Below the pieces are notes generated by a model. The model was not told the DNA's origin. It did not search any database and was given only the letters and a program-made list of their open reading frames with translations. Shown here piece after piece: positions 1 to 64,000 of a stretch of DNA of 64,000 nucleotides (within the stretch, counting starts at the first letter, position 1; every line of letters starts with the position of its first letter). Position numbers and translations under genes: made by a program. Location of the stretch: positions 64,001 to 128,000 of the forward strand of contig OZ243956.1 of assembly GCA_965214405.1 (NCBI GenBank), read 5' to 3'. Origin of the DNA: Trueperaceae bacterium. GTDB taxonomy: Bacteria; Deinococcota; Deinococci; Deinococcales; Trueperaceae.

Positions 1-118
1 GCGTCCTCGAGCCACCTTTCTTTTAGCTTTTCAAATCCCACAGCTAAGCCTCGAATCTTCTGCAAAGTGTACAGCGTCCCGCTTCACAACGCTCCAGCAA
101 AAAGCGTAAACTTACGCC

Positions 119-364
119 ATGACCGTAGACGACTGGGTACTGGAGGCGGTGCGGGCGCTTTCGAGAGGCCGGGGCGCGACCCTGCGCGAGGTTCAGCGCT
201 TTATCGACGAGCGCCATTTTGAAGAACTGGCGGTGGACACGCTGCGAAGTTCACTTGACACTTTGGTTGCGAAGGGGCGGCTCGAGGAGTCGGACGACCA
301 CTGGACTTTAGTCAAAGGGACGAGCCGGGAGGACGCGGCGAAAAAGCTTTTTGGTGACGGGTAG
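119..364 (+). CDS. Small hypothetical protein, possible winged-helix
   Basis: 81-aa ORF; TAAACT -10 hexamer 6 nt before ATG (leaderless); helix-turn-helix-like pattern (ATLREVQRFIDE...DTLRSSLDTLVAKGRL). Confidence 0.6.
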   Translation: MTVDDWVLEAVRALSRGRGATLREVQRFIDERHFEELAVDTLRSSLDTLVAKGRLEESDDHWTLVKGTSREDAAKKLFGDG

Positions 365-378
365 CTCCAGGGACGGCC

Positions 379-1857
379 TTAAAGAGGCAGCACGGCCAAG
401 AGCCAAAGGAGGCCGAACTGGACGAGGAGCGCCAAACCCAGACCCAGCGGCGCGAGCAAAAGGGCGGGCGACAGGGCGAGCAGCGCGGCGACGAACCACA
501 TTTCGAAGCGTTCGGCGGGGAGGCCGGTCCAGCTCGAGAGCTTGGCGAGCAGCAGGAGGCCCAGCAGGGGCTGCGTCGCGGCCAACAGGAGCGCGCTACC
601 CGTGACCGCCACACCCGCTGTTAATCCGGCAACCGATGTCCCGACGCCCGACGCCCCGACAACTGAGATGATGCTGAGCACCAGCGTCACCACCCCGGCG
701 GCCACCAGACCGCCCGGCAAGGCGCGGCCCAGCGCCTCGTCGGCGGGGGCCAAGGGCAGGGGCAGCGCGGGGGCGGCGGGGCCGATAAGGCGGATGAGAC
801 TCTGACCCAAAGCGAGCGCGGCAAAGAGGACGCCCACCAGGCCCACCGCGCGGCTCAGCACGCCGAAGCTCGAGGCCGCCAGCAGCAGGAACAAAAACAC
901 GTGCGAGAGCCCGGGCCGCCGGAGGAGCGAGAGCGAGCTCCGCCAGCTCGTCGCGCCGAGCGCGCCCCAGGCCGCGGGCGGCGCTCGGAGACGCCGGTTG
1001 GTAGCCCGCGTCGGCTTGTCGCGCAGTTGCGCCAGCAACTCTCCCCGCCGCGCGGGGTCCGCCGCGCCCGCCCCCAAAAAAGCGAGCGTCGACATCGCGC
1101 GGAGTTCGCTCAGCACGAGGCACTGCGCGGGAAACGCGGGCGGGAACGCCTCACGCAGCGACGCCCGCACTCCCCAAAGGACGAGCGAGAGGAGCGCGGC
1201 AGGTTGGAGCAGGGTGAGGGGGTTGGGGCTGTGGAGCGCCGCCGCCAAACCCCAGCCGGGGCTAAGAGCGCCCAGCGTACACAGGGCGAGGATGAGGCCG
1301 ACTAAGAACGCAAGGTAACGCCGGGACACTTTGGATTCGGTTGTGCCCCCCGCATAAGCGAGCCAGGCGAGGCCAAGTTGCGCGGGCGCTAAGAGCGCGA
1401 GCAGCGGCCCCGCGAGGGGCGCGCGCGTCGCCAACCAGGTAGCGGCCAGAAGTGTCCAGCACGCACCTAGCACGAGACCGGAGAAAGCGTAGAGCAGGCT
1501 TTTCAGCGTATAGGCCCAGCGTAAACTCAATCCGGGCGGCGCGGGCGCGAGCGCCAAGCGGTAGAGGTCGGCGCGGCTGAGAATCACGGGCGGCGCGTGG
1601 GCGCGGAAGAGTGGAAAGAGGAGAAACGTGGCGAGGAGCGCGTTGGCGGCGAGCGGGAGATGGCGGGTGGACAGGGGGTCGGTAAGCGGCGCGAGCAGTT
1701 GGATGCCCGAGACGAGAAAAATCACGAACCAGACGATGAGGTAAACGACCGACGCCCAGCCGACCGCCTTGCCGATCCAGTCGAGGTAACCCCGAACCGC
1801 GCGCCCCAGGGTGCGGCGGCGCAGGTAGGAGACGGCGCTAGCGGACATCAGCCTCAC
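379..1857 (-). CDS. Multi-pass membrane protein, probable ABC exporter permease
   Basis: Many hydrophobic segments; overlaps and follows an ABC ATPase gene. Confidence 0.65.
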   Translation of the reverse strand: MRLMSASAVSYLRRRTLGRAVRGYLDWIGKAVGWASVVYLIVWFVIFLVSGIQLLAPLTDPLSTRHLPLAANALLATFLLFPLFRAHAPPVILSRADLYRLALAPAPPGLSLRWAYTLKSLLYAFSGLVLGACWTLLAATWLATRAPLAGPLLALLAPAQLGLAWLAYAGGTTESKVSRRYLAFLVGLILALCTLGALSPGWGLAAALHSPNPLTLLQPAALLSLVLWGVRASLREAFPPAFPAQCLVLSELRAMSTLAFLGAGAADPARRGELLAQLRDKPTRATNRRLRAPPAAWGALGATSWRSSLSLLRRPGLSHVFLFLLLAASSFGVLSRAVGLVGVLFAALALGQSLIRLIGPAAPALPLPLAPADEALGRALPGGLVAAGVVTLVLSIISVVGASGVGTSVAGLTAGVAVTGSALLLAATQPLLGLLLLAKLSSWTGLPAERFEMWFVAALLALSPALLLAPLGLGLALLVQFGLLWLLAVLPL

Positions 1858-2587
1858 GGGGAGGTGAGTGGGCGTGAGGGGCTGTCTGAGAGGACGTCAA
1901 TTTTCCCCCCTCGAGCCGCAACTCCCGCGCCCCCGACAGGGTGGTCTGGTGCGCGGTCAAAAGCACCGCACCGCCCGCCGCCGCGCGCGCGCCCAGCGCG
2001 TCTTGCAGCACTCCTTGCGCCTCCACGTCGAGCGCGTTAAAGGGCTCGTCGAGCATCAGGAGCGGGGTCTCGAGGCCCAGCGCGAGCGCCAGGGCGAGTT
2101 TTTGGCGCATCCCCCTCGAGTGGCGGCTCGGGCTCTCGCCCAAAAAGCGGGTGAGGGAGAAGGCGTCCAGCCACCCCAGCGCCCGCGCCTCCGCCCCTGG
2201 TTGCGCGTAAACGCGCGCGGTGAAGACCGCGTGCTCGCGGAGCGTGAGGTCTTCGTAAAGCGCCGCCACGTCGGGCGCGTAGACAAAGCTCGCCTTGGCC
2301 GCTAAGCTCTGCGGCCTGTGCCCGCGAATCAAGATGTCGCCGTTATGGGGCAAAAGGCCCGCGACCGCGCGCAACAGCGTGCTTTTGCCCGCGCCGTTGG
2401 CCCCCGCGAGCCAGGCTAAGTCGCCCACCTGGAGGGTGAAACTCACCGACTCGAGGATGACCGCGCCGCTCAGGCGGACGCTCACGTCTTCTAAAGTGAG
2501 AACGGGCGTGTCGGGCGTGGGTGCGTTAGGGGCGGGACCGTCTTGCGCAGGACCATCTTGCGTAGGACCATCTAGGGGCTGACTCAC
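1838..2587 (-). CDS. ABC transporter ATP-binding protein
   Basis: Walker A GANGAGKST, signature HSRGMRQK, Walker B LLMLDEP; start set at GTG 2587 overlapping the upstream stop. Confidence 0.85.
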   Translation of the reverse strand: MSQPLDGPTQDGPAQDGPAPNAPTPDTPVLTLEDVSVRLSGAVILESVSFTLQVGDLAWLAGANGAGKSTLLRAVAGLLPHNGDILIRGHRPQSLAAKASFVYAPDVAALYEDLTLREHAVFTARVYAQPGAEARALGWLDAFSLTRFLGESPSRHSRGMRQKLALALALGLETPLLMLDEPFNALDVEAQGVLQDALGARAAAGGAVLLTAHQTTLSGARELRLEGGKLTSSQTAPHAHSPPREADVR

Positions 2588-2901
2588 CCGAGCACCCAGT
2601 CGGTCAGCAAGTAAAAAGCGAGCGAGGCGGCCACGCGGATGATGTGTTCGCGCGGCGCGGCGGTGCCGAACACCACGCGCGCGTTGACGAACGAGGCGAG
2701 CGCGGCGAGGGCGAGACCCGCCGCCAAAAAGCCGCGGGTAAAGGGGATGGCGGACACGAACGCCGCCGCGGCGATCATCAGCACCGCCGCCGCGAGCAAA
2801 AAGAGCCCCGCGACCCACGCTTTGCGGCGCACCACCGCCCACGCCCCAAAGGCGTTGACGAGCGCGTAACCGGTGGTCACAAAGGCCAGCAGAATGAACA
2901 T
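2584..2901 (-). CDS. Small integral membrane protein
   Basis: 105 aa with about four hydrophobic helices; operonic position. Confidence 0.65.
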   Translation of the reverse strand: MFILLAFVTTGYALVNAFGAWAVVRRKAWVAGLFLLAAAVLMIAAAAFVSAIPFTRGFLAAGLALAALASFVNARVVFGTAAPREHIIRVAASLAFYLLTDWVLG

Positions 2902-2912
2902 AGGCGCACGCC

Positions 2913-3758
2913 TTACAGCGCCCCCGTCAACGCGGTGAGGTCGTCGGGGCTCAGCAGGTCGTGAAGATAAACGACCGTAAGGGGTTTATGGACCGCGCGC
3001 GCCACCTGGGTGGCGAGCCACGCGTCGGTTCCCGTCTGGTCGGCGACCATGACGAGTTCGTCCACGCTCCCCTTGCGGCTTAGGTAACGCGCCGCGCCCA
3101 GCACCTCGCGGTCGGTCGGGAGAAGGCGCGCGTCCAGCCGCGCCCCCTCGTCGCGGAGCATGGCGGGCTCGAGCCTTCCCTGCGACACGAGGTGTTGCCC
3201 CGGCGCGCCGAGTTTGCCCACCACCACGTCAGTCAAAAGCCAGGGTTGCGCCAAGACGCCCACGACCCGTTCGTTCGACAAGCCCCGCCAGCGCGGCTCC
3301 GGGTAGCGCGGCGGCTTCGCCAGGCTCCGGTTTCTCTCCCACACGCGCCGCACCAACGCGGGGTCGCGCGAGAGCGCGTGGAGCGTGTTGACGGCCAGCG
3401 TTTGGGGGGGGTTCTCGAGCCCCGCGGGCACCCCCACCAGCGGCGGCAGACCGCCCAGCGTGGCGGCCAACGCCTCGGGAAAAGAGGCCACCCACGGGTC
3501 TTGCCCCCCGCCCCGCGCGCTCTCAAAGGCGGGGTTTAAGTCGGGCACGATTAACATGTCTACGTCTAATGAAAGCGCCTGCGCCGCGGCCATCTTAAAG
3601 GCCACGCCGGGAACTTTTGCCAAGCGCGCGTCGGTGAGCGCGCGCTCCACGAGCGGCGGCTCGGGAAAAAGCGCGTCCGCCCCCACACCCGTAACGAGCT
3701 TGTGCCAAAGGGGACCGTAACGCTCCCAAAGTAAAGACGTGAGAAAGCCAACACGCAT
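2913..3758 (-). CDS. Hypothetical protein
   Basis: 281-aa ORF at the head of the operon; TAGACT hexamer shortly upstream of ATG. Confidence 0.65.
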   Translation of the reverse strand: MRVGFLTSLLWERYGPLWHKLVTGVGADALFPEPPLVERALTDARLAKVPGVAFKMAAAQALSLDVDMLIVPDLNPAFESARGGGQDPWVASFPEALAATLGGLPPLVGVPAGLENPPQTLAVNTLHALSRDPALVRRVWERNRSLAKPPRYPEPRWRGLSNERVVGVLAQPWLLTDVVVGKLGAPGQHLVSQGRLEPAMLRDEGARLDARLLPTDREVLGAARYLSRKGSVDELVMVADQTGTDAWLATQVARAVHKPLTVVYLHDLLSPDDLTALTGAL

Positions 3759-3955
3759 AGCGGCCTAGTCTAGCACAAGACGTTTGGGGGGTCTGGCGCG
3801 CGGACGTGACCGCAAACAGGCTTTTTCATGAGTACCCTAGAGGAAGCTGTAGAACGCGCTTTTGCTTCCCTAAAGACGAACGTGATGCGTACCTGGTCTA
3901 AAGGCTTCTCAGGCCTCGGTACTCGCTTATGCGAACAGACCCGGTCGAATCTGCG

Positions 3956-5443
3956 TTAGCCCAATCCCGTTTCAAAAGGTCGTCCCCCAAACCTTGCTAA
4001 GTTGTCCGCATGATGAGCGCGCCCTGTGGCTCTCAAACGGGCCAGATAAGCTTGCCAGTTCTGGCTCTTTTCGTTGGCGTGCAGAGGGCCACCCTCGGCG
4101 ATTACGCCCCAAAATGGGTCACCCCTCAACGCTTTGGGCATCTGCGCGGCGAGCCAGGCGTCCAGCTTCTGCAAGCCCTGATTTAAGACATCATTGTGGG
4201 TAGAAGCAAGATTGGTGGTTTCGTGCGAGTCGTCTCTAAGGTTAAAAAGCATGTACGCAGGAAAGTCTTTTAGACCCGTGTGGTAGGTGCGAATCATCAG
4301 CCAATCGTCCCAGCGCACCGAACGCTGACAGCTCCACGCGCCTTGGCTCAGCACCAGGTAATCGCGCCCTTCGTCTTGCGGTGAGGATAACGTGGAGGCG
4401 AAGGACGAGCCGTCCCAACTCTCGGGTTGTTCGCCGCCCATAAGTTCGGCGAGGGTTGCCGTAAGGTCGATATGGTAGTAAAGGCCGTTCTTGACCGCGC
4501 CAGCTTGCTCATCCGTAACGCCGGGCCAGCGCACAAGGAGAGGGAGACGATTGGTTTTGTCGTCCGCCGTTTGGTGGTCGCCCCAGACGTTGAGTTCACC
4601 GTGATTTTCGCCGTGGTCGGCGCAAAGCACAATGGCGGTGTCGTCGTAAACGCCCATATCTTTCAAGTCTTGGATGAGTTTGCCGACGTAAAAGTCCGCG
4701 TAGTGAATGCCCGTGTCGTAGCCGTCTATATGCGCTTTCACGTCTTCAAGCGTTTTGATGTGCCCCACCCCCATGCGCCAGACAGGGGGCAAAACGTCGT
4801 TATAGCCCGGCACGTCGTGCGCCCCGTGGGGGCCGAAGGAGGCGTTTTGGGCGTCGAGCAAGCTTTGCGTGTACCAGTCCTCGATGGGTTCGTCTTCAAA
4901 AGGATTCCCGTAACTTTCAGGGTGGTCGTAGGGGGTATGCGGGTCCCAGAAGTTGATATGCAAAAACCAGTCGTCTTTTTTACCGTTTCGCTCGAGCCAA
5001 CCCTTGGCCGGTGGATACATCTCGTCCGCGTTTTCGTAGCCGCCTTTGCCCGTGTCGTAGGTTTCGGAAAAGCCGTACCAGGCTTGATAGGCCGTGTGCC
5101 GATTCGGAAAAGGGCTGATGCTCGCGGTGTGGTAGCCCGCGCGCCTTAACACGCTGGCGAGCGCGTCTTCGGCAAAGCGGGTGCGAAAGCCGCGGCTCGC
5201 GCCTTGCAAGGGCAGGTCGGCGTAAGCCCCGCCGTGGTTCACCACGCCCGTGTTGACGCCGAAACGCCCGCCAAAAAAAGCCGTCCGGCTGGGTAAACAG
5301 GGTGTATCGGTGGCGTAAAGGTTGGTAAAGCGAACGCCTTCGGCGGCGAGCGCGTCGATATTGGGAGAAGTTTGGCGGTGGTAGCCGTAGCAAGAAAGGT
5401 GGTCGGGGCGTAAGGAGTCGATGTCGATGTACAAAATTCGCAT
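3956..5443 (-). CDS. Sulfatase (Cys-type, formylglycine-dependent family)
   Basis: N-terminal IDIDSLRPD, CLPSR motif, DPH and ADHG metal motifs. Confidence 0.9.
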   Translation of the reverse strand: MRILYIDIDSLRPDHLSCYGYHRQTSPNIDALAAEGVRFTNLYATDTPCLPSRTAFFGGRFGVNTGVVNHGGAYADLPLQGASRGFRTRFAEDALASVLRRAGYHTASISPFPNRHTAYQAWYGFSETYDTGKGGYENADEMYPPAKGWLERNGKKDDWFLHINFWDPHTPYDHPESYGNPFEDEPIEDWYTQSLLDAQNASFGPHGAHDVPGYNDVLPPVWRMGVGHIKTLEDVKAHIDGYDTGIHYADFYVGKLIQDLKDMGVYDDTAIVLCADHGENHGELNVWGDHQTADDKTNRLPLLVRWPGVTDEQAGAVKNGLYYHIDLTATLAELMGGEQPESWDGSSFASTLSSPQDEGRDYLVLSQGAWSCQRSVRWDDWLMIRTYHTGLKDFPAYMLFNLRDDSHETTNLASTHNDVLNQGLQKLDAWLAAQMPKALRGDPFWGVIAEGGPLHANEKSQNWQAYLARLRATGRAHHADNLARFGGRPFETGLG

Positions 5444-5467
5444 GGTGTTCTCCTGTGTCCTCCGCTG

Positions 5468-7015
5468 TCAAGCGCCCGCAATGCGCGGCATCCGGGTGGG
5501 TTCGTTCTGCAAGGTTGCTTGCAAGAACTCGTGCATCAGCCCCAACTTAAGCCCTCTACTCTCCGGCTCGTCCCAAAGGTTGTTGAGTTCATCCGGATCT
5601 TCTTGCAAATCGAAAAGCTCACCGAAATCCTCTTCACGGTACAGGGTCAGTTTGTAGCGCTCGTTCACGTAGGTTCTTAAGTGCGGCATGACCGGGTTGT
5701 GGCGGTTCTCGCAGATGACGTGGTCTCGAGCCTCCGCCTGTTTACCCTCCCAAACGTCAAGTTGACTCACCCCCTGCACCTCACCCGGAACGCCTTGACC
5801 GCTCGCCGTTAAAAAAGTCGGGGCCAAATCGACCAGGCTTTGCAACGCGTCACTGGTTCTATTCTCAGGAACGTGCCCGGGCCAACGAACGACAAAAGGA
5901 AGCTTGAGCATGTCTTCATAGTGAAACGGTCCCTTGGCAATCAGCCCGTGCTGGCCGAGAAAGTGGCCGTGGTCGGTGGTGAAGACGACGATGGTGTTGT
6001 CGGCAAGACCCAGCGCCTCGAGCTTGTCCAACATACGCCCGATTTGCGCGTCCATAAAGCTAATCATCCCGTAGTAAACCGCCATGTCCTTTTTAAGTTC
6101 GGCTTCGGGGTAGAGGTGCGAGGAGCAGCCGTGCGCCTGAAAGGGTTCGTGCCAATTTCCAAAGTCGGGATTTTCTTTTTGCGTTTCCCCGAAGTGCCAG
6201 GGGTTCTTATCGTGTTCGCCCGCAACCAGTTTGCCGGGCGCCATGTCTTCGGGGTTGTACATCGACGCCCAGGGTTCGGGCACGGTGTAGGGCGGGTGCG
6301 GGTCGTGAAAGCTCGACCAGAGGAAAAAGGGGGCGTCCTCTTGCGCCGCGCGCTCGAGAAACTCTATACTACGTTCGCCCGTCCAGGCCGTGTAATGCAA
6401 ATCTTCGGGTAACGCCCAGGCGCGGTCTTCGCGCACCCAATAGCCGACGTCTTTGTTTATCTTGGGCGCTTTCGTAGAGCTGTCTCCCGGCAGCGGCTGA
6501 AAGTAGTCGCGCCAGTCCTTTAGTCCTTTTTCCTCCAACCAAATTGCGTAGTGTTGCCCCACATGGCTCTCGTCCGCGTGGTTTCTAGCCAGCTCGACGT
6601 GGTCGAAACCGTACCAGGGGTCTTTGAAATCCCGCCAGAAATCTAAGTCGCGCAATGTCGGTTGCGCCTCGATAGACTCCGAACCTTTTTGAGAAGCGAG
6701 CGGCTGAAAGTGCGCCTTGCCGATGAGCGCTGTTTTGTAGCCGACATCTTTCAAATGCTCACCCACCGTGGGCACGTCCTCGGGCAGTTTCACCCCAATC
6801 GTCCAGGCCCCGTGCTGCGAGGGGTACATGCCGGTGATGAGGCTCGAGCGCGACGGCGTACACACCGGGTTGGGGCAATACGCCCTCGTAAACCGCGTCC
6901 CCTCCCGGCACAGCCTGTCGAGCGCAGGCGTTTTGATACGCGGATTCGTCACCCCCAGCGTACTGAAGTGTTGCTGGTCGGAGGTGATCAAAAGGATATT
7001 GGGCTTCTTGGGCAT
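5468..7015 (-). CDS. Sulfatase (Cys-type)
   Basis: KPNILLITSDQ, CTPSRSSLITG, GKAH, DPH, TDHG. Confidence 0.92.
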   Translation of the reverse strand: MPKKPNILLITSDQQHFSTLGVTNPRIKTPALDRLCREGTRFTRAYCPNPVCTPSRSSLITGMYPSQHGAWTIGVKLPEDVPTVGEHLKDVGYKTALIGKAHFQPLASQKGSESIEAQPTLRDLDFWRDFKDPWYGFDHVELARNHADESHVGQHYAIWLEEKGLKDWRDYFQPLPGDSSTKAPKINKDVGYWVREDRAWALPEDLHYTAWTGERSIEFLERAAQEDAPFFLWSSFHDPHPPYTVPEPWASMYNPEDMAPGKLVAGEHDKNPWHFGETQKENPDFGNWHEPFQAHGCSSHLYPEAELKKDMAVYYGMISFMDAQIGRMLDKLEALGLADNTIVVFTTDHGHFLGQHGLIAKGPFHYEDMLKLPFVVRWPGHVPENRTSDALQSLVDLAPTFLTASGQGVPGEVQGVSQLDVWEGKQAEARDHVICENRHNPVMPHLRTYVNERYKLTLYREEDFGELFDLQEDPDELNNLWDEPESRGLKLGLMHEFLQATLQNEPTRMPRIAGA

Positions 7016-7140
7016 AGTAGGTCCTTCCAGAAGATACAGAAAGGGGAATACGGAATACAGAATGTCTGGTTCATTCTCCCTTCTGTATTCCCATCACCAG
7101 GAAACGAACTGACGCGAGTCACCCCCTACGCCTCTTTCTC

Positions 7141-8025
7141 CTACTGCTTCACCGCCCCCGCGATCCCCTCCACAAAGTACCTCTGCATAAACAAAAACAG
7201 TACGATAATGGGCAAGATGCTGATGGTCGCCGCCGCCGCCATGCCGCCCCAATCGACGAAGAACTCGCCTCTAAACGCGTAAATCCCGACCGCGAGGGTG
7301 CGTAAGTCGGGGCGGGCCAGCGTCAGCACGAGGGGCAGCAAAAAGTCGTTCCAGGCGTGCAGCGTTTGCATGATGGCGACGGTGGCGATGATGGGTTTGG
7401 CTAAAGGCAGCATGACCTGCCAGAACACCCTGAAAAAGCCCGCGCCGTCGATGATGGCGGCCTCTTCCAACTCGCCCGGCAAGCGGCTGAAATAGCCTGT
7501 AAAAAGCAAGATGAAAATGATCGGCGAGCCCCCGCTGGTGCCCAAAATCACGCCCAGCAACGACCCGCTGAGGCCGAGGCCGTTGATGAGTTCGAACACG
7601 GGGATGATGGTGTAGCCCTGCGGCAAAAAGACGGTCGCCACCAAAATGCCCACCACGATGCGCTTGCCCGGAAACCGGTAGCGCCCCAACACGTAGCCCA
7701 TCATGGACGTTGTCACCACCACGATGAGCACGGAGGACGCCGTGATGATGACGGTGTTGATGAAGTACCTGCCGATATTGGCCTGCGTCCAGGCCCTGGG
7801 GAAGTTCGACCACTCGAGCGACTTCGGAATGAGCCCCAGCCCCGCAAAGATTTCGCCGTTACTCTTGAGCGCGGCGGACACCGTCCAGAGAAACGGGTAG
7901 ATCCAAACGAAGCAGATGGGCAAGAGAACGAGCGTGGTGATGATGAGCCGGGGGCGGTTGCCGCTAAACCACCAGCGCGCTTCCGTCCACTCGAGCTTGG
8001 GACGCGGCTTGAAGTCGGAGGTCAC
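7141..8025 (-). CDS. Carbohydrate ABC transporter permease (MalG-like)
   Basis: EAA loop EEAAIIDGA; C-terminal QRYFVEGIAGAVK. Confidence 0.9.
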   Translation of the reverse strand: MTSDFKPRPKLEWTEARWWFSGNRPRLIITTLVLLPICFVWIYPFLWTVSAALKSNGEIFAGLGLIPKSLEWSNFPRAWTQANIGRYFINTVIITASSVLIVVVTTSMMGYVLGRYRFPGKRIVVGILVATVFLPQGYTIIPVFELINGLGLSGSLLGVILGTSGGSPIIFILLFTGYFSRLPGELEEAAIIDGAGFFRVFWQVMLPLAKPIIATVAIMQTLHAWNDFLLPLVLTLARPDLRTLAVGIYAFRGEFFVDWGGMAAAATISILPIIVLFLFMQRYFVEGIAGAVKQ

Positions 8026-8984
8026 GACAAGCGCCTCGAGCGCATCCCGCGCACCGCCAGACCCTGCAACAGCGTCACGACCATCACGGCCAGCCCGAAA
8101 AACACGCCCGCCGCCGACGCGTAACCCAAACGCGGCACGCTGCCGCCGCCACTCGTGCCAAAGGCGGTGCGGTAGATATACACTTCCATCACCTCACTGC
8201 TGTAAAAAGGCCCGCCGCCCGTCATGGTTTGGACGAGCGCGAACACGTTGAGCGAACCCACCGCGGTAATGAGCAAAATGACGATGGCAAAAGGCGTCAG
8301 CAACGGAACAATAATATACCTGAAAAGTTCCCAACGCCCCGCGCCGTCGAGCTTGGCGGCCTCGTACAGGTCGGCGGGCACGGTTTGCAAGGACGCCAGC
8401 CAGTAAATCATGGTGATGCCGAACCACTTCCAGACGAACACGCCGATAACCGTCCAGAGGGAGGTGGCGGCGCTACCCAGAAAGTCGATGGGCCTCGAGA
8501 CGAGGCCAAAATCCACCAAAATACGGTTCACGGGGCCGTTAAAGGGGCTGAAAATAAAACTCATGACGATGCCCACAATGGCCGTTGTCGTCACCACGGG
8601 GATAAAGAACAGGGTGCGAAACACGGGCGCGAGTTTGAGCGCTCTGTCGTTTAGGACGATGGCGACGACGAGCGACAACATCATCTGGAGGGGCACGCTC
8701 ACGAGCATAAAGACAAAAGAGCGGCGAAACGCGCCCCAAAAGAGCGCGTCGCCTATGACCTCTCTAAAGTTGGCGATACCGACGAACGCTTTGTTGGCGG
8801 TAAACCCCGACCAGTCCAGAAAGGCAAACTGCCAGGACGCAAAAATGGGATAAAAGGTAAACATCCCCATCAGGACAAGCGAGGGGAGCATGAACAAGTA
8901 GCACCAGCGGTACTTCCAGATTTCTCGCCGCAGGGTTTGGGGGCGTTTGGTGTAGGGCGCGGAGGTACGCAGTCGGGTCGCCAT
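8022..8984 (-). CDS. Carbohydrate ABC transporter permease (MalF-like)
   Basis: EAA loop YEAAKLDGA; FVGIANF; GYASA. Confidence 0.9.
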   Translation of the reverse strand: MATRLRTSAPYTKRPQTLRREIWKYRWCYLFMLPSLVLMGMFTFYPIFASWQFAFLDWSGFTANKAFVGIANFREVIGDALFWGAFRRSFVFMLVSVPLQMMLSLVVAIVLNDRALKLAPVFRTLFFIPVVTTTAIVGIVMSFIFSPFNGPVNRILVDFGLVSRPIDFLGSAATSLWTVIGVFVWKWFGITMIYWLASLQTVPADLYEAAKLDGAGRWELFRYIIVPLLTPFAIVILLITAVGSLNVFALVQTMTGGGPFYSSEVMEVYIYRTAFGTSGGGSVPRLGYASAAGVFFGLAVMVVTLLQGLAVRGMRSRRLS

Positions 8985-9190
8985 AGGGTTCCTTATCTAG
9001 CTTGCGCGGGGTGCTCGAGCGTCTCGTCTATACGTGAATAAAAAGAAGGCAGAATGTTTGATTAATTCTCCCTTCTGTGTTCGCCATTCACCGGCTTTTT
9101 TGCAAAACCAGTCACAAGAAACAAAAAGTGAACGAGCAAAGGAGTAGAGGAAAACCTTTTCTCCTCTACTCCTCTTCTCACGTCCTACGC

Positions 9191-10738
9191 TTAAAGGTCT
9201 TCGTAATCCTCCGCGCCGTAGTCTTCGCGCGGGTTCCAGTTGGGGAAGACCCAGTCGTCGCGGGACACGTCGGCACCCTTGGCCTGGGCGGCGGCGATGG
9301 CGCGCTCGAGTTCCGCCGTGTAGCGCTCTTGCAGGTCGTTCATCTGCGCCCTCACGTCCGTGAGTTCGCCTGCGTAGAGTCCCTGCACCACCTGCGCGAA
9401 ACTCGGCTCGGGGGTGCGAAGTTCTAAGGTAACCTGAACAACATCGGGGTTTCTGACCACGGGGTTGGGACCCACTTTGATCTGCTCATTAAACATATTG
9501 AGCGCCTGCTTGGCCCTGGGGCTAAGCGTGGCGTTGGCAACCGCATCGGGCAAGATGGGCGCGTCGGCCGCCCCGACGATGCTGGCCCACTCCGTTTGGC
9601 CTTCGACGCTGCCCAGATAAGCAAAGATGTCGCCCGCGACGGCGGCGTTGTCGGGGGGGCTGCCGTTAAATACCCAGAGAGCGTTCGCCCCACCTTCACT
9701 GATGGTGAGCGGCCAGACGTCGCCGTCGTCGGGTAGCGGTTGGGTGGAAATGCCAAAGTCGAAGTCGGGGTTTTCGCGTTCCCACTGCGGGATGTTCCAG
9801 GGACCTTGCAAAATCATCCCCGCGGTACCCTGCGGCATAAAGGCCCTCGCCTGCGGCGCGTTGATGCTCAGAACGCCCGGAAACACGCTGCCGTCGTCAC
9901 GGAGTTGCAACAGCAGTTCGACCGCGCCGATGTACTCCTCGGTGTTGTAGTTGTATTCACCCGTTAAGAAGTTCATGTCGGCGGTGATTTGAGCACCGAG
10001 ACCGCCTACAGCGCCCGCCATCTTGGCAAAGCCCGCGACAATGTCGCCCCAGCGGTTGAGTTGGTTGCCGCCCAAAATAAAGCCGTAGTAGGCCCCGTTG
10101 CCCTGCTCGGTAATTTTCTTGGCGGCGTCTCGAAACGTCGTCCAGGTTAGGGGCTCGTTTTCGGGGTCGTAACCCGCCGCGGCGAGCATATCTTTATTGT
10201 ACAAGAGGTGCGTGCCGTAGCTTTTGTTGGAGGTAAAGGGGAAGCTGTAGGTTTTGCCATCAAAATCTGTGACGCCCGGCAAGAAGACCCCTGCCGGAAA
10301 CCGGGCTTTCACTTCCTCAAAGTTGGGGATAAGGTCGTTCAAGGGTTGAACCCACCCCTCGCTCACGGCCTGCGCGCCGCTGACACTAAGGGGCAACTGG
10401 AAAACGTCGTGCGCCGTGCCGTTGCGAATGCCCAGCGGCACGACCTGGGCAATTTCGTTCCAGGGCAGGGGGTCGTAGGCGACTCTGATGTTGGGGTGAG
10501 CAGCCTGGTAAGCAGCGAAGAATTCGTTGAAAAAGACGGCCTTTTGGTCACCGCTGTCGACCCAGCGCAGGGTGACGTTGTCAGTAGGCAAGGTCGCGCC
10601 GGTATTGGGAATCGTGATGTCTTGCGCCCAAACCCGCTGCGTCCCTTGGGCCATCAAAAAAGCCCCGGCACCCGTTGCGCCCATGAGCTTGATGAGTTGT
10701 CGTCTGGACAGTTTGCCTTCTTTGTCAAACCAGTTCAT
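9191..10738 (-). CDS. Tat-exported sugar ABC substrate-binding protein
   Basis: Twin-arginine signal SRRQLIK; family-1 SBP motifs (LLYNKDML, GMILQGPW). Confidence 0.88.
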   Translation of the reverse strand: MNWFDKEGKLSRRQLIKLMGATGAGAFLMAQGTQRVWAQDITIPNTGATLPTDNVTLRWVDSGDQKAVFFNEFFAAYQAAHPNIRVAYDPLPWNEIAQVVPLGIRNGTAHDVFQLPLSVSGAQAVSEGWVQPLNDLIPNFEEVKARFPAGVFLPGVTDFDGKTYSFPFTSNKSYGTHLLYNKDMLAAAGYDPENEPLTWTTFRDAAKKITEQGNGAYYGFILGGNQLNRWGDIVAGFAKMAGAVGGLGAQITADMNFLTGEYNYNTEEYIGAVELLLQLRDDGSVFPGVLSINAPQARAFMPQGTAGMILQGPWNIPQWERENPDFDFGISTQPLPDDGDVWPLTISEGGANALWVFNGSPPDNAAVAGDIFAYLGSVEGQTEWASIVGAADAPILPDAVANATLSPRAKQALNMFNEQIKVGPNPVVRNPDVVQVTLELRTPEPSFAQVVQGLYAGELTDVRAQMNDLQERYTAELERAIAAAQAKGADVSRDDWVFPNWNPREDYGAEDYEDL

Positions 10739-10841
10739 AAGCTTCGCTCTTTTCTTTTGAATAGACTCTAGTATTTGGCAAACGGTTTAGAGCGCACTAC
10801 CGCACCCTTTTTGAAGTGACACCCCTTTTTGTCCTGGAACC

Positions 10842-11728
10842 AGTCTAAGAACTCCCATTAGGTGCATAAGCTACCAATGCAGTAGTACCCGCAAGCAGAT
10901 GAGGATAGCCGAGACGGTGGCGTAAGCAAGGTAATGTTCCGCTTTCCGTTCGTAGCGGACTACTAGCCCTCGGAAGTTGTCCTGCCAAGCATTGACCCGT
11001 TCCACTTGCCAACGCCTTTTGCTGGCCGGGTACAGCTTCGGCTTCGGCCCCTTCTGACGACGCTTGCCTCTTCTCTTTCTTTCGGGTACGGAAGCGCGGA
11101 TGCCCCGAGCCCGCAGAGACTGCCGGAGGTCACGACTGTCGTAGGCTCTGTCCATAGCAACTTCTAAAAGTCGGGTTTTGGGACGCCCTCGCCCCGCTTT
11201 AGGAACACGTACCTTCGCAAGAACATCAAGAGCCACACTTGATTCGGCGGTGCTGGCGCTTGCCAGAGACAAAGCGACCGGAATGCCGTGGGCTTCGTTG
11301 GCGACCATTAAAGTAGAGCCTTTCCCTTTGTAGCCGTAGTCGATGCGGTTGCCCCCCTTTTTGCAGGGACAAAGCTCCCATCTAGCGCGCCTTCTCCGAG
11401 GTTGAGCTTTCCTTCTTTATCAAGCAGCCCCAGAAGCTCCTGGAAAAGCTCATCCCACACCCCTTCTTCCGTCCAGCGCCTCAGCCAGTAGTAGACGGTA
11501 CTACGTGCAGCATACGCCTCTGTTCTCGGGAGGTCTTTGTACCTTACCCCCGTCTTGAGCCGGTAGATGACGCTGTTCAGCACCTCTCTATCGTGTTCCC
11601 GGCGGCGTCCGGTAGAGGGTTGTGGAGGAAGCAGCGGTTCGAGAATCTCCCACTGCTCATTGGTGAGCTTAGTATCGTTCATGGCTCTACACTATTCACC
11701 TACTCAAACTTTTATGCGTTCTTGGACT
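10842..11728 (-). mobile_element. IS5-family insertion sequence (two ORFs, -1 frameshift)
   Basis: Imperfect terminal IRs AGTCTAAGAAC / AGTCCAAGAAC; orfA 11682-11308 (LTNEQWEILEPLLP, DUF4096-like) and orfB to 10871 (DRAYDS, RWQVER, RYER); slippery AAAAAGGGGGG at 11362-11352; no clear target duplication, so ends are approximate. Confidence 0.85.
10871..11682 (-). CDS. IS5-family transposase (programmed frameshift)
   Basis: The -1 frame continues AKKGGNRIDYGYKGKGSTLMV into the DDE domain. Confidence 0.85.
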
Positions 11729-12122
11729 ACTTCTGGGGAAAGGGCGATTTCCGCTGGCGTTCAAATTGAAAACTGCTTCGTAATCTATCACCCTACCCCA
11801 ACGCCGTCAAGTCTCAGTAAGGGATAGCAGCCGTTCCAAATTCAACCAAATTCACTTCCAAAGATGTGCTGAATAGCATTTTTAGGAGGAATACGAAACA
11901 TCAACTAAGGGGCTATGGCAGAAAAGAACCGCTCAGTTTCTGACAAAACAGCTTCCTTGGCGACCTCGATGAGGGGCCTTGTTAGACTTTTAGCTTTCTT
12001 CCGGGCAAGGTCTTAGGAGGTTGGCCGCTGTGCTAACAAGATTTTGCCTATTCACCACCGTCTGAGAGAGGTTTTACTAAAATTAGGAACGGCTGGCTTC
12101 ATCGCTCCATCTCCGCAAAGGC

Positions 12123-13481
12123 GGGTGCAGCCCGCTAGTGTCGGATTAAGCCGGGGCAGGGTAAGCGAGGTGCCTGAGCTGCCCAAAGTCAATGAGGGAA
12201 TGTTTGGCACAGGTCTGGGCACGCAAAGAGGCCATACTGGCAGCACCTTGTTTGGACCAGTGCATCCCGCTTCTTTTCATACGGTTTCCGATAACGGCTT
12301 TGTTCATCCCTTCGATTTGCCCTGAACCGATGGGATAGCCTTTTTCTGTGAACCGAGCATAATCCATACTGTCAAGCCGGGTTTCAAGATACTTTAGAGC
12401 AGTTTGCGCTTTGTCATCCCAGGTGAGCCAGACCTCGGGTTTAGGAAGGTGGTGAGCGAGCCAGTCACGGGCGTTGAGCTGACCCCGATACCAGTCACAG
12501 CGGTGGCGCGTTCTTAGGTCTTCATCCCAAGCCAGTGCTTGCATGATGGTGTCGAGGTACTGAGTGGCGTGGTAGACGTCGGTGATTCTTACGGCGTCGA
12601 GATGACAAAAGATGTTGTCAATCCAAACGGCTCCATCACCCAAACCGAGCAGCGTATCCGCGGGGGTGACTCCGGCTTCGTTGAGTAAACCCGCCACGAG
12701 CGTGACAAAGTCTTCGGCACAGCAGCGTTCGGCCAACATCCAGCGCTGACTCGGAGCGGCTTGCGGATAAAGTACGGCTGTTTTGAGTTCCAGGCCAGGA
12801 CATAGCCCCTGTTCAGGTTGCCCTAAGACGTAGACGCCGTCCATTTGCAACACCATGACGCGTCCTTGTCGGCGTGCCGCTTCAGGCTCTGAACAAGACA
12901 ACAGTCTGTCTGCCACCTCGGCTCGACACGCCTCAGCGTAGGGGCGTTGCAAGCGGTCTAATTCTGACGAGCTAATCCTCAGGCCGAAGTTGCGCGCGAT
13001 GTAAGCGCCTTCTTCTAAGGGCACGCGCGCTGCTAAGTCGGTCAGGCAAGCTAAGGCTTTGGGCGTCCAGCCCGAATGGTCTAAGCGTCTATCGAGGATA
13101 GCTTGTTTGGCTCGACCCTCTCTATCAACCAGCCTTTGTACCTCGACATAGACCCGGCCCCACAAGTGCTTAACCGCGCAGCGACGTTTGCCGTTACCCC
13201 AATAGCCTTCAGGTACTTCTCTTTTGTGCTCGGGGGGAAAAGCTCCGGCTATCTGCCAGAGCTTGCATAGTCTCACTCATCATCGCTTGATAATGCGCCA
13301 GCATCGCCGTCTCAACCTCGGCTACACCCGCATCTTCGGGTAGGTCTCGTTCCAAAGCTTCTAAGTACCTGCCAAACGCTTCCTTCGCCCGTTCTTTCCA
13401 ATCACCTGTCTGGCTCGTTTTCATCCGCCATTCTACCGCTGCTACGCCCCTTTTTCTATCCGCCTATTTGGGGTTGCACCC
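12123..13481 (-). mobile_element. ISKra4/ISLre2-type (Mutator-like DDE) insertion sequence
   Basis: Terminal IRs GGGTGCAGCCC / GGGTGCAACCC; direct target repeat CGCAAAGGC at 12114-12122 and 13482-13490; transposase motifs QMDG, LGDGAVWI, DVYH, PIGSGQIEG. Confidence 0.85.
12146..13424 (-). CDS. Transposase, split into 13424-13209 and a downstream frame joined by a -1 frameshift
   Basis: Slippery TTTTCCCCCC at 13241-13232 on the minus strand; leaderless TAGAAT-N5-ATG start. Confidence 0.75.
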
Positions 13482-13497
13482 CGCAAAGGCGCAAAGA

Positions 13498-13526
13498 TTG
13501 ACGGTGCGCCTTGAGCGCTGTAAACT
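13498..13526 (+). promoter_or_regulatory. Sigma70-type promoter of tRNA-Val
   Basis: TTGACG-N17-TAAACT, 16 nt before the tRNA. Confidence 0.7.
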
Positions 13527-13542
13527 ACTTAGCACGAGGCGC

Positions 13543-13617
13543 GGGCGGTTAGCTCAGCGGGAGAGCACTCGCTTCACACGCGAGGGGTCGTAGGTTCAAA
13601 TCCTATACCGCCCACCA
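13543..13617 (+). tRNA. tRNA-Val (CAC)
   Basis: Acceptor stem GGGCGGT/ACCGCCC, D arm AGCTCAGCGGGAGAGC, anticodon arm CTCGC-TTCACAC-GCGAG, T loop GGTTCAAATCC, encoded CCA. Confidence 0.97.
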
Positions 13618-13735
13618 GAAGAAACAGCGTATAGCACGCAGTAAACCAGAATGCTTGAATGGCGTTCTGGTTATCTTTTTGACTATCGGCACCTATTGGA
13701 CCTTTTTCAGCCTGGTTGTGTGGAGGTCCGAAGTT

Positions 13736-14167
13736 ATGAGGACCGCCACCAATCAGGACCAAGAAACAAGCAACGGCGGCAAGGCTAGGTGCGACAGGAC
13801 CACCCCGCCCCTATCCACTAAGAGGGGGGCGGCGCTGACAGACCGGACGCAGGGTGAGCAGGAGCTAACCGCTAGCATTCACTGGTTAGCGGCCACAACC
13901 ACGGGGAAGGAAGCGGACGTGCTGGGATTCGTCTCAGCTACCCTCGGCGGTGCCGACTTTGAAACGTCTGAGCGGGGCGTGAGCGGCTATACCCGCACCT
14001 ACAGAACCATCTACGGGCTCAGGCTCTTCGTCAACGACGAACGCCCGGAAATGGGCTTACACATGATTGCTGATGGTCATGCGTGTGAGTCCATCGGCTA
14101 CGACGCTCTCAGGATGATTTACAACACCCTCGAGCTCTCGTCATCCACTAAACCCAAGCCCCTGTAG
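13736..14167 (+). pseudogene. Truncated Rep_trans-family (rolling-circle initiator / MOBT relaxase) N-terminal fragment
   Basis: GGAGG SD; motifs TPPLSTKRG, SIHWLAAT, GVSGYTRTY, GLHMIADGHAC; ends before the R-D motif and catalytic Tyr region. Confidence 0.6.
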
Positions 14168-14187
14168 CAACCGGTACCATAGACGCT

Positions 14188-15543
14188 ATGCTCCCCCCAC
14201 CCAACGACACCATTACCGCCATCGCCACCGCGCCCGGCGTGGGCGCGGTCGGCATCGTGCGGCTCTCGGGTCCGGCGTGTTACGAGATTGCCGACCGGAT
14301 GTTTCGCCCCAAGGCGGGCGGGCCTATGAGCGAGGTGCCCGCAGGCCGCGTGGTCTACGGCAGCGTGCGTGACGGCGACGAACTCGTGGACGAGGCGCTG
14401 GGGCTGACCTTTCGCGCGCCGCGTTCCTACACGGGGCAGGACGTGGTGGAATTTCAAACGCACGGCGGCCCGGCGGTGCTGCGGCGGGTGCTGGAACTCT
14501 GCACCCTGCACGGCGCGCGTTTAGCCAAACCGGGCGAGTTCACGCTGCGCGCTTTTCTCAACGGGCGGCTCGACTTGGTGCAGGCCGAGGCGGTGTTGGA
14601 CCTTGTTAACGCGCAGTCCGACAGCGCGCGGCGCGGCGCGGCGCTGGGGCTCAGCCGGGCGCTGAGTGAGCAGTTGGGGCTCGTCCAGAACGACGTGACG
14701 GAAGTCTACGGCAACATCCAGGCGGTGTTCGACTACCCTGACGAGGGGGTGCCGGAGGCGGAGTTTTCAGGACCCCTGACGCGCGCGGTTACGCGCATCG
14801 ACGCGCTGCTCGCCACCGCCAAAGCCGGGGCCATCGCCAAACGCGGCGCGCGTTTGGCGCTCGTCGGGCGGCCCAACGTCGGCAAGTCGAGCCTGCTCAA
14901 CGCGCTTCTGGGCTACGAGCGCTCGATTGTGTCCAACATGCCCGGCACGACGCGCGACTATTTAGAAGCGCCCTTAGACATTTTGGGCGTGCCCGTGACC
15001 GCCATCGACACCGCCGGGATTCGGCAGACCAGCGACGCGGTCGAGGCGTCCGGGGTGGTGGTCGCAAAAAACATCGCGGCCAACGCCGACTTGAGCCTCG
15101 TGCTGCTCGACTCGAGCCGCCCCCTGTCCGAAGAGGACGTGGCACTCATAACGAACACCGACGCGGCGCGTAGTCTCGTCATTGCCAATAAAGCCGACCT
15201 CGAGCCCGCCTGGCACGCCGACATCGGCACCTTAGACGTTTCGAGACACGTCTACAGAGTCTCGGCGCGGACCGGGGCGGGATTAGAACCCCTCAAAGAG
15301 GCGGTGCGCGACGCGCTCATCGGCGACGCGGGTGGGGGCGAACTGTGGCTCACCAACGAACGCCACGCCGAGGCGCTCTCGCGCACCAAAGCCCTTTTAG
15401 AACGCGCGCTTGACGCTCCCGACGACCTCGCCGCGCTCGACCTAGAAGAGGCGCTACGCACCCTCGCCGACATCACGGGGCGGGGCGAGATTGCCGAGGA
15501 GACGCTGGAGCATATTTTTAGCCACTTTTGTGTGGGGAAATAG
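14188..15543 (+). CDS. mnmE: tRNA modification GTPase MnmE
   Basis: DTITAIAT, GIVRLSG, PGEFTLRAFLNG, GRPNVGKSSL, GTTRD, DTAG, NKAD, C-terminal FCVGK. Confidence 0.97.
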   Translation: MLPPPNDTITAIATAPGVGAVGIVRLSGPACYEIADRMFRPKAGGPMSEVPAGRVVYGSVRDGDELVDEALGLTFRAPRSYTGQDVVEFQTHGGPAVLRRVLELCTLHGARLAKPGEFTLRAFLNGRLDLVQAEAVLDLVNAQSDSARRGAALGLSRALSEQLGLVQNDVTEVYGNIQAVFDYPDEGVPEAEFSGPLTRAVTRIDALLATAKAGAIAKRGARLALVGRPNVGKSSLLNALLGYERSIVSNMPGTTRDYLEAPLDILGVPVTAIDTAGIRQTSDAVEASGVVVAKNIAANADLSLVLLDSSRPLSEEDVALITNTDAARSLVIANKADLEPAWHADIGTLDVSRHVYRVSARTGAGLEPLKEAVRDALIGDAGGGELWLTNERHAEALSRTKALLERALDAPDDLAALDLEEALRTLADITGRGEIAEETLEHIFSHFCVGK

Positions 15544-15545
15544 CA

Positions 15546-15581
15546 GTGAGTAGTGGTTGGAAAAGTCCAACCACTACTCAC
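15546..15581. terminator. Perfect 16-bp hairpin between convergent genes
   Basis: GTGAGTAGTGGTTGGA-AAAG-TCCAACCACTACTCAC directly after the mnmE stop; no U-tract. Confidence 0.5.
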
Positions 15582-15636
15582 CAACCATTAGCCACTTCTC
15601 AGTCTCGTCTTGAACCCAGGCCAAATTAGGTTTGGG

Positions 15637-16317
15637 CTAGAGCGCAACAAGCGCTTGCGCCTCACCTGTGGGTTGGGGGGAGCCGCCGGGGGGCTCGAGC
15701 GTCACCGCCAGGGTGCCTCCCGGCGTCAGGGCTTCGGCCAAAAAGGTGTGGCCCTCCCAGACGCCAAGGGGGCGCGCTTCGCCTTCGCTTAAGCACCAAG
15801 CTTGGTAGACGCGTCCCTCGGGGGGCGCTGTGTCGAGGGCGAGAAACATTTGCTGGTTGGGCAGCGTGACGCGCGTGCCGACGGGGCGTCCCTCCGGGTC
15901 CAGCAGCGGGGACTCGGTCGCGCCGGGTTTTGCATTGTAAAAGCGCAGGCGCTCGCGCACCTCGGGGGGGTGAACGGGTCGTGACAGCCAGAGACCCGCG
16001 GCGACCTTGGCGGCCATCCCGGCCCCCAGCCACCAGCGCCAGCCAGGAACGTTTTCCCCTTCCCCATTCTCTCCAGGCTTTTCCCGGCGAACGCGCTTTA
16101 GGAGCGCTCCTTCAGCGCCCGCCGGGACGGGTTCGGGCGGCAGCGTCATGACGAGCTCGCTCAACACGGTGAGGTAGTCGCGCACCGTACGCGCCGCCTC
16201 CGGGTGCGTTTCCAAGTAGGCTTCGACCTCCGCCTCTTCCCGAGGGGAAAGGGTGCCCAATGCGTAGGCGACCAGACTGTCCTCGAGCCTGTTTTCCAAG
16301 CTTTCTTCGCCCATCAC
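15637..16317 (-). CDS. Anti-sigma factor (RskA-like)
   Basis: AYALGTLS...E...VEAYL N-terminus, TM segment, YQAW and LAVTLEPPGGSPQPTG C-terminal motifs. Confidence 0.8.
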   Translation of the reverse strand: MMGEESLENRLEDSLVAYALGTLSPREEAEVEAYLETHPEAARTVRDYLTVLSELVMTLPPEPVPAGAEGALLKRVRREKPGENGEGENVPGWRWWLGAGMAAKVAAGLWLSRPVHPPEVRERLRFYNAKPGATESPLLDPEGRPVGTRVTLPNQQMFLALDTAPPEGRVYQAWCLSEGEARPLGVWEGHTFLAEALTPGGTLAVTLEPPGGSPQPTGEAQALVAL

Positions 16318-16946
16318 GCGTCATCCCCCCTTTCGGCGTTCTGTGCGGTTTCTTGTGTGTTTGCGTCCGCTCGAGCCTGGCCGCGCCTCTGTGTTTGGGC
16401 GAGTTTGTCGAGCGCCGCGCGTAACGCCGCGCCGACGGCGGCGGGCGACATGCCCGTAGCGGCGGCGAGTTCGCCCACGCTGCACCCTTCATAAAACGCC
16501 CTGTCGAGCAGCTCGAGCTCGTTCGCTGCGTCACCCCTACCACCCGCTACCTCATGCCCGTCTTCTACGCCGGAGTTAGCGCTGGCGTTAACATTAAAGT
16601 TTGCGCCTGACCGTACGCCTCCGGAAGCAAACGACACAGGCGCGACCGAGCTGTTTCGCTTCTCCAGAGCCACGCGGTGAGCGGTCATGACCAGCCACGC
16701 CCTGGCGCTCTCCCGAGTCGGCTCAAACGTATGGGCGGTTTCCCACGCTCTCTCGAACGCCTCCTCGACGCCCTCGGAGGCGTTACCCCCCACCATGCGG
16801 CGCATCAGCGCCATGAGGTGAGGGGCGTAACGCGCGTGAAGCTCCAGAAGCGCCGCGTCGTCGCCCGCGGCCATCCGCGCCACCAGGCGCTCGTCGGAAT
16901 CATTGGACCGTCTCACGTTTATAAACCGCGCACCCTCGAGCCGCAC
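16314..16946 (-). CDS. ECF sigma factor (SigK-like), divergent
   Basis: SDERLVARMAAGDDAAL, SARAWLVMTAHR; coupled to the anti-sigma gene. Confidence 0.7.
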   Translation of the reverse strand: MRLEGARFINVRRSNDSDERLVARMAAGDDAALLELHARYAPHLMALMRRMVGGNASEGVEEAFERAWETAHTFEPTRESARAWLVMTAHRVALEKRNSSVAPVSFASGGVRSGANFNVNASANSGVEDGHEVAGGRGDAANELELLDRAFYEGCSVGELAAATGMSPAAVGAALRAALDKLAQTQRRGQARADANTQETAQNAERGDDA

Positions 16947-17156
16947 CGCGCCACCCCGAGGGCCTTCCCCTTCTCCACAGCTCGCCGCGTCCCACCGCGT
17001 TTGGTCATCCTTCTACCCCCGCGCCATTATTGTGTCGTTGTCGCGCCATCGTCATGTCACTGTCGTACGGTTCTCTAAATCTCTACAAAATATTGACGAG
17101 CATACCCGCGCTTCCGGTTTGAAACCACCCCACATGATACCCAACGCGTCACCCTC

Positions 17157-17762
17157 TCACACCTGATAAGACGCCTCGACCTCGCGCGCGGCGGCCTGAA
17201 CCGCGCCCGGGAACTCGGCGGTGATGGATTCCAACACGCGCTCGGCGGTGAAGTGAATCATTTTGAGGAGCGCCCGCCCGCCCCAACGCTCGGGTTCGGG
17301 CAGGTGCAGGTGAATGGCGATGTCGAAGCGGTAACTCACGTGACTGCCGCCGGGATGGGGGCGCACCTCGGCCTCGCCCGCGACCTCCGCCCAGCCGGGG
17401 CGCAGATGCTCCAGCGGCACGCTGCGGAGCACCGCGCCGCGCGGCGTGGGGAGCAGACGGCTCTCAAAGGCGAGCTCTTGTTGACCAAAGAGCGCCGCGT
17501 TGACCGGGATGCGCGCGCGCACTGTGGTTTCATCTGTGGTCTCATCTGTGGTTCCATTTACTGTGGTTTTATTTGTGGTCTCGCCCGCCTCACGGACGCC
17601 CTCGACAGGCCCTGCGAGCGTCGCCACGCTGGGGAGGGTTTCCAGATGCTGGATAAACGTCACCTTAGAGAGGCTCGCCTCGGCGTCACGCACGAAGTCG
17701 ACGGCGGCTCCCTTGCTGAGCGAGAGCGCGAAATCGAACCCTACCGAGTGCGTAATCTTCAC
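17157..17762 (-). CDS. Deinococcus-Thermus conserved protein (DUF3809-like, START/SRPBCC-like)
   Basis: LHLPEPERWGGRALLKM motif; adjacent to a DUF3248-like gene. Confidence 0.55.
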   Translation of the reverse strand: MKITHSVGFDFALSLSKGAAVDFVRDAEASLSKVTFIQHLETLPSVATLAGPVEGVREAGETTNKTTVNGTTDETTDETTVRARIPVNAALFGQQELAFESRLLPTPRGAVLRSVPLEHLRPGWAEVAGEAEVRPHPGGSHVSYRFDIAIHLHLPEPERWGGRALLKMIHFTAERVLESITAEFPGAVQAAAREVEASYQV

Positions 17763-17837
17763 GTGCGACCTTTCTCCCTGGCGTGTTCCTCCTGCGACTG
17801 TACCCCCGCCCCCTCGCCTCTACCGTCTTGACCCCTA

Positions 17838-18164
17838 CTATACGCTCCCCCTACCCTCCGGCGCGTGACCTATCCACTCGACTCTCAGTTCGCCCTCGCG
17901 GCCCGCGACCTCCAGCTCGGCGTCCGTGACCGTTTTGAGGCGGGGCAGCTCGGCAAAAAGCGCGGCGGCGCTCGCCAATCCCACCCGCACCGTGACGGGG
18001 CCGTCGTCGGTCGTCCGGCCGATGCGCCACACCAGCAGGGGGGCCAGCGCCTCGAGCGCGGGCGAGAGGTCGCGGGTTTCCTTTACCTCCTCGGCGGCAT
18101 CCTCACCGTCGGCACGGGTGTTGTCAGCGTTGTTGTCGGCGTCAATAGGGTCAGCGTCAGGCAT
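17838..18164 (-). CDS. DUF3248-like protein
   Basis: LVWRIGR...VTVRVGLASA...FAELPRL...LRVEWI pattern. Confidence 0.6.
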   Translation of the reverse strand: MPDADPIDADNNADNTRADGEDAAEEVKETRDLSPALEALAPLLVWRIGRTTDDGPVTVRVGLASAAALFAELPRLKTVTDAELEVAGREGELRVEWIGHAPEGRGSV

Positions 18165-18167
18165 GGC

Positions 18168-19370
18168 TTACTCCTCGAGTTCCAGGGCGGCGAACGTCAG
18201 GTAGCGCGTTTCGGGCACGCCCAAACGTTCGGGGTGACAAGAGGCCGCGCCCCGCCGCTCGAGCACCCGCATCCGAACCCCCGCGTCCGCGGCGGCCTCG
18301 GTCAGCATGGCGTAAAAGTCGGGTTCGCTCACGTGATGGCTACAGCTTGCGGTGAAAAGCCGACCCCCCGGCCCCAGGAGCGTCATCGCCCGCAGGTTGA
18401 TTTCTTTGTAACCGGTGAGGGCGCGCGCCACGTTACTGCGCCCTTTGGCAAAGGCGGGCGGGTCTAAAACGATGGTGTCGAAGCGCTCCCCCGCTTCTGA
18501 GAGAGACCGCAGCACCTCGAAAGCGTCCCCCTTGTGCGTACGCAGCCCCAGCCCGTTGCGCGCCGCGCCCGCCTCGACTTGCGCTAAAGCCGCGGCGCTC
18601 GAGTCCACCGCCAGCACCTCGGTTTGGGCGGTCTCAGCCGCGCTCGCAAGTTGCAGGGCGAAACCGCCGTGGTACGAAAAAACGTCCAAACATCTCCCGC
18701 GCGCCAAGCTCCCCGCATACACATGATTCTCGCGCTGGTCCAAAAATGCGCCGGTCTTCTGACCCGTGTAAGGCGCGGCGAAGAGCGTGACCGACCCCTC
18801 GCGGTAAGGAACCCTCTCGGGCACCTCGCCGTAAAGCGCCGAGACCTCTTGGGGCAAGCCCTCGAGCGCCCTCACGGGCGAATCGTTGCGGGCGAGCACG
18901 CCTTTGGGTCCGTAGTGGGTGCGTAACGTCTCGAGGATGGCGGGCACGAAGGGTGCCAAACCCGCGGCGTGAACTTGCATGACCAGAACGTCGGCGTACT
19001 TGTCTACGGTCAGGCCGGGTAAGCCGTCTCCCTCGCTATGCACCACCCGAAAGGCCTCGTATCCGTCGGTCACGCGGTCGCGGTAGGCGCACGCCCGCGC
19101 CACGCGGGAGGCGAAAAAGCTTTCGTCGACGGGCTCGGTTTGGGTGGTCAAGAACCGAAAGGCGAGTTTTGAGCGGGGGTTGTAGAGCCCCTGGCCCACC
19201 GGACGGCCGCGCGCGTCCACGGCGAGCGCGAGTCCCGGCGCGCTTGGTGCGTGGGAGGGTTGAAGGTCGCTGGCAAACACCCACGGGTGGCCCCCCTCGA
19301 GCCGCCGCAGGCCTTTCGGTTTGAGTTTTATCGTCTCGAGCCCAATCTTACGCTCCAGCGTTTCTCTCAT
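18168..19370 (-). CDS. RlmI/RlmK-family SAM-dependent rRNA methyltransferase
   Basis: PUA-like GHPWVF, SEGDGLPGL, QKTGAFLDQREN, LDVFSYHGGF, LDPPAF, ASCSHH. Confidence 0.9.
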   Translation of the reverse strand: MRETLERKIGLETIKLKPKGLRRLEGGHPWVFASDLQPSHAPSAPGLALAVDARGRPVGQGLYNPRSKLAFRFLTTQTEPVDESFFASRVARACAYRDRVTDGYEAFRVVHSEGDGLPGLTVDKYADVLVMQVHAAGLAPFVPAILETLRTHYGPKGVLARNDSPVRALEGLPQEVSALYGEVPERVPYREGSVTLFAAPYTGQKTGAFLDQRENHVYAGSLARGRCLDVFSYHGGFALQLASAAETAQTEVLAVDSSAAALAQVEAGAARNGLGLRTHKGDAFEVLRSLSEAGERFDTIVLDPPAFAKGRSNVARALTGYKEINLRAMTLLGPGGRLFTASCSHHVSEPDFYAMLTEAAADAGVRMRVLERRGAASCHPERLGVPETRYLTFAALELEE

Positions 19371-19592
19371 ACGTTCTCAACCTTTGATTCCCGCCTCACG
19401 AATCCACGGTATCATGAACGGCTCTCCCCGCCGCCTTTTGTAGAAACCCACAGGGACGAAAAGATGAGAAACCTTTTTCTTAGCAACTTTTTTAGCGAGA
19501 TGTGAAAATCGTCGGTTGCGAAATGCTTTCACGGGGTAAGCTGGGGAGAGTTAAGCAGCCTCTGCAAGGGCAGGGGCTCAGGGCGAGGTCTT

Positions 19593-20654
19593 ATGTCATA
19601 CGAGCGCGAGCAACGCAACCCCGATTCATTCCAAAAACCCCAGCAGCAGACCCTCCCGAGCGAACCTCGAGAGGCTGGCGCTCCCCCCGCGTGGCGGCGT
19701 CGGGACTACGGCACGCTCCTTTTGAAGGGTGTGGCGATGGGCGCTGCCGACGTGGTGCCGGGCGTATCGGGCGGGACGATGGCGCTCATCTTGGGCATCT
19801 ACGAGGAGCTGATTACGAGCCTGCGCGCGCTCGGGCGGCCTCCCTTTTGGCGCGCGCTGCTAAGTGGGCGGCTAGGCAAGGCTTTTGGGGAGGCGCACGG
19901 GCGTTTTCTCGTCACGCTCGTCTGCGGGATCGCCCTAGCGGTCCTCAGTTTGTCGCGGGGGCTCGAGTGGCTCATCCTGAATCAGCCCGTGCCCGTCTGG
20001 AGCTTTTTCTTCGGCCTCATCGCCGCCTCGGTGCTGGTGGTGGGCGCGCGCGTGAGGCGGTGGGGCGTTACCACCGTGTTGGGGTTTATCGGGGGCGCTG
20101 TCGCGGCTTTCGTCCTGGTGGGCCTCACCCCGGCCGTAACGCCCGAGAGCGCCCTCTTCTTGTTCTTGAGCGGAGCGCTCGCCATTTGCGCGCTTATCCT
20201 GCCCGGCATTTCGGGGGCCTTTATCCTCGTGCTGCTCGGTAAATACGAGTTTATCCTCGGCGCGCTCAACCGGGGCGACGTGGTGCCCCTCATTTTCGTG
20301 GCGCTCGGCGCGGGGGTCGGGATTCTCTCGTTCGCGCAGGTGCTGGGCTGGCTTTTTCGGCACTACCACAACATTACGCTCGCGGTCCTGGGCGGCTTTA
20401 TGCTGGGGAGCCTGCGTAAGGTGTGGCCGTGGAAAGAGATAACGGGTGGAGACCTTGACGCAGACATTGACGCAGCGGCCAACACCCTGCCCGCGCTTAC
20501 CCAAGGGGGCGCGTTCAACACCGCCGTTTTGGTGGCGCTCCTCCTCGCGGCGCTTGGGTTCATTTTGGTGCTGGTCGTTGACCGGCAGGGGCGTCGTCAT
20601 GAGGCGAGAGAGCGTGCGCGGGTAGAAGACGAGGCGGCGCAGCCCGTGTCTTGA
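19593..20654 (+). CDS. DUF368 family membrane protein (undecaprenyl-phosphate translocase family)
   Basis: MGAADVVPGVSGGTMALILGIYE and ALILPGISG repeats. Confidence 0.88.
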   Translation: MSYEREQRNPDSFQKPQQQTLPSEPREAGAPPAWRRRDYGTLLLKGVAMGAADVVPGVSGGTMALILGIYEELITSLRALGRPPFWRALLSGRLGKAFGEAHGRFLVTLVCGIALAVLSLSRGLEWLILNQPVPVWSFFFGLIAASVLVVGARVRRWGVTTVLGFIGGAVAAFVLVGLTPAVTPESALFLFLSGALAICALILPGISGAFILVLLGKYEFILGALNRGDVVPLIFVALGAGVGILSFAQVLGWLFRHYHNITLAVLGGFMLGSLRKVWPWKEITGGDLDADIDAAANTLPALTQGGAFNTAVLVALLLAALGFILVLVVDRQGRRHEARERARVEDEAAQPVS

Positions 20655-20788
20655 CCCCCGGAGCGACTTCGGAACATAGTGGGCTTACCTACCGCAACTC
20701 AGCGCAACATCATTCTGACAGAGTGTCATGACGCAGCATCACGACGGAGCACCAAGGCGGAAAAGGCGAGCGTAAAGGAGGCGGCACC

Positions 20789-21853
20789 ATCCCGGTCATC
20801 CCACCGTTAGAGGGGCTTACGCTTCTCCACCTTGACGACGATCCCGCGGTGCGGACGCTCGTCAGGGCGTTTTTAGAGCGTCACAATGTTCGGGTAAAAA
20901 GCGCAGCGGACGCAGCTACCGCACGTTCTATTCTAGAAGAAAGTTTACCCGACGTGATTTTATGTGACGTGCTCATGCCCGGCGTGGACGGGCACGCGTT
21001 TCACGAGGCGGTGCGTTCGGTTCCGGCCTGGCGCGGCCTCCCCTTTATCTACGTGACGGCGCTGGGCGGGCACGGGGACTACCGCCGCGGCATGAACAAG
21101 GGCGCGGACGGCTACTTGAGCAAACCCTTTAGCGAGGCCAAACTCTTGAGAGAGATTGGATTTGTGTTGGAGCGCCACCACGCCATCCTGGAGCAACCGG
21201 CGTCCATCACCCTGCTGGGTGGGCAGAGCGTGAGAAAGGGCGCGGCGCTTCTTTCGGCCCCCGACCGGGGTGCGGAAGGGCTGGTGTTCTACCTGCTGAC
21301 GCACCCGGACGGCGCGGCGGGGGTTGCGGTGGACCGCGATACGGTCCTGAGCGAGGTCTGGGGCGGGTTGTCAAAAAGCGGCTTTCGCAGCGTGCTGTCG
21401 CGCGCGCGGCGCTGGAGCGAGCCCTGGGCGGACTGGTCGGTAAACGGCGGCGCGCTCCGGCTTATACCCAAGGCGAGCGTTCGCTGCGACCTTTATGAGC
21501 TCGAGGCCGCCCTCCACGCGCCTAATAGCAGGGACGACGGCAGGGAAAGGGGCACCCTTGGCTCGAGCCGCTTGGCCGCCCTCTACCCCGGCCCGCTGCT
21601 TCCCGCTTATCACGACGCCTGGGCCGAAGAGCGCCGTCACGCGCTTCAAAACCGCGTCAAAGGGGTTTTTCTGGCTCTCGCGGGGGAAGACGTGACGAGC
21701 GCAGCTTACCGTGAGGGCTTGCGGCGCGCGCTCGAGCTTGACCCGTTCGACTTCGCGCTTTGGGAAAGTTATATAAACGCCCTGGAAGCCGCCAATCTCC
21801 AGGAGGAAGCCGCGCGGGCCAGGGGAAAGCGGGAACGGGAACAGTTCGGCTAA
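20789..21853 (+). CDS. Response regulator (REC + winged helix + BTAD/SARP-like)
   Basis: LLHLDDD (upstream of the listed GTG at 20849), PDVILCDVLMPGVDG, GADGYLSKPF, ALELDPF; start placed at the in-frame ATC behind a perfect SD. Confidence 0.8.
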   Translation: MPVIPPLEGLTLLHLDDDPAVRTLVRAFLERHNVRVKSAADAATARSILEESLPDVILCDVLMPGVDGHAFHEAVRSVPAWRGLPFIYVTALGGHGDYRRGMNKGADGYLSKPFSEAKLLREIGFVLERHHAILEQPASITLLGGQSVRKGAALLSAPDRGAEGLVFYLLTHPDGAAGVAVDRDTVLSEVWGGLSKSGFRSVLSRARRWSEPWADWSVNGGALRLIPKASVRCDLYELEAALHAPNSRDDGRERGTLGSSRLAALYPGPLLPAYHDAWAEERRHALQNRVKGVFLALAGEDVTSAAYREGLRRALELDPFDFALWESYINALEAANLQEEAARARGKREREQFG

Positions 21854-22266
21854 AACGTTTCAACCGCCGAATTGACTCAGCTCATATCCCCATATTCACC
21901 GAGCGCCTAAACAACCCTTTGAACCGAAAAGGCAGCGCAGCTTGCCCGCGGCAAGAAGGAGGGTGCGGGCGCAGGATTCACATTTTTCCAGCCGCAAGAA
22001 ACGCTGGGTTAGGAAGCGCAAAGAGGAGACTAAACGCCTAGCGCCCGCTCCCACCCGCGGGCGCTACCTTTTCGGCGGTTTATGCGGTTAAATGGAAACC
22101 ATGAGCACAGTTGCCGAGAGGGGTAAAGCGGTTTTCGGAGGTGAGTTTGCCAAGGTAGGCATTACTTTCTAAACTGCGTACCCGTGACGCCGTCCGCTAC
22201 CCGGCGACGGCGACGTATGAGCTAAACCTCGCTCAAAAGGGACGAGACCTGCTATAAAGGAGGAGT

Positions 22267-22593
22267 GTGAACCAGTCAGCGCGCACCAAAACCAGCGTGA
22301 ACGTTTATAAGCATCCGCACGTCGAAGAACTCGAGACCCTCTCGCACAAGGTCCACCTGCTCATGGGGCGCATCGAGCACGACCCCCTCTTGCCCCTCTT
22401 GAAACGGCGCAACCCGTCGATTACCGGGGTGCTCGAGCGGGCGGCGGGGCGCTTAGAGGGAACCACCGAACTCTGCAGCCTTGACGAGGTGAAAGTGGCC
22501 GTTGCCGGATACGAGGGCGTGTTGAGAGAGCTCGAGCGCGTCCGGGCCATCCTCAACGATCTGGGCGTGCGAGGGTCGGCCAAAGGAGCCTAG
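22267..22593 (+). CDS. Hypothetical alpha-helical protein
   Basis: Strong SD AAGGAGGAG before GTG; resembles the next ORF. Confidence 0.7.
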   Translation: MNQSARTKTSVNVYKHPHVEELETLSHKVHLLMGRIEHDPLLPLLKRRNPSITGVLERAAGRLEGTTELCSLDEVKVAVAGYEGVLRELERVRAILNDLGVRGSAKGA

Positions 22594-22594
22594 C

Positions 22595-22852
22595 ATGAAA
22601 CGCAGCAGCGAGTTTGAAACGCTCCTAAAAAGCGTTCACGAACACATAAAAACGATAGAAAACAATCCCGACTGGCCCGAACTCAAAAGGCGCGAGCCCG
22701 CGCTTACGGCGGTGATGACTCGGGCGGAGGAATTCAAGGCGAGCGCGGACCCCCGCAACGAGGAGGAGCTAGACGCGTGTACCGAGGAAGCCCGTACGCT
22801 CGTTGAGGCTTTAGAGGGTTTGCGCGGGCAACTCGCCCAAATGGGCAGCTAG
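22595..22852 (+). CDS. Hypothetical alpha-helical protein (paralog of the preceding ORF)
   Basis: AAGGAG SD; 1 nt after the previous stop; shared motif. Confidence 0.7.
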   Translation: MKRSSEFETLLKSVHEHIKTIENNPDWPELKRREPALTAVMTRAEEFKASADPRNEEELDACTEEARTLVEALEGLRGQLAQMGS

Positions 22853-22985
22853 CGTTGCAACGTTAGTGTGAACGTCACCGCGATCACCACGCCGAACGTC
22901 ACAGTAAAGGTCACAGTATAACGTCGGTCGTGCGGGCGCGTTTAGCGGCGAGGGAGCTCTCTACAGCCCTTGACCACGTCATCTG

Positions 22986-23582
22986 TTAGTTGAGCTGCGT
23001 CTCGAGCGTGCGCGGTCCCGCCCTCTGTTTATCGACTGGGGGTCGCGCTTCGTCGGGGGTAATGATGGGAGCGAGAAGTGCGTGGACGGTCCTGAGCGCG
23101 TAGCTTTGCCTCTCGGGCAGCCATAAGAGGGGCAGGTCGGCCCCGCGAAAGGCGGCCTCGAGGCGCGCGCGCCGCTTTTCACTCGCTTGTTTATGTATCC
23201 CGGACGGGTGTTCGGACTCCAAATTGATGGCGCAAAGCACGGACAAGTCGCTCGCCCGGCAGACGACGTAGTCCACCTGACCCTGTAGAAGCCGCCGCGC
23301 ACGCCTCCCAAAGAGGCCGGGTCCGAGCTCTAAAACCTCGGCCACGCGCACCTTGCCGAAAATACGGTAGTTGCTCCCCAGGGCTTTGTCGAGCGCACCC
23401 AAAAGAGCACGTTCGGTGGGCGAAAAAAAGATCGTCCTCTGGACGCGTAGTCCCTTTGGCACCTTGGACGCTCTTGACAAGAGCGCCACAATACCGACGA
23501 CCAGAAGCAGGGCCACGACGAGCGCGGTGAGGAGCGCGGCGGGCAGAAAAAAGGAGGATTCGGCAAAGCGTGTAACGTCCAC
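22986..23582 (-). CDS. DUF2726 domain membrane-anchored protein
   Basis: N-terminal TM helix; FSPTERAL, IFGKVRVAEV, VDYVVC, AGLPLL-like motifs. Confidence 0.7.
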   Translation of the reverse strand: MDVTRFAESSFFLPAALLTALVVALLLVVGIVALLSRASKVPKGLRVQRTIFFSPTERALLGALDKALGSNYRIFGKVRVAEVLELGPGLFGRRARRLLQGQVDYVVCRASDLSVLCAINLESEHPSGIHKQASEKRRARLEAAFRGADLPLLWLPERQSYALRTVHALLAPIITPDEARPPVDKQRAGPRTLETQLN

Positions 23583-23866
23583 GGGAGTCCTTTCACGAAG
23601 AGAACGGAGCTGGCGTTAAGATGAAAGTTCTCTTAGAAAGAGTGTGCAACAGTCTCACGGTTTTGTCTGTGAGGAGTTAGCTGAGGCCTCCGTTCACGGC
23701 TTCACAAGCATGACTCACGCCTTGACCGTGCTAAGGTAGACGCCTACAAAAACTTGGAAGCTCCGTTACGGCTGGTTAACATGCTCGAGACCCCCTCACT
23801 ACCCTCTAATGCTCACACCACACCTGAGCAGAGCCTTCTTTGTGGCTCGTTTAAGTTGGCGGCCGC

Positions 23867-26800
23867 GTGAGCCGTACTCTTGGCAAGGCGCAACGGCTCA
23901 CCGAACTGCTCGAGCTTCTCAAGCTCAAAGCCTGGACGAGCCGCGAACTCGCGGAACGCTTCGGGGTGCCCATCCGCACGGTTCAGCGCGACCTAGACAC
24001 GTTACGCGAGAGCGGGCATGGGGTCGCAACCTCAGAGGATTTCCGCCACCGCCTCACGCCGACGGGTTCGTCGCTTAACGCCGTCGAAGGACTCGCAGTT
24101 CACGCGGCGGTAAGGCTCTTGTACCACCACTCACCTACCCAGAACCGGTATTACCGCTCGGCTTTGGAGAAGCTGGCGGCGCTGCTGCCCGAACCTGCCA
24201 GGGGAATCGCGGCGGCGAGTGCGCAAGACCTGAAAGTGCGCCCCGGTGACGACCGGACTTTGGAGTTGGTCGCGCGGGCCTGGTTCGAGGGCAAAGTTCT
24301 GCGGTTCAAGTACCTCGCCCCGGATAGTTTTGAACCTGCCTGGCGCGAGTTGGAAACATATCTGCTCGAGGTCAGCCGCACTAACTTGGCCCTTTACGCC
24401 ATCGGTCAGGAGCGCACGTTCAACCAGGTGCTCACCTTCAAATTGTCCCGTATGAGCGATGTTCGTGTTTCGGACGATGCCTACGCCATCCCTGAAAGCT
24501 TTGCGCCGAGCGAATACTTGAGCGCTGCTTGGGGCGTGATGGGTGGGCAAGGGGACAAGGTGGCTAAAGTGCGCTTGCGCTTTGAGCCCGAAGCCGCCTC
24601 CCGCATCAAAGAGGGCGGCTATCCCAATTTGAGGGTAGAGAGGGAACTAGCGGACGGCTCGCTCGAGGTCGAAATCAAAGCAGGCACCGACAACACGGGC
24701 TTTCCAAAAGAACTCCTCCCCTGGGTACAGAGCTGGGGGCCACGGGTCGATGTTCTTGCGCCCAAGGCGCTGCGCGAACGCTGGCTGAGCGAGGCCGGTG
24801 CCGTCGCGTTGAGGCACCCTCACTTAAAAACGAGGCTCGCGTCACTAGATGACGCACCCAAAGGACAGACTGAACCTATGACGAATCTTTCAGCGAAGGC
24901 GGCGGCCCTGTGGGCCAAGAGTGGTGAAGACGAGCAGGGCTATAGCCTCGTGGGACACTTGTTGGACGTGGCGGCGGTGGCGCACGCCCTGCTCGAGCGC
25001 GAACCCCCGCAGACCCTGCGGCTTTACGCGGAGGATGTGGGGCTCGAGCCCGGCGACGCTAAGAAATGGATAGCGGCACTGGCGGGCTTACACGACATCG
25101 GCAAGGCGACCCCGGCCTTTCAGCGGCAGTGGGAACCGGGACGGCTGGTGGTCGAGGCAGCGGGGCTTACGTTTAGCAAGGGCGACAAGGGCACCGCACA
25201 CGGAAAACTCTCGCAGAAAATCTTGCAAGACGAGCTCAAAATCTACGGTTTAGGTAAGAGGCTCGCCGCTCAAGTTGCCGACGCCGTAGGCGCACATCAC
25301 GGTCTGCGAACCGCGAAGGGCGACTTGTCAGACAACGTCGTTCCGCAACAAGACATGGGCAACAATGCGTGGCAAGAAACCCGGCAAGAGCTGCTAACCG
25401 AGTTTCTAAAGGCCGTAGAAGTCGTTCAAATCTCACCCCCGATCACCGCCGCACTCACGGGCCAGGGCTTTATCCGATTAGCAGGCTTGACCAGCTTTGC
25501 CGATTGGATTGGCTCGACAGTTGACTTTTTTCCTACCGACCGCAAAGTAGAGAATTTGAGAGAGCACTTTCTCGACTCGTTGCTAAGGGCGCGCAAGGCC
25601 CTGAACGCGATAGGCTGGGAGCGCCGCGAGCCTTTAGCGGCGGAACCTCGAGCCTTCAACACCATCTTTCCTTTTGAGCCCAACGGTCTTCAAAAGCAAA
25701 TCGTCAACCTTGTCGAGCAAACGCGTGAACCCTCTCTTCTCATCGTCGAAGCGCCGATGGGGGAAGGAAAAACGGAGGCTGCCTTCTACGCCCACGTCAC
25801 TTTGCAACGGCAGTTGGGGCACCGAGGCTTGTACGTGGCGCTGCCCACGCAGGCAACGGGTAACGCCATGTTTGAGCGCACCAAAAACCTTCTCAGCACC
25901 TTCGAGCGCGACACGCCACCCGACTTGCAGCTTTTACACGGCTCGAGCCTGCTCAACGACGCTTACGCCACCATCCAAATCAAGGATGTAGATGGAGTGG
26001 ACAACACAGAGAGCGAGGTGTGGGCCAGAACCTGGTTCACCAGCAAAAAGCGGGCGCTGCTTTCGGAAAACGGGGTGGGCACGGTTGACCAGGCGCTCCT
26101 CAGCGTTCTAAACATCAAACATCAATTTGTGCGCCTGTGGGGATTGGGTAACCGCACGGTTGTTTTGGATGAAGTCCACGCGTATGAGCTTTACACGAGC
26201 AAGCTCATTGAGCGCCTAGTCTGCTGGCTGCACGCGCTCGGCTCGTCGGTCATCATCATGAGCGCGACGCTGCCCACCGCCAAACGACTAGATTTAGTCA
26301 AAGCCTTTGGCGGCGGCGCGGCCGAGGAGCCCGTCTCTTACCCACGCATCACGCAGGTGCTGGGCGGAGAGACCAAGGAGGTTTCGTTCTCGGTGAGAGA
26401 GCAGAAGCCTATGAGCTTGAAAAGGGTCAGCCTAGATCTCGAGACGGTAGCAAACCTTCTCACAGGCTTGATGACGGACGGCGGTTGCTCGGTGGCTATT
26501 CTAAACACGGTGCAGCGGGCGCAAACTCTTTACAGCCTGTTTGGGGAGGGTGAAGGTCTTGAGGCCGGAAAGCGTTTACCCGACGGCACCGAGGTCTATC
26601 TGTTCCACGCCCGTTATCCGGCGGAGGAGCGGAAAAAGCGGGAGGAGGCGGTGCTGGGGAAGTTCGGCAAGGGCGGAGAGCGCCCAGCCAAGGCCATTCT
26701 CATCGCCACGCAGGTGGTTGAGCAGAGTTTAGACCTTGATTTTGACGTGATGGTGAGCGACTTAGCGCCCGTCGATTTGCTCTTGCAGCGTGCCGGACGG

Positions 26801-27556
26801 ATGCACCGCCACGAGCGCGAACGTCCCGCCGCCCACGCGTCGCCCGTCCTTTACGTGGCAGGGCTGACCGACGCCGAGACGCTACCGGATGTCAGCAGCG
26901 AATACTTCGATTGGGTTTACGAAGCGTTCACGCTTTACATGACGTGGTGGACCTTGGCTGATAAGGAAGTTATTGCGTTACCTGAAGACTTTGAGCCGCT
27001 TATCAAAGCCGTATACGGCGAAACCGATTTTACGGCGCTGCCGGATTTCGCCCGTGAGGTGGTTGAGCAAAGCCGCGCGGACCAGGAAGGAGAAGCCGAC
27101 ACCCACAAGCGAAAAGCTGTCAGCTCAGCTAACGTGATACCTCTGCCAAACATCTACCCGACCACCGACGGCGTCAGTTCGGTTGTCAAGAGCGAGGACG
27201 ACGAAGACCCCAGCCTTCACGAGCACTACCGGCCCGCGACGCGTCTGGGCGATCCCAGCGTCACGGTCATCCCCTTACATAAAAAGGATGACAAGCTTTA
27301 CCTCGAGCCCTCCTACGAAACCGAAATCGTGTTGAACAAGGAACCCTCATGGCAAGCGGCGAGAACCCTCTATCTGCAACACCTCAAGCTGAGCCGTAAA
27401 GGTCTTGTGTTCGAGCTTGTTAAATATCCAGTACCCGCTTGGCAGAAGCAACCGCTGCTGCGTTACTGCTTCCCGCTCACTTTTGAGGAGAGGGTGGCAG
27501 TGGTTGGGAAATTGACCCTTCGCTATGACGATGCGCTAGGGATTGTGTATGGGTAG
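23867..27556 (+). CDS. cas3: HTH-WYL-WCX regulator fused in frame to type I-E Cas3 (HD nuclease + SF2 helicase)
   Basis: aa 1-~320: ELAERFGVPIRTVQRDLDTL HTH, WYL core (LYAIG..TFKLSRM), WCX (VRLRF..WVQSWGPRVDVLAPKALRE). From M338: WAKS, HLLDV, LHDIGK, AHHG, ADWIGS, APMGEGKT, DEVH, SAT, QRAGRMHRH. Confidence 0.92.
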   Translation: MSRTLGKAQRLTELLELLKLKAWTSRELAERFGVPIRTVQRDLDTLRESGHGVATSEDFRHRLTPTGSSLNAVEGLAVHAAVRLLYHHSPTQNRYYRSALEKLAALLPEPARGIAAASAQDLKVRPGDDRTLELVARAWFEGKVLRFKYLAPDSFEPAWRELETYLLEVSRTNLALYAIGQERTFNQVLTFKLSRMSDVRVSDDAYAIPESFAPSEYLSAAWGVMGGQGDKVAKVRLRFEPEAASRIKEGGYPNLRVERELADGSLEVEIKAGTDNTGFPKELLPWVQSWGPRVDVLAPKALRERWLSEAGAVALRHPHLKTRLASLDDAPKGQTEPMTNLSAKAAALWAKSGEDEQGYSLVGHLLDVAAVAHALLEREPPQTLRLYAEDVGLEPGDAKKWIAALAGLHDIGKATPAFQRQWEPGRLVVEAAGLTFSKGDKGTAHGKLSQKILQDELKIYGLGKRLAAQVADAVGAHHGLRTAKGDLSDNVVPQQDMGNNAWQETRQELLTEFLKAVEVVQISPPITAALTGQGFIRLAGLTSFADWIGSTVDFFPTDRKVENLREHFLDSLLRARKALNAIGWERREPLAAEPRAFNTIFPFEPNGLQKQIVNLVEQTREPSLLIVEAPMGEGKTEAAFYAHVTLQRQLGHRGLYVALPTQATGNAMFERTKNLLSTFERDTPPDLQLLHGSSLLNDAYATIQIKDVDGVDNTESEVWARTWFTSKKRALLSENGVGTVDQALLSVLNIKHQFVRLWGLGNRTVVLDEVHAYELYTSKLIERLVCWLHALGSSVIIMSATLPTAKRLDLVKAFGGGAAEEPVSYPRITQVLGGETKEVSFSVREQKPMSLKRVSLDLETVANLLTGLMTDGGCSVAILNTVQRAQTLYSLFGEGEGLEAGKRLPDGTEVYLFHARYPAEERKKREEAVLGKFGKGGERPAKAILIATQVVEQSLDLDFDVMVSDLAPVDLLLQRAGRMHRHERERPAAHASPVLYVAGLTDAETLPDVSSEYFDWVYEAFTLYMTWWTLADKEVIALPEDFEPLIKAVYGETDFTALPDFAREVVEQSRADQEGEADTHKRKAVSSANVIPLPNIYPTTDGVSSVVKSEDDEDPSLHEHYRPATRLGDPSVTVIPLHKKDDKLYLEPSYETEIVLNKEPSWQAARTLYLQHLKLSRKGLVFELVKYPVPAWQKQPLLRYCFPLTFEERVAVVGKLTLRYDDALGIVYG
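24839..24871 (+). promoter_or_regulatory. Putative WYL-regulator site and internal promoter for cas3, inside the fusion linker
   Basis: Perfect palindrome GCGTCA-CTAGA-TGACGC, N10, CAGACT, then N6 and the in-frame ATG at 24878; near-identical copy upstream of cas8e. Confidence 0.6.
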
Positions 27557-27606
27557 CTTTACCCAGAAGCCTTGTTATGGTTGCTGTGCAAGCGCGGAAG
27601 TTAGCC

Positions 27607-27635
27607 TTGACTAACCTCCCTATTTCGACTACTAT
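27607..27635 (+). promoter_or_regulatory. Sigma70 promoter of the TA operon
   Basis: TTGACT-N17-TACTAT; SD GAGGA before GTG 27651. Confidence 0.65.
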
Positions 27636-27650
27636 GCTATCGAGGACGTA

Positions 27651-28010
27651 GTGAGCTCTACGCCGTACATCGTTTACGAGTACGAGGACGAAAATGGTTA
27701 CTCCGAGTTTCGGGAGTGGCGCAAGGCGCTTAGACGCTCCAATCCTAGAGCTTCTGCGAAAGTCGATTGGCTCATCGCGCTGCTCGAGGACAAAGGTACA
27801 ACACTGTCGTTTCCCTACGTCAGTCATATAGACGGGCCGATTTATGAACTGCGCGGTAAAACCGGACGTAACACCGTACGCATTTATTACTGGCAACAGG
27901 ACAAAGAGGTATTCATCGCCGCCGCGGGCGAGGTGAAGCAGCAGAACCAAGCTGACCGCAAGCTTATTAGGAAAGCTTTGGCAGCTTACGAGGAATATAA
28001 CAAGGAGTAA
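27651..28010 (+). CDS. RelE/HigB-like (Gp49-type) toxin
   Basis: GPIYELR...NTVRIYY motifs; toxin-first order before an XRE gene. Confidence 0.8.
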   Translation: MSSTPYIVYEYEDENGYSEFREWRKALRRSNPRASAKVDWLIALLEDKGTTLSFPYVSHIDGPIYELRGKTGRNTVRIYYWQQDKEVFIAAAGEVKQQNQADRKLIRKALAAYEEYNKE

Positions 28011-28014
28011 CGCC

Positions 28015-28410
28015 ATGCCAAAACGTCCCTTGAAACGAGCGAGCGACCTAAGCCAAGAGTTTTTGCAAGACCCCGGTTACGCTGCTCTATACCGTGAGGT
28101 CGCTAACGAAGAGATTGGAGCGGCGCTGCGCACAGTGCGCGAGGCTAAGGGGTTAAGCCAGCGTGAGGTTGCCGAGCGCATGGGCGTGACGCGTCCACGT
28201 GTGTCGCAGATTGAAAGTGTCGAGGGTACGGCGTTGGCGCTCGAGGTGCTCAGCCGCTACGCCCGCGCGGTAGGGTGCCGCCTCGACATCACTTTGAAAG
28301 ACGCCGAGACCAACCATGAGGTTGCTGCGCTGTTTGTACCAACGCTCGAGGCTACCGCGCCAAAACCGCCCGGCGCGGAGCCTTATGAAAAAGCAGAGGG
28401 GGTAGCCTGA
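28015..28410 (+). CDS. XRE-family HTH antitoxin (HigA-like)
   Basis: LRTVREAKGLSQREVAERMGVTRPRVSQIES HTH; 4 nt after the toxin stop. Confidence 0.85.
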   Translation: MPKRPLKRASDLSQEFLQDPGYAALYREVANEEIGAALRTVREAKGLSQREVAERMGVTRPRVSQIESVEGTALALEVLSRYARAVGCRLDITLKDAETNHEVAALFVPTLEATAPKPPGAEPYEKAEGVA

Positions 28411-28465
28411 AAGATAGTTCCGCACCACGTAGGCACAACGGTTATGGGTAGAATGAGTTTGAAAC

Positions 28466-28555
28466 ATTTTCCCTACACGCGTGGGGATGAACCTTAGTAA
28501 TTCCACCTGTGGACGTAATAGTGAATATCCTCCCCACACCAGTGGGGCTGCGGTT
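28466..28555 (+). ncRNA. CRISPR mini-array / crRNA-like regulatory RNA (two degenerate repeats + 32-nt spacer)
   Basis: psiR1 ATTTTCCCTACACGCGTGGGGATGAACCT (28466-28494), spacer TAGTAATTCCACCTGTGGACGTAATAGTGAAT (28495-28526), psiR2 ATCCTCCCCACACCAGTGGGGCTGCGGTT (28527-28555); same 29+32 period and hairpin as the main array. Confidence 0.88.
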
Positions 28556-28562
28556 GGTGGGT

Positions 28563-28623
28563 AAGTAGTAATTCCACCTGTGGATGTAAAGCCTTGACTC
28601 CGATACTGTCCCGTGTGTATAGT
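28563..28623 (+). promoter_or_regulatory. AAG PAM + partial protospacer overlapping a sigma70 promoter
   Basis: AAG 28563-28565; TAGTAATTCCACCTGTGGATGTAA (28566-28589) matches 23/24 of the spacer 5' part; TTGACT 28594-28599, N18, TATAGT 28618-28623. Confidence 0.82.
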
Positions 28624-28776
28624 GAAAAAGCGTGGCTGGGGCCTACCGCGAAATAGTCACCCCACCACGCCTCAAGGGACATGCCCTCTGAATCCGATTT
28701 TACCTTAGCTTTGGCACAAATTCAAAGGGCGTCCACTTTAACGTAGGGAGGTTTCCACCTCTCGGACGGGAGTAAC

Positions 28777-28962
28777 GTGTTAGACCTCGAGGACACCACC
28801 TACCAAGCGTTTAGGGACAGCCTGTATCAGGTTGACGAGCGAGACCGCGCCGTGCTGTGGGAGTTCTGGCCCCACTTTCAATCGGCTTTGAACTCTCGAC
28901 ATGGAGAGTGGCAGAAGCTGACGTTAACGGGCTCGCTCGATGACGACGATGTAGACCGTTAA
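28777..28962 (+). CDS. 61-aa acidic small protein, candidate CRISPR-repressed toxin
   Basis: GGGAG SD-like sequence before GTG; lies between the targeted promoter and a terminator; no family recognised. Confidence 0.5.
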   Translation: MLDLEDTTYQAFRDSLYQVDERDRAVLWEFWPHFQSALNSRHGEWQKLTLTGSLDDDDVDR

Positions 28963-28967
28963 CCGTG

Positions 28968-29001
28968 GTGAGGCGCATCCCGCGCCTCACTTCTTTATTT
29001 T
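28968..29001 (+). terminator. Rho-independent terminator
   Basis: GTGAGGCGC-ATCCC-GCGCCTCAC followed by TTCTTTATTTT. Confidence 0.85.
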
Positions 29002-29005
29002 GGCG

Positions 29006-29038
29006 ACGTCACTACATGACGCACCCCCCTCTTACACT
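29006..29038 (+). promoter_or_regulatory. Putative WYL-dependent promoter of the Cascade operon
   Basis: ACGTCA-CTACA-TGACGC, N10, TACACT; no canonical -35; SD AAAGGAGG before the cas8e ATG. Confidence 0.65.
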
Positions 29039-29058
29039 GCTTTTGAAAGGAGGCCGAG

Positions 29059-30555
29059 ATGTTTAACCTCATCCATGAACCTTGGCTGCGGGTCGAAAAC
29101 CCAGACGGCTCGCTAGGCCAGGACTCGCTAAAGGGGGTTTTATTAAACGCCCACCGCTACGCGCGGCTGGCCCACCCCTCCCCCGCCGTGCTCCCGGCGC
29201 TGCACCGCTTTCTACTGGCGGTGCTGTACCGGGTACTGGACGAACCACGCAGTACCGATGAAGGGGTTGATTTGTTCAAACAGGGTCGGTTTCCGGCGGA
29301 GCGCGTCGGTGCTTATCTCGAGCACTGGCAAGACCGCTTCGACCTGTTCCACCCTGAAAGGCCCTTTTACCAGGTGCCGGACTCGGAAGATAAGGTGTCA
29401 GGGGTCGCCCGGCTCGCAGCCGAACTCGCCAGCGGCACGAACAAACTCCTCTTCGACCACACCGCGGAGGCCGACCCGCCGGAGTTGACGCACGCCGAAA
29501 TCGCGCAACTGCTCGTGACCCGGCAGATGACCGCCATCCCCGAAGGCGCGGGCTACAGCCCCAGCCCGGCGGGCGGCGCGGCGTTCGTGCTGCCGCAGGG
29601 TCGCAACCTGTTCGAGACGCTGGTGCTCAACCTCGTTCCTTATTCTGAGGAGGAGAACGAGGACGACGCGCCCATTTGGGAAGGGGCTACGCCGAAGAGC
29701 GCGGCGGTAAAAGCCGCCAAGCCGCGCGGCTCGAGAGGGCTTACCGAACGTTACACCTGGCTAACGCGCATCGTTAAGTTGCAAGAACCCGAGGGTGACG
29801 CGCCTGTGTCGGCGCTGCATTATGCGGCAGGCATCAAGTTCGATGGCGGCGACAGCCCCGACCCCATGTTGGCTTACCGCAAAGATGAAAAGCGCGGGCT
29901 CCTCCCGGTATCTTTCAACAAGTACAAGGCGTTCTGGCGGGACTTTCAGGCCCTAATACCCAATCCCGACAGCGGAAGCTACTTAGCGCCCCAGACGGTA
30001 AAACACGCTCGCAACATATATGAAGAATTAGAGCGCACCGACCCCCTCACCTTACTGGTTTCCGGCCTGAGCAATGACAAGGCCAAGGTCGTGCTGTGGC
30101 GTACCGAACAGTTCAACGTGCCGCAGGTCCTCCTTCAAAATCCGGGGGCTTACGCCGAGTTGACGCGGCTGCTCGAGTACGCCGACAACGGCGGGCGCAC
30201 CCTCTACGGCGCGACGCAGCGCTTGGCGGAAAAGTTGCTGAGCATTGGCGAACGTAAACCCGACCCCGCCGACGTTCGCAACCTGGCCGCGAGTTTTCCC
30301 GCCAGTATGCACTACTGGAGCAGGCTCGAGACCCGCTTTCCCGAACTGCTGGAGCGCTTTGAGACTCAGACCTTTGATGAGCGGTTCAGTTGGTGGTTAG
30401 GGCAAATCACCCTTGTAACGCGCGAAGCCTGGGAGCTTGCCTTAAAGAGCGCCGGGGAAAACGAGCGCGCCTGGCGGGCCGGGGCCGAGGCGAGCAAGGT
30501 CATCAACACCCACCTCAAACGCCTGCGCGAACAGACAGCCGAGCCAGCCCCATAG
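29059..30555 (+). CDS. cas8e: Type I-E Cascade large subunit Cas8e (CasA/Cse1)
   Basis: FNLIHEPWL, LHRFLLAVL, DRFDLFHPERPFYQ, GRNLFETLVLN, DPM, AFWRDF. Confidence 0.93.
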   Translation: MFNLIHEPWLRVENPDGSLGQDSLKGVLLNAHRYARLAHPSPAVLPALHRFLLAVLYRVLDEPRSTDEGVDLFKQGRFPAERVGAYLEHWQDRFDLFHPERPFYQVPDSEDKVSGVARLAAELASGTNKLLFDHTAEADPPELTHAEIAQLLVTRQMTAIPEGAGYSPSPAGGAAFVLPQGRNLFETLVLNLVPYSEEENEDDAPIWEGATPKSAAVKAAKPRGSRGLTERYTWLTRIVKLQEPEGDAPVSALHYAAGIKFDGGDSPDPMLAYRKDEKRGLLPVSFNKYKAFWRDFQALIPNPDSGSYLAPQTVKHARNIYEELERTDPLTLLVSGLSNDKAKVVLWRTEQFNVPQVLLQNPGAYAELTRLLEYADNGGRTLYGATQRLAEKLLSIGERKPDPADVRNLAASFPASMHYWSRLETRFPELLERFETQTFDERFSWWLGQITLVTREAWELALKSAGENERAWRAGAEASKVINTHLKRLREQTAEPAP

Positions 30556-30563
30556 GAGGCATC

Positions 30564-31154
30564 ATGACAGAAACCGTGACAAACAGCACGACAAACACGC
30601 CCTCGAGCAAACAAGCAGATGTAGCCGAACGCTTCATCAGTCACCTGGACAAACTCAATCCAGCCAAAACGCCGGGAGCCAAGCGGCAACACTTAGCCGA
30701 GCTTAGAAAAAGTCTCAGCTTCGACTTAGGCACGCACGTTCCGGCCTTTCCTTATGTTGAGCCATTTGTAGCAACGCTGGACGAGAGGACAGGCTACTGG
30801 CGACGCGCTATGTTCTACCTCGTCGCGGGGCTCTACGCCTCTCATCCAGAGTCCGCCTCTCAGGGGGGTTTCGGCAAGGCGATGGCGGTTCTTAGTCACA
30901 GACGCGAGAGCGGGAGCCTGGAGAAACGTTTTCTCGCGCTCTTGGCTGCGGAAGAAGCAGGGCAGCTCGTCTACCACTTGCGCCAACTCGTCAGCCTGCT
31001 CAAGGCCGAGGGTGTCGGCCTAAACTACGCAACGCTGCTCCGCGACCTGTTCGGGTGGCAACACCAAGACCGCTATATTCAGCGCCGCTGGGCGGGGCAG
31101 TATTACGGCTTTACCTCCGATGCTCCCGACACCTCCGCCACAAAAGAAACCTAG
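30564..31154 (+). CDS. cse2: Type I-E small subunit Cas11 (CasB/Cse2)
   Basis: [52 protein letters not shown]. Confidence 0.92.
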
Positions 31155-31165
31155 AAAGGATTCCT

Positions 31166-32323
31166 ATGAAAGCACTTTTAGAAATTCACGCCCTACAAAA
31201 CTTCGCCCCCAGCAACTTGAACCGCGACGACACCGGCAGCCCCAAAGATTGCGAGTTCGGCGGCTACCGCCGCGCCCGCATCAGTTCGCAAAGCCTAAAG
31301 CGGGCCATGCGGACCTACGTTCGCGCCGAGAAGCTTCTTGAGGATGACGCGTTGGCTGTGCGTACCAAGCGCGTAACCGCCGAACTGGTTGGGCAACTTA
31401 AAAAGAAGGGTCGGGACGAGGCCGAAGCTGGCAAGGTGGTCGAACTCGCGTTGGCGGGCCTGTCGCTCAGCGTAGACGAGGGCAAGACGCAGTACCTTCT
31501 CTACCTTGGCAAGAGCGAAATTCGGGACATGGCGAACAGCATTGACGCGTATTGGGACGAACTACTCGAAGCTGTCCCCGCAGAGGATGACAAGAAAAAA
31601 TCAAAAAAGGACGCAAAGGGCAACGTTCCAAAAGACCTCGTTGCCGCTTTGGAAAAAAGCTTAGACGGCGGCAAAGCCGTGGACTTAGCCCTCTTCGGGC
31701 GGATGCTCGCCGACCTGCCCGAGAAAAATCGGGACGCCGCCTGTCAGGTGGCCCACGCCATCAGCACCAACGCGGTGCAACGCGAGTTCGACTTCTATAC
31801 CGCCGTCGACGACCTCAAGCCGGAGGACAACGCGGGCGCGGACATGCTCGGCACGGTTGAATTTAACAGCGCCTGCTATTACCGCTACATTGCGCTCGAC
31901 TTAGAGAAGCTAGCCGCCAACTTGCAGGGCGACGGTGAGCTTTTAGAAAAAGGTCTTAGGGCTTTTCTCGAGGCGAGCTACTTCGCCGCGCCCTCGGGCA
32001 AACAGAACAGCTTTGCGGCCCACAACCCGCCGGGTTTTTTTGCCGTGAGCGTGCGCGCTAATGCCGCGCCGCGCAACCTCGCCAACGCCTTTGAGAAGCC
32101 GGTGCACCCGGACCGGGAGCGGTCCCTTACCGAGGCCTCGGTAGCGCGTTTAGACGAGCAGTGGGCTGCTTTTGACAAGGCGCTCGGCACGAGCGACGCA
32201 AACGAGATTGCGGTGCTCAAGCTTACGGGAAACGTGGCGCACTTGGCGACGAACGTACGTGAGAGCCTAAAGGACGTCGTCACCTCGAGCGTCGCGGCAG
32301 CCCAACGTGCTGTGGGTGCGTAA
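31166..32323 (+). CDS. cas7: Type I-E backbone Cas7 (CasC/Cse4)
   Basis: [59 protein letters not shown]. Confidence 0.95.
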
Positions 32324-32988
32324 TGCCGACGCTTTTATTACGTCTCGCCGGACCCATGCAAGCCTGGGGCACGAGCAGCCGGTTCGAGCAGCGGGACACG
32401 CACCTAGAGCCCAGTAAAAGCGGGGTGGTAGGGCTCTTGGCCGCCGCTTTGGGGCGCGACCGCAGCGAGGACGTGAGCGACTTGGCGGCCCTCAAAATGG
32501 GTGTGCGGGTGGACAAAGAAGGCGTCTTAAAACGCGATTACCACACCGCGCAAGAGATTGTTCAGGCGGACGGTAAGCTGAACAGCAACCGGAACATGCG
32601 CAACTCGGTGAGCGAGCGCTTTTATTTGGCGGACGCGGTTTTTTTGGTCGGGCTCGAGCATCCTGATAAAGCCTTTCTGACCGCTACCCACCAAGCCCTC
32701 AAAACCCCCCGCTGGCCGCTCTTCTTGGGTCGTAAGTCTTTCGTGCCCAGCCCCGGCGTCTATCTGCCTGGTGGACTGAGGGACGAACACCTCGAGACGG
32801 CACTCACGACCTTTCCACCCCTTCATCCCGCAGCGTCGGAGCGCGCGACCCTACGCTTCGCCACTGAGGACTCGCAGGGCGCGCAACTCCGCGCCGACCA
32901 GCCGCTCGGCTCGTTTTCAGCGCGCAGTTTTGGACAGCGCCGCGTGCGCGTTGAAAGCCGCTCCAACCCCTTCAAGGACGCCACATGA
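32323..32988 (+). CDS. cas5: Type I-E Cas5 (CasD)
   Basis: LLLRLAGPMQAWG, PSKSGVVGLLAAALG, DYHT, YLADA, LFLGRKS. Confidence 0.95.
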   Translation: MPTLLLRLAGPMQAWGTSSRFEQRDTHLEPSKSGVVGLLAAALGRDRSEDVSDLAALKMGVRVDKEGVLKRDYHTAQEIVQADGKLNSNRNMRNSVSERFYLADAVFLVGLEHPDKAFLTATHQALKTPRWPLFLGRKSFVPSPGVYLPGGLRDEHLETALTTFPPLHPAASERATLRFATEDSQGAQLRADQPLGSFSARSFGQRRVRVESRSNPFKDAT

Positions 32989-33593
32989 GCCTCCACCTCT
33001 CCAAACTCACGCCGAACCTGCGCAGCGCCAAAGCCCGCCGCGACCTGCAAAACCCTTACGACCTGCACCGCACCCTGAGCCGGGGCGTGGCGCGGGAGGA
33101 TGAGCGGCTGTTGTGGCGGGTTGACGGAACGAACCAGCCCAGCATTTTGGTACAAACCCTTCACCAACCCGACTGGTCTTACCTCGTCGAGGATGTGCCC
33201 CCCGGTTACCTGAAGGAATCTCCGGCGTCCAAATCCGTAGACCTCGCTTTTGTAAAAGGTCAGACCCTGACGTTTCGCTTGAGGGCAAATCCTACGGTAA
33301 AACGGACGCTCTCGGGCAAGAAAAAGCGTCTGGCTCTTTACGAGGTGGAGGAGCAGCTTGGCTGGCTCCGGCGTAAGGCGGCGGGGGGCGGCTTTAACGT
33401 CTTGTCCGCCACCTCACTGGGTCAGGAAACGCTCGAGGCTAAGAGAAACGCTCAAACCGTGACGCTTCACGCCGTCACCTTTGAAGGGCGGTTGATTGTG
33501 GTGGACCCGCCAACGTTTTTGGCAACGCTCAAAACGGGCCTCGGCTCCGCCAAGGGCCTCGGCATGGGCTTACTTTCCATTGCGAGGGCCTGA
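32985..33593 (+). CDS. cas6e: Type I-E Cas6e (CasE/Cse3) crRNA processing nuclease
   Basis: YDLHRTL, FRLRANPT, Gly-rich loop GLGSAKGLGMGLL. Confidence 0.93.
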   Translation: MSLHLSKLTPNLRSAKARRDLQNPYDLHRTLSRGVAREDERLLWRVDGTNQPSILVQTLHQPDWSYLVEDVPPGYLKESPASKSVDLAFVKGQTLTFRLRANPTVKRTLSGKKKRLALYEVEEQLGWLRRKAAGGGFNVLSATSLGQETLEAKRNAQTVTLHAVTFEGRLIVVDPPTFLATLKTGLGSAKGLGMGLLSIARA

Positions 33594-33594
33594 C

Positions 33595-34578
33595 ATGGCA
33601 AGTCTACGCAACCTCCGCGAACTCCCCAAATTCCGCGACGGCCTTTCCTACCTCTACATCGAGCGCGGGCGCGTCGAACAGGACGCCAAGGCCATCGCCT
33701 GGTACGGCGAAGAAGGCAAGGTGAGCGTGCCCGCCGCCGCTTTGGGCGTGCTCATGCTCGGCCCCGGCACAAGCATCACCCACGAGGCGGTCAAGGCTCT
33801 GGCCGACAACGGCTGCTTAATCAACTGGGTGGGCGAGGCGGGCGTGCGCTTTTACGCGGGCGGCGCGGGCGAAACGAGGAGCAGCGCCAACCTCATGCGC
33901 CAAGCGGCGTGGTGGGCGGACCCCGGTAAACACCTTCAGGTGGTGCGGCGCATGTACACCATGCGCTTCGATGAGCGCTTGTCGCCCACGCTGACCCTCG
34001 AGCAAATCCGCGGCAAAGAGGGCGTGCGGGTGCGCACCGTCTACGCCCAGGCAAGCCGGGAGTGGGGTGTGCCCTGGCGCGGGCGCTCCTACCGCCGCGG
34101 GCGCTGGGGCGACGCCGACCCCGTCAACCGCGCGCTCTCCGCCGGGGCGGCTTGCCTTTACGGCGTCTGCCACACCGCCATCCTCTCGGCGGGCTACTCC
34201 CCCGCGCTCGGCTTCGTCCACACCGGCAAGCAGCTCTCGTTCGTTTACGATATTGCCGACCTCTACAAAACCGAGGTGCTCGTCCCCGCCGCCTTTAGGC
34301 TCGTGGCCGAATCCGAAGAAGGAATTGACAGCCGCGTCAGACATCATCTTAGAGACACAATGCGAGAGTCGAGGCTGCTCGAGCGCGTGGTCGACGACCT
34401 CCACAGCCTCTTCAGCAACGACGCCGGGAAGGGCGAACGCTTCGCCGCGGACGGCGCGGCGCCCGGTGAACTGTGGGACCCGGAGGGCAACGTGGCCGGG
34501 GGGGTGAGTTATGGTCGTGATGACGCTGGAGAAGGTGCCGACGAGTCTGCGTGGGGAGCTGAGCCGCTGGATGATTGA
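33595..34578 (+). CDS. cas1: Type I-E Cas1
   Basis: LMLGPGTSITHEA, WVGEAGVRFY, IRGKEG, SPALGFVH, SFVYDIADLYK. Confidence 0.95.
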   Translation: MASLRNLRELPKFRDGLSYLYIERGRVEQDAKAIAWYGEEGKVSVPAAALGVLMLGPGTSITHEAVKALADNGCLINWVGEAGVRFYAGGAGETRSSANLMRQAAWWADPGKHLQVVRRMYTMRFDERLSPTLTLEQIRGKEGVRVRTVYAQASREWGVPWRGRSYRRGRWGDADPVNRALSAGAACLYGVCHTAILSAGYSPALGFVHTGKQLSFVYDIADLYKTEVLVPAAFRLVAESEEGIDSRVRHHLRDTMRESRLLERVVDDLHSLFSNDAGKGERFAADGAAPGELWDPEGNVAGGVSYGRDDAGEGADESAWGAEPLDD

Positions 34579-34864
34579 GGTTTCTACGGGCGTGTTCGTC
34601 GGCAAACTGAGCGCCCTGGTGCGCGACCTGCTGTGGGAAAAGGTGAGCGAGAACAAACGCGCGGGGCGCTGCTGTCAGGTCTACCGCACCAACAATGAAC
34701 AGGGCTTCGCTATTCGGATGGTGGGCGATTCGGAAAGGAGCGTGATCGACTTAGACGGTGTACAATTGGTCGCGGTGAAAAACGCGACCTGGGAACGGAT
34801 GTTTGTCGAGTCTGCGGAGGACCATGACAACCCAACAGGAGACATAGAGGCCCCTGAAGCTTAG
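34511..34864 (+). CDS. cas2: Type I-E Cas2
   Basis: MVVMTLEKVPTSLRGELSRWMIEVSTGVFVG, NNEQGF, DLDGVQL. Confidence 0.93.
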   Translation: MVVMTLEKVPTSLRGELSRWMIEVSTGVFVGKLSALVRDLLWEKVSENKRAGRCCQVYRTNNEQGFAIRMVGDSERSVIDLDGVQLVAVKNATWERMFVESAEDHDNPTGDIEAPEA

Positions 34865-34884
34865 TTTTTGCGTCTGGGTCTAGT

Positions 34885-37800
34885 CTATTCCCCACGCAGG
34901 TGGGGATGAACCGGGCAGGTTCTGGGTAGCCTCCACCCAGCCCGCCTATTCCCCACGCAGGTGGGGATGAACCGGAGAAGCGCCCCCTTCCACCCGCCTC
35001 TTGAGCCTATTCCCCACGCAGGTGGGGATGAACCGTGCGTGCGCAGCGCCTCGATCTGGGGACGCTCCTATTCCCCACGCAGGTGGGGATGAACCGCGAC
35101 CCCGGCGAGCGCTCGAGCGCGCACATCACTATTCCCCACGCAGGTGGGGATGAACCGACGCCCGGATTTTCTCCCCTCTCCAGCGAGCCCTATTCCCCAC
35201 GCAGGTGGGGATGAACCGGAGCCTCTACACACGTGCATCGCCCGCTGCACTATTCCCCACGCAGGTGGGGATGAACCAGCGCCCGTCTTCACTTTTTTGC
35301 TTGAGGTCCCCTATTCCCCACGCAGGTGGGGATGAACCGGCGGTGCTTTTCGAGGGCTCGGACGTGGAGTGCTATTCCCCACGCAGGTGGGGATGAACCG
35401 TCCACGTCGCAGGCGCTGAGGGGCTGGCCGTCCTATTCCCCACGCAGGTGGGGATGAACCGGTGCCGGGGGAGACCTTGACGCGCTTGTCTCCCTATTCC
35501 CCACGCAGGTGGGGATGAACCGGGAGCGCTGGCACATCCCGCAAGCGGGCGTGGCTATTCCCCACGCAGGTGGGGATGAACCGCCATCAGCAAGTTCGGC
35601 GCGGGGGTGGGGGACCTATTCCCCACGCAGGTGGGGATGAACCGGTGTCGCGCTGCAAGCGGTAGCGTACGGTCACTATTCCCCACGCAGGTGGGGATGA
35701 ACCGTCATAAACAAACAAGTCATAGTTGACGATCAACTATTCCCCACGCAGGTGGGGATGAACCGTTCCTGCCCGACGAGTGGTTCCCTTACGCGGACTA
35801 TTCCCCACGCAGGTGGGGATGAACCGCCTCGAGCAGCCCCAACCACCAGAACTCCCCCTATTCCCCACGCAGGTGGGGATGAACCGCCGGGCGAGGCGGT
35901 CACGCTTAAATCAGGAGACTATTCCCCACGCAGGTGGGGATGAACCGGTAAACGCACCCAAATTGATGCCGACGACGCCCTATTCCCCACGCAGGTGGGG
36001 ATGAACCGTCGGCCTTGAAAAAGTCGATGACGCCCCCGCCTATTCCCCACGCAGGTGGGGATGAACCCACCTCGGCCAGTGCGTTTTGACTAGCTGAGGC
36101 CTATTCCCCACGCAGGTGGGGATGAACCGCCAACCGCTTCACCATCCACGTGATGGCCGCGCTATTCCCCACGCAGGTGGGGATGAACCGCCGTCCGCGT
36201 AGTCCCAGCTCTCCACCACCCCCTATTCCCCACGCAGGTGGGGATGAACCGGGCACCCGCTTTTCCTCCCCCGCGAAGACCGCCTATTCCCCACGCAGGT
36301 GGGGATGAACCGGGGTCGCCCGAACTGGACGACCCCTCCGCGATCTATTCCCCACGCAGGTGGGGATGAACCGGGGCAACCATGAAAAAGCGCGTCATCG
36401 GCGCGCTATTCCCCACGCAGGTGGGGATGAACCGGGTTTGGCTGAACTTTCTGGGGTGCGTGAGGACTATTCCCCACGCAGGTGGGGATGAACCGCAAGC
36501 CATCCTTATGCGGAATGTGAACAACCCCTATTCCCCACGCAGGTGGGGATGAACCGTCCACACTCACATGTACATCCCCCTGCCAACCCTATTCCCCACG
36601 CAGGTGGGGATGAACCGTGAGGGCGCGGCTTTCCAGCACGCCCGCCATACTATTCCCCACGCAGGTGGGGATGAACCGCCGCCACTTCCGCCTCTTGCCT
36701 CTTGAGGGCTCTATTCCCCACGCAGGTGGGGATGAACCGCGTCACGCCGCCCTCTCTCGTCACCAAGGTCACTATTCCCCACGCAGGTGGGGATGAACCG
36801 AACTTTGTCTCGCAAAGAACACAGTGATAACCTATTCCCCACGCAGGTGGGGATGAACCGCATGGACAACATTGACACGCAAGTACAGACTTCTATTCCC
36901 CACGCAGGTGGGGATGAACCGGCCATGCTAGACAAGGGTGCAACCGAGATACCTATTCCCCACGCAGGTGGGGATGAACCGAGCCGCCGCCGCCCGCGAA
37001 AGTGCTAATGACCCTATTCCCCACGCAGGTGGGGATGAACCGTCTCTTTAAGGCCTAGCGCGAAGAGGTCCGGCCTATTCCCCACGCAGGTGGGGATGAA
37101 CCGTAACCGTCGCTTGCTTGATAGTACGGGATACCCTATTCCCCACGCAGGTGGGGATGAACCGGTCACGGCGCTTTCGTATGAGTCTATTAACGCCTAT
37201 TCCCCACGCAGGTGGGGATGAACCGGTACTCCTCGACGCCCTAGCCCACGCTGGGGCCTATTCCCCACGCAGGTGGGGATGAACCGGCCCCTCCATCGCC
37301 GCCGCTAAGCGGTTCCCACTATTCCCCACGCAGGTGGGGATGAACCGTATCAGGCGCTCACTGGGTCCATAGAAGAACCTATTCCCCACGCAGGTGGGGA
37401 TGAACCGCTGTCGCACTGACATAAACTTTAGTAGTAGCCTATTCCCCACGCAGGTGGGGATGAACCGTTCAAACAGACTCTCGGTGTTTCTCTGTGACGC
37501 TATTCCCCACGCAGGTGGGGATGAACCGTTTTCGGGCGGGGTAGACAATGGCCATCCCGACTATTCCCCACGCAGGTGGGGATGAACCGGAGCGTTAAAT
37601 ACGACGAAACGGGAGAACCCCCTATTCCCCACGCAGGTGGGGATGAACCGCGATAAGTGAAGTGATAAGTGACCCAAAAAGACTATTCCCCACGCAGGTG
37701 GGGATGAACCGATACTACGCCCGGAAATTGAACGTGACGACCTCTATTCCCCACGCAGGTGGGGATGAACCGTAGAGGCCCTGAAGATTTCCTGTCAGCT

Positions 37801-39908
37801 TGTTCTATTCCCCACGCAGGTGGGGATGAACCGGAGGGCTCTTCGATGAGTGACGCGACGACTGACTATTCCCCACGCAGGTGGGGATGAACCGTGCTAA
37901 CAGTAGGGTGTCGTTCTGAGTCGGAACTATTCCCCACGCAGGTGGGGATGAACCAGGGTGCCGCCCGCGTCCGGCTCGCCGTCCCGCCTATTCCCCACGC
38001 AGGTGGGGATGAACCGCTCCTGGTAGTGCTCCTGGCTCTGCTGGGAGCCTATTCCCCACGCAGGTGGGGATGAACCGACGAGCCCTTGAAAGTTGATCAG
38101 GTTGTCCTCCTATTCCCCACGCAGGTGGGGATGAACCGGATGACGTACCACTCATCCACTTCACGCTTCCTATTCCCCACGCAGGTGGGGATGAACCGGT
38201 TACGAATGAGGCCGAGGTAGCCAGCGTGCTCTATTCCCCACGCAGGTGGGGATGAACCGCCCATGAACCGGGCGACGAGCTGCACGACTGGCTATTCCCC
38301 ACGCAGGTGGGGATGAACCGAACCGAGAAAAGAGCGGAGCCGCGCCTCAACCCTATTCCCCACGCAGGTGGGGATGAACCGGTGGACATTGTCGCCGCTG
38401 AACGGCGTCTGGTCTATTCCCCACGCAGGTGGGGATGAACCTAGCCCTGAGCGGCTTGCACTGCGCCGATGAGCTATTCCCCACGCAGGTGGGGATGAAC
38501 CGGCGCAGGAGATGCTGGCGAAACTTCCGCTCACTATTCCCCACGCAGGTGGGGATGAACCCATTACCAAAAAGCGCGCGTTGCCACCCAACCACTATTC
38601 CCCACGCAGGTGGGGATGAACCGCAGATGGGCGTCTCCGAAGAGCAGTTCGCCAACTATTCCCCACGCAGGTGGGGATGAACCGCCTGACAACACTTACC
38701 CACTGAGTCGGGTTCCTATTCCCCACGCAGGTGGGGATGAACCGTCCCTTAACGTTCAATCAGCAGCTTCACCCGCTATTCCCCACGCAGGTGGGGATGA
38801 ACCGCTTAGGCGTACGCACAATAGTGGCTATCTCTGCTATTCCCCACGCAGGTGGGGATGAACCGATTCTGGGTTCCGAGCTCGAAGACTGGCCTGCCTA
38901 TTCCCCACGCAGGTGGGGATGAACCGCATAAGACGGTGCTTGACGCTGTGAACATCACTATTCCCCACGCAGGTGGGGATGAACCGAGTAAAGCGGCGGC
39001 GTAGCGGGGGCGGTAGGCCTATTCCCCACGCAGGTGGGGATGAACCGCATGACAGGAGGGTGGGAAGACATCGCCCTGCCTATTCCCCACGCAGGTGGGG
39101 ATGAACCGCCTCCAAGGCAACTATGAAGCCATTGACCCCCTATTCCCCACGCAGGTGGGGATGAACCGCACCAATCCACAGGTGTGTTTAGCAAAAAACC
39201 TATTCCCCACGCAGGTGGGGATGAACCGATGGTGGGCGAGGAGTGGTCTCTGTAGATGCTCTATTCCCCACGCAGGTGGGGATGAACCGAGGTCGGCGCT
39301 GTAGGCCCTCGCGTACAGGTCCTATTCCCCACGCAGGTGGGGATGAACCGGTGGCCGCCGAGAGCCCGTCCGCCTCGAGCGCCTATTCCCCACGCAGGTG
39401 GGGATGAACCGCTGAAGTCGATCCCGAGAACTCCGGCAAGCTCCTATTCCCCACGCAGGTGGGGATGAACCGTTCGCCACCGACCAGGCGGGCGGCTCTA
39501 TGGCCTATTCCCCACGCAGGTGGGGATGAACCGTTCACCGTATGAGCCGCTACGATGCTTCCCGCCTATTCCCCACGCAGGTGGGGATGAACCGCGGGAC
39601 TCGGTGAAGATCGCTTCGTGATTCGCTATTCCCCACGCAGGTGGGGATGAACCGTGTGGGTTTTCGCTTTCTAAGAGTGGGTTTCCTATTCCCCACGCAG
39701 GTGGGGATGAACCGGATACCCTCGTCAAAGCGCCCCAGCTCATCCCCCACGCTCGACCTATTCCCCACGCAGGTGGGGATGAACCGGACGCTGTGGGGCT
39801 GTGGGGGATGTGCGAATCCTATTCCCCACGCAGGTGGGGATGAACCGCGTCACCTCGTCGTCGGTCGAAAAGATGAGCGCTATTCCCCACGCAGGTGGGG
39901 ATGAACCG
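34885..39908 (+). CRISPR. Type I-E CRISPR array, 83 repeats / 82 spacers
   Basis: 29-nt repeat CTATTCCCCACGCAGGTGGGGATGAACCG; counted by hand: 63 spacers of 32 nt, 18 of 31 nt, one of 43 nt; orientation from similarity to the I-E 3' handle ATGAACCG. Confidence 0.98.
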
Positions 39909-40111
39909 GCTCGAGCCATTTCGTGGATATCGGCTAAGTTTTGGTTTCTTTCGGGGGTCGTGATAGCTTTTATGTGAAACCTCTTAAACGGGTTTTCTAA
40001 AGGGCGTCAATTCCTAGGCCATTGGCCTTTTAGTATCTTTATGTTATTATGTGTGATAATTATAGGTCAGGAGGTGATGACATAAATAATAAGATGTGAT
40101 AACATTGTGCT

Positions 40112-40516
40112 ATGACTACTACGCATCTCACCTGGAAGTTTCCGCAGCTCCTCGAGAGGGAGCGCATCACGGTGGCCGCACTCCTGCGGGAGTTAGAAGG
40201 CCAGGTAGGCCGCGCCACGCTCTACCGCTGGAGCACCGAAGAACCCCGCTACATCGACCGTGAGGTGCTCGAGAAAGTTTTGGGCGCGCTCTCGCACATG
40301 ACGGGTAAGTCTTTGAGCGTAAGCGACCTTTTAGAAGTCGAGCCGTCACCCAGGGGCCTCAGCGCCTCGGGCCTGCCTTATACCGGCGACCCCGACACCG
40401 ACGAGGTCTTAGACGACGTTGAGCTTGTGAAACGCATTCGCAGCTTAGAGCGCGGTGAGGCCGCGCTCGTTCCCTGGGAAGAGGTTAAGAGGGAGCAACG
40501 GTCCAGGCGCGGGTGA
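40112..40516 (+). CDS. Cro/C1-type HTH protein, probable antitoxin
   Basis: LLERERITVAAL...VGRATLYRW HTH, SVSDLLE; C-terminal VPWEEVKRE typical of antitoxins; upstream of a RelE-like gene. Confidence 0.7.
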   Translation: MTTTHLTWKFPQLLERERITVAALLRELEGQVGRATLYRWSTEEPRYIDREVLEKVLGALSHMTGKSLSVSDLLEVEPSPRGLSASGLPYTGDPDTDEVLDDVELVKRIRSLERGEAALVPWEEVKREQRSRRG

Positions 40517-40568
40517 GGATGTAAGGGCCAAAGGGCCTGACCCCAGGGTCAATCTACACTCTTGGTCA

Positions 40569-40867
40569 TGACCCATAAGATTTCACTTACCGACGAGGCT
40601 CGAGCCGACCTAGACGGCATCAAAGACAACCACACCTACAGCGCCACCGAGCGCAAAATAGACGAGCTGGCAACCGAGCCGGGGCAACGCGGGGAGCCCC
40701 TGCGCGGCGACCTCAAGGACTACCGGAAGCTCAAGGCTGCTAAGCGTTGTCGCGTCATCTATAGAGTCACCGTAGAAGAAGGGCGGGTAACGGTTGTGGT
40801 GATGGGTATTCGCAAAGAGGGTGACAAAAGAGACGCCTGTGAGATCGCCAGAAAGAGGTTGACGTGA
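40569..40867 (+). CDS. RelE/ParE-family toxin
   Basis: The ORF track lists 40562-40867; ATG placed near 40569 after TACACT (approximate); ISLTDEARADL, GEPLRGDLKDYRKLK, RVIYRV, VMGIRK. Confidence 0.75.
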
Positions 40868-40964
40868 AGCGAACCTTTGCAATGAAGCTCGAGACCCTTG
40901 TTCACGACCTCTCTCTCTTCGCTAGTGGGTAAAACGCGTGCTACACTCGCTACGGAGGAACACG

Positions 40965-41189
40965 ATGAGGCTCACCGGCAGGCTCGCTGTAGCGATGTGG
41001 TTCACGGGGTGGTTGACAGTTCCGCTCGCCTTTGCCCAGATAGATCCGCAAGCACAAGTTGTTTTGGACCGCTACGAGCAGCGCGTCGAGGAAGCGCTGG
41101 CCGCACGCGGTGAATCCTTGGCGACCCCCATCGACACCCTCAAAACGGTCACGGTTATGCACCTTGACAGCATGAAACACCTTTTGTGA
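40965..41189 (+). pseudogene. Short or truncated secreted protein
   Basis: GGAGG SD; signal peptide ending AFA-Q; only 74 aa with an abrupt end. Confidence 0.4.
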
Positions 41190-41199
41190 AGCACGAACC

Positions 41200-42129
41200 A
41201 TGAAACACGTCGTCAGCGTGTCAACCGGAGCCTCGAGCCGCGACACGGATCAAACGATAGACCTCTTGGGCGAACGCGTCCACATCGAGCGGCGCGGGAC
41301 TGATGGGGACCTAAAAAGAGCCGCCGAAATTATCCGCGCGCTCGACGGCAAGGTGGGCGCGTTTGGGCTCGGGGGCATGGACCTTTACGTTTATGCGGGC
41401 GGCAAGCGCTATCCTATCCGCGACGCGCAGCGTTTGGCAAAGCACGCAAAAGTAACGCCCATCGTTTGTGGGGCGGGGCTCAAGAACACGCTCGAGCGCA
41501 TCGTCGTCGAAAACCTTGACGAAAGAATCCGCTGGCGCGGCAAGCGGGTGCTGATGGTCTCGGCGGTGGACCGCTTCGGCATGGCTGAGGCTCTGGACGC
41601 CGCGGGCGCGGACGCGCTTTATGGCGACGCGATTTTCGCGCTTGGGTTGCCCTGGCCTATCCGCAACTTAGGCGCGTTGCGCCGCGCCGCGCGTCTTTTA
41701 CTGCCGGGGGTGCTGGCGCTGCCCATCGGCTGGATTTATCCGCAGGGGGAGCAGCAGGAGCGTTCAGCCTCACAGAGCCACAGCCGCTACTTTAGGTGGG
41801 CCGAGGTCGTCGCGGGCGACTGGCACTACATCAGGCGCTACGCGGCTAGTCTGACGGGCAAAACGGTGCTGACCAATACCACCACGCCTGACAATGTCGA
41901 GTGGGCGAGGGCACGGGGGGCAACTAGACTTATCACCACCACCCCGCGTTTCGGAGGCCGCAGCTTGCCGACGAATCTGCTCGAGGCCGCCTTTGTGGCT
42001 CTCGCAGGTTATCCGCTCACCCCGGACGATTACCGAACGCTTATAGCAAGGGCGGGGCTGGGGCCGAATGTGGTAGACCTCGCCTCATCCGCACCTGACT
42101 CGCTTGAGCTCGCCCAAACCCCCGTCTAA
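41200..42129 (+). CDS. Conserved hypothetical protein (family often auto-annotated quinate 5-dehydrogenase)
   Basis: VVSVS.G.S.RD, ERRGTDGD, GLKNTLE, SAVDRFGMAE, LTNTTT, GRSLPTN. Confidence 0.65.
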   Translation: MKHVVSVSTGASSRDTDQTIDLLGERVHIERRGTDGDLKRAAEIIRALDGKVGAFGLGGMDLYVYAGGKRYPIRDAQRLAKHAKVTPIVCGAGLKNTLERIVVENLDERIRWRGKRVLMVSAVDRFGMAEALDAAGADALYGDAIFALGLPWPIRNLGALRRAARLLLPGVLALPIGWIYPQGEQQERSASQSHSRYFRWAEVVAGDWHYIRRYAASLTGKTVLTNTTTPDNVEWARARGATRLITTTPRFGGRSLPTNLLEAAFVALAGYPLTPDDYRTLIARAGLGPNVVDLASSAPDSLELAQTPV

Positions 42130-42137
42130 ACCTCAGT

Positions 42138-43227
42138 TCAAGCGGCGACGCCTTCGCGCGCACCCCACTCGAGGCCCGACCAGATAAGCCCCTCGATATC
42201 GCCGTCTAGCACGTTATCGGGATCGTGGCGCATCTCGCCGCTGCGGTGGTCCTTGATGTACTGCTTGTCGAGGACGTAAGAGCGGATTTGCGAGCCCCAC
42301 TCGATGGCCTTTTGCTCGCCGCGGGCTTCGCGCTGCTCGTCCAAGCGCCGCCGCTCTTCTCGCTCCCAGAGCCTGCTGCGAAGGACCGTCATCGCCTTCT
42401 CGCGGTTTTTGATTTGCGACTTGCCGTCCTGGCAGGTCACCATGATTTCGTCACTCGTGCCGCCTTTATAGACCACCCGCACCGCCGAGTCGGTCGTATT
42501 CACCGACTGACCGCCGGGTCCCGAGGAGCGGTAGACGTCCACCCGCACGTCGTTGGGGTCGATGGCAACCTCAATGGCGTCGTCTATCTCGGGCATCACC
42601 TCGGCGGAGGCGAAACTCGTGTGACGGCGCCCCTGCGCGTCAAAGGGGCTCACCCGCACCAAACGGTGAACGCCGCTCTCGACCCGGAGGAGGCCAAAGG
42701 CGCGCTCGCCGCGCACGATCATCTGCGCGTAGTCGACGCCGCCCGGTGCGGCGTCGCTTGGCACCAAGTCCAGCACCTCGACCTTGAAGCCCTGCCGCTC
42801 GGCGAAGCGGCGGTACATGCGAAAGAGCATCCCGGCCCAGTCCGACGACTCGGTGCCGCCCGCGCCGGGTTTGATGGTGAGAATCGCCGCGCGCTCGTCG
42901 TGCGCACCCGAAAAGAGCGTTTCGCGGTAGAGCTCGTCCAAAGTTTTCTGAATGCGCGCCCGCTCGTCCTCCAACTCCGCCTTTTCCTCGTCGGAAGCTA
43001 TCTCGAAGAGTTCGGACAAGCCTTCGACGTCATTTTCCAACCTCGCAAAGCTCTCTACCACCCGCCGCAACCGCGTCGCCTCCTGCGTGACCTCTTTGGC
43101 CTCGGTGGGGTCGTTCCACAGGCCCGGGTCGTTCAGTCGGGGTTCTAAAGCCTTTAGCCGGGCCTCTTTGTGAGCAACATCAAAGATACCCCCGAAGGGC
43201 CAGAAGTTGTTCTTTTTGTTCCTGCAT
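42138..43227 (-). CDS. prfB: Peptide chain release factor 2, programmed +1 frameshift
   Basis: SPF and GGQ motifs; short first frame from ATG 43227 ending CGGGGG TAT CTT TGA (CTT TGA at 43185-43180). Confidence 0.95.
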
Positions 43228-43606
43228 GATGCGTCTCCTTTTGGGCGCAGGGCGCGCCCTCGTTTACCGTCTCAGCCTATCGTAACGCATTCTCTCCAAC
43301 GTTCGCGTCTTTAGAGGTTAGGCGTCGGGCAATCCCGCTGCTCCGTCACCCCTTTACCGCCACCCTGTCACCACCCTGTCACCACACCGTCACCCCCTTC
43401 ACCGAAAGCTAATTCTTCAACGTTACCTTGGGTGGGCCTATGTTAGCATCGAAAAACGCCGTACGAACGGTTCTTTTACAACTTGGGTTGAGTTTTATCG
43501 TTTTGAACTTTTGGGGTGCCCCAAGCCTGACTCGGCCTGGCCCACCCGCTCGACGCTTTTTGAACGGTGCTTCGAGATAAGCACCGACCTTACCGGAGGG
43601 TTTTGT

Positions 43607-44341
43607 TTGTCCCAGTTCCGTCTCCTTCTCGACTTTTTGGACATCGTCGTCGTCGCCGTGCTTTTGTATCAGGTTTACAGGCTGCTCATGGGCTCGAGGG
43701 CCTGGAACGTGTTCCGCGGGCTCGCCGCGCTCGCGGGGTTGTGGTTTTTGGCGACCCAGCTCGGGCTGAACGCGACCGAATGGCTTTTTGACCGGGCGGC
43801 CCCGGTTGCGTTCTTGGCGGTCGTGATCGTGTTTCAGCCCGAGCTGCGGAGCGCCCTGGAGCATTTCGGGCGAGGCCGCGGGGGCCGCACCGTGGGCGGC
43901 GACCCCGTGCAGGAGATCATGTCGGCGGTGCGCGAACTCGCCACCCAGCGGCGGGGCGTGCTGATTGCGGTCGAGCAGGGGACGCCCCTAGACGAGTACG
44001 GCGCGGTGGGCACACGCCTCAACTCACCCGTGTCATCCGCGCTGCTCCAGACCATTTTCGGCTCCTACGGCCCGCTGCACGACGGCGGCGTGATTATCCG
44101 TGACGACGTGGTGACGCACGCGGGCGCGATTTTCCCCTTGTCGGACAAACACGAGGGCTGGTCGGTCAAGCACGGGACGCGGCACCGGGCGGCCTTGGGG
44201 CTGTCCGAAGCGACCGACGCGCTCGTCATCGTCGTGAGCGAGGAGCGCGGCTCGGTGAGCGTCGCGCAGGAGGGCGTGCTGAAGAGCGACATCGCTCCGG
44301 CGGACGTGCTCGAGGCCCTCCGGGAGATCTACCACTCGTGA
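43607..44341 (+). CDS. cdaA: Diadenylate cyclase CdaA (DacA)
   Basis: Three N-terminal TMs, VIVFQPELR, PLHDGG (DGA variant), GTRHRAA, VSEE; TTG start after GGAGG. Confidence 0.9.
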   Translation: MSQFRLLLDFLDIVVVAVLLYQVYRLLMGSRAWNVFRGLAALAGLWFLATQLGLNATEWLFDRAAPVAFLAVVIVFQPELRSALEHFGRGRGGRTVGGDPVQEIMSAVRELATQRRGVLIAVEQGTPLDEYGAVGTRLNSPVSSALLQTIFGSYGPLHDGGVIIRDDVVTHAGAIFPLSDKHEGWSVKHGTRHRAALGLSEATDALVIVVSEERGSVSVAQEGVLKSDIAPADVLEALREIYHS

Positions 44342-45390
44342 AGCCGGGCAAGCGAGGCGTGGGGCGGGTGAATGTGAGAGGGTGGCTCGAGCATTGGCCG
44401 CAAAAGCTGGCCGCGCTGGGGTTAGCCGTGCTCTTCTGGGTGTTCGTCTCCACCGACGAAACGGTGACGACGCAGCGCTCTTTGCTCGTGCCGCTTAACC
44501 TCCTGGGCCTGAATGCAAACCAAATCCCCGTCGGCGTGCCCGATACCGTCGAGGTCACCGTGTCGGGGCCGGGGCCGCGCATGGACGCGTTGCGGGGTGA
44601 GAATTTGGACGCCGTGCTCGACCTGCGTGGAACCGAAAACGAGTTTGAACGCAACGTCAACGTGTTCCCGCCCCAGGGCCTCACGCTGGTACGCGTCAAC
44701 CCGGGCGAGGTTATCGGCTTCGTTGAAACCCAGAGCAGTAAGCAGGTGCCGGTGAGGGTGGTCTATCTCGGTTCGGAGGGCGCGACGGGAGGTGCAGCGA
44801 CGGATGCGGCCACAAATCCGGCCACAGGCGCAGGAACAGCCCCAGGAACGGACCTCCTCGTCACGCCTATTGTGACGCCGGGCGAGGTGACCGTGCGGGG
44901 ACGTACCGACACGCTTCAGGAAGTCACCGCCGCGCTCGCCCTTGTTGACGGAAACGCTGACGGCGCAAGCGCGGCGGACGCGGGTGCGGGCGGGGTGAAC
45001 GCGGCACCCTACGCCGTGGACGCCTCGGGTCAACCCGTCGCGGGGGTGACGCTCGAGCCTGCCACCGTCGCCGTCACCCTCCGCCGGGAGCCCGTGCTCC
45101 ACCTGCGCACCCTGCCCCTCACGCTCAGCCTCCCCGATGTGTCGCCGCTGGTGGTCGAAAGCAGCGCCTTGAGCGCGGCGGAGGTCGAGCTTGCGGGGTC
45201 GGTCGAGGTACTAAACGAACTCACAGAGGTGACGGCCACCGTAGAACCCGCGACCCTGCCGGGCGCGCCGGGCAGGTATACTTTACCCTTGACGCTGTCG
45301 CTCCCCGAGGGAGTGACCGCCCTTGACACCCCGACCGTGACCTTGCGCCTAGCCGGACGCGCGAGCGAGTCGCCACCCGGCGGAGGTTGA
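44338..45390 (+). CDS. cdaR: CdaR/YbbR-like regulator
   Basis: KLAALGLAVLFWVFV anchor plus repeated beta-rich YbbR-like domains; directly after cdaA. Confidence 0.8.
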   Translation: MKPGKRGVGRVNVRGWLEHWPQKLAALGLAVLFWVFVSTDETVTTQRSLLVPLNLLGLNANQIPVGVPDTVEVTVSGPGPRMDALRGENLDAVLDLRGTENEFERNVNVFPPQGLTLVRVNPGEVIGFVETQSSKQVPVRVVYLGSEGATGGAATDAATNPATGAGTAPGTDLLVTPIVTPGEVTVRGRTDTLQEVTAALALVDGNADGASAADAGAGGVNAAPYAVDASGQPVAGVTLEPATVAVTLRREPVLHLRTLPLTLSLPDVSPLVVESSALSAAEVELAGSVEVLNELTEVTATVEPATLPGAPGRYTLPLTLSLPEGVTALDTPTVTLRLAGRASESPPGGG

Positions 45391-45394
45391 ACGC

Positions 45395-46066
45395 GTGATC
45401 TACCCCATTCGCTACTTCGGCGACCCGGTGCTGCGCCGCGCCGCGAGCCCCGTGACCGACTTTGACAAAAGCCTAGCGAAGTTGGCCGCCGACATGTTCG
45501 AAACCATGTACGACGCCAACGGCGTCGGCCTGGCCGCGCCCCAGATAGGGCTGCCGAAAAGGCTGTTCGTGGCGCTCGAGCTGGCCCCGCGAAACGAGGA
45601 CGAGATCACCGGCGAGGTTGAAGACGAGGACGCGGGCGTGGACGTCAACACCCTCACCCGCGCCGAAAAGCGCGCGCACTGGGGCGTGTTGGCCGAGCAC
45701 GTGATGGTCAACCCCGACATCATCCACCGCGAAAAGGTGCAGCGCGTGCAAGACGGCTGCCTGAGCCTGCCCGGTCTTTACGCCGAGGAGGTGGAACGCG
45801 ACCTTAAAGTGAGCGTGCGCTATCAAGACCTGACGGGAAGAGCGCTCGAGCGCGCCGCCGAGGGCCACTTCGCCCACGTCATCCAGCACGAACTCGACCA
45901 CTTAAACGGCGTGCTCTTTATCGACCGTTTGCCGGAGGAGGAGCGGCGCGCGTTTATGAACACGCACCGCCGCGAACTCGCGGGGATGCAGCGCGACGCC
46001 AAGGCGCTCCTCAAGAGGTTGCGCCACGAGCCGCTACTTACGCCTGTCGGAACCGCGTCAAGGTAG
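45395..46066 (+). CDS. def: Peptide deformylase
   Basis: GVGLAAPQIG, DGCLS, QHELDHLNG. Confidence 0.95.
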   Translation: MIYPIRYFGDPVLRRAASPVTDFDKSLAKLAADMFETMYDANGVGLAAPQIGLPKRLFVALELAPRNEDEITGEVEDEDAGVDVNTLTRAEKRAHWGVLAEHVMVNPDIIHREKVQRVQDGCLSLPGLYAEEVERDLKVSVRYQDLTGRALERAAEGHFAHVIQHELDHLNGVLFIDRLPEEERRAFMNTHRRELAGMQRDAKALLKRLRHEPLLTPVGTASR

Positions 46067-46996
46067 ATGCGCGTCGCTCTTTTCGGCTCCCCCACCTTTG
46101 CGCTGCCCGTGTTGGAGGCTTTGCGCGCCCACCATGAGGTCGCGCTGGTCATCACTCAACCCGACAAGGGCGCGGGCCGCGGGCTCAAACTCACCGCGCC
46201 GCCCGTGGCTAAGCGGGCCAGGGCGTTGGGGCTGAGGCTCGAGCAGCCTTCAAAGTTAAAGAAAAACGAGGGTTTTCATGCACTCGTGCGTGAGCTTGAC
46301 TTAGACGTCGCTATCACCGCCGCATACGGGAAAATTCTGCCGGGAAGTTTACTTGATACTCCCAAACACGGTTTTCTCAACGTTCACGCGAGTCTGCTGC
46401 CCAACTACCGCGGCGCGGCCCCCGTCCAGTGGGCCTTGATCAACGGCGAAAAGGAAACGGGCGTAAGCATCATGCAAACGGATGTGGGGCTTGATACCGG
46501 ATCCGTTCGCTTGCAAAAATCTTTAGATATTGCGCCCGAAGACGACGCGCTGACGCTTTTTGATAAGCTTTCGGCGCTTGGGGCGGAAACTCTTTTGGAG
46601 GCTTTGGGGGCGCTCGAGCGGGGCACCCTCCCCTGCCACCCGCAAGACGAGGGCGCGGCCACGCACGCGGGGCTGCTGAGCAAAGAGGACGGCGAAGTCC
46701 GCTGGGAAGACTCGGCGGAGGGTATTCGTAACCGCTTCCGGGGCGTTATCGCTTGGCCGGGGACGTGGACGACGCGGGGTAGGGGCGTGCTCAAAATTCA
46801 CGGGCTCGAGGCTCACCAAAAAACTAGGTCGGGTGAGGTGGGGCGGGTGCTTGATGTGAGCGACGCCGGAGTGCTCGTGGCTGCCGGGACGGGGGCGGTC
46901 CTGCTCAAGGCTGTGCAGCCCGCGGGCAAGCCCCGGATGGACGCGCGCGCCTGGGCCAACGGCTACGGCGCAAAGGTGGGAGATTCTTTTGTCTGA
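46067..46996 (+). CDS. fmt: Methionyl-tRNA formyltransferase
   Basis: FGSPTFA, TQPDK, NVHASLLPNYRGAAP. Confidence 0.95.
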   Translation: MRVALFGSPTFALPVLEALRAHHEVALVITQPDKGAGRGLKLTAPPVAKRARALGLRLEQPSKLKKNEGFHALVRELDLDVAITAAYGKILPGSLLDTPKHGFLNVHASLLPNYRGAAPVQWALINGEKETGVSIMQTDVGLDTGSVRLQKSLDIAPEDDALTLFDKLSALGAETLLEALGALERGTLPCHPQDEGAATHAGLLSKEDGEVRWEDSAEGIRNRFRGVIAWPGTWTTRGRGVLKIHGLEAHQKTRSGEVGRVLDVSDAGVLVAAGTGAVLLKAVQPAGKPRMDARAWANGYGAKVGDSFV

Positions 46997-48404
46997 CTTT
47001 AGCAATCCTGACGCAGATACGCCTAATTTAGAGGATTCCGATATAGATATACAGGACATAGAACCCTCTTTCTCAGCCCCTCCTTCGCGCACCGTCGCCA
47101 TCGTCGGGCGGCCCAACGTGGGTAAATCGAGCCTTTTTAACCGCCTCGTCGGGCGGCGCGAGGCCATCGTCGCGGACGTGCCGGGGGTCACGCGGGACGT
47201 GAAAGAAGGCCGTGTCGAGAGCGACTTGGGCGGCACCTTTACGCTCCTCGACACGGGCGGCCTCTGGTCGGGTGACGAGTGGCAGGAGAAAATCAAGCGG
47301 CGCACCGAGTTCGCCTTGCGCGGTACCAGCCTCGTGCTTTTCTGCGTGGACGGTCGCAGTGAGCTTTCCGCCGCCGACCGCGAGATTGCGAACTGGCTAC
47401 GGACCCTCAACAAAGAAACGCTCTTGTTAGCCACCAAAATGGACGACCCGCGCCACGAGGAAAATCCGGAGCTTTATGAACTCTACGCGCTGGGCTTTGG
47501 CGAGCCCCTATACATCTCCGCAGAGCACGCGCGCGGCACCTATGAGCTGGTGGATTTGATCCTCGAGAAGCTCCCCCCCGAAACCGACGAGGCCGAAGAG
47601 GAGCCCGTCCGCGTCGCCATCATTGGGCGGCCCAACGTTGGCAAATCGAGTCTGCTCAACGCTCTCGTAGGCGACGAACGCACCATCGTCGCCAACATGC
47701 CCGGCACGACGAGGGACGCCGTCGACATCAAATTCGACTTTGGCGGGCGGCCCTTTGTGCTGGTTGACACCGCGGGCATCCGCCGCAAACCCGACGAGGA
47801 CGTCGAGTTCTATTCCAAGCTGCGCTCCGAGCAGGCGCTGCTGAGTTCGGACGTGTCCATTTTGGTCGTCGACCCCTTTGAAATGGGCGACCACGAACTG
47901 CGCATCGCCAACTTGGCTCTGGAGGCGGGCAAGCCCGTCGTCGTCGCCATCAACAAATGGGACTTGGTGAGCGACGCGCAGCTCCCCGAGTTCGAGCGCG
48001 ACATCGCCGAGGCGCTCGCGCACCTTCACTTTGCGCCCAAGGTCTACACGAGCGCGCTCAACGCGTACGGTTTGCACGACCTGTTGGCGACCGTGATTCG
48101 GCTCTACGACACCGCGCGCTTTAGGGTGTCTACCGGCAACGTGAACCGCTGGTTGGAAGTCTGGACCCAGCGCCAGAGCCCGCCCAACTTCAAGGGCAAG
48201 CCCTTGAAACTCCTCTACGGCACCCAGGCCGATGTCGCGCCGCCCACCTTTGTCATTTCTGTCAACAACGAAAAATTTGTGACGCGCGCGTATGAACATT
48301 ACTTGCTAAACCGCATCCGCGAGGATTTGGGCTTTGCGGAGGTGCCCATCCGCATGGTGTTTAAGTCGCGGAGTAAGGACGGCGGCAAGCGGGTAAAGCT
48401 TTAA
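46989..48404 (+). CDS. der: Ribosome biogenesis GTPase Der (EngA)
   Basis: Two GTPase domains (GRPNVGKSS twice, DTGG/DTAG, NKWD) plus a KH-like C-terminus. Confidence 0.96.
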   Translation: MSDFSNPDADTPNLEDSDIDIQDIEPSFSAPPSRTVAIVGRPNVGKSSLFNRLVGRREAIVADVPGVTRDVKEGRVESDLGGTFTLLDTGGLWSGDEWQEKIKRRTEFALRGTSLVLFCVDGRSELSAADREIANWLRTLNKETLLLATKMDDPRHEENPELYELYALGFGEPLYISAEHARGTYELVDLILEKLPPETDEAEEEPVRVAIIGRPNVGKSSLLNALVGDERTIVANMPGTTRDAVDIKFDFGGRPFVLVDTAGIRRKPDEDVEFYSKLRSEQALLSSDVSILVVDPFEMGDHELRIANLALEAGKPVVVAINKWDLVSDAQLPEFERDIAEALAHLHFAPKVYTSALNAYGLHDLLATVIRLYDTARFRVSTGNVNRWLEVWTQRQSPPNFKGKPLKLLYGTQADVAPPTFVISVNNEKFVTRAYEHYLLNRIREDLGFAEVPIRMVFKSRSKDGGKRVKL

Positions 48405-48643
48405 CCTCTCGCTTGCGTAAAAAATAAAGAGCTCCGGGAATACGTAGAGAGGCGTGAGGCTCGAGCATCTTTCCCCTTTGTGAGCCTTTTCCAAGCCCTT
48501 TCCGCACCGGGGCTTAGCCAAACCAAGCTCCAGGGTTGTACAACTCGCTTTACAACACTAACTTTGCCTGACACCTCCTAGACGCCAAGGGTGTAGCATG
48601 ATGCACCACACGTTCTGATCCTTGGTTATGAGGAGGTAAACCC

Positions 48644-50491
48644 ATGCGCACTGTTTTGTTCCTACTGGCGCTCACCCTAAGCTTCTCTTTCGGCCAAAGC
48701 GAGCCCGCAGGGGCAGGTGCCGATATCGAAGCGCGCCTCAACCTAAGCTTCGAGCACTCAGACGGCGACCAGCCCGCGGATTGGGCGAGCAGCGGCTGGC
48801 AGAACGCGCCCTACAAGGTTTACCTCACGCACCAAGAGGCTTACCAGGGCGCAAAGAGCGTCATCTTCCGCTGTGCGGCCCAGACGTGCGGTTCGGGCGC
48901 GTTTGGCGTCGTGACCAAGCGCCTTGCGGCCCAAAGCTTGGTTGGCAAGGAGCTTAGATTACGCGGCTTTCTCAAAGCCGACGCGGTTGAAGGGGGCTAC
49001 GCAGGGCTTTGGATGCGAATTGACGGCGCATTTGTTGAGGGTCGCCCGGAGCAACTAGCTTTTGACAACATGAGCGACCGCGGCGTAACGGGGACTCAAG
49101 ACTGGACCCCTTATGAAATTGTGCTCGAGGTGCCCGAGGGCGCGCAAGACGTGTTCTTCGGCGCGCTCTTCACGGGTCGGGGGAGCGCCTGGGCGGACGC
49201 GTTGGAGTTCAGCGTGGGCGACCCGGTCACGGGAACCTATACGCCCGTCGCCGAGGTGCTGAGCGCCGCCGAGCTTGCCGAAGAGAGCTTCCGGCCGCCC
49301 GCCGAGCTGCTCACCTGGCTGCGAGAGAACGCCGTGCCCCTGGAGACGGTCCACCCGACTGCCGATGCCACCGACCTGACGCCCCTAAAAGAGGTTATCG
49401 GCAACGCCCGTATCGTCGGCTTGGGCGAGGCCACCCACGGCACGAGCGAGTTCTTCACGCTCAAGCACCGCCTGGTAAGGTTTTTGGCCGAAGAGATGGG
49501 CTTCACCGTCTTCTCTATTGAAGCTAATATGCCCGAGGCCTACCGGCTCAACGACTACGTGCTGACCGGCGAAGGAGACCCCAAGGAGTTACTCAGGGGC
49601 ATATACTTCTGGACCTGGGACACCCAGGAGGTCCTGGACATGATCCTGTGGATGCGCGACTATAACGCTTCGGGTGCCGGGGTCATACAGTTCACGGGCT
49701 TTGACATGCAGACCCCAACGGTGGCGATGGACGAGGTGCGCGCCTTTGTCGAGCGCTATGACTCTGCGTACTTAAACGACCTTGACGAGGCCTACGCGGC
49801 CGTCGCGGCGGCGTACGAGACGCGGCCGGGCCGCTACGAGCACTCGCCGCGGGTGGCCGAGTGGCGGGAGGCCGCGGCGGGGGTGCTCGAGCACCTCGCG
49901 CGCGACCCACAGGCCTACCCGAACGCCACACCCGCCGAACTCGCCTGGGCGCGGCAGAACGCCCGCGTCGTCTTACAAGGTGCCGAAGACTTAGGGAGCG
50001 AGGTGACGCGCGACGAGAGCATGGCCGAGAACGTCGCGTGGATTCTGGAAGAGAACCCCGGTGCCAAGATCGTCCTCTGGGCGCACAACGCGCACGTCGG
50101 CGAGTCCAAGCGTCACCTCTCGATGGGCCGCGTTCTCGCTGAACGCTACGGGGAGGGCTATCTCTCGCTCGGCTTCACCTTCTACGAGGGCGAGTACACC
50201 GCGCGAGAGCGGGAGACGAGCGCACTGGGGACGCACACCGCCGGGTCGGCCCCCGCGGAGAGCGTCGGCGGGACCTTCCACACGCTCGGTTTGCCCCTGT
50301 TCGCGCTCGACCTGCGAACCGCTACACAAGACCCGGCGGCGGCGTGGCTCACTGAACCCCAGGACCTGCGCATGATGGGTGCGTTCGCGGTGGCTGACGA
50401 GCAGGCCTTTTCCTCACCCACCGTGCTGACCGACGACTACGACGTCGTGGTGTTCGTCGATCGGATGACGGCGACCGAGCTGTTGCCGTAA
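48644..50491 (+). CDS. Secreted erythromycin esterase-family protein with an N-terminal beta-sandwich domain
   Basis: Signal peptide; AGLWMRIDG/FDNM domain; LGEATHGTSEF, RDESMAEN, WAHNAH. Confidence 0.85.
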   Translation: MRTVLFLLALTLSFSFGQSEPAGAGADIEARLNLSFEHSDGDQPADWASSGWQNAPYKVYLTHQEAYQGAKSVIFRCAAQTCGSGAFGVVTKRLAAQSLVGKELRLRGFLKADAVEGGYAGLWMRIDGAFVEGRPEQLAFDNMSDRGVTGTQDWTPYEIVLEVPEGAQDVFFGALFTGRGSAWADALEFSVGDPVTGTYTPVAEVLSAAELAEESFRPPAELLTWLRENAVPLETVHPTADATDLTPLKEVIGNARIVGLGEATHGTSEFFTLKHRLVRFLAEEMGFTVFSIEANMPEAYRLNDYVLTGEGDPKELLRGIYFWTWDTQEVLDMILWMRDYNASGAGVIQFTGFDMQTPTVAMDEVRAFVERYDSAYLNDLDEAYAAVAAAYETRPGRYEHSPRVAEWREAAAGVLEHLARDPQAYPNATPAELAWARQNARVVLQGAEDLGSEVTRDESMAENVAWILEENPGAKIVLWAHNAHVGESKRHLSMGRVLAERYGEGYLSLGFTFYEGEYTARERETSALGTHTAGSAPAESVGGTFHTLGLPLFALDLRTATQDPAAAWLTEPQDLRMMGAFAVADEQAFSSPTVLTDDYDVVVFVDRMTATELLP

Positions 50492-50546
50492 TGGACGCGG
50501 CGCACCCGTAGATATAAGCCTGAGAGGTGCTGATTCCCGAACCTGC

Positions 50547-51833
50547 TCAAAGGCGCAAGCCGATAAGCGGCACCAGCATTTCATCCGCCGTCAGCGAACC
50601 GTGAAGCCCGCGCAGGGGGTCCGGGCCGCGCTTCCACAAGAAATGCGAACCCTTTGCCAGCAACACCACGTCACCAATGCGCCGCGCGGCGTCCGGGTGC
50701 AGCCGCGTGGAGTCGCCGTACAGACCTGCGCGTAACGCCTGTTCCGCGTCTAAAACTACAAACTCGCTGGCGAGTTCGGCCTGAACGTAGGCCAGCAGCT
50801 CGGCCTTGTGCCCCGCTCGAGCGTACAAATAAACGTGCCGCGCCTCACCACCGGGGAGTAGGGCGCTGTGCTCGAGCAGCCCCGGATAATCCTCCCAAAA
50901 GCGCCCCGCTCGGGGCGGCGTCACAACGTGACCGTGGTCCGCGGTAAGTAAGAATAAAGTATTGCGCCGCTGGGGCGCGCTCAAGCCGTCAAGAAAGCGC
51001 ACTAGCTGGAAGCCGAAGTTTGTCCACAACGCCGCCACGACGGGCGCATCCCAGCCGTCGCGGTGGCTCAGCGTATCGAAGTCGGGGTAATAGGCGTAGG
51101 CGTAAGCTTTCGTTCCCGCCGTCTCGTCCAGCCACGCGCCGAGCTTGTAAAACATATCGGTCGCGTCAATATATCCGTCAATCTCCGCGCCGCGGGGCCG
51201 CATCCGTGACAGCGGGCTGTGGCTGTAGGCCTTGGGCATCACGACGCGCATCGGGATGTTCGCCTTGGCGAGCACTTCCGCCGACGAGGGCGTGGGCAAA
51301 AAGGTTTCAGGCTTTACGCCCCACGCCTCCAGCTCGCCCTGCGCCGGGTTACCTTTGCCCGCCGGGTGCCAGAAGAGCATATTGGCGACCACGCCCAACT
51401 CGGCTAAAAGAAAGCTAAAGCCGAGCATCCCCGTTTCGGCGGGCGCGGCCCCGTCACCGAGGACGACCGTCGTCGCCACGCTCGTCGTGGGGGGCGCGAC
51501 CGTGGTGAGCGGGGTGTTGAGGACGCCGTAACGGTCCAAAACGTTTTGAAACCTCGCCTCTTCTCCTGTCCCATCACGCGCCAAGTGGGCCTGTAACTGA
51601 TTCCAGCCGAGGCCGTCAACGAGCAGCAAGACGACGCGCTCTACACCCTCTCCCAAACGGTCCAGGAGGGGGGGCTCGAGCCCCTCGCCCGCCCAGCCCT
51701 CGGTGACACCGAGGAGCCCGCCGACCGTCGCGGGCAGATTCGCCAGGGAACGTCCGCCGTAACGCGGGATAACGAAAGACTCGGGCAACAGCGCGTTCAG
51801 GAGCCTGTTTTGCGCGGGAGGAAGGTCGGACAC
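50547..51833 (-). CDS. Alkaline phosphatase superfamily / nucleotide pyrophosphatase-phosphodiesterase
   Basis: LVDGLG, PPTTS, D..SH, TADHG, HGS. Confidence 0.82.
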   Translation of the reverse strand: MSDLPPAQNRLLNALLPESFVIPRYGGRSLANLPATVGGLLGVTEGWAGEGLEPPLLDRLGEGVERVVLLLVDGLGWNQLQAHLARDGTGEEARFQNVLDRYGVLNTPLTTVAPPTTSVATTVVLGDGAAPAETGMLGFSFLLAELGVVANMLFWHPAGKGNPAQGELEAWGVKPETFLPTPSSAEVLAKANIPMRVVMPKAYSHSPLSRMRPRGAEIDGYIDATDMFYKLGAWLDETAGTKAYAYAYYPDFDTLSHRDGWDAPVVAALWTNFGFQLVRFLDGLSAPQRRNTLFLLTADHGHVVTPPRAGRFWEDYPGLLEHSALLPGGEARHVYLYARAGHKAELLAYVQAELASEFVVLDAEQALRAGLYGDSTRLHPDAARRIGDVVLLAKGSHFLWKRGPDPLRGLHGSLTADEMLVPLIGLRL

Positions 51834-52005
51834 AGCGCAGTATAGCGTCCGGCTGTAAGAAGCGGCTAAGCAACGGGAGCACCCACAGGATCGTTGCTCC
51901 TTTTGTTTACCTTGTGCGCTTGAGGCTTACACCATCATACGCGCATGGCCCAAAACAAACTTCACCCGGTTCGGGTATAATGGGCGGGAACAAAAAGGAG
52001 CCCTC

Positions 52006-52566
52006 ATGTACCGGATTAGCCGCCTCGGACCCGTTCTCGCCCTCCTCTTAGGCGCGCTCCTCGGCGGGTGCAGTTCACCCCCCAACGAGGTCCGCGACAC
52101 GTCTTCTCCCGTGATAACGGATAAAACGCTCTACATTGCCAGGCCCGCGGTCGCAGACTGCACCGAGCCGGGCTGCTCTTACACGTTCACGGTCAAAGCG
52201 AGTTATACGAACCACACCGACCGTCCTCTGTACCTTGCCCGGTGTTACCCGGATAGCCCGACACCCATCTACGGCGTTCGGCTGATCGCCCCCAGAGGCG
52301 AAGGGGAGTCCGCGTACAACCCAATCTGGGCCTGCGTGGGGCATGACGAGGCCATAGAGGTGCTTCCCGGAGAAACGCGAAAGGATACGCTCACCATTTG
52401 GGGACTCAATGCTTTTGACGGTGAGACGGGCGAGCCCTATGGGGAGCTCGAGGGCGACTTTCAGCTCAACTACCAGGTGCAAATCTGCCCCGAAGAGGAT
52501 GTAACGTGCGGGCTCGTGTACGCGGCAGGAAGCTCTAACACCTTTGAGGTGCGGCTGGCGCGGTGA
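52006..52566 (+). CDS. Cys-containing lipoprotein of unknown function
   Basis: AAGGAG SD; lipobox LGGC. Confidence 0.7.
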   Translation: MYRISRLGPVLALLLGALLGGCSSPPNEVRDTSSPVITDKTLYIARPAVADCTEPGCSYTFTVKASYTNHTDRPLYLARCYPDSPTPIYGVRLIAPRGEGESAYNPIWACVGHDEAIEVLPGETRKDTLTIWGLNAFDGETGEPYGELEGDFQLNYQVQICPEEDVTCGLVYAAGSSNTFEVRLAR

Positions 52567-52583
52567 GGGAGGCTCGAGCCACT

Positions 52584-53561
52584 TCATCGCATCTTCAAGA
52601 TGATTTTCCCAATATTCTTGTTTTCCTGCATGTGCGCGTGCGCCGCCTCGACTTCATGAACGGGAAACGTCTTGTCAATCACGGGCTCTATTCGGCGGGC
52701 CTCGAGCGCCTCCCAAAACCTCCCCATAAACGCCTCTTTGAGGCGCACTTTCTCCTCTAGCGGGCGCGCGCGCAGCGTCGAGCCCTTGAGCGTGAGGCGC
52801 TTGCCCATCATCTGGCGGATGTCGATGCCCGCCTCTTTGCCGCTCAGGGTGGCGATAAAAACGAGCCGCCCGTTGAGCTTTAAGAGGTTTAGGTTACGCG
52901 CTAAATAGTCCGCGCCGACCATGTCGAGAATCACGTCCACGCCGCCCCCGTCGGTAAAGTCTTTGATGCGTTCGGCAAAATCTTCTTTGCGGTAGTTGAC
53001 AGCCAAGTCGGCACCGAGGTCTAAACAGCGCGCGGTCTTCTCGTCCGTTCCGGCGGTCACGAACACGCGGCAGCCCGCCTCGTGCGCGAGTTGAACCGCC
53101 GCCGTGCCGACGCCGCTCGCGCCGCCGTGGATGAGGACGCTTTCGCCCTCCCCCAAGTCGCCCTCGAGAAAAAGGTTCAAAAATGCTGTGAAGAAAACTT
53201 CGGGCATCCCGGCGGCCTCTTCCAGGCTCCAGCCCGCCGGAATCGGCATGAGCATCGCGGCGGGTACCACCACCTTTTCGGCGTAGCCGCCGCCGGTGAG
53301 GAGGGCGCAGGCACTGTCGCCCACCCCCCACCCGCTCACGTTCGCGCCGAGTTCTTTGATGGTACCCGCGGCCTCGAGCCCCAAAATGTCAGACGCCCCC
53401 GGCGGCGGCGGGTAGTGGCCCGCGCGCTGCGCCAAGTCGGCGCGGTTGAGAGCGGTTGCGGCGACTTCGAGCAAAACCTCGCCCTCACCCGGCAACGGGG
53501 TGGGTACATCCTGCCAATTCAGCGGATGACCTTCGCCCGTTCCGACAACAACCGCTTTCAC
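52584..53561 (-). CDS. NAD(P)H-quinone oxidoreductase, PIG3 family
   Basis: NRADLAQRAG.YPPP, GLE, HGGASGVG, GSTLR, GKIIL. Confidence 0.9.
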   Translation of the reverse strand: MKAVVVGTGEGHPLNWQDVPTPLPGEGEVLLEVAATALNRADLAQRAGHYPPPPGASDILGLEAAGTIKELGANVSGWGVGDSACALLTGGGYAEKVVVPAAMLMPIPAGWSLEEAAGMPEVFFTAFLNLFLEGDLGEGESVLIHGGASGVGTAAVQLAHEAGCRVFVTAGTDEKTARCLDLGADLAVNYRKEDFAERIKDFTDGGGVDVILDMVGADYLARNLNLLKLNGRLVFIATLSGKEAGIDIRQMMGKRLTLKGSTLRARPLEEKVRLKEAFMGRFWEALEARRIEPVIDKTFPVHEVEAAHAHMQENKNIGKIILKMR

Positions 53562-53761
53562 GCTTTAGACGCCCGTAGACGCTCGATACGTTCTTTGAGC
53601 GCGTCCCACTCGAGCACGACCTCGCCCGCATCGTCCTCAATAAACATCGGCTGCTCGACCACGCCCGCCTGCGCCTCGGCAGCCTGGACCGCTTCATCCA
53701 AACTCGCGTAGGATTCGTTAACCAGGTGATAGCTGCGCTGGATTTTGAGCTTATAAGCCAC
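53558..53761 (-). CDS. Small hypothetical protein
   Basis: TAGCGT-N5-GTG leaderless start; overlaps the next start. Confidence 0.55.
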   Translation of the reverse strand: MAYKLKIQRSYHLVNESYASLDEAVQAAEAQAGVVEQPMFIEDDAGEVVLEWDALKERIERLRASKA

Positions 53762-53794
53762 GCCTCACGCTACCCTTCTCCTGCTAAGCCCGAC

Positions 53795-54145
53795 TTAATT
53801 TTGAACCCACTGCCGCGCCTCGGCCATCTCGGGGGTGTCGAAAAACTTCACCTCGGCGCGCGTGAGGCTGCCGCTGAGCTTAGTGGCCCACTTTTGCCAC
53901 GCTTCGTCCCCGACGACGGCCACGCGTTCAAAGTCGTTTAAGTGTTCCGTGTCAAAGCGCAAGTCGCGCCAGACCGCGCCGGGATCGACGCCCTCCATGC
54001 GTTCGGTCACGAGGAGCAGCCTCAAGGGGCCGAAGGTGTTTATTTGTTCCTCGAGTTCCGGCACCATCTCCTGATAATCCTCGCGCTTCACCTCGCCGCC
54101 CAATGTGATGGTGACGAGTTTGCCCTCTGTGTTGATGCGGTGCAT
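53795..54145 (-). CDS. SpoIIAA-like (STAS/SEC14) protein
   Basis: AVWRDLRF, FERVAVVGD..W, EVKFF....A.QW. Confidence 0.85.
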   Translation of the reverse strand: MHRINTEGKLVTITLGGEVKREDYQEMVPELEEQINTFGPLRLLLVTERMEGVDPGAVWRDLRFDTEHLNDFERVAVVGDEAWQKWATKLSGSLTRAEVKFFDTPEMAEARQWVQN

Positions 54146-54238
54146 AAAAGCCTCCCTGGCTAAGAAGATAATCTTCCCTTGCGCTTCAGTTTGTGGGCTA
54201 GTCCAAAAGAAACCTTGTGGGACTCCAACTCGAAAAAC

Positions 54239-55888
54239 TCACAGCCCCGCCGCTCTGAAAGCCTCCGACACGAGCGCCTGCGCCTCCTCCTGGATTTGCG
54301 CCAGGTGCGCGTCTCCCTTGAAACTCTCCGCATAGATTTTATAAATATCCTCGGTGCCCGAGGGCCGCGCCGCGAACCAGCCGTTTTCGGTCACCACCTT
54401 GAGGCCGCCGATGGGCGCGTCGTTGCCGGGGGCGCGGGTGAGCGTTTGTAAGATAGGCTCGCCCGCGAGTTCGGTGGCCGTGACCGCGTCGGGCGTGAGG
54501 GTTTTGAGCGCGGCTTTTTGCGCGGCGTCGGCGGCCGCGTCGAGGCGCGCGTAGACGGGGGAGCCGAAGCGCTGCTCGAGCCCCGCATACTCCTCGCTGG
54601 GGTCGCGTCCTGTCTTGGCCGTCATCTCCGCCGCCAACAAATCCATGATGATGCCGTCTTTGTCGGTCGTCCACACCGTCCCGTCGCGCCGCAAAAAAGA
54701 CGCCCCCGCGCTCTCCTCGCCGCCGAAGCCGTAAGAGCCGTCCAAGAGCCCGTCCACAAACCACTTGAAGCCCACGGGCACCTCCGCCAGGGGCCGCCCC
54801 AAGTCTTTGGCAACGCGGTCAATCATCGAGCTCGAGACGAGCGTCTTCCCCACCGCCGCGTCCTCGAGCCAACCCAGACGGTTCTGGAAAAGGTAATGAA
54901 TTGCCACCGCGAGGTAGTGGTTGGGGTTCATAAGCCCCGCGCCCTTGGTGACGACGCCGTGCCGGTCGTAGTCGGGGTCGTTGCCGAAAGCGATATCAAA
55001 ACGGTCCTTGAGACCTATCAAACTCGCCATCGCCGCGGGCGAAGAGCAGTCCATGCGGATTTTGCCGTCTTTGTCGACGGTCATAAACGAAAAAGTCGGG
55101 TCGACGTTGGGGTTGACGACCTCTAAGTTGAGCCCGTAGCGCTCCGCGATGGGCTCCCAATACGCGACGCCCGCGCCGCCCATCGGGTCCACGCCGATTT
55201 TTAATCCCGCCCCCGCGACGGCGTCCATGTCCACGACGTTTTGCAAATCTTCCACATAAGGCGTCACAAAATCGTACAGGTGCGTCGTGTCGGCCTGAAG
55301 CGCGCGCTCGAAGGGGAGGCGTTTTACCCCCTTCAGACCCTCTTTCAGGATCTCGTTCGCGCGGTTCTGAATCCAGGTCGTCGTGGCCGTGTCCGCGGGG
55401 CCGCCGTTGGGCGGGTTGTACTTGAAACCGCCGTCTTCGGGCGGGTTATGCGATGGGGTGATGACCACGCCGTCGGCGAGGCCGTCCGTGCGCCCCCGGT
55501 TGTAGGTCAAAATCGCGTGCGACACCACGGGCGTCGGCGTGTAACCCAGACCCTCTTGCAGCATCACGGTGAGGCCGTTCGCGGCGAACACTTCGGCGGC
55601 GGTGGCGCGCGCCGCTTCGGAGAGCGCGTGCGTGTCCATACCGACAAAAAGCGGCCCCGTAATTCCTTCAGAGGTGCGGTATTCGCAGAGCGCGGCGCAC
55701 ACGGCTAAGATGTGGTCCTCATTAAAGGAGCGCTCTAAAGACGAGCCGCGGTGCCCGGAGGTGCCAAAGGACACGCGCTCTCCCTCGTTGTCGGGGTCGG
55801 GCTTAAAGGTGTAGTAGGCCGAGACGAGCCTCGGAACGTTGATGAGCAAATTTTGCGGTGCGGGTTTTCCCGCCAAGGGTGAAGTCAT
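54239..55888 (-). CDS. pgm: Phosphoglucomutase (alpha-D-glucose-1,6-bisphosphate dependent)
   Basis: [32 protein letters not shown]. Confidence 0.95.
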
Positions 55889-55912
55889 GGGTGCCTCCCG
55901 TGTAGCGTGGCG

Positions 55913-57724
55913 TTACGATACCACCCGCTCAGGGAAGGAGGACCCGAGCGCCGCGCAAAGCTCGCTCAGGGTGGAGGCGGAGAGGACGGTTTCTCTTGTG
56001 GAGGCGGGGAGGCTCGAGAAGGCCTCAACAAGCACCGCCCGCTCCTCTTGTGAGAGGGGTTCGTCTAAATGAAGCTCGAGCCCATAAAACCGCGCACTCG
56101 CCTCCTGAATAGCGCCCGCCAACACGAGCCGTTGCGCGGGAATAAAAAGAGGATGTTCAGGCGGCACGTCCACCGCCCAGGCCAGAGGCGCGCCGCCCTG
56201 TAAAAGCGCGTGCTGAAGCTCACCCGTCAAAGCCTTGCTCGCCCACACCTCGAGCGGCAGGCAGTCTTTTTGCAAACAGTACGCCGCGAGCGCCCCCGCC
56301 GCCTCACCTATCGCCCACTCGACCGGGTGAAGGCGCGTGGCCCCGTTACTTAAGTGCGTCGTGCCGATGTTTTTACACGCCGCTATCAGATTTGTGGTGC
56401 GCTCGGGGATGAGTGCGCCCAAAGGAATCTGAAAGGGCAGCGTCGGCGCGTACATGGTGACCGATGCGTTGCCGACGCTCGGGTGGAGGTCGAGCGGATA
56501 CCAGCCGATGGCAACCGCGTTCGGGAAGCATTTAGCCCTTGCGCCGCGTTCATTTTCATCTAAAGAACCGGCGAGGAGGTCGAGGTCGAGCACCCGCTCC
56601 AATCCTTTAATGCGCCGCGACTCGCGGATGTAAGGCGCTTTGGCGAGGCCGCCCTCAGTGCCCATCACGTCGGGGCGGAGCATGAGCTCGGGATAGCCGT
56701 AGCCGCCTTCATCGCGCGGGGCCTCGGTCTGGAGCCAGTAGAGTAGGCCCAGCGAGAGCCTTTTGGCTTCGTCCGAGATACGCGCCCGCTCTGAAAGGGA
56801 CTTGTCAAGAAAATTTGCAAAGCGGTAGTCATTGCCCGCCCAGTTGATGAGCGCGATGTCGTTGGGCTGAGCAGGGTCTTTTAATAGTCCCGCGTCGAAG
56901 ATGCGGCGGTAGGTCCAGAAGGGCAACTCACCGTCGGGACCGTGCGCGAACATCCGAAACCGTTTTTCGATAGGCGTGCCTTCGTGTAGGTGCAGCGCGT
57001 AAGGCTGGGTATCCCGAAACGCTTCGTATCCCTCCGGCTTGGGAATGGTGTGGTCCTCGCCGGGACGGTATTCGACGGCAAAAGGAAACGTGAAACTTTG
57101 CACCTCGTCGGGCTTGGGACCGCCCTTTGACGCGTGCGGCTCACCCGTATCCTCCTGCGCCTCCGCCCCGGTCACGTAAGGAGTGCCGGTGAGGGGCAAA
57201 AGCTCGCCGGTATTGGTGGCGTCGAGGAAAAAGGGCGCGGTCAGCCTCACCCTCTCCCCTGCCGGGTTCTCCAAAATCACCGCCGTCACCTCGTCACCCG
57301 CCATCTCTGCGGCGACGGGGGTGTGCTCGAGCAGCACCCGCAACGCCCCGGACTGTACGGAGGGCTCGAGCATCTCTTCTAACACCCTCACCCCCACCCG
57401 CGGCTCGAAACAGAGGCGGCTCACCCAGCCGTTGCCGGGGTTGAGGGGCGCGCCAGTGGGCATCGTTGCGGGTGCGCCGTAGCGCTCGCGGTAGTAGGCG
57501 CGAATCCGCTCGCGCATTTCGTTATAGCGGCGCGTGCCGCCAAAGGTCTCGATGTAGGCGTGCTCGTCCAAAGCAGAAACGCCCTGACTCGTCCCCTGCC
57601 CGCCGAGCCAGTCCGTCGCCTCGGTTAAAACCACCCGCCGCCCCGCCGAGAGCGCCGCCAAGGCTGCCGCCACCCCGCCCAACGACCCGCCGACGACGGC
57701 GACGTCGCACTCGAGCGTCCTCAC
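55913..57724 (-). CDS. FAD-dependent oxidoreductase
   Basis: DVAVVGGSLGG, LGGQGTSQG, PYIRESRRI, TRLHP.EW..GEAAG. Confidence 0.85.
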   Translation of the reverse strand: MRTLECDVAVVGGSLGGVAAALAALSAGRRVVLTEATDWLGGQGTSQGVSALDEHAYIETFGGTRRYNEMRERIRAYYRERYGAPATMPTGAPLNPGNGWVSRLCFEPRVGVRVLEEMLEPSVQSGALRVLLEHTPVAAEMAGDEVTAVILENPAGERVRLTAPFFLDATNTGELLPLTGTPYVTGAEAQEDTGEPHASKGGPKPDEVQSFTFPFAVEYRPGEDHTIPKPEGYEAFRDTQPYALHLHEGTPIEKRFRMFAHGPDGELPFWTYRRIFDAGLLKDPAQPNDIALINWAGNDYRFANFLDKSLSERARISDEAKRLSLGLLYWLQTEAPRDEGGYGYPELMLRPDVMGTEGGLAKAPYIRESRRIKGLERVLDLDLLAGSLDENERGARAKCFPNAVAIGWYPLDLHPSVGNASVTMYAPTLPFQIPLGALIPERTTNLIAACKNIGTTHLSNGATRLHPVEWAIGEAAGALAAYCLQKDCLPLEVWASKALTGELQHALLQGGAPLAWAVDVPPEHPLFIPAQRLVLAGAIQEASARFYGLELHLDEPLSQEERAVLVEAFSSLPASTRETVLSASTLSELCAALGSSFPERVVS

Positions 57725-57773
57725 CCTCGCCTCAAGCGCCGACTGCGGTCTAAGTACCGGGGTGTAAAGAGCA

Positions 57774-59279
57774 TTAACCTTCTCCTTCGTGAACGTGAAA
57801 GGGAAACACGCCGGTAAAGAGGCGCGGCCAGGCTAGATAGGGCGCGTCCCAGGTGAGGTTAAGACCTGTGTCCGCAAAGTGCTTGTCCCAAAGCTCGAGC
57901 GCCAAGGGTTTAATAAAAAGCCCCATCAGCCGCTCCGCCTTCTCCCGCTGCGGCCCTAAATCAAAGGGGCTGGGATTCGAAAGTTGCTTCCTCACGCTCT
58001 CGCGGACCCTGGCCTGATAAAGGTAGTCGTCAACGAAACGGTTGAAGAGCACCTCAACCCAGGCGGCGCGGTCCACCACGCGGCGCGACACGACGCCCAG
58101 CGCAATCGCGCCTCCCAAGGTATTGCCCGCCGTGTTCCAGGCGCTAAAGCCCGCGAGATTAGAGAGATTTGTCCGGCTATCCAAAAGTTTCACCAGCCTC
58201 TCCTCCGCGCCGTTGGCGTAGGCGATATCAGCGACGCTCACGGCTTTATCTTCATCTAAGCAGCGCGCGATGAAGTCCACGAACTCAGGCAGATGACGCG
58301 CGGCGGTGTCCACCGTGGCGTGGTCGGGCTGGCGGCCCGCCTGTTTTGACGCGGGTGTGTTGACGGCCAGCACAACATCGGCCTCTGAGAGCGCGTCCAC
58401 CCGCGTACAGCCTGCCGCGCGTAGATGCGCTTTTACAAGTTCTCCCGCGGGCCGGTCTTCATACAAGAGTTCGGCGGTTTCGCCCGAGAGGCTCGAGCAC
58501 CGCACATACACCCCTGTCGGTTCCTCTTGAAGAGCCCTCGCCAGCAGCGTCACGGGCACCTCGTCGGCACCGGGGTAGATGTCTACGTGAGGCCAAATAC
58601 CCAGCACGTCGGTGCGCGCCTCCAGGGCGCGGCGGTCGTGAGCGGCCAAGCCGTAGAGGCTGGTGTCGTCTAAAGTCAAACAGAGGTGGTCGATGACGCC
58701 CTCATGAACGAGTTCCAAGGCTTGTAAATGCATCTGGTGGTTGCGCTTGCGGGTCTTCAGCCAGTCCTCGAGCACCCCCTCCGGAGGCCCCGCCACCGCG
58801 CGCGCCAAGCGCCGCTCGTCGTCCGCCGTCCCGTAAAGCGTATAGCGGTCGAAAGCCTCGCTGTAAAACCGCAAGGCCGCGCCGTGCTCGCCGTAGTAGG
58901 GTTTTTCCTCCAGCGGGTCGTCGTCGTGCGCCACCCGCACAATCACGCCCCCGGCGAGGATGGTGAGCTTGGGGTTACGCTGTCTCAGCTCCCTTAGAAG
59001 CTCGAGCCGCTCCATCACACTCTCCAAAGCGTCGTCCACGCGCCGCGCCGGAATCATCCCGCCCAAGCAGAGGGTTTCTAAAGAGAGGATGAGGGTGTCG
59101 GCGGAACCCGCATTCTCTCTTAACCAGTCGGCTAGAACTTCGTGTTTGCCGGGTTGATTGAGTACCGGGAGCGCGTCTTCGGGCGGGGTCAGGGGCGTTA
59201 GACCTGCGGCCTTAGCCAGCGTGACCGGAAAGTCAAGCGTCGGCGGGCGGACGTCGGGGGGGACGAGGAGGAGCGTCAC
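57774..59279 (-). CDS. DUF4127 family protein
   Basis: P.D.RP, GGMIPAR, LDD, YPGADE, ADIAYANG, AWNTAGN, DDYLYQ. Confidence 0.8.
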   Translation of the reverse strand: MTLLLVPPDVRPPTLDFPVTLAKAAGLTPLTPPEDALPVLNQPGKHEVLADWLRENAGSADTLILSLETLCLGGMIPARRVDDALESVMERLELLRELRQRNPKLTILAGGVIVRVAHDDDPLEEKPYYGEHGAALRFYSEAFDRYTLYGTADDERRLARAVAGPPEGVLEDWLKTRKRNHQMHLQALELVHEGVIDHLCLTLDDTSLYGLAAHDRRALEARTDVLGIWPHVDIYPGADEVPVTLLARALQEEPTGVYVRCSSLSGETAELLYEDRPAGELVKAHLRAAGCTRVDALSEADVVLAVNTPASKQAGRQPDHATVDTAARHLPEFVDFIARCLDEDKAVSVADIAYANGAEERLVKLLDSRTNLSNLAGFSAWNTAGNTLGGAIALGVVSRRVVDRAAWVEVLFNRFVDDYLYQARVRESVRKQLSNPSPFDLGPQREKAERLMGLFIKPLALELWDKHFADTGLNLTWDAPYLAWPRLFTGVFPFHVHEGEG

Positions 59280-59284
59280 CTTTT

Positions 59285-60544
59285 TTACGGCTTTAACGTT
59301 TCAGGCTCATAAGCCCGCGCGACGATGCCGATGGGCAAACACGAAAAACCGGGCGGCGTGAAGTCGAAGCGAAACGTACCCGTCTCCCCCGCCTCAAGCG
59401 CAAGCTGACCGATAACGGTGCCGTGGTCGGTCACGTCGAGCGCGCCCAGCATGTCCTCGGGGAGTTTGAACACGGAACCGTCCTCGAGCCGCACCGCCCC
59501 CGAAATCACGCAGCCGATGTTGACCGCGTAAAAGCGCACGATTCTGTCTCCGCCGGTTTTGTTCACGACTTCTGTATCAACGTGGTACAGCATTCCGTAG
59601 TTGCCGCGGTTCTGCGCCTCCGCCTCGAGCACTTCATCCACACCAAAAACCCAGTCGGAGCCGGGGGACACGGTGAAGCCGGGTTCATCATCGCCCGCTA
59701 TTTCCAGCGTCACGTCCACCTGCCGCTCGGCACCGGGAAAGGTGCCGCGCCCTGCGCCGGTCCTATCGGCGGGGAGGTCCTCGAGCCCCATCACGTCCTC
59801 CGTACCCTCATTTAGCGACACCACACGCACCTCGACGGGGCCGCTCGTCTCAAAGTCGGCCTGTAAACTCACGCCGCCCTTGTAGTCCACCGGGGTGGTG
59901 GGTAGGGTGGGCTCGAGCCAGCGCCATTCACCCGGCGGAATCTCGAGGGTGCGCGGCTCTAAGGGCGAAAGAAACTCGTAGGCCACCTCCTGCCCGCCGT
60001 AGCGGTAGCCGTACTGGTCTTTGACCGCCATCCCGAGCGCCGTCAGCGTGACGGTTACGGGCGCGTCGCCGGGGTTGTGCAGCAGAGCGGCGAAACGGCG
60101 CGGCTCTAAGTCCGCGTTCACGTGATAAAAGTAGACGCCGCCGGATTTCTCCACCGTTCCCCTGTAGAGCACGCCCTCCCCCGACACATTTTCGGGCCGG
60201 TTGCTCATCACCTGGGTGCGGCCCAGCGGCGTGACGGTCGTGGGCACCGCCGCGGCCTCGAAATCCTTTTTGGTGTAGCGTTGCCCCATCGGGATGCTGG
60301 TGCCGAGTTCTAGGGGTGGGGTGTTGAAAACGGGGTCTTCCAAGGTGACCTCTTGAGCCGTTGCGAACGCGAACGAGGCGAACAGCAGCGTGATGAAGAG
60401 TTGATACCTTATCAGCGTGCGTAGATCCCCCCCAGCCCCCCTTGTTAAGGGTCCGAGCGAAGCGAGAACGGTAGCGGGTGCCGATAGGCGAGTGGATTGT
60501 TCGACTCTCTTTATGTTTAACAAATATTCACCTCTAACCATCAA
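59285..60544 (-). CDS. Hypothetical secreted protein (start uncertain)
   Basis: Signal-peptide-like segment near aa 44-63; SNRPE, RGTF, GNYG motifs. Confidence 0.6.
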   Translation of the reverse strand: MMVRGEYLLNIKRVEQSTRLSAPATVLASLGPLTRGAGGDLRTLIRYQLFITLLFASFAFATAQEVTLEDPVFNTPPLELGTSIPMGQRYTKKDFEAAAVPTTVTPLGRTQVMSNRPENVSGEGVLYRGTVEKSGGVYFYHVNADLEPRRFAALLHNPGDAPVTVTLTALGMAVKDQYGYRYGGQEVAYEFLSPLEPRTLEIPPGEWRWLEPTLPTTPVDYKGGVSLQADFETSGPVEVRVVSLNEGTEDVMGLEDLPADRTGAGRGTFPGAERQVDVTLEIAGDDEPGFTVSPGSDWVFGVDEVLEAEAQNRGNYGMLYHVDTEVVNKTGGDRIVRFYAVNIGCVISGAVRLEDGSVFKLPEDMLGALDVTDHGTVIGQLALEAGETGTFRFDFTPPGFSCLPIGIVARAYEPETLKP

Positions 60545-61407
60545 TAATTCCTATCCGTCACCGCCCGCGCGGTGACCGCGACCTGCGCCTCGGCGTCCGG
60601 GCGGCGGGTAAGAAGCGCGGCGAAAAGGGCGTCTAAAAGAAGGAGCTGGCCCATTTTGCTCGAGATGGACCCCCCCGTCAGCGGCGACTCGGGGTGCGCG
60701 GTGTAGAGCGCGTGCTTAGCGGCGTTTGCTGCGGGGCTTTTCGGCCGCTGCGTCACCACCACCGTGGTGGTGCCCGCCGCGTTGGCGAGGTCCAGGACAC
60801 GTACTGTGTCCAAGGTCGAACCCGAGCGGGTGATGCCGATGACGACTGCGTCTTTGGGCAGCGTCGCGGCGGTCATCGCCGCCAAGTGCGCGTCGGCGGG
60901 GGCCAACACGCGGTAGCCCAAGCGCAAAAACTTGTATGCAAAATCTTGCGCCGTCACGCCCGACGCGCCCGCGCCGAAAACGAGGAGTTGGTCGGTTTTT
61001 AAGAGGGCGGAGAGGATGGGCTCGAGCCCCGCCCCCCGCAGCATCGCCCGCGTCTCGCCGAGCGCCCCTTGAGCTTCGCGGGTCACGCGGTCGAGGACGC
61101 TTTCTAAGTCGGCATCGTCAGCGCTTCCGTTGCCGTTCTCTCCCTGGGGCCGCACCGCTAAGTCGGCGGCGAGCGCGAGTTTGAAGTCCTGAAAGCCCTT
61201 AAAGCCCAAGTCGCGGCAGAGCCTTATCACGCTCGCCTCGCCCACGCCCGCTCCCTCGGCGAGTTCGGTCACGGATTGATAGACGACTTCCTTGGGAGCC
61301 CCTAACACGGCTTCCCCGAGTCTTTTTAGGGCCGGGCTCAGATAAGGGAGACCCGCGCGCAGCCTCGAGAGCGCCCCCGCCCCCACCGCCCCCTCAGCAA
61401 CCGTCAT
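60541..61407 (-). CDS. MurR/RpiR-family transcriptional regulator
   Basis: HTH (SVTELAE..GVGEASVIRLC..LGFKGFQDFK) plus SIS domain (GAGAS, ITRSG). Confidence 0.92.
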   Translation of the reverse strand: MTVAEGAVGAGALSRLRAGLPYLSPALKRLGEAVLGAPKEVVYQSVTELAEGAGVGEASVIRLCRDLGFKGFQDFKLALAADLAVRPQGENGNGSADDADLESVLDRVTREAQGALGETRAMLRGAGLEPILSALLKTDQLLVFGAGASGVTAQDFAYKFLRLGYRVLAPADAHLAAMTAATLPKDAVVIGITRSGSTLDTVRVLDLANAAGTTTVVVTQRPKSPAANAAKHALYTAHPESPLTGGSISSKMGQLLLLDALFAALLTRRPDAEAQVAVTARAVTDRNY

Positions 61408-62087
61408 CCGTCAGCCTCAACTGGAACGGATAAAGCTTCCCTAAACCAACCCGTCACCACCTCCGGGCGGGTGATGGCGCTGCCCACGACCACCGCGTAA
61501 GCACCCCGCTCTAAAGCCTCTCTGGCCTCGGCGGGCGTGCGGATGCGGCCTTCGGCGAGGGGGCGGACGCCTCGAGCCGCGAGTTTTGAGATGAGCGCTA
61601 AGTCGGGACCGTCAAGTTTAGGTGTGTAAGCTGTGTAGCCGGACAACGTCGTGCTCACCATATCCGCGCCAGCCCCCAACGCCGCTTCCGCCTCCTCCAC
61701 CGTCGAGATATCCGCCAGCGCAACCCTTGAAAAGCGGTGAATCTCCTCCACAAGCGCCCCCACCGGCACGGGCCGCTCGCGCAGGGTCGCGTCAAAGGCG
61801 ATAACGTCCGCGCCCGCGTGGTGAACCGCCGCAACGTCGTCAAGCCCCGGCGTGATATACACCTCGCCCTCGCCCCGCCGCTTGACGAGGCCGATAATCG
61901 GCACCCGCTGCTCGGCCCGCACCGCGGCGATGTTGGGGGTGCCCTCGAGCCTCAACCCCGCCGCCCCGCCCCGCACCGCCGCCTCGGCAAACGCGCGGAT
62001 AAACGCGGGCGCGTCAAACGGGCTCCCCGCGTCCGCCTGACAGGACACGACGAGCGCGCCCTCGTCAATCCCCCCACGCGTCGTCAC
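61404..62087 (-). CDS. nanE: N-acetylmannosamine-6-phosphate 2-epimerase
   Basis: LVVSCQA, PIIGLVKR, VYITP, AFDAT.R.RP, TTLSGYT, EGRI, VVGSAITRP; start GTG 62087. Confidence 0.9.
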   Translation of the reverse strand: MTTRGGIDEGALVVSCQADAGSPFDAPAFIRAFAEAAVRGGAAGLRLEGTPNIAAVRAEQRVPIIGLVKRRGEGEVYITPGLDDVAAVHHAGADVIAFDATLRERPVPVGALVEEIHRFSRVALADISTVEEAEAALGAGADMVSTTLSGYTAYTPKLDGPDLALISKLAARGVRPLAEGRIRTPAEAREALERGAYAVVVGSAITRPEVVTGWFREALSVPVEADG

Positions 62088-62950
62088 CCTTTCACCGAAC
62101 CCGCTAAACCCTCGATAAAGTAGCGCTGCAAAATCAGGAAAATGAGAATCACCGGGATGATGGAAATCACCGTCGCCGCGGCGATGTTGCCATAATTCAA
62201 GGACAGCTCGCCCGTGGTGAGGCGGGCGATCGCCACGGACAAGGGGAACTTGTCGGGGTCGCTTAAGACGATTAAGGGCCACTGATAAATGTTCCAGAGC
62301 GCCACAAATTCAAGAATCGTCACGGTGACGAGCGCGGGCTTGACCAGAGGCAGCATGATGCGCCACCACAAGACGAACTCGTTGGCCCCGTCGATGCGCC
62401 CGGCGTCCTCCAACTCGCGCGGGATGGACAAGAACGCCTGCCGCAGCAAGAAAACGTTAAATACTGTGATCGCGTTGGGCAGGACCACGCCCGCGATGGT
62501 ATCCACCAAGCTCAACCGGACGAGCGTCAAAAAATTCACCACGATGTTGAGCGTGCTCGGCAACACGAGCGTCGAGACGATAAGGAAGAAAATCACGTCG
62601 CGCCCCGGAAAGCGGATGCGCGCCAGCGCGTAGCCCGCCGTCGACGACATCGCCAAATTCGCCAGCACCCCCCAAAAGGTGATGACCGAGGTGTTCCATA
62701 AAAAGCGCGGCATGTTCTGCGCGCGCCAAACTTCTATGTAGGAGCCAAAACTCACAGGTCTGGGGAGCAGTTCGGGGGGAAAGGTGAGCAGGTTTTGTCC
62801 GCTTTTTAGAGAGGTTGACAGCAACCACAAAAAGGGTCCTGTAGCGATGAGCGCGAACAAAATCAGCAGCGCGTAGAGCACGAGCATAAGCCCGAAGCGT
62901 TTGGGCTTAAAGCGCAGGCGGTTCTTAGGACGTGCGGCGGTCACAGCCAT
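62084..62950 (-). CDS. Carbohydrate ABC permease
   Basis: EDAGRIDGA; QRYFIEGL.GSVKG. Confidence 0.9.
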   Translation of the reverse strand: MAVTAARPKNRLRFKPKRFGLMLVLYALLILFALIATGPFLWLLSTSLKSGQNLLTFPPELLPRPVSFGSYIEVWRAQNMPRFLWNTSVITFWGVLANLAMSSTAGYALARIRFPGRDVIFFLIVSTLVLPSTLNIVVNFLTLVRLSLVDTIAGVVLPNAITVFNVFLLRQAFLSIPRELEDAGRIDGANEFVLWWRIMLPLVKPALVTVTILEFVALWNIYQWPLIVLSDPDKFPLSVAIARLTTGELSLNYGNIAAATVISIIPVILIFLILQRYFIEGLAGSVKG

Positions 62951-62967
62951 AAATCACGCTCTCCTAT

Positions 62968-63918
62968 CTAGTAGTAGTTGAGCCCGCCGTTGCGGTTGAA
63001 AATAAACACGCCCACCGAGGCCACCAGCACCACCGCCCCGAGGACGATGCCGACCGCCGCCGCGTAACCGAACTCGAACTGTCCGAAGCCCGTTTTGTAA
63101 AGGTACGCGTTGGCGACCATCGTCGAGTCGATGGGGCCGCCCCGCGTCATCACCCAGACCTCGTCAAAGACTCTCAAGGCGGCGATGGTCGACAGGAGGC
63201 TGCACAGCAGCACGTAGGGCTTAAGGAGCGGGATGGTGACAAACCAGAGGTTCTGAAACGCGTTGGCCCCGTCGATGCGCGCCGCCTCGCCGAGTTCGCG
63301 CGGCACGCCCTGCAAGCCTGCCAAGTAGATCACCATGTAGTAGCCCAAGCCCTTCCACATCGTCACGGCCATGACCGAATAGAGCGCGATGCTGGGATCC
63401 GTAAGAAAACCGACGGGGTCCAAGGGGTGAATCACGCCCAGCGAGACCAAAAAGCCGTTGAGTAGGCCCCGGCTCTGGTAGAGCCACTTCCAGGTAATCG
63501 CCACCGCCACCATCGAGGTGACCACGGGAATGTAGTACATGGTGCGGAAAATGCCGCGACCGGGAATCTTCTGGTTGAGCAAGACCGCCAAAATAATCGA
63601 CAAGATTTGCAGGGGCGGCACCACCGCAAGGTAGATAAGCGAGTTTTTCATCGCATTCCAGAAGTTGCCGTCATTCATAAGCCGCCGGAAGTGACTTAGG
63701 CCGACAAAGGTGGGCTCGAGCGTTAACGAAATATCAAAAAACGCCAGCGGGAGGCTCAAAAGAATCGGAAAAATAGTGAACACCAGGAAAATAATGAGCG
63801 TAGGCAGCACGAACAGCCAGCCAAAAACTGCCCGCTTACGCGCCATCTGGTTGCGCCGCGGACGAGATTTGCCCCGCCCACCCTGCTCCGCCTTGCTGGG
63901 TAAAGCTTCCATACCCAC
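62968..63918 (-). CDS. Carbohydrate ABC permease
   Basis: YLAGLQGVP, EAARIDGA, FGYAAA. Confidence 0.9.
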   Translation of the reverse strand: MGMEALPSKAEQGGRGKSRPRRNQMARKRAVFGWLFVLPTLIIFLVFTIFPILLSLPLAFFDISLTLEPTFVGLSHFRRLMNDGNFWNAMKNSLIYLAVVPPLQILSIILAVLLNQKIPGRGIFRTMYYIPVVTSMVAVAITWKWLYQSRGLLNGFLVSLGVIHPLDPVGFLTDPSIALYSVMAVTMWKGLGYYMVIYLAGLQGVPRELGEAARIDGANAFQNLWFVTIPLLKPYVLLCSLLSTIAALRVFDEVWVMTRGGPIDSTMVANAYLYKTGFGQFEFGYAAAVGIVLGAVVLVASVGVFIFNRNGGLNYY

Positions 63919-64000
63919 CTCCTACACCTTCCAAGCAACATGCAACCGGGTCACGCTTAACCGGACAATCCTCGACCAGACATTCAGCCAGCCTAAAAAA

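Follow-up and report, generated by a model that had tools for sequence, protein, structure and literature searches.

A decayed mini-CRISPR paired with the promoter of a small protein gene upstream of cas8e in type I-E loci of Deinococcota

Introduction

CrePA, which combines a CreA guide with the CRISPR-repressed toxin CreP, is described in type I-F systems of Acinetobacter, where the toxin, a protein, is encoded in the cas3-csy1 gap behind a CreA target (Shu et al., bioRxiv 10.1101/2024.01.05.574328). The discussion of that preprint terms CreTA elements highly diverse. CreTA RNA pairs are known from a type I-B system of Haloarcula and from a type I-F system of P. aeruginosa, the latter with a proline-codon toxin (bioRxiv 10.64898/2026.06.02.729485). 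Known CreT toxins are minimal RNAs in which rare or proline codons stand in tandem. The CreR guide of Salmonella enterica has a target about 140 bp upstream of casA, the interval being free of genes, and is called ‘standalone’ (Liu et al., bioRxiv 10.1101/2023.03.10.532045). The interval from mini-arrays to cas genes is enriched in TA genes, and in type I-D clades TA genes and regulators were described as mini-array cargo (Shmakov et al., bioRxiv 10.1101/2023.03.03.530964, PMC10120712). These accounts, and the comparisons drawn from them here, go as far as the available portions of the four preprints.

The window analysed is a stretch of 64,000 nt from a Trueperaceae bacterium (GCA_965214405.1, contig OZ243956.1, positions 64,001-128,000, forward strand) that holds a type I-E locus. 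As in CrePA, a mini-CRISPR lies in the cas3-cas8 gap, the promoter of a small gene (ORF61) ahead of the first effector gene bears a partial match with a PAM beside it, and the homologues of this gene are limited to the same gap. Unlike CrePA, a type I-F element of Moraxellaceae, the locus is of type I-E and belongs to Deinococcota; its 61-residue product lacks KilAC and any Pfam match, the gene lies so near cas8e that the transcript is probably shared, and toxicity is only putative. The locus resembles CreR of Salmonella enterica in its type I-E machinery, AAG PAM, exclusively PAM-proximal match and target upstream of casA/cas8e, and also in the 5’ handle of pseudo-repeat 1 and the hairpin of pseudo-repeat 2, but a conserved protein gene and a strong terminator occupy the 465 nt between target and cas8e. 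The guide-on-promoter logic and a leader with SD, short ORF and hairpin recall CreTA; in contrast to CreTA, what is conserved and under selection is a protein of 61 residues, and the mini-ORF is free of tandem rare or proline codons. The position of the gene between mini-array and effector genes, the predicted target in its promoter and its variable presence among relatives agree with mini-array cargo, and the passages of the mini-array preprint consulted here make no mention of an ORF61-like type I-E family of Deinococcota (bioRxiv 10.1101/2023.03.03.530964). Until now, the regulatory mini-CRISPRs known from type I-E have been seen as Cas autoregulators that stand alone (CreR).

The mini-CRISPR and its target

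The locus contains the following features upstream of the small gene, together with the genes and the array that frame it.

23867-27556, + strand: cas3 with a fused N-terminal HTH-WYL-WCX regulator domain (Pfam; context)
27651-28010, + strand: HigB-like gene (Gp49; Pfam PF05973, E 3.8e-11)
28015-28410, + strand: HigA-like gene (HTH_3; Pfam PF01381, E 2.4e-12)
28449-28454, + strand: TAGAAT, likely the -10 of the mini-CRISPR’s own promoter (read from the sequence)
28466-28494, + strand: pseudo-repeat 1 (compared by eye with the array repeat)
28495-28526, + strand: pseudo-spacer of 32 nt (direct repeat D1)
28527-28555, + strand: pseudo-repeat 2 (inverted repeat, compared with the array repeat)
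28563-28597, + strand: AAG PAM (28563-28565) and 32-nt partial protospacer (28566-28597), overlapping the -35
29059-30555, + strand: cas8e, the first Cascade gene (Pfam)
35006 to about 39655: CRISPR array of the type I-E locus (tandem repeats)

The Pfam domains of cas3 run in the order HTH_11, WYL and WCX, then Cas3_HD, DEAD, Cas3-like_C_2 and Cas3_C. The HigB-like/HigA-like pair sits between cas3 and the mini-CRISPR, and cas8e is followed by cse2, cas7, cas5, cas6e, cas1 and cas2 (Pfam). A search of 27500-30000 against Rfam, with E up to 1, gave no match.

The mini-CRISPR consists of two degenerate repeats around one spacer-like sequence inside the cas locus (28466-28555). Pseudo-repeat 1 retains both the hairpin of the repeat, one of its pairs being a wobble, and seven of the eight bases of the 5’ handle ATGAACCG; pseudo-repeat 2 has lost the handle and shows a perfect 6-bp stem (CCCCAC/GTGGGG). 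A handle in the first repeat and a Cas6 hairpin in the second are the arrangement of a CreR or CreA guide. The stretch around TAGAAT is conserved in the Trueperaceae relative G032, and TAGAAT itself received no score in the promoter scan.

The pseudo-spacer matches the promoter site in 23 of 24 positions (28495-28518 against 28566-28589); positions 1-18 and 20-24 of the partial protospacer agree, and none of positions 25-32 does (0/8). Such a partial, seed-proximal match at a promoter, next to the PAM of the subtype, is likewise expected of a CreR or CreA guide, and across the 4.5-Mb genome this is the best PAM-flanked, seed-matched site of the pseudo-spacer. G032 is 82-87% identical to the window in the flanks, and its stretch from pseudo-spacer to ORF start could not be aligned by BLASTN; there, a different pseudo-spacer matches a different AAG-flanked site, at an unchanged distance to TTGACT. 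Judged from these sequences, guide and target diverge between loci yet stay matched. An earlier note on this DNA had described the downstream transcript as a repressed unit, a proposal that gains support from the position of the -35 under the AAG-flanked partial protospacer of the adjacent mini-CRISPR and from the maintenance of the guide-target match despite sequence change in relatives. Most likely, the decayed mini-CRISPR steers type I-E Cascade onto the ORF61 promoter, which would thereby be repressed.

Promoter and leader RNA

The promoter, 5’ hairpin, 21-codon ORF, SD-like hairpin, 61-codon ORF and terminator reported earlier were all recovered at their positions. Those up to the start of ORF61 are as follows.

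28594-28623, + strand: promoter TTGACT-18-TATAGT (-35 at 28594-28599, -10 at 28618-28623; 10/12 matches)
28630-28670, + strand: 5’ stem-loop at the predicted transcript start (-20.5 kcal/mol, z -2.97)
28681-28746, + strand: 21-codon upstream ORF (ORF call)
28746-28763, + strand: small hairpin over an SD-like GGGAGG (-9.5 kcal/mol, z -1.5)

This promoter is one of two promoter-like sites in 28000-29400, where shuffled sequences lead to an expectation of 0.5. The 5’ hairpin was equalled by 2 of 200 shuffles, and G032 carries a hairpin of other sequence in the same position. The GGGAGG hairpin, located directly ahead of the true ORF61 SD, is weak taken alone, since its z is only -1.5 and 17 of 200 shuffles folded equally well. 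The 21-codon ORF has a CAI of 0.37 and a GC3 of 0.45, against 0.60 and 0.69 for ORF61; its peptide is not conserved, G032 having an unrelated 20-codon ORF there, and it is probably non-coding or regulatory.

An RNA toxin, one of the options raised in the earlier note, would, if CreT-like, place the function in this 5’ part: SD, 21-codon mini-ORF and hairpin would arrest translation upon derepression, and ORF61 would be incidental. An SD-like AAGGGA, an ATG, a short ORF and then a hairpin are indeed present, in a layout like that of the CreT RNAs shown in the available part of the CreTA preprint (bioRxiv 10.64898/2026.06.02.729485), and the short ORF of G032 lies between two hairpins. However, no tandem rare or proline codons follow the start of the mini-ORF, whose peptide and nucleotide sequence are unconserved even in the nearest relative, where the leader is unalignable. 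The other cassette leaders that were read are about 50-70 nt, too short for a mini-ORF, and the element conserved throughout those cassettes is the downstream protein gene. An RNA toxin is thus very improbable here.

A conserved small protein

28777-28962, + strand: ORF61, an acidic three-helix protein of 61 residues (GTG start after GGGAG)

On codon-level comparison, ORF61 is a real protein gene. It differs from its G032 homologue by 17 synonymous and 11 non-synonymous codon changes, with differences of 12/2/20 by codon position and a dN/dS of about 0.1. Three pairs from other subfamilies gave a dN/dS of 0.12-0.17, and over four informative pairs from three subfamilies the range was 0.09-0.17; the value was 0.54 for one near-identical pair, which has only 6 differences, and three further pairs were saturated and yielded no ratio. 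The codon usage of ORF61 resembles that of the cas genes, and its AF2 model has a pLDDT of 77.6, or 84.1 with a wider alignment. The protein has a pI of 4.3, with 14 acidic and 6 basic residues, and ends in a conserved Gly-Ser-Leu-Asp and an acidic tail.

The earlier note regarded ORF61 as an orphan. That label is wrong, because ORF61 has family members, small helical proteins found across the Deinococcus-Thermus phylum. The family profile matched in 16 of 364 genomes, at one place each, and 15 of the 16 places lie just upstream of cas8e. ORF61 therefore shares with CreP both a position behind a targeted promoter and homologues confined to the cas3-cas8 gap (15/16 matches). The sixteenth match (G188, E 4e-5), weak and in a GC-rich stretch whose examined part contains no cas genes, was taken as spurious. 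The family is under purifying selection and is kept in several families of the phylum; it is a new protein family, unrelated to KilAC.

Similarity between the subfamilies is low. The ORF61 and LYG subfamilies were aligned by hhalign with a probability of 6%, and cross-profile E-values between subfamilies were weak (0.007-3); the superfamily link, drawn from register, position and these cross-profile matches, is weak, and some small ORFs (G074, G257 and G158) may be analogues instead of relatives. Database ‘long forms’ of 130-135 residues were discarded as gene calls running through the mini-CRISPR.

Searches with ORF61 found no family in Pfam (E up to 0.01) or PHROGs, with KilAC absent; Foldseek gave no match in PDB and BFVD at E up to 0.001, and the best hit of a wide VIA search (Z 5.8) belonged to generic helical hairpins, the only kind returned. 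A PADLOC match to DndF (E 0.003, 46 residues) was taken as chance. In these resources (Pfam, PHROGs, PADLOC, Foldseek and VIA), ORF61 resembles no known toxin. A four-sequence profile run against 1.84 billion representative proteins retrieved only the cluster of the family itself and four weak multi-stretch matches in long proteins, a scan of JGI metagenomes gave no relative, and the ESM Atlas, queried with the homologue P0003, gave no usable match. Compared with small acidic proteins of the anti-CRISPR or DNA-mimic kind, ORF61 is acidic and gave no sequence or fold match to a known inhibitor, and the Deinococcus subfamily is near neutral. UniRef names one 58-residue Deinococcus member of the family HEPN. 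A HEPN domain is about twice as long as that protein. The HEPN assignment was dropped for ORF61, given that length and the empty Pfam result of ORF61. A predicted complex of ORF61 with Cas8e scored 0.00 in a run without controls, a value counted neither for nor against an interaction.

Termination before cas8e

28967-29001, + strand: intrinsic terminator or attenuator (stem 28967-28991, T tract to 29001)
29007-29038, + strand: inverted repeat CGTCA-N5-TGACG (29007-29021), then TACACT (29033-29038), in a conserved spacer

The terminator has a 10-bp stem with 7 GC pairs (-19.9 kcal/mol, z -5.79, 0/200 shuffles) and 8 T among 10 nt of its tail, the composition of a Rho-independent terminator. It is identical in G032, and terminator and spacer together are 93/96 identical. 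The inverted repeat and TACACT occur in the same arrangement in G032 and, with other flanks, in G018; they might serve cas8e as an operator and a weak -10. The promoter scan found no consensus promoter between the end of the terminator at 29001 and the start of cas8e at 29059, so cas8e may depend on the ORF61 promoter.

According to the earlier note, the terminator insulates the unit from cas8e. The terminator itself is real and conserved, but among the nine ORF-to-cas8e spacers folded a convincing hairpin with T tract was present in three, and the window offers no consensus promoter downstream. Since most relatives lack a convincing terminator and the window lacks a promoter after its own, the unit probably also feeds the Cascade operon. 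With ORF61 and a terminator between promoter and cas8e, the locus departs from strict standalone CreR; read-through could still give the unit a CreR-like role.

The stop codon of ORF61 precedes the terminator stem by 5 nt, and hairpins of some kind occur 3’ of the small ORF in several relatives. Both observations suit a long, structured 5’ leader and attenuator for cas8e in which translation of ORF61 matters, by coupling or by anti-termination through ribosome position, and the protein product does not. This is improbable, because amino-acid purifying selection, a conserved C-terminal motif and a confident fold would be unexpected if the act of translation alone mattered.

Distribution in the phylum

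The survey covered 93 cas8e-upstream regions of Deinococcota, and in 24 of them the pseudo-spacer of a mini-CRISPR is a partial match to a site that has a PAM and lies at a strong promoter (16 pairs from a strict scan, 7 more from a relaxed scan and 1 by eye). The relaxed scan recovered 20 of the 93 regions, whereas reversed sequences gave 1 and shifted registers 2-7. An ORF of 46-89 codons before cas8e is intact in 20 of the 24 mini-CRISPR loci, broken in 2 and missing in 2, and the small gene was never seen without the guide. It is co-directional with cas8e, at a distance of 19-153 nt, in all 22 loci that have it.

In a Cas8e tree of 34 loci, the 9 carriers of the cassette imply 8 changes, which does not improve on shuffled labels, and near-identical Cas8e proteins differ in its presence (L025 from L026 and L027, and L036 from L038). 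By this comparison of loci, mini-CRISPR, promoter and small ORF are gained and lost together as one exchangeable cassette. Where the cassette is lacking, cas3 abuts or overlaps cas8e; in cassette loci, a T run often follows pseudo-repeat 2.

These data bear on whether the unit is a payload and not CreR, as the earlier note had it. A regulated payload fits, since a small ORF nearly always accompanies the mini-CRISPR (20 intact and 2 broken among 24), and a CreR-type role, which the note had set aside, probably also applies, because insulation is not general and no consensus promoter separates terminator and cas8e. In its full form, such autoregulation would make the targeted promoter that of the Cascade operon, ORF61 a benign first cistron and the terminator an attenuator setting the ORF61:Cascade ratio; ORF61 could then be a modulator of Cas3, of the WYL regulator or of Cascade, or an anti-anti-CRISPR factor. 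Orientation and position before cas8e, identical in 22 of 22 small-gene loci, favour it, as do the lack of a convincing terminator at most loci and of a consensus promoter in 29001-29059; Cascade would need a new promoter in cassette loci, given the T run that often follows pseudo-repeat 2. An acidic character and a conserved C-terminal motif, shared by many family members, would suit a binding protein, and CreR is established in type I-E, as the available text of its preprint reports (bioRxiv 10.1101/2023.03.10.532045). Against it stand the invariable company of small gene and guide, the CreR loci described in that text, which need no small gene, and the strong, 100% conserved terminator of the window. 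Moreover, near-identical Cascade operons lack the cassette, so the small protein is not required for Cascade as such. Benign autoregulation of this kind is a possible reading, if a somewhat doubtful one.

Proposed mechanism and significance

The reading preferred here, with a probability of roughly 0.4, is that guide-loaded Cascade represses the promoter and that ORF61 is the cassette’s payload in the sense of CreP, presumably harmful when released. The mini-CRISPR (28466-28555) would yield a crRNA-like guide, loaded into the cell’s own type I-E Cascade, that pairs with the PAM-proximal 24 nt of the AAG-flanked site 28566-28597 covering the -35. Because the PAM-distal 8 nt are unmatched, Cascade is proposed to repress and Cas3 not to cut. 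The repressed transcript would start at about 28630 with a stabilising 5’ hairpin, and its functional product would be the ORF61 protein. A drop in occupancy by the Cascade-guide complex, if Cascade disappears, is titrated away by crRNAs or is inhibited by an anti-CRISPR, would allow ORF61 to be made, and transcripts passing the terminator would also raise Cascade expression. ORF61 would act as a partner-binding protein whose release upon Cascade failure slows or arrests the cell, with addiction or an anti-anti-CRISPR effect as the outcome. The arrangement agrees with known CreA/CreR logic in which the cargo is a protein, as it is in CrePA. The precedent of CreP and the enrichment of TA genes next to mini-arrays were taken as pointers to a harmful payload.

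Several observations weigh on the payload reading from the other side. Co-directional with cas8e, 19-153 nt away and mostly without a convincing terminator, the small gene resembles an opening cistron of the Cascade operon, a position no less suited to a helper or regulator than to a toxin. The lack of resemblance to known toxins in the searches above, the low similarity between subfamilies and the persistence of the protein family in several families of the phylum under purifying selection, where CreTA elements are termed highly diverse, were also counted against a payload. A broader extension, in which the ORF61 family would comprise phylum-wide, hitherto unnoticed CRISPR-supervised protein effectors, the type I-E counterpart of CreP but without sequence kinship to it, set free upon loss or block of Cascade, with fast guide-target diversification and a conserved C-terminal Gly-Ser-Leu-Asp-acidic tail that docks onto a host target, is rather unlikely and is offered tentatively. 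Diversification might then possibly be an escape from phage mimics of regulatory crRNAs, such as the phage-encoded Cracr RNAs (bioRxiv 10.1101/2024.10.29.618823).

In Deinococcota, mini-CRISPRs almost always bring a small protein gene under one guide-controlled promoter, and guide and gene move jointly. Were the protein harmful, it would be the first type I-E protein ‘CRISPR guardian’ and represent a second, unrelated CreP family; were it benign, it would be a new small partner of Cascade, Cas3 or the WYL circuit. Either way, a defined 61-residue protein and a 430-bp cassette are open to direct testing, and near-identical cas operon pairs with and without the cassette provide a natural comparison.

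Altered copies of the small gene occur next to intact guide-target pairs: G018 is frameshifted, G039 is truncated and G032 has CTG at the start position. They are a lead toward a harmful payload; broken copies number only 2 of 22, which was counted against one. In the same slot of G031, a frameshifted open frame resembles, by eye and with an empty Pfam result, a toxin of the HigB/RelE type, a resemblance backed by an adjoining, Pfam-confirmed antidote gene.

A guide and its promoter target

The unit is set in a complete type I-E locus in the Pfam-annotated window, the elements of which are arranged as follows.

23867-27556, + strand: cas3, with an HTH-WYL-WCX regulator fused at its N-terminus
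27651-28410, + strand: HigB-like/HigA-like pair, between cas3 and the mini-CRISPR
28466-28555: two-repeat mini-CRISPR, just 5' of the putatively repressed unit
28681-28746: 21-codon ORF (mini-ORF)
28777-28962, + strand: ORF61, 61 codons, GTG start
29059-30555, + strand: cas8e, followed by cse2, cas7, cas5, cas6e, cas1 and cas2
From 35006: long CRISPR array of tandem repeats

Every element named in the earlier note was found in the window sequence. The promoter, TTGACT-18-TATAGT, scores 10/12. The 5' hairpin (28630-28670) folds at -20.5 kcal/mol (z -3.0 against shuffles) and the terminator (28967-29001) at -19.9 kcal/mol (z -5.8), a value equalled by 0 of 200 shuffles; taken alone, the small hairpin that covers GGGAGG is weak (z -1.5). 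An Rfam search of 27500-30000 gave no match.

Against the repeat native to this locus, pseudo-repeat 1 keeps 7 of 8 bases in the 5' handle, and pseudo-repeat 2 has a perfect 6-bp repeat stem and has lost the handle, an asymmetry like that outlined for CreR, a crRNA-like guide from a mini-CRISPR (bioRxiv 10.1101/2023.03.10.532045). The 32-nt pseudo-spacer (28495-28526) is identical at 23 of 24 positions to 28566-28589, a site directly preceded by AAG, mismatched at the last 8 positions and overlapping the -35 box. This is the best PAM-flanked, seed-matched site for the pseudo-spacer in the whole 4.5-Mb genome, and the guide-on-promoter regulatory logic of the unit is well supported. Such repression has already been published, as have type I-E CreR, a CreP protein payload (KilAC, type I-F) and mini-array "cargo". 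A literature search found no study of CreA or CreR in Thermus, Deinococcus, Meiothermus or Truepera; neither did it find the small-protein family described below, although the supplementary tables of two bioRxiv surveys may list such loci.

The regulator fused to Cas3 was compared in the window and four other loci (L056, L057, L058 and L059). WYL and WCX domains are likewise fused to cas3 in genome G031, and in the relatives G074, G023 and G322 the WYL regulator is a gene of its own directly 5' of cas3, so a WYL sensor seems to be part of the type I-E loci of this clade.

Distribution of the cassette in Deinococcota

Of 364 Deinococcota genomes, 99 have Cas8e homologues. The DNA upstream of 95 cas8e sites was examined (35 loci and 60 more; 93 regions of at least 400 nt), and a handle-like sequence with a pseudo-spacer and a PAM-flanked, seed-matched partner was present in 24 regions, found by a strict scan (16), a relaxed scan (7 more) and by eye (1, region L081). 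Strict-scan matches in L032 and L093 were excluded as lying inside coding sequence, and so were the relaxed-scan match in L042 and one in L096; L014, which has a mini-CRISPR and an uncertain target, was left out. The relaxed scan matched 20 of 93 regions; the controls scored 1 when sequences were reversed and 2-7 when registers were shifted. In all regions whose sequence was inspected, the target, on either strand, adjoins or overlaps the -35 box of a promoter that is close to consensus.

In 20 of the 24 regions the stretch between target and cas8e holds an intact ORF, 46-89 codons long and provided with a Shine-Dalgarno sequence. The ORF is broken in two more (frameshifted in G018, cut to 26 codons in G039) and absent from two, G223 and G270, the latter with the classical CreR layout and a target about 80 nt 5' of cas8e. 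A small ORF behind a targeted promoter is a firm positional rule.

In the majority of the remaining loci cas3 either overlaps cas8e or stops no more than about 70 nt short of it. For 34 loci placed on a Cas8e tree, 9 of them cassette carriers, 8 changes are needed (the starred branches force at least 7), no better than the mean of 8.1 for shuffled labels. Cassette presence differs between L025 and both L026 and L027 at about 0.004 Cas8e changes per site, and between L036 and L038 at about 0.09. Among the cas8e-upstream regions, small-ORF profiles found no member where a mini-CRISPR was absent. This and the scatter on the tree imply that the small gene travels together with the mini-CRISPR and the promoter as one unit, which is dispensable for Cascade as such.

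Subfamilies of the small protein

The small ORFs comprise the ORF61 type (the window, G032 and the broken G018 copy), the LYG type (found by profile in 5 of 364 genomes, always adjoining cas8e), a Thermus-like type, a Deinococcus type and singletons. Close to their C-termini, ORF61, the LYG type and the G361 protein have in common F-x3-L-x2-R-x2-[ED]-x7-G-S-L-D-[DE]. When the profiles were searched against 1092 reading frames from the upstream regions, cross-matches had only weak E-values (0.007-3), and hhalign gave 6% probability between two subfamilies. The best non-self matches of the LYG profile were almost all small ORFs from the position before cas8e, and such ORFs also headed the lists of the other profiles. 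A joint alignment of 16 sequences lifted the AF2 pLDDT to 84.1, and its profile matched 16 of 364 genomes at one place each, 15 of them just 5' of cas8e; the remaining match looks spurious, cas genes being absent from the stretch examined. This evidence is weak but points in one direction, and the subfamilies probably form a superfamily.

Database names of the members are "hypothetical protein" throughout, save one UniRef label, "HEPN", which was not credited. Public gene calls of 130-135 residues (P0016, P0017, P0019, P0020 and P0021) are artefacts: beginning within the mini-CRISPR and running on across the promoter, they mask true 58-residue LYG-type genes. Two Deinococcus-family loci (L096 of G257 and L100 of G158) carry, at about -293 to -150 and behind a mini-CRISPR-targeted promoter, yet another helical ORF type, of 46-47 residues with an acidic end, missed by the profiles used.

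ORF61 is a conserved gene with a changing guide

ORF61, considered an orphan in the earlier note, has homologues, among them a protein 82% identical to it, encoded at the corresponding position in G032, a Trueperaceae genome of another genus. The two differ at 17 synonymous and 11 non-synonymous codons, with 12/2/20 differences by codon position and a dN/dS of 0.10. Three pairs from other subfamilies had a dN/dS of 0.12-0.17. A near-identical pair that differs at 6 places gave 0.54, and no ratio came from three saturated pairs. Codon usage of ORF61 is like that of the cas genes (CAI 0.60), whereas that of the 21-codon ORF is not (0.37). A collection of 5.8 billion proteins held 2 further homologues and 1.84 billion representative proteins a single cluster; JGI metagenomes gave no relatives. 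The AF2 model (pLDDT 77.6) has three helices (residues 4-16, 21-29 and 31-51) and a loose acidic tail, and fold and family searches gave no informative match.

Identity between the window and G032
cas3 to pseudo-repeat 1: about 86-87%
Pseudo-spacer to ORF61 start: BLASTN cannot align
ORF61 coding: 150/183 aligned positions (82%)
ORF61 stop to cas8e start: 93/96 identical

No alignment with the G032 locus (L009) is possible across 28497-28782, which takes in pseudo-spacer, target, promoter spacer and leader, and the flanks are 82-97% identical. The pseudo-spacer of G032 is a different one and matches an AAG-flanked site that also differs, at an unchanged distance from the TTGACT box, so guide and target changed together. 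The G032 leader contains an unrelated ORF of 20 codons and another 5' hairpin, and the mini-ORF peptide is not conserved there. The divergence may be diversifying change, conceivably, as a guess, an escape from phage mimics of regulatory crRNAs. The G032 locus also carries a second CRISPR array of the same repeat family 5' of cas3 (reverse strand, about 2000-4000; many BLASTN repeat matches).

Relation to cas8e

Insulation of the unit from cas8e, as claimed earlier, holds in part: the window terminator is strong and identical in G032, but only 3 of 9 folded spacers between small ORF and cas8e (the window, G032 and G329) have a long stem and T tract. Given this scarcity, and since no consensus promoter was found in 29001-29059, the Cascade operon is probably driven by the targeted promoter as well, via read-through in the window and directly in most relatives; the unit would thus act like CreR besides carrying a payload. 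The spacer from terminator to cas8e is 97% conserved in G032 and contains, at 29007-29038, the inverted repeat CGTCA-N5-TGACG and, about 11 nt on, a TAnAnT hexamer (TACACT), just before cas8e. The same arrangement occurs in G032 and, in an otherwise different spacer, in the distant relative G018 (L019, about -73 to -37). It could represent an operator plus a weak cas8e promoter.

Nature of the payload

ORF61 is a plausible candidate for a harmful, CreP-like payload, a protein toxin behind a guide-targeted promoter. This reading is favoured by the strict linkage of small ORF to guide, the cassette-like scatter among loci and the decayed copies beside intact guides in G018, G039 and G032, where CTG is aligned with the GTG start, with no in-frame ATG, GTG or TTG before codon 26. 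In G031 (L014/L059) the slot of ORF61 is taken by a frameshifted open frame, resembling by eye a HigB/RelE-type toxin, for which Pfam gave no family, and a Pfam-confirmed antidote-type gene lies 5' of the mini-CRISPR. Precedents are CrePA, outlined with the same gene order (bioRxiv 10.1101/2024.01.05.574328), and the enrichment of TA genes reported between mini-arrays and cas genes (bioRxiv 10.1101/2023.03.03.530964). A benign helper is favoured instead by the gene's unvarying place as the first cistron ahead of cas8e, by spacers that often have no terminator, by purifying selection across long distances, and by the look of an acidic binding protein devoid of toxin-like features.

An RNA toxin in the leader, another possibility raised in the earlier note, is disfavoured. 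Published CreT RNAs depend on tandem rare or proline codons (bioRxiv 10.64898/2026.06.02.729485), and the leader has none; its sequence is unconserved, and the other cassette leaders inspected have no space for a mini-ORF.

In LYG-type leaders (L017, L025, L029, L030 and L090; about 40-80 nt after the -10) the 5' hairpin stems differ and the loop motif GCCGCCAAG is shared; AATAGTCA is common to the loops of both ORF61-type leaders.
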